NCBI GenBank assembly: GCA_963977445.1
Contig: CAXBPH010000200.1
Span: 1-13,173 of the forward strand
Length of the DNA: 13,173 bases
Origin: an uncultured bacterium
GTDB taxonomy: Bacteria > Hydrogenedentota > Hydrogenedentia > Hydrogenedentales > JAEUWI01
Direction of reading: 5' to 3'
In this document: positions 1 to 13,173 of the stretch, piece by piece
Numbering within the stretch: the first letter of the stretch is position 1
Layout: each line of letters opens with the position of its first letter
Notes under the pieces: generated by a model
What the model was told of the DNA's origin: nothing
The model's input: the letters and a program-made list of their open reading frames with translations, nothing else
Database searches by the model: none
Translations under genes and position numbers: made by a program

Positions 1-592
1 AATGGATGGCGGTGAAGGTTCCCCAGAAGTTGCCGGTCCGCCCGCCGCGCCAGTGCCACACGGGCCGGACACGCACGGTATTGCGAACTCCAATGTGCCA
101 ATGGCGACAAAAAGCCGTTTGGACGAGGCCGGCATGGGCCTGGAGGACGCAACGTGGCGGGTGCTCCGTTATAGCGACCTTCGCAGCCTCGTTCCGGGCA
201 ACGATCCTCGTCCGCCCGGCAGGGAAATTGAGCTTCACATTACGGGCAACATGGAGCGTTACCTGTGGGGCTTCGACGGCAAGAAGTTTTCCGAGGCGGA
301 ACCCATCGTGTTTATTCACGGCGAAAGGCTGCGCCTGACACTCGTGAACGACACCATGATGAATCATCCCATTCACCTCCACGGGATGTTCATGGAGCTC
401 GATAATGGCTCGGGCCAATTCAATCCAAGAAAACATACCGCGAATGTGAAGCCGGCCGAACGCATCTCCCTGGACATAACTGCCGACGCTCTCGGCAACT
501 GGGCCTTCCACTGCCATATCCTGTATCACATGGAAGCGGGTATGTTTCGCGTCGTGTCCGTCCGGGAAGCAAAAGAAGGGATTACGTCATGA
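1..592 (+). CDS. copA: Copper-resistance multicopper oxidase CopA family, C-terminal part (5' end outside window)
   Basis: Frame from nt 2 has the C-terminal MCO Cu motifs MNHPIHLHGM and WAFHCHILYHMEAGMFRVV, plus the CopA-typical RELxLHxTGNMERYxW-like and RxRLTLVNDTMM segments. Stop overlaps the copB start (ATGA, 589-592). Confidence 0.95.
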   Translation, partial: MDGGEGSPEVAGPPAAPVPHGPDTHGIANSNVPMATKSRLDEAGMGLEDATWRVLRYSDLRSLVPGNDPRPPGREIELHITGNMERYLWGFDGKKFSEAEPIVFIHGERLRLTLVNDTMMNHPIHLHGMFMELDNGSGQFNPRKHTANVKPAERISLDITADALGNWAFHCHILYHMEAGMFRVVSVREAKEGITS

Positions 593-1482
593 AAAAAGAA
601 TCCTGCTACACTAGGCGATTCGCTGTGGTCACAGCGATTCTATTTCATTGTTGGATGCTCGAATCGAACGCTCACGGGCAAGAAGCCGTCATGCGGATGA
701 ACGGGCACGGACAGATATCGGCGGAGAAACCGGCCACGCCGGAGAATGTACCAACGGCTACCGTCTCTACCAATGCCGAGACAAAGCTACACGTCGGAAA
801 CATTGGAAATGATTGGCCGCCCCCGGTGGAAGACTCGCAGCGATTCGCTTCGTTCCGCTTCGATCGACTCGAATACGCGCTGGGCAAGAACGCAGACATT
901 TTACGGTGGGACGCTACGGGGTGGTATGGCGGTGACTATAACCGGTTTTGGTTGAAGTCAGAAGGTGACTGGAAAATTTCCAATGATGGCGCTGGTGTTG
1001 TCGAAGTCCAGGCATTGTATGGCCGATTCATTGCCCGCTATTGGGATCTACAGCTAGGGCTTCGTCACGACTATCTTTTCGGGCCGGGAGCCAATCGTTC
1101 GCGGACGTTTGCGGTTATCGGCCTCCAAGGGCTCGCGCCCTACCGGTTTGAGCTCGAGCCTGCGCTGTTCATAAGCCAGGATGGTGACCTGTCAGCGCGC
1201 TTGACGGCATCCTATGACCTGTTGCTCACTCAACGGCTAATACTTCAGCCGCGGGCGGACATGGATGTAGCCCTGCAATCGGTGGATGAATTCGGGGTCG
1301 GAAAAGGGTTCAATAGCCTTGACCTTGGTATGCGACTGCGCTATGAGGTCAAACGCGAATTCGCGCCTTACGTGGGCATCCAATGGAGTCGCACGTTCGG
1401 TGAAACCGCAGCATTGGCCAGGCGAGGCGGTGAATCTACGGAAAATGTCGAAGTCCTCTTCGGCCTCAGCATCCGATTCTAA
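589..1482 (+). CDS. copB: Copper resistance protein B (outer-membrane CopB family)
   Basis: CopB-typical segments FDRLEY, WYGGDYNRFWLKSEG, EVQALY, GLQGLAPYRFE, YDLLLTQRLILQP, GMRLRYEVKREFAPYVG. C-terminal Phe. Translationally coupled to copA. Confidence 0.95.
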   Translation: MKKESCYTRRFAVVTAILFHCWMLESNAHGQEAVMRMNGHGQISAEKPATPENVPTATVSTNAETKLHVGNIGNDWPPPVEDSQRFASFRFDRLEYALGKNADILRWDATGWYGGDYNRFWLKSEGDWKISNDGAGVVEVQALYGRFIARYWDLQLGLRHDYLFGPGANRSRTFAVIGLQGLAPYRFELEPALFISQDGDLSARLTASYDLLLTQRLILQPRADMDVALQSVDEFGVGKGFNSLDLGMRLRYEVKREFAPYVGIQWSRTFGETAALARRGGESTENVEVLFGLSIRF

Positions 1483-1494
1483 CCTCGGACAGGC

Positions 1495-1812
1495 GATCAG
1501 GATTCAGGTGGTCGTTTGAATCGTGAGAACATCAACTCGGTGATCCTGGTCACGCCGGACCACTGACACGAGTTACCCGAAGTAATGGTTTGGGCCGCTG
1601 AGAAGGAGGTCTGCGTCGAGATGCCACAGGCTTACTCGTTGGTCAACGGGGCCAGGGGGCAGGCTTCGGCTATTTTCGCCCTGCTTGCCAATATCGCCTT
1701 CCGCGCGGGTCGCAAGCTCCAATGGGACGCCAGCAATGATCGCTTCGCCCAGGAGTCTGATTTCGAATCTCTTTTATTTGGAAAGCGTTCATTCACATAC
1801 ACCAATTCGTAA
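1495..1812 (+). pseudogene. Internally deleted remnant of a Gfo/Idh/MocA-family NAD(P)-dependent oxidoreductase
   Basis: Frame 1 reads LNRENINSVILVTPDH*HELPEVMVWAAEKEVCVEMP, matching the family motif DIDAVxxxTPDHWH...AGKxVYxEKP with W->TGA at 1564-1566. This is joined almost directly to LANIAFRAGRKLQWDASNDRF, the C-terminal motif LxNIAxRxGRKLxWD. Boundaries approximate. Confidence 0.8.
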
Positions 1813-2323
1813 ATCCCCTGGCTCGATTTGCTTCGCGGCATTCTCGGAAAGGACATCACGCAGATAGCTCCGAAGCTTGTCGCACCATCATATCGGCCCT
1901 CTGACCGCTCCAGGTGGTAAGCAAATGGCCTTTGCAGTGTCCAGAATATTACCCCCTCGGTTCGTATTGGCAACTCGAAGCTTAGGCTGTTGCCCTGATG
2001 GCCCCTGCTTGTCTGCCTCAAGCAGCTTGGCACGAATTGTGCCTCGTCTAAAATGCGTCGAGACGAAAAACGTACGCGGTAACACGGTGAAAGGAATCCC
2101 GCCGGCCAAGGCCTCGGAAACCCACCTGAATCGGTGTACACTCTGTAGTCACTGGGCTGCTGCTCATGGGGTTATTAAGTAGTTGCGCAATAACTACGTA
2201 ATGCCCTGATAAGCCCAAAAGATCCCGACGTTGTGAAATGTCCACGCCAAGCGCTACCGGCTGAAGAAATTCCACCATATACGAAAGTTCGACGACACGG
2301 TCAGGGAAAACTCTGTGAAGGGA

Positions 2324-2353
2324 GCAGGAGAGAGGGCGCGTCCCCTCCCCTGC
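2324..2353 (-). terminator. Probable terminator hairpin downstream of the amidohydrolase
   Basis: On the minus strand GCAGGGGAGGGG pairs with CCTCTCTCCTGC (12 bp including two G-U), about 20 nt after the stop. The U-tract is weak. Confidence 0.5.
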
Positions 2354-2375
2354 GAATTGGCCGTGGGAAACCGGG

Positions 2376-3335
2376 CTATCCGAGCATGCCCAGGAGCTTT
2401 CGGGCGTTGTCTCGATAAATCTTTGCCGCTACTTCTTCGGGCAGGTTAAAGGAATCGAAGACCTCAAACTGAGGCACACCCTGGCCCGGGGCGAGGTAGT
2501 CGGTGCCAAAAAGAAGACGGTCGGCGTATTTGATACAGAATTCCCGACCATGTTCCGGATCGCGACTGAAGGCGTTGGCCCCACTGCCCGCCGAAACGTC
2601 GCCATAAATGTTCGGATAGGTATCATAGAGTCGGCCCATGGCACCACCGGGATGTACCTTTCCCTTGGGGTATTGCTGAAGCGTGGATTGCTCCACGTCG
2701 CCACTGATAGAGGCCCACCAACCCTGAGCATGGCCGATAAAGATGCCCTCCGGCAGGGCCTTCAACACGTTTTCAAGTCCCGGAAGTCCAGGCTTGTCTG
2801 TGTTGCGAGCGTTGTCGAGATGAAAGAGGACCGGAAAGCCCACATCGGCGCAGGCCGAAAAGATCTCCAGGTTGCGGGGGTCATCCATAGCGACGCCCGG
2901 TTTGCTCTCGCCAAAGCCTTTGCACCCGGCATCCTGGTATTTGTGGAGGAGATCCCGCTTTGCCTGGGCGTTGAGGTTGATGGTGCGGGGGTCAATGGAG
3001 CAAAAGGGAATGAGCCGATCGCGATGATCCTTCGTTTCCTTCAGGATAAAATCGGTGGTGAGGGGGTGGTCCCACGATTCGGGATTAATCAGCGGCAACA
3101 CCACGGCTTGGGCGATTTCGTGTTCATCCATCCACTTCAGCAAGTCGATGGCTTCGAGTTTTTCTTTGGTGCCCCATTGCTGACCCAGGTGGGTGTGGAT
3201 GTCCACATACTTCCCAGCGGGGAAGCTCGCGGCCCGGGATGGCGATGCCGCGAGAGAGGCGCCCATCAGGGCAGCACCTGCGGCCAATGTTGTGCGGTGA
3301 AAGTCGCGGCGGGAAAGTGGACGGTCAATATTCAT
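2376..3335 (-). CDS. Tat-exported metal-dependent amidohydrolase (Amidohydro_2-like TIM barrel)
   Basis: Metal motifs DIHTH, PVLFH, FIGHA, DRLLFGTDY, and C-terminal NARKLLG. Twin-arginine signal SRRDFH followed by a hydrophobic stretch. GAGGT RBS upstream of the ATG. Confidence 0.9.
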   Translation of the reverse strand: MNIDRPLSRRDFHRTTLAAGAALMGASLAASPSRAASFPAGKYVDIHTHLGQQWGTKEKLEAIDLLKWMDEHEIAQAVVLPLINPESWDHPLTTDFILKETKDHRDRLIPFCSIDPRTINLNAQAKRDLLHKYQDAGCKGFGESKPGVAMDDPRNLEIFSACADVGFPVLFHLDNARNTDKPGLPGLENVLKALPEGIFIGHAQGWWASISGDVEQSTLQQYPKGKVHPGGAMGRLYDTYPNIYGDVSAGSGANAFSRDPEHGREFCIKYADRLLFGTDYLAPGQGVPQFEVFDSFNLPEEVAAKIYRDNARKLLGMLG

Positions 3336-3426
3336 GGCTAACTACCTCGTTATGTCAGGTCGGGCAGGGGAGATTTGCTTGGATCGCCCGACACGCGGAT
3401 TTTGAAAGTACAGGTCCTATAAAAAA

Positions 3427-3456
3427 GGTATACCTGTCGCAGGGGGCTATGGGCAA
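3427..3456 (-). promoter_or_regulatory. Possible sigma70-type promoter for the amidohydrolase
   Basis: Minus strand TTGCCC-N18-TATACC just past the upstream terminator. The -10 lies within the palindrome AGGTATACCT (3426-3435). Coordinates approximate. Confidence 0.3.
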
Positions 3457-3462
3457 GCCCCG

Positions 3463-3502
3463 TAAAAATAGAATCAGGAGGGCGGAAAACCCGCCCTCCT
3501 GA
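3463..3502 (-). terminator. Rho-independent terminator of the heme-binding protein gene
   Basis: Perfect 12-bp stem TCAGGAGGGCGG (3474-3485) / CCGCCCTCCTGA (3491-3502), 5-nt loop, followed on the minus strand by TTCTATTTTTA. Confidence 0.85.
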
Positions 3503-3531
3503 ATAATTCGGGTCTGTAACTACGGAAATGA

Positions 3532-6500
3532 CTACTGTGTGCTCAACGACATCAGGTAGGCGACAAGATTAGACATGCCTTCCAGGCTGACCGCTTCTTC
3601 CAGGCCTTCGGGCATGAGAGAGAGCTCTGCGCTTTCCGTCGACTCAATGTTGACGCGGAGGATGGTGTCCGCTTCCCCGTTGGCCCGTTTCACCGTAACA
3701 CTGGTGGCCGTTTCGCTGGAAATGATTCCGCTGTAGGTTTCCCAGTCTTTCGTTTCTACGGTGAAATTCACATAGGCCGGGTTAATTTCCCGGTTGGGAT
3801 CGAGGACGTTCAGCAGAATGGCTTCGGCACCCCGCGCACCAATCGAACCAAGATCGGGTCCAACGGCGTATCCTTTGCCCTCGAGCTGGTGACACTTGCT
3901 GCACTGTTCGATGAAGAGGGCACGACCCTTTTCGATGTCACCCGCCATCGTAAGCGCCGGGCGGTATTTCTCTACCACCTCGTCACGGGCGGTGGGGGTC
4001 CGTGTACCTAAGAGGGCGATGGCCTTTTCCTTGATAGCGTCGTCGGGATAGTTCACCAGGAAATGGACCCGGTTGGAATCCAGGGCCTTGGGCGAAATCC
4101 GACCACCTTCGATGGCGTTGAGGGCCAGCGTGGTCCAACCTTTGCGGGAAAACAGCGTTTCCACCGCCTGCGCCCGGACGCCGGGACTGAAGGAGTCGAA
4201 GGGGGCGATGATCGCTTCGGCACCGCTGTCGACGCCATAACTGCCGACGGTCTTGATGGCGGCAATCTGGACGTCACTCGTGGCGGCGCTTGCCAGTACT
4301 TCAGCGAGCAGGGGGATAGATTCATCCGCCGGGGCGAAAGAAAGATTCTTAATCGCTTCGATGCGGTCTTCGGCTTTTGCCTCGCTGTTTTCGGCGGTTG
4401 TGCGGGCACTGGCGAGCATGTCCGTCAGCAATCCTTGGGCCAGGGCACTCTGGGCGAGTACTTCGGGAGCAAGGGTGCCCTGCCCACCGAGACGCATGCC
4501 ATCGATCATGCCGCGAACAGCAGCCTGGGCCAGTTTGGCATCGTCACCCGTGAGGGAATCGAGCTTGGCGACGGCAATAGCCAGGGTTTCTTTGGAGCCC
4601 GTGGCACCCGCATATTTGGCCAGTTCCTGAACCAGGGCCGGGGCTTTTTCGTTGCTCCGGAACGTGGCATCAGCGAGCACCAGTTGAAGGGCTTCATCAG
4701 CGCCAATATAGAGGGAGCTCTTGGCCGCCAACTGAATCCACGTGTCGTCCATATTCTTCATGAGAAGCTGGGCGAGGGCTTCGTTACGTTTTTCACCCGT
4801 TGCGGCACCGAGGCTGAAGGCCAACTGGTACTGAACCTGGGGTGTGGGATCAGACTCCAGGGCAATGACGCTGTCGAGCAAGGATGCGTTGTCCGCCAGG
4901 AAGGCTTCGGAGAGGCGAATGGCGTGTTCCCGTACTTTTGGAGAAGGGTCTTTCAGCGCCGGGGCTACATCGTCAGCGGACAAGGCGCCAAGGCCGTCCA
5001 GGGCGTAGAGTGCACGGATGCGGCCTTCCGGGCGATGACCGGAAGTTACCAGCGCCTTCAGGGCCGGCACGGCACCCTGGTCCTGCTGTTCGTAGATCAA
5101 GCGTGCTGCGGTTTCCCGGTGCCAGCCATTGTCGTGATCCAGGGTGGCCACCAGCTCAGCGGTAGTTGCGTCGCCCAAGCGGGGCTGGGCAGGTTGCGTG
5201 AAGCCATCGGGAATAACCCGGTAGATGCGACCGCGGTCACGGCCACTCGTGAGGTCCAGGTGCTTCTTGATAAGGGGAGGGAGGCTCAGGGGATGTTCAA
5301 TAATCTCGCGATACATATCCATGACGTAGAGCGTGCCATCGGGCGCATTCGCATATTGAACCGGTCGGAACCAGGTGTCGGTGGAACGAAGAAACTCGGT
5401 GTTCTGGTCGGCCCGATCAGCCACCAGGAGAATATTGTCTTCATTGATAGTCTTGCGGTGAACCAACTGGCTGCCCGCGTCACCGATAAAGGCGTTGCCA
5501 TAGTATTCTGCCGGCCAGGCATTACCGCGATAGATGGTCACGCCCGTGGCACCGGTAAAGTAGCCGGCCGGTGTGCCGCCACCTTCAACTATTCCGGGAA
5601 CGATTCCCTTCACACGAAGGCGGGTGCGCACGATACGCCAGGGTTCAATCGGGCTGATGCGATAGACCGTAGCGGCCGCACCGTCGGAGGCGATACTCAT
5701 GCGGGAGCCGGGAGCGGCCAGGTAGGGGTTGCGCGCCAGATAGCTGTCGTCAAACATGACCTGCTGGATGTGGTCACTGTTGGAGCTTACAAAGCGACGG
5801 CCCCAGGGGTCTATGCTCATACCATGCTGCCCGCCGCCGCTGATGGGAGAGAGGGTGCGTGATTTGGGTTCAATGGTAAAGTCCCGTCCACGAAGGGAGA
5901 GGGCCAGGGCACCGGGGTCATTTGCGGGTTTTACATCGGCACCCGAGGTGCTGGTGGCGCCATAGATTTTATTGTCCAGCCCCCACTTGAGGGTGTTCAT
6001 CAGGCCCTGAACGTTTTTCAGGCTGAAACCGGTGTACACCACTTCACGGTGGTCGGCGACGCCATCACCCGTCGTGTCTTTGCAATAAAGAATGTCCGGT
6101 GGAACGCCAATAAAGACACCGCCGTCGTAGCAGGTGACCGCCGTGGGCCAGGCCAGATTGTCGACATAGATGGATCGCTTGTCGTAGTGGCCATCGCCGT
6201 CCGTATCTTCGAGGCGCGACACGAGACCGGCGTTTTCATCGTACTGCTCGGAGTAGCCGCGCATTTCCACCACAAATAGGCCACCCTGTTCGTCGAAGGC
6301 GATGGCAATGGGGTCGGCGACGAGGGGCTCGGCGGCCACCTGATCCACCTTGAAGCCCGCATGGACCTCAAAAGAGCCCAGCGCGTCTTTCGGCGAAAGT
6401 GCCTCAAAACGGGGAAGCTCGGCAGCATAGTCTCGGTCAAGGCTGTCATCCACGTCGTCTTGAGCGATACTCGGGGTAGCCCCCAAGGCGATTACGCAGG

Positions 6501-6552
6501 CACCTAGACCTACGCGTCTGCCGAGTCTGCCTATATCGTTCCACTGTATCAT
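3532..6552 (-). CDS. PVC-type heme-binding CxxCH protein (putative dehydrogenase beta-propeller + HEAT repeats + C-terminal cytochrome c), 1006 aa
   Basis: Signal peptide, then family segments AAEPLVADPIAIAFD, LEDTDGDG, WGLDNKIY, FRPVQYANAPDGTLYVMDMYREIIEHP, RGRIYRV. HEAT-like NGWHRETAARL and DPSPKVREHAIRL. Heme motif CSKCH (3903-3889), VGPDL and SLMPEGLE (distal Met). Start moved from 6642 to ATG 6552, which has AAGGAG 7 nt upstream. Confidence 0.92.
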   Translation of the reverse strand: MIQWNDIGRLGRRVGLGACVIALGATPSIAQDDVDDSLDRDYAAELPRFEALSPKDALGSFEVHAGFKVDQVAAEPLVADPIAIAFDEQGGLFVVEMRGYSEQYDENAGLVSRLEDTDGDGHYDKRSIYVDNLAWPTAVTCYDGGVFIGVPPDILYCKDTTGDGVADHREVVYTGFSLKNVQGLMNTLKWGLDNKIYGATSTSGADVKPANDPGALALSLRGRDFTIEPKSRTLSPISGGGQHGMSIDPWGRRFVSSNSDHIQQVMFDDSYLARNPYLAAPGSRMSIASDGAAATVYRISPIEPWRIVRTRLRVKGIVPGIVEGGGTPAGYFTGATGVTIYRGNAWPAEYYGNAFIGDAGSQLVHRKTINEDNILLVADRADQNTEFLRSTDTWFRPVQYANAPDGTLYVMDMYREIIEHPLSLPPLIKKHLDLTSGRDRGRIYRVIPDGFTQPAQPRLGDATTAELVATLDHDNGWHRETAARLIYEQQDQGAVPALKALVTSGHRPEGRIRALYALDGLGALSADDVAPALKDPSPKVREHAIRLSEAFLADNASLLDSVIALESDPTPQVQYQLAFSLGAATGEKRNEALAQLLMKNMDDTWIQLAAKSSLYIGADEALQLVLADATFRSNEKAPALVQELAKYAGATGSKETLAIAVAKLDSLTGDDAKLAQAAVRGMIDGMRLGGQGTLAPEVLAQSALAQGLLTDMLASARTTAENSEAKAEDRIEAIKNLSFAPADESIPLLAEVLASAATSDVQIAAIKTVGSYGVDSGAEAIIAPFDSFSPGVRAQAVETLFSRKGWTTLALNAIEGGRISPKALDSNRVHFLVNYPDDAIKEKAIALLGTRTPTARDEVVEKYRPALTMAGDIEKGRALFIEQCSKCHQLEGKGYAVGPDLGSIGARGAEAILLNVLDPNREINPAYVNFTVETKDWETYSGIISSETATSVTVKRANGEADTILRVNIESTESAELSLMPEGLEEAVSLEGMSNLVAYLMSLSTQ

Positions 6553-6667
6553 GTTGTACTCCTTGCTTCGGGTTTCAGGGTAACTACGCCACGATGAGGC
6601 GCGTGGATCGCCGTGCAGGACATCGTCGGGAGACGGAATCACGGCGATTCAGGGTTTCTGTAATGAA

Positions 6668-6702
6668 GCCGTAGTATCCGAACTATGCCGTAGTAAATTC
6701 AA
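6668..6702 (-). promoter_or_regulatory. Candidate promoter of the heme-binding protein gene, overlapped by a 9-bp direct repeat
   Basis: Minus strand TTGAAT(6702-6697)-N18-GATACT(6678-6673). GCCGTAGTA occurs at 6668-6676 and 6687-6695. Confidence 0.35.
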
Positions 6703-6817
6703 GCCGCCACCCACGTGATGAGTAGAAAGGCGACCAAAACCCACGGATTCACCCGGCTCAGTGAATAAATAGCTTCGATTCGCGTCCATGTCATTGCGGT
6801 TCTGACCAATCGACGGT

Positions 6818-6846
6818 TTGAAGGGCAGGCCGTATTTTGCTATTGT
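6818..6846 (+). promoter_or_regulatory. Sigma70-type promoter for the oxidase cluster
   Basis: TTGAAG (6818-6823), 17-nt spacer, TATTGT (6841-6846), with extended -10 TG at 6838-6839. Confidence 0.6.
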
Positions 6847-6852
6847 TAAGCG

Positions 6853-6871
6853 CTGATTGTAATTTAATCAG
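6853..6871. promoter_or_regulatory. Palindromic operator candidate at the predicted transcription start
   Basis: CTGATT-GTAATTT-AATCAG: 6-bp inverted arms with a 7-nt AT-rich spacer, starting 7 nt after the -10 box. Confidence 0.45.
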
Positions 6872-7003
6872 GTATGGGGGATGGGCGACATTTCGCCTGC
6901 TTCCCGTTTACGTGACCGCCAGTAGTCCAATCAAAGGACGCCGGTCTTGCAGTGGTAGTCCTTTTGCAAGTATTCCGGCGCTCAATATAGGAGTAAAGGT
7001 ACT

Positions 7004-7726
7004 ATGATACGTTCCCTGCGTAATTTAACCATTGCCGCCGTCACGGTGACGTGCAGCGGCGCATTTGCGGGCTCCATCACGGGTAAAATCGTGTATGAAG
7101 GTTCCGTGCCCGCCTCTATCACCAAGCCCATCGACACCAGCGGCGACCCCCAATGCGCTGCCCACGCCGATGGAAAGGGTCCAGTCAATGAGGTGCTCGT
7201 TCTGGGTCCAGGCCAGACCATGGCCAATATCGTGGTCAAGGTGATTAAGGGACTTCCCGAAGGCAAGACGTGGGATGCGCCCACCGAAGCTGCGGAAATG
7301 ACCCAGAAGGGTTGCCAATATTCACCCCACGTGCTGGCTATCCAGTTGGGCCAGAAGGTCAAGGTATTGAACCCCGATGGCATCCTGCACAACGTGAATT
7401 GCCAGCCCAAGTTAAACAAAGCGGCCAACAGAGCCATGCCCAAGAATCTCACCGAGCTGGAATTCGACTTTGATCAGATCGAAGACCCCTTCCGCTTCAA
7501 GTGTGACGTACACCCCTGGATGATGGCCTATTGCACCGTTATTGCCCATCCCTTCTTCGACGTGACTGAAGTTGACGGTGTGTTCACCATCGACGGCCTC
7601 GAGCCGGGTGAATATGAAATCGAAGCCTGGCACGAACGCCTGGGCACCCAGACCGCGACGGTAACCGTGACGGCCGACAAGGCGGGTGAAGCCGACTTTA
7701 CCTTCTCCCGGCCTTCCCGTAACTGA
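7004..7726 (+). CDS. Secreted cupredoxin-domain protein (type 1 Cu site) embedded in a carboxypeptidase-regulatory-like beta-sandwich
   Basis: Sec signal ending AFA. GSITGKI start, QKGCQYSPHV, NPDGILHNV (H129), CDVHPWM (C167, H170, M173), and DGVFTIDGLEPGEYEIEAWHERLG. AGGAG RBS at 6989-6993. Confidence 0.85.
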   Translation: MIRSLRNLTIAAVTVTCSGAFAGSITGKIVYEGSVPASITKPIDTSGDPQCAAHADGKGPVNEVLVLGPGQTMANIVVKVIKGLPEGKTWDAPTEAAEMTQKGCQYSPHVLAIQLGQKVKVLNPDGILHNVNCQPKLNKAANRAMPKNLTELEFDFDQIEDPFRFKCDVHPWMMAYCTVIAHPFFDVTEVDGVFTIDGLEPGEYEIEAWHERLGTQTATVTVTADKAGEADFTFSRPSRN

Positions 7727-7741
7727 TAATTTCACTGTGGT

Positions 7742-7768
7742 TGCCGGGGCGACAACGTCGCCCCGGCA
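7742..7768. repeat. Perfect intergenic GC-rich stem-loop
   Basis: TGCCGGGGCGAC-AAC-GTCGCCCCGGCA, 12-bp stem, no adjacent U-tract. Confidence 0.8.
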
Positions 7769-7802
7769 CATGGTTCTTAACTTCGGGGGATAATACCCTT
7801 CC

Positions 7803-9545
7803 ATGGACCCATCAACTGGGAATGCAGTCACGCGCGGGGCCTTCGCGCGTTTTTTCGTATCCACCGACCACAAGGTCGTCGCCATTCAATATGTGGTGAC
7901 GGCCCTCGTGATGTTGTTCGTGGGTTTCTTGTTCATGCTGCTCATGCGCTGGCAGCTTGCCTATCCCTATCAATCATTGCCCTTCATCGGCGGCTGGTTT
8001 GCCGATGACAACCCCGTTATGCCCGGCGGGGTGATTACGGCGGGCTTTTACAACCAGCTTGGGGCCATGCACGGCACCATCATGATTTTCCTCGCCGTGG
8101 TGCCGCTGGTCGCTGGTGGTTTTGGCACCTATCTGGTCCCCCTGATGATCGGCGCAAAGGGCCTTGCCTTTCCCCGTCTCAGTAAGCTCGGCTACTGGTG
8201 CTACCTGGGCGGTGCCTTCATTCTCCTCGGCAGCTTTTTTCTTCCCGGTGGCGCGGCCAATTCCGGCTGGACGGCCTATCCGCCCCTATCGGTCATCGAA
8301 AACGCAGGCCAGACCACCTGGCTCATTGGCGTGTCCTTCGTCTATTTTTCTTCCCTGTTGTTGAGCATTAATATCCTCACGACTATTGTTCAATTGCGCA
8401 CCGAAGGGCTCAGCTTCATGCGGCTGCCCTTTTTCGTGTGGAGTCAGCTCGTTACAAGTTTATTGCTCCTGTTGGCGTTCCCTCCCCTGGCGGCTGCTGC
8501 GGTTATGCAGTTGATGGACCGGGTAGGCGGCACCAGTTTTTTCCTTCCCAGTGGCCTGGTGATCAGTGGGGAAGCCCTTGATGTGAGTGGGGGAGGCAGC
8601 GCCCTTTTGTGGCAGCACCTGTTCTGGTTCCTGGGCCATCCCGAGGTCTATGTGTTGTTGTTGCCCGCCTTCGGAATCGTTGCCGAGGTGATTGTCGTCA
8701 ATACACGCAAACCTCTTTTCGGCTATAAGGGCATGGTTTACGCCACACTGTTTCTGGGGCTTATGTCCATGCTTGTCTGGGCGCACCATATGCTCCTTAC
8801 CGGCATGGGCACGGCCATGAGTGAATTCTTTCAGATCACGACCATCATCATCTCCCTGCCCTCCGTCATTGTGGCCTCTTCTCTGGTGGTCTCGCTGTGG
8901 GGCGGCTCCATACGCTTTACGGTGCCCATGCTCTACGCCCTGGCCTTCCTGCCCATGTTTGCCATCGGTGGTCTCACCGGCCTCCCCCTGGCGATGTCGG
9001 CGACCAACATCATGCTTCACGACACCTACTACGTGATTGGGCACTTTCACTATATCGTCGCGCCGGGAACCCTCTTTGCCGTCTTCGCGGGCATCTACCA
9101 TTGGTACCCCAAGGTGACCGGCAGAAGAATGAACGACGTGCTCGGCCATCTTCATTTCTGGCCGACCCTGATTTGTATGAACGGTATTTTCTCCCACCTG
9201 ATTCTTCAGGGCTTTGCCGGTGTATCCCGTCGTCTCTATGATGGGGGTGAAACCTACGCCCACGGTGCGGAAGTATTTGGACTCAACTCCGGGGCGACCT
9301 GGGCCGCATTTGGCCTGCTGGTGGTCCAGATTTTCTTCATCATCAACTTTTTTTACAGCATGAAATGGGGTCGAAAAGTGGACAGCAATCCCTGGAAGGC
9401 GACCTCACTGGAATGGGCTGCGCCGTCACCGCCCTTGCCGGGAATTAATTTCGAATCGCCTCCAATCGCCTATCGCGATTCCATGACCTATAGCGAAGTG
9501 GGTGCCGATAAAGATTACACCCCACAATGGGAGGCGAACTCATGA
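7803..9545 (+). CDS. ctaD: Heme-copper oxidase subunit I, A-family-like (CoxN-like), with atypical proton-channel residues
   Basis: STDHK, MHG (H90), GWTAYPP, WFLGHPEVY (H279, E281, Y283), WAHH (H328, H329), HDTYYVIGHFH (H414, H416), GVSRR. CoxN-like GTSFFLP...GGGSALLWQHLFW insert and NPWKATSLEW tail. Confidence 0.96.
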   Translation: MDPSTGNAVTRGAFARFFVSTDHKVVAIQYVVTALVMLFVGFLFMLLMRWQLAYPYQSLPFIGGWFADDNPVMPGGVITAGFYNQLGAMHGTIMIFLAVVPLVAGGFGTYLVPLMIGAKGLAFPRLSKLGYWCYLGGAFILLGSFFLPGGAANSGWTAYPPLSVIENAGQTTWLIGVSFVYFSSLLLSINILTTIVQLRTEGLSFMRLPFFVWSQLVTSLLLLLAFPPLAAAAVMQLMDRVGGTSFFLPSGLVISGEALDVSGGGSALLWQHLFWFLGHPEVYVLLLPAFGIVAEVIVVNTRKPLFGYKGMVYATLFLGLMSMLVWAHHMLLTGMGTAMSEFFQITTIIISLPSVIVASSLVVSLWGGSIRFTVPMLYALAFLPMFAIGGLTGLPLAMSATNIMLHDTYYVIGHFHYIVAPGTLFAVFAGIYHWYPKVTGRRMNDVLGHLHFWPTLICMNGIFSHLILQGFAGVSRRLYDGGETYAHGAEVFGLNSGATWAAFGLLVVQIFFIINFFYSMKWGRKVDSNPWKATSLEWAAPSPPLPGINFESPPIAYRDSMTYSEVGADKDYTPQWEANS

Positions 9546-10132
9546 GCATGCCTTTCACGACAGAACAGCGGCCGGATACGGGACTCTACAACGCCAAGTT
9601 GGGCATGTGGTTTTTCCTGGCGGCGGAAGCCATGTTTTTCGGCGCCCTGTTTTCCAGTTATGCCTTCCTGAGGACCGCGGCCGAAGCGTGGCCTGCGGGC
9701 TCGGAAATACTGCCCGTTGGCGTGGCCCTGCTCACGAGCGTGTCCATGATCCTCGCAGCGGTGTTCAGTGCGAAGGGGTGGAGCGATTTGCGGCGGGAAG
9801 ATCGGGGTCGCCATGCCGCATGGATGTGGGGTGCCATTATCGCAGGCATCGTGGCGGTTGTCTGCATTGCCATCGGCCATAGTCTGGAAGCCCGGGAAGG
9901 CATGCACGCCGCTACCAACACCTTCTACGCCTGCTGGTATCTTATCACCGGAGTGCAACAAGCCCATGTTGTCGCCGCCATTGCGTACACGCTTTTTCTT
10001 GGTCTGCCGGGAACTACCCTTCGCAAAACAGATCCCCAGCGTTATCGCAATCGCGTTGAATGCCTGGGACTTTTCTGGCAGTTTCTGGCACTTATGTGGA
10101 TCGCAACCTTCGCGTGCTTCTACGTGTTCTAG
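9542..10132 (+). CDS. ctaE: Cytochrome c oxidase subunit III (short, about 5-TM form), divergent
   Basis: LGMWFFLAAEAMFFGALFSSY with the conserved Glu, NTFYACWYLITG, and VECLGLFWQFLALMWI. ATG 9542 overlaps the subunit I stop (ATGA) with GGAGG upstream, so it is preferred over 9527. Confidence 0.88.
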   Translation: MSMPFTTEQRPDTGLYNAKLGMWFFLAAEAMFFGALFSSYAFLRTAAEAWPAGSEILPVGVALLTSVSMILAAVFSAKGWSDLRREDRGRHAAWMWGAIIAGIVAVVCIAIGHSLEAREGMHAATNTFYACWYLITGVQQAHVVAAIAYTLFLGLPGTTLRKTDPQRYRNRVECLGLFWQFLALMWIATFACFYVF

Positions 10133-10144
10133 GAGTCAACGACT

Positions 10145-10351
10145 ATGTCCCTGAAAGCCTTTCACATACTCATCATTTTCGTGTCCATCGTCGCATGCTG
10201 CGCCTATGGCATGTGGGGCGTGATTACCTTCATGCGTGAAGGTTCGGTGCTCTCCCTGCTTTCGGGAAGCGCATTGCTCGCCGGTGGTCTGGCCTTGCTT
10301 ATGCACGGTGTTATTTTCTACAAACATGCGGAGGAGGACCCATGGCTTTAA
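10145..10351 (+). CDS. Small two-helix membrane protein in the oxidase operon (68 aa)
   Basis: AGGAG RBS at 10131-10135, two hydrophobic segments, tight packing between ctaE and the next ORF. Confidence 0.75.
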   Translation: MSLKAFHILIIFVSIVACCAYGMWGVITFMREGSVLSLLSGSALLAGGLALLMHGVIFYKHAEEDPWL

Positions 10352-10611
10352 AGATTTTCACAACGGCGGTGCTGTTCCTCATGGCCGAAGGTGCTTTCGC
10401 TTGCGCCACCTGTTCCGGTACGGCCGACGCGCCTCAGACCCACGGCATGAATGCGGGGATACTCACCCTCTTTGGCGTGTTGTGCCTCGTGGGGCTGGTC
10501 TTCGCCACCTTCGTGGGAAGTATCGCCTGGCGCATTGCCCGATACAGCAACGCAACACAACAACACGACGACACCCCGGTAGTGCCGGTCATGACAACCC
10601 TGGAGTTCTGA
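10342..10611 (+). CDS. Small exported CxxC protein with one TM helix (89 aa)
   Basis: GGAGGAGG RBS, signal peptide ending AFA, then CATC, GMNAGIL and a hydrophobic helix. Overlaps the upstream ORF and ends 4 nt before subunit II. Confidence 0.78.
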   Translation: MALKIFTTAVLFLMAEGAFACATCSGTADAPQTHGMNAGILTLFGVLCLVGLVFATFVGSIAWRIARYSNATQQHDDTPVVPVMTTLEF

Positions 10612-10615
10612 CGTC

Positions 10616-11440
10616 ATGTCCTTTTATCCCTTTAGCTATTTTCCCGAACTTGCCTCGGAACACGGTGCCACCATTGATCGCCTTATGATCATCGTCTGCG
10701 TGTTCATGACCCTGATCTTTCTGGGGTGGCTGGCCTTCTTCATCTATACCCTCTTGCGCTTCCGGGGTGGAAAAAATCCCAGTGCACAGCCGGAAGGTAT
10801 CCGGGGTCGCTGGGTCTACGGCCTGGCCGTCGGCATCCTGGTGGTAGAGCTCTATATCCACTTTGGACTCGGTGGTGGCGTTGGGGCGTCCCAATTGAGC
10901 GAAATCAACCCCACCGAAGAAACGGTGCAGGTGCGCATCGTGGCCCAGCAGTTTGCCTGGAATATTCACTATCCTGGTGCCGATGGCATTTTCGGCGTCA
11001 CGGCCCCAGAGTTTTTCAATGATCAGAGCAATCCCGTAGGCATTGATCCCGACGACGAACATGGGAAAGACGACATTGTCACCTTCAAACAGCTCTTTCT
11101 GCCGGTCAACAAAGCCGTGCGCATTGAGCTAAGCTCTAAGGACGTAATCCACAGCTTCTTCTTGCCCGAATTCCGCATCAAGCAGGACGTCATTCCCGGC
11201 ATGGAAATTCCCGTGACCTTTGTGCCCACCATGACCACCGACGAGTTCCGGGAAATCAAAGGGGACGAAGCACGAGACTTCGAAATTGCCTGCGCCCAGC
11301 TCTGCGGTGTCACCCACTACACCATGAAGGGTATGGTACGAATTCTCGACCAGGAAGGCTTTGATGCCTGGCTGGTAGAAAAGGCCCCCAAAGAAGGTGC
11401 AGGAGAGGGAGACGATTTCTGGGCGGACGATTCGCTGTAG
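10616..11440 (+). CDS. ctaC: Cytochrome c oxidase subunit II (CuA, CoxM-like, no fused heme c)
   Basis: PELASEHGATID, two TM helices, QQFAWNIHYPGADGIFG, SKDVIHSF (H179), KQDVIPG, CAQLCGVTHYTM (C226, Q228, C230, H234, M237). GGAG RBS. Confidence 0.95.
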   Translation: MSFYPFSYFPELASEHGATIDRLMIIVCVFMTLIFLGWLAFFIYTLLRFRGGKNPSAQPEGIRGRWVYGLAVGILVVELYIHFGLGGGVGASQLSEINPTEETVQVRIVAQQFAWNIHYPGADGIFGVTAPEFFNDQSNPVGIDPDDEHGKDDIVTFKQLFLPVNKAVRIELSSKDVIHSFFLPEFRIKQDVIPGMEIPVTFVPTMTTDEFREIKGDEARDFEIACAQLCGVTHYTMKGMVRILDQEGFDAWLVEKAPKEGAGEGDDFWADDSL

Positions 11441-11447
11441 CAGAAAA

Positions 11448-11511
11448 ACTAGGGATCGATGGGTATTGCGCTCCGATTTAAGGCAGCAATGGTTCCACCG
11501 ATCCCGATAGT
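11448..11511. terminator. Long imperfect hairpin between convergent genes, possible bidirectional terminator
   Basis: Nested pairings ACTA/TAGT, GGGATCG (11452-11458)/CGATCCC (11499-11505), TGG/CCA, ATTGC (11465-11469)/GCAAT (11486-11490). An A-run before it gives a U-tract on the minus strand. Confidence 0.5.
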
Positions 11512-11526
11512 CTCAGGATTAGACCC

Positions 11527-13173
11527 TTACTTTACGGGCAACCATTGAGCGGCATCCCCAATCACGTAGCCGCCGGCATCGGCCGTGCTAATCAGGTCGA
11601 CGTATCCGCTGTTGCCCCCGTCAAATTCGTAGATTCCCAGCGACACAAAGGGTGCCAGCTCGCCCGCCTTTTTTCGCTGATTGATCCGATGTTCCGTTGC
11701 GCCGTCCTTGTGGTGGACCACATAGAGGGCATTCGTCGCCCGGTTGCTGTGGGGGGAATAGGATACCCGCACTTCGTAGCGCCCGGCTTCAGGTAAGGTG
11801 ACGCGATAGCGTATATAGGTCGCCGGGTCGCCCACCTGACTGTCGTGGACGTAGCCGTATCCCACGTAGGGCTGCATATCGCCCGACTCCCGCCAATTGC
11901 CAACAAGTTCCGCTGTTTCGGTGTCCATCACGATACCCGAAAGTTTGCGAAGGGCAATGAAGTCCGCAATGGTGTCTTCGATATGGAGGATGGCATGTTG
12001 CGCCTTCAACGTGTCTTGGAGCGACGTGATATCGATAGCCTGCACCGATGTATTTCCCCGGATAGCCATGGAAGCGGCCACACCCGCCGCCTGGCCAATT
12101 ATCATATACTGGGGTTCCATGCGCATGCTGGAATAGGCCACGTGTGAGGCGGAGAAGGTGCAGCCCACCAGGAGGTTGGTGCATTCCGATGGCTGGGGCA
12201 CAAAGGACCGATAGGACATGTCGTAGGGGCGCACACCGACCTGCATATCACCCTCATTGATTACCGAAGGTATGCCGGCCTCCCAGAGTGGGGACGCCGT
12301 CACGGCGAAGCGCTGCACGTTGTGGGAATCGGAATTGTAGGAGCCCATGCCGATGCTGTCTTCCTTGAAACGCTCGATCTGTAAATCTTTCTGCGTCGTG
12401 ACAAAGCTGCCAACCATCCGGCGCGCTTCCCGCACATAGAGCTGGTGCGGCCAGTTATCGGTATCGACAAATTCGTCTTTCGCCAGCCCCCAGCTCCGGG
12501 CCTCGTTGCGTAAGGCGTCCGGGATGCCGGGGTCATTGGCGAGGAAGTAAAAAAAGCCCTTTACATAGCGCTCATGTTCTTCCCAGATACGATCCTGCTC
12601 ATCGTAAGTGGCATCGGGATAATTCCAGCTACCCCCAATGAAATCCGTGGAAATGGGACCGTTATTGTTGGTGTCCGTCTTGCCCTTGGGCAGGCGAAAG
12701 GGGTGGCACAGTTGCTCGAAGGTGAGGTCGGGTTTCGCGGCGATATAGCGTCGAAGCAGCTCCCATGCAGCGGGATCATAGCCGTCGGGCTTGGGCCAGG
12801 GGACCATATTATCGCTGTCCTGGGTCATGCAAAGGCGGAAGTTGTAGCCTTGCACTTTTTTATCGGCATCGCCGGTCTGCTTGTCGTCTCGCTCCTGAAC
12901 CAGGGGGAGAAGGGAACCTGTTTCGTCGTAAGGATTCACGGGTACGGAAAATTGGTGTTTTGCACTGTATTCGATGTGGCCTGCCAGGGATTCACCGTAT
13001 TTGGATTGTCCTTCACGGCCCCAGGTATAGGAAATCTTGGCCAGTGGCAGGAAGTCCCCTTCATAGGAGCAGTCGATGAATACCGATGCCGTAAAGGTAC
13101 TTTCGTTCAGCAGGGTGATGGATTGGATGGATGTCCCGTCTTTTTTTACCGAAGCGAGTCGGCTGCCGAAATA
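11527..13173 (-). CDS. FAD-dependent oxidoreductase (FAD_oxidored / xanthan-lyase-associated type) with C-terminal golvesin/CBM-like domain; 5' end outside window
   Basis: Frame is open to the window edge, upstream of the listed 12939 start: FIDCSYEGD, GREGQSKYGESLAG. Then QGYNFRLC, KTDTNN, LYVREARRMVG, SYNSDSH, SASHVAYSSMRMEP, GQAAGVAA. Tail GRYEVRVSYSPHSNRATNA...GYVIGDAAQW. Confidence 0.92.
   Translation of the reverse strand, partial: YFGSRLASVKKDGTSIQSITLLNESTFTASVFIDCSYEGDFLPLAKISYTWGREGQSKYGESLAGHIEYSAKHQFSVPVNPYDETGSLLPLVQERDDKQTGDADKKVQGYNFRLCMTQDSDNMVPWPKPDGYDPAAWELLRRYIAAKPDLTFEQLCHPFRLPKGKTDTNNNGPISTDFIGGSWNYPDATYDEQDRIWEEHERYVKGFFYFLANDPGIPDALRNEARSWGLAKDEFVDTDNWPHQLYVREARRMVGSFVTTQKDLQIERFKEDSIGMGSYNSDSHNVQRFAVTASPLWEAGIPSVINEGDMQVGVRPYDMSYRSFVPQPSECTNLLVGCTFSASHVAYSSMRMEPQYMIIGQAAGVAASMAIRGNTSVQAIDITSLQDTLKAQHAILHIEDTIADFIALRKLSGIVMDTETAELVGNWRESGDMQPYVGYGYVHDSQVGDPATYIRYRVTLPEAGRYEVRVSYSPHSNRATNALYVVHHKDGATEHRINQRKKAGELAPFVSLGIYEFDGGNSGYVDLISTADAGGYVIGDAAQWLPVK

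Follow-up and report, generated by a model that had tools for sequence, protein, structure and literature searches.

Loss of the key residues of both canonical proton channels in an A-family heme-copper oxidase clade of Hydrogenedentota

The routing and gating of protons in heme-copper oxidases are still debated, and the evidence comes mostly from engineered, crippled mutants. The 13,173-nucleotide stretch of DNA analyzed here (the window; contig CAXBPH010000200.1 of assembly GCA_963977445.1, from an uncultured member of the Hydrogenedentota) raises the question of how protons reach the active site of an oxidase in which key residues of both textbook uptake channels have been replaced. The oxidase operon encodes, in this order, a cupredoxin-like protein, subunit I (CoxI), subunit III (CoxIII), two small membrane proteins, and a CuA-bearing subunit II (CoxII).

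The reading frame of CoxI (7803 to 9545, forward strand) runs uninterrupted for 580 amino acids, with 12 predicted transmembrane (TM) helices. It matches the Pfam family COX1 (PF00115) with an E value of 1.6e-125, and its score against the NCBIfam equivalog TIGR02891 (CtaD/CoxA), 539.8 bits, stays below the cutoff of 670.75. The protein is about 37 to 38% identical to the canonical A1 aa3 enzymes of Paracoccus denitrificans and Rhodobacter sphaeroides and aligns without gaps with subunit I of the former (1ar1_A; HMMER, E of 4.6e-112); ba3 subunit I is matched at 2e-5 to 1e-3, versus 1e-112 for the A type, which does not place CoxI in the B family. In the AF2 model (pLDDT 90.3, pTM 0.91), 12 long helices are found, and the best Foldseek matches are aa3 oxidases (TMq 0.83 to 0.86), the top 50 being all A type; with the canonical aa3 enzymes, TMq is 0.85 and TMt 0.91 to 0.93. 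By sequence and predicted fold, CoxI is the subunit I of an A-family heme-copper oxidase.

The six His ligands (H94, H276, H325, H326, H411, and H413 in Paracoccus) are kept as H90, H279, H328, H329, H414, and H416, together with E281 (Paracoccus E278), Y283 (Y280), H406/D407 (H403/D404), and R476/R477 (R473/R474). Helix VI (8631 to 8702, forward strand) comprises L277, H279, E281, Y283, A294, E295, and N300, and its GHPEVY motif, at residues 278 to 283, carries the Glu of the XGHPEV signature of the A1 subtype. None of the changes of the site that mark the NORs of the superfamily (cNOR, qNOR, eNOR, sNOR, gNOR, nNOR, and bNOR; absence of the Tyr, Glu ligands for FeB, or replacement of a CuB His; PMC11214002) occurs in CoxI, whose active site conforms to that of O2 reductases. 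The six His, the HPEVY motif, the Arg pair, the Mg-site His/Asp, the CuA subunit II, and the subunit III are thus common to this operon and to canonical aa3, compared to which CoxI has a 12-residue insertion in the loop between helices V and VI.

In the channels, the same alignment gives a different picture. At the former entry of the D-channel (8127 to 8192, forward strand; end of helix II, loop, and start of helix III, with T109, M115, K119, G120, S127, K128, and G130), Paracoccus N113, D124, N131, and S134 correspond to T109, G120, S127, and G130, so that CoxI does not have the full set of residues that marks the A-family D-channel, from the entry Asp through the Asn triad and the Ser up to the Glu of helix VI. 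As for the K-channel, S291, T351, and K354 correspond to A294, S354 (a conservative change), and V357, and A71 of CoxII sits, in alignments to PDB sequences, at the position of the K-entry Glu; the Lys, the helix VI Ser, and the subunit II entry Glu of the A-family K-channel are therefore all replaced. These residues are usually conserved: in a set of up to 150 representative relatives, clustered at 50% identity, D124 occurs in 113/130, N113 in 106/129, N131 in 110/130, S134 in 111/133, and K354, as Lys, in 87/142. Misalignment as the source of the losses was rejected, since the alignment is gap-free between identical anchors (the flanks GA..AFPRL..L.YW and P....WGG) and MAFFT alignments concur.

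An earlier note, made from the DNA alone, had described an A-family-like oxidase with an unbroken reading frame, intact metal-site residues (six His, Y283, E281, the RR pair, and HD), and a cross-link Tyr favoring O2 over NO. The Pfam, 1ar1_A, and AF2/Foldseek matches, the residue calls checked at the codon level, and the presence of Y283 with all the CuB His residues agree with it. It had also listed as replaced, in bovine numbering, D91, N80, N98, and S101 of the D-channel and K319 and S255 of the K-channel, which we take to be equivalent to the Paracoccus positions given above, and the alignment with 1ar1_A returned the same substitutions. The offsets between the two numberings are internally constant (33, 36, and 35). 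As the key residues of both textbook channels have been lost, protons would have to reach the active site by a different route.

The two losses could be separated on a tree built from 303 sequences (505 columns). A K-less clade of 180 tips (support 1.0) spans several phyla (Acidobacteriota, Verrucomicrobiota, Planctomycetota, Marinimicrobia, and Ignavibacteriota), and 127 of its 180 tips keep the D-channel Asp; nested in it is a D-less clade of 44 tips (support 1.0), the named members of which are all Hydrogenedentota. Judging from this topology, the loss of the Lys is old, and the D-channel was lost later, in a single event in the 44-tip clade. The dN/dS values of CoxI, calculated with two Hydrogenedentota MAG orthologues, are 0.040, 0.045, and 0.024. 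CoxI is under strong purifying selection, and its channel changes are neither private nor due to decay; private or relaxed substitutions were rejected on the basis of the invariant clade-wide co-changes, the 44-tip clade, and the dN/dS of 0.02 to 0.045, far below 1. The double loss is also recurrent among relatives, as both D124 (D/E) and K354 are missing from 12 of the 123 representative clusters covering both positions. The joint pattern reported by the earlier note is real in both of its halves, but these arose independently and differ greatly in how old and how widespread they are. Since the substitutions are clade-wide and accompanied by strong purifying selection, a noncanonical proton route can fairly be inferred.

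The features shared by the whole K-less group are found in helices VI and VIII and in CoxII. The Lys-less K-type face of helix VIII (8853 to 8894, forward strand) bears S351, S354, V357 at the Lys position, A358, S359, S360, and S364; in all of the 121 closest family members, Lys is absent from position 357 and Glu is present at position 295. In all of the 166 K-less sequences, residue 351 is Ser and residue 277 is Leu, versus Ala (76) and Phe or Tyr (60 and 21), respectively, among the 87 canonical ones. The position of L277 is that of the O2-channel constriction (PMC4256069). E295 was considered as a specific stand-in for the Lys, a role weakened by the common occurrence of Glu or Asp there in K-containing relatives (SETK, SDSK, and SESK).

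CoxII (10616 to 11440, forward strand; A71, E78, and Q228) is closer to A-type subunits (E of 1e-13 to 1e-15) than to ba3 subunit II (E of 0.05), and its complete set of CuA ligands (H179, C226, C230, H234, and M237) is that of a cytochrome c, not a quinol, oxidase. The K-entry Glu is found in 24/24 K-containing loci and is replaced by Ala or Val in 30 of the 121 CoxII homologues, the D-less groups of CoxII and CoxIII being set by similarity rank or motif, with contig linkage for the window and the loci L001 and L047 only. Seven residues above this classical entry Glu, E78 represents an extra Glu in TM2, which occurs in none of the 24 K-containing loci, in 43 of the 46 K-less loci, and in all of the 121 CoxII homologues; other K-less lineages (L068 and L080) do not have it. 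Helical periodicity and known structures suggest that E78 faces helix VIII, and both E78 and E295 of CoxI may line a working proton path, along which the chain of waters would be continuous. Furthermore, Q228 in the CuA loop (CAQLCG) replaces the Glu that is the third ligand of the Mg site, a change not visible from CoxI; Gln is found here in 121/121 CoxII proteins and in 43/46 K-less loci, and Glu in 19/24 canonical loci.

Other features are confined to the D-less clade. The D-intact sister group is nearly uniform at the entry (N109 in 79/79, Q115 in 77/79, D120 in 79/79, N127 in 79/79, M128 in 76/79, and S130 in 78/79 sequences), whereas the D-less clade varies at positions 109 (T/N/S/G/I), 120 (G/N/S), and 127 (S/N/G), as expected after a loss of function. 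M115 and G130 are each found in 42/42 D-less sequences, and the old mouth has acquired basic residues, with Lys or Arg at position 128 in 38/42 and at position 119 mostly in the G subgroup. On the channel face of helix IV (8343 to 8372, forward strand), S183, S184, and N190 are retained, and two residues are clade specific, namely Y181 (42/42, versus Ile in 77/79 sister sequences) and L187 (42/42, versus Gly in 78/79). L187 aligns with Paracoccus G196, between S192/S193 and N199; helical periodicity suggests that it faces the D-channel, and, taken with known structures, that it could act as a plug closing it. Y30, S183, S184, and N190 of the upper D-channel and the gating E281 are conserved throughout the clade, A397 replaces in 42/42 sequences a Gly found in 77/79 sister sequences, and, in helix VIII, A358 and S360 are specific to the clade (Leu in 73/79 and Ala in 65/79 sister sequences, respectively).

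CoxIII (9542 to 10132, forward strand) is a short form with five TM helices and Pfam COX3 and NCBIfam CyoC/CtaE-like matches. Its start ATG overlaps the coxI stop codon (ATGA). Another open ATG lies upstream, at 9527, and the protein recorded is the 196-amino-acid form. In the 35 closest homologues, grouped as stated above, ten residues (N65, T66, S72, S73, K109, E112, Y113, H139, H180, and D183) have been lost that are near invariant (76 to 81 of 81) in the next 81 homologues. In canonical enzymes, subunit III supports uptake through the D-channel. Most of the mechanistic information lies in the putative plug of helix IV and in the correlated changes of the other two subunits, on which the earlier note did not remark.

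The two small proteins, for which no Pfam family was found, are a two-TM protein of 68 amino acids (10145 to 10351, forward strand), a candidate extra subunit with homologues at the same operon position in 27/80 loci, and a membrane protein of 89 amino acids with a CATCSG motif (10342 to 10611, forward strand), a candidate extra subunit or assembly factor with homologues in 30/80 loci. Upstream of CoxI, the secreted cupredoxin-like protein (7004 to 7726, forward strand) has H129, C167, H170, and M173 and a C-terminal CarboxypepD_reg-like beta-sandwich. Its Pfam Copper-bind match (E of 0.0066) is below the cutoff, and it aligns in the HN and C..HPW motifs with the type 1 copper protein 5fc9_A (E of 0.0026), presumably from Nitrosopumilus. 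Homologues occur in 44/80 loci, within the flanks examined, and the protein is likely an electron donor or partner of the oxidase. Divergent from the operon, and syntenic in L047 and L001, is the gene of a PVC-type heme-binding CxxCH protein (3532 to 6642, reverse strand; DUF7133, HEAT, and C-terminal cytochrome c), which might possibly feed electrons to the oxidase.

The system differs from canonical aa3 in that the four D-entry residues, the K-channel Lys, S291, and the entry and Mg-ligand Glu of subunit II are replaced. The B-family ba3 oxidase of Thermus thermophilus has no D-channel, a Lys-less hydroxyl K-type path with a subunit II Glu, and a CuA-loop Gln. The present system resembles it in having lost the D-channel entry, in its Lys-less K-type face with a subunit II Glu, and in its CuA-loop Gln; unlike ba3, it retains a Glu in helix VI, two TM helices in subunit II, and a subunit III. 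The lost D entry and the Lys-less K-type face would suit a B-type single channel, but E281 is retained. The smaller residue at the O2-channel constriction is a further likeness to ba3 (PMC4256069). The K-less, D-intact sisters (MAGs of five phyla; 52 to 66% identical, with the same operon order) share A294/E295/S351/S354, CoxII E78/Q228, the two small proteins, and the cupredoxin-like neighbor but, unlike the D-less system, keep N/D/N/S, G187, D402, the CoxII entry Glu, and the CoxIII polar set.

K-less A-family oxidases have been published from acidophilic Fe(II) oxidizers and several archaea (bioRxiv 10.1101/2020.03.01.968255; PMC8239418). In those from Fe(II) oxidizers (Degli Esposti and co-workers), as here, Ile or some other hydrophobic residue stands in for K354, and the residue published as COX2 E78 is substituted; by their description, they are A2 type and keep the D-channel, unlike CoxI. 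The K-less half of the pattern is therefore not new, whereas the double loss with a retained Glu was not found in the literature searched. Full-text literature searches returned no A-family clade without both channels yet keeping the helix VI Glu (older variants may exist) and no description of the deeper subunit II Glu (earlier accounts may exist); no biochemically characterized member of the K-less clade was identified. The N-side proton channels are absent from cNOR, and a transition from the A to the B family by loss of the D-channel has already been proposed (PMC11214002). In contrast to CoxI, the FeB of cNOR is held by Glu ligands, its Tyr cofactor is missing, and one of its subunits is a cytochrome c; no sequence match between the two was obtained at an E value of 0.001 or lower.

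The reading that we tentatively favor, giving it a little less than an even chance, is that of an O2 reductase that gave up the D-channel and takes its protons through a Lys-less K-type path lined by Ser and Glu, in convergence with the B-family design. The operon would encode a working O2-reducing A-family oxidase whose proton supply was rebuilt in two evolutionary steps. In the first, old and belonging to the large multiphylum clade, a hydrophobic residue took the place of the K-channel Lys, and the path would have become one lined by hydroxyls and carboxylates, with S351, S354, S364, E295, and N299/N300 in subunit I and a new, invariant intramembrane Glu in TM2 of subunit II. In the second, restricted to the Hydrogenedentota clade, the D-channel would have been abandoned: the Asp and Asn of its entry were lost and their positions left to drift, basic residues came to the former mouth, a Leu took the place of the presumably channel-facing Gly that lies, in helix IV, after the Ser pair and before the Asn gate, and many conserved polar residues of subunit III disappeared. 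In helix VIII, the residues adjoining the Lys position became smaller and gained polarity (A358 and S360). All protons would then enter by the remodeled K-type path, as in ba3. What the data show are the substitutions, their conservation across the clade, the order in which the two losses came, and the purifying selection; proton pumping is expected to be reduced or absent, with a stoichiometry probably lowered or nil, and the performance at low O2 may be better.

Two observations do not fit easily into such a single-channel enzyme. E281 and the upper D-channel are kept throughout the D-less clade, a retention left unexplained, whereas B-family enzymes have lost the gating Glu of helix VI; moreover, the classical entry Glu of the K-channel in subunit II is gone from the clade as well (A71), which is odd for a K-type takeover. 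The earlier note had inferred a different proton or ion route, with four options (a non-pumping O2 scavenger, a Ser/Thr-based B-family-like channel, uptake from the P-side, or another coupling ion). The inference was fair, but none of the options is proven, and the sequences offer no evidence for another coupling ion; among the four, the residue patterns favor the B-like channel, lined by Ser and Glu.

It is unlikely, in our estimate, that CoxI belongs to a non-electrogenic O2 scavenger with no cytoplasmic proton entry, which would take its substrate protons from the periplasmic side, as in cNOR and as reported for D-entry mutants of aa3, and detoxify O2 without energy conservation. In its favor are the replacement of all three classical N-side entry or relay residues (by G120, V357, and CoxII A71) and the basic residues at the former mouth of the D-channel. 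Above heme a3, the P-side region (9006 to 9023, forward strand; N402, M404, H406, and D407) is altered across the clade, with Asn in 41/42 sequences at position 402 (Paracoccus D399; Asp in 79/79 sister sequences) and a nonpolar residue at position 404, where 55/79 sister sequences have His; the kept E281 would suit a Glu fed from above, and D132 (D-entry) mutants of aa3 reportedly show reversed respiratory control. However, no new conserved acidic pathway was found on the P-side, as the sole candidate, E166, was rejected because it is also Glu in Paracoccus. Moreover, the invariant intramembrane or N-side carboxylates E295 and CoxII E78 would be jobless in a scavenger, and, through the helix VIII changes of the D-less clade, the K-type face has gained polarity rather than lost it.

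Somewhat more doubtful is a D-channel that is still active through a different mouth, a water vestibule or a carboxylate in trans, with E281 reached and pumping persisting. The conservation of E281, Y30, S183, S184, and N190 would be accounted for, at three of the four entry positions the new residue is the smaller one, so that G120, S127, G130, and T109 could form a vestibule, and the carboxylate could come from another subunit, a lipid, or a fatty acid; added fatty acids do rescue D-entry mutants. This reading has to contend with L187 in place of a near-invariant channel-face Gly, with Lys or Arg at the mouth, and with the drift of positions 109, 120, and 127. No new N-side acid that could act in trans was found in CoxIII or in the two small proteins; CoxIII instead loses conserved polar residues, and the small proteins, being common to D-intact relatives, are not specific to the loss of the D-channel.

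That the main substrate is other than O2, such as NO, is improbable. New NOR families have arisen repeatedly from O2-reductase ancestors with altered channels (PMC11214002), and the closest solved relative of the cupredoxin-like neighbor, 5fc9_A, carries no annotation beyond that of a blue (type 1) copper domain protein; the NOR families described in PMC11214002, though, alter the CuB His residues or the helix VI Tyr, all of which are present in CoxI. Profile searches found no denitrification genes in the 13-kb window. A decaying or nonfunctional paralogue, conceivable because replacing either D124 or K354 all but inactivates canonical enzymes, is very improbable given the dN/dS, the invariant co-substitutions of the 44-tip clade, the intact operon with its start/stop overlaps, and the intact metal ligands of CoxI and CoxII.

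The locus represents a natural two-step experiment, in which the Lys was lost and a new subunit II Glu gained, and then the D-channel was lost, with a product under strong selection; the second step came in the company of a probable hydrophobic plug, a changed residue next to the heme a3 propionate region, a decaying subunit III, and a kept gating Glu. The clade offers natural constructs for asking which role is left to the Glu once the D-channel is gone, whether pumping in an A-type scaffold can be sustained by a K-type path alone, and whether the loss of a channel goes with adaptation to low O2, as has been suggested for the emergence of the B family. We see a small chance that there is no cytoplasmic inlet at all, the kept gating Glu being fed periplasmically or by a wholly new lateral route. 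If so, this would be either the first non-electrogenic A-family O2 reductase or a living intermediate that arose independently between the A and B families, and, in the case of an intermediate, its working parts could be followed one residue at a time on a resolved tree. Such genes are now annotated as "cytochrome c oxidase" or even "cbb3-type," labels that are read as ordinary energy-conserving aerobic respiration in Hydrogenedentota, and the distinction matters for the annotation of metagenomes.

CoxI (P0001; 580 amino acids, 7803 to 9545, plus strand), the A-family subunit I encoded in the window, matched the Pfam COX1 family at 1.6e-125 and scored 539.8 bits against TIGR02891, below that model's cutoff of 670.75. 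Its HMMER alignment to subunit I of Paracoccus denitrificans (1ar1_A; E value, 4.6e-112) is gap free over the relevant stretches. In particular, GAKGLAFPRLSKLGYW in CoxI lies over GAPDMAFPRLNNLSYW in Paracoccus (D124 to G120, N131 to S127, and S134 to G130), GGFGTY over GGFGNY (N113 to T109), LPSVIVASS...WGG over VPTGIKVFS...WGG (T351 to S354 and K354 to V357), and FGIVAEV over FGIISHV (S291 to A294 and H292 to E295), while the six His ligands, E281, Y283, H406/D407, and R476/R477 are retained. Since the ligands and active-site residues are present and the replacements are aligned, the residues that the earlier note had called kept or replaced, in bovine numbers that we take to be equivalents of the Paracoccus positions at constant offsets, proved correct. 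The enzyme retains all requirements for O2 chemistry. The AlphaFold2 model of CoxI (66-sequence alignment; pLDDT, 90.3; pTM, 0.91) presents twelve long helices, and Foldseek matched it best to aa3 oxidases (TMq, 0.83 to 0.86; TMt up to 0.95).

Among the best 120 database homologues (62 to 91% identity) and the query, none of the 121 sequences carries Lys at position 357, which is I, L, V, or M; Glu occupies position 295 in all 121, position 294 is mainly Ala, and position 120 is Asp in 79, Asn in 28, Gly in 13, and Ser in 1. A FastTree phylogeny (LG+gamma) of 303 subunit I sequences over 505 columns was built from this set, from the 103 sequences close to full length among 150 representatives obtained for 50%-identity clusters, and from 79 of 80 genome loci (L066, whose gene is split, was left out). 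The family members without the D-channel entry Asp (D-less) form a single 44-tip clade (support, 1.0) inside a 180-tip clade devoid of the K-channel Lys (K-less; support, 1.0), in which 127 tips keep the Asp. The order of events is clear: the Lys was lost first and the D-channel afterwards. The named members of the 44-tip clade, four proteins and two loci, all belong to Hydrogenedentota, and the K-less, D-intact relatives come from metagenome-assembled genomes (MAGs) labelled Acidobacteriota/Vicinamibacterales, Verrucomicrobiota, Planctomycetota, Marinimicrobia, Ignavibacteriota, and others. The substitutions are not private to the window genome. The closest genomic relatives of the window, the Hydrogenedentota MAG contigs L001 and L047, share its gene order and encode CoxI proteins 91% identical to its own. 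The check proposed in the earlier note gave shared substitutions and coxI dN/dS values (Nei-Gojobori) far below 1, namely, 0.040 for the window versus L001, 0.045 for the window versus L047, and 0.024 for L001 versus L047. D124 and K354 are both absent in 12 of the 123 representative clusters covering both positions, which makes the double loss a recurring pattern in sequence space. Public records give seven clade members (P0008, P0032, P0037, P0109, P0111, P0114, and P0116) the name "cbb3-type cytochrome c oxidase subunit I," which is the wrong family for these A-family proteins.

Comparison of 166 K-less members with 87 canonical sequences, which have both Asp and Lys, revealed hallmarks of the whole K-less clade. 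S351 is invariant (166/166; Ala in 76 of the 87 canonical sequences), S364 is a further clade feature, and Asn is found at positions 299 (152/166, the window CoxI having V299) and 300 (165/166). L277 (8631 to 8633), four residues ahead of the gating Glu (E281, at the top of the D-channel in helix VI), is also invariant (166/166), the canonical sequences having Phe (60) or Tyr (21 of 87). This position is described as one of two residues narrowing the O2 channel in A-type oxidases and as smaller in ba3 (PMC4256069); Leu here is a possible low-O2 adaptation. Moreover, relative to Paracoccus, the periplasmic loop joining helices V and VI contains a 12-residue insertion, SGLVISGEALDV (8550 to 8585; CoxI residues approximately 250 to 261). 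An insertion of about this length is typical of K-less members, and at three of its columns 67 to 72 of the 87 canonical sequences are gapped.

The changes extend to subunit II (CoxII; 10616 to 11440, plus strand), whose CuA site is complete. Across the 70 loci with both genes, the classical TM2 entry Glu (Paracoccus E78) is found in all 24 K-containing loci, and in none of them is the residue seven positions deeper acidic; a Glu at this deeper position occurs in 43 of the 46 K-less loci, the other three (L067, L068, and L080) stemming from other K-less lineages. The deeper Glu, E78 in the window protein, is invariant among its 121 CoxII homologues, whose entry position is Glu or Asp in 91, Ala in 26, and Val in 4. 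The Ala and Val forms bear the motif RWVY.LA, as do the window, L001, and L047, and alignments to the PDB structures of Thermus caa3 and Rhodobacter subunit II place window A71 at the entry-Glu position. The CuA loop reads C-A-Q-L-C in all 121 proteins (window Q228, 11297 to 11299), with Gln in 43 of the 46 K-less loci and Glu in 19 of the 24 canonical ones. Through this Glu, subunit II of canonical oxidases ligates the Mg/Mn site; ba3, like the K-less enzymes, has Gln. Given the Gln throughout the K-less clade, the Mg site may be altered or absent despite H406/D407 of CoxI.

Within the best 120 homologues and the query, we compared the 42 D-less members with the 79 Asp-bearing ones (sister group). 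The former key positions vary in the D-less group (109, T/N/S/G/I; 120, G/N/S; 127, S/N/G), whereas others are fixed: M115, G130, Y181, L187, and A397 in 42/42, versus Q (77/79), S (78/79), I (77/79), G (78/79), and G (77/79) in the sister group, and N402 in 41/42, versus D in 79/79. At position 128, 38/42 carry K or R (M in 76/79 of the sister group), and R or K is frequent at position 119 in the window's subgroup. L187 corresponds to Paracoccus G196, which is flanked by S192/S193 and N199; helical periodicity places L187 within the same 120-degree arc as the equivalents of those residues, and it may act as a hydrophobic plug. N402 corresponds to D399 of Paracoccus, which adjoins the heme a3 propionate region; a recurrent coupling of D-channel loss with the P-side change at 402 is possible but unproven. 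Helix VIII beside the lost Lys is smaller and more polar in the D-less group, with A or G at 358 (L in 73/79 of the sister group) and S360 (A in 65/79), and the upper D-channel residues Y30, S183, S184, and N190 are conserved together with E281. A397 and N402 also occur in P0130, P0139, and P0179, three independent lineages without the entry Asp, and in L067, where Glu stands at the Asp position and the K-channel Lys is missing; several other D-less lineages retain Asp at 402.

For subunit III (CoxIII; 9542 to 10132, plus strand), the 35 closest homologues (46 to 100% identity, named Hydrogenedentota included) were compared with the next 81, four intermediate-ranked ones being omitted, in a grouping set by similarity rank and not by contig linkage. 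The closest 35 have lost N65, T66, S72, S73, T75, K109, E112, Y113, H139, H180, and D183, near-invariant (76 to 81 of 81) in the other group.

The oxidase genes form a tight operon on the plus strand, and selection acts on the whole of it. It opens with a secreted 240-residue cupredoxin-like protein (7004 to 7726), in which a cupredoxin core (H129, C167, H170, and M173, with a short C-x2-H-x2-M loop) is fused to a CarboxypepD_reg-like beta-sandwich; its sole solved relative is the type 1 copper protein 5fc9_A (E value, 0.0026), and 44 of 80 loci, canonical K-containing ones included, have a homologue within the sequence retrieved on either side of subunit I. The coxIII ATG overlaps the coxI stop (ATGA). 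Between coxIII and coxII, two mutually overlapping plus-strand ORFs encode small membrane proteins of 68 (10145 to 10351) and 89 (10342 to 10611; CATCSG motif) residues, which matched no Pfam family and are kept at the same operon position across phyla (27 of 80 loci for the first and 30 for the second); they possibly serve as additional subunits or in Cu assembly. Divergently upstream lies the gene of a 1,036-residue PVC-type heme-binding CxxCH protein (3532 to 6642, minus strand) with DUF7133, HEAT repeats, and a C-terminal cytochrome c domain; syntenic in L047 and L001, it is a possible candidate for a dehydrogenase-cytochrome feeding the oxidase. The left edge holds the 3' end of a copA-type multicopper oxidase gene, whose stop overlaps the start of the copB gene next to it (together 2 to 1482, plus strand); these copper-resistance genes lie 5 kb from the copper-dependent oxidase operon. 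A gene combining an FAD-dependent oxidoreductase domain and a Golvesin C-terminal domain (11527 to 13173, minus strand) runs past the window end.

The loss of the Lys was accompanied by the new intramembrane Glu of subunit II and a hydroxyl-rich face of helix VIII. It is possible to hypothesize that, after the later loss of the D-channel, the remodelled K-type path would have taken over all protons, as in B-family enzymes. This simplest mechanism, drawn from sequence comparison, is the one that we tentatively prefer, and it would imply a pumping ratio that is lower or nil. However, the retention of the gating Glu and the upper D-channel, the loss of the subunit II entry Glu in the same clade, and the D402N change beside the heme a3 propionate region do not fit it comfortably. 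These three features keep alive both a supply of protons from the periplasm with no energy conserved, which we consider doubtful, and a D-channel with a new mouth, which seems improbable. An NO-reducing role is very unlikely and decay scarcely credible, and the sequence analysis found no evidence bearing on sodium coupling.

The B family has been proposed to have arisen from the A family by loss of the D-channel (PMC11214002, which cites Han et al. 2011). In acidophilic Fe(II) oxidisers and certain relatives, K354 is replaced by Ile and COX2 E78 is substituted, their D-channel is "essentially conserved," and repeated K-channel loss is stated for archaea (bioRxiv 10.1101/2020.03.01.968255; PMC8239418). 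The earlier proposal of an enzyme with a different proton or ion route is partly supported, the substitutions being shared by a clade under strong constraint; novelty did not extend to the missing Lys, as K-less A-family oxidases were already published. Different from those, the window enzyme has also lost the D-channel entry residues. In full-text literature searches (key paywalled reviews could contain them), we found no bacterial A1-type clade that combines the two losses with a conserved Glu, no deeper subunit II Glu tracking Lys loss, and no correlated erosion of subunit III. The published K-less precedents temper the interest of the window enzyme, whose clade nonetheless supplies natural variants in a known order for a mechanistic debate of long standing.
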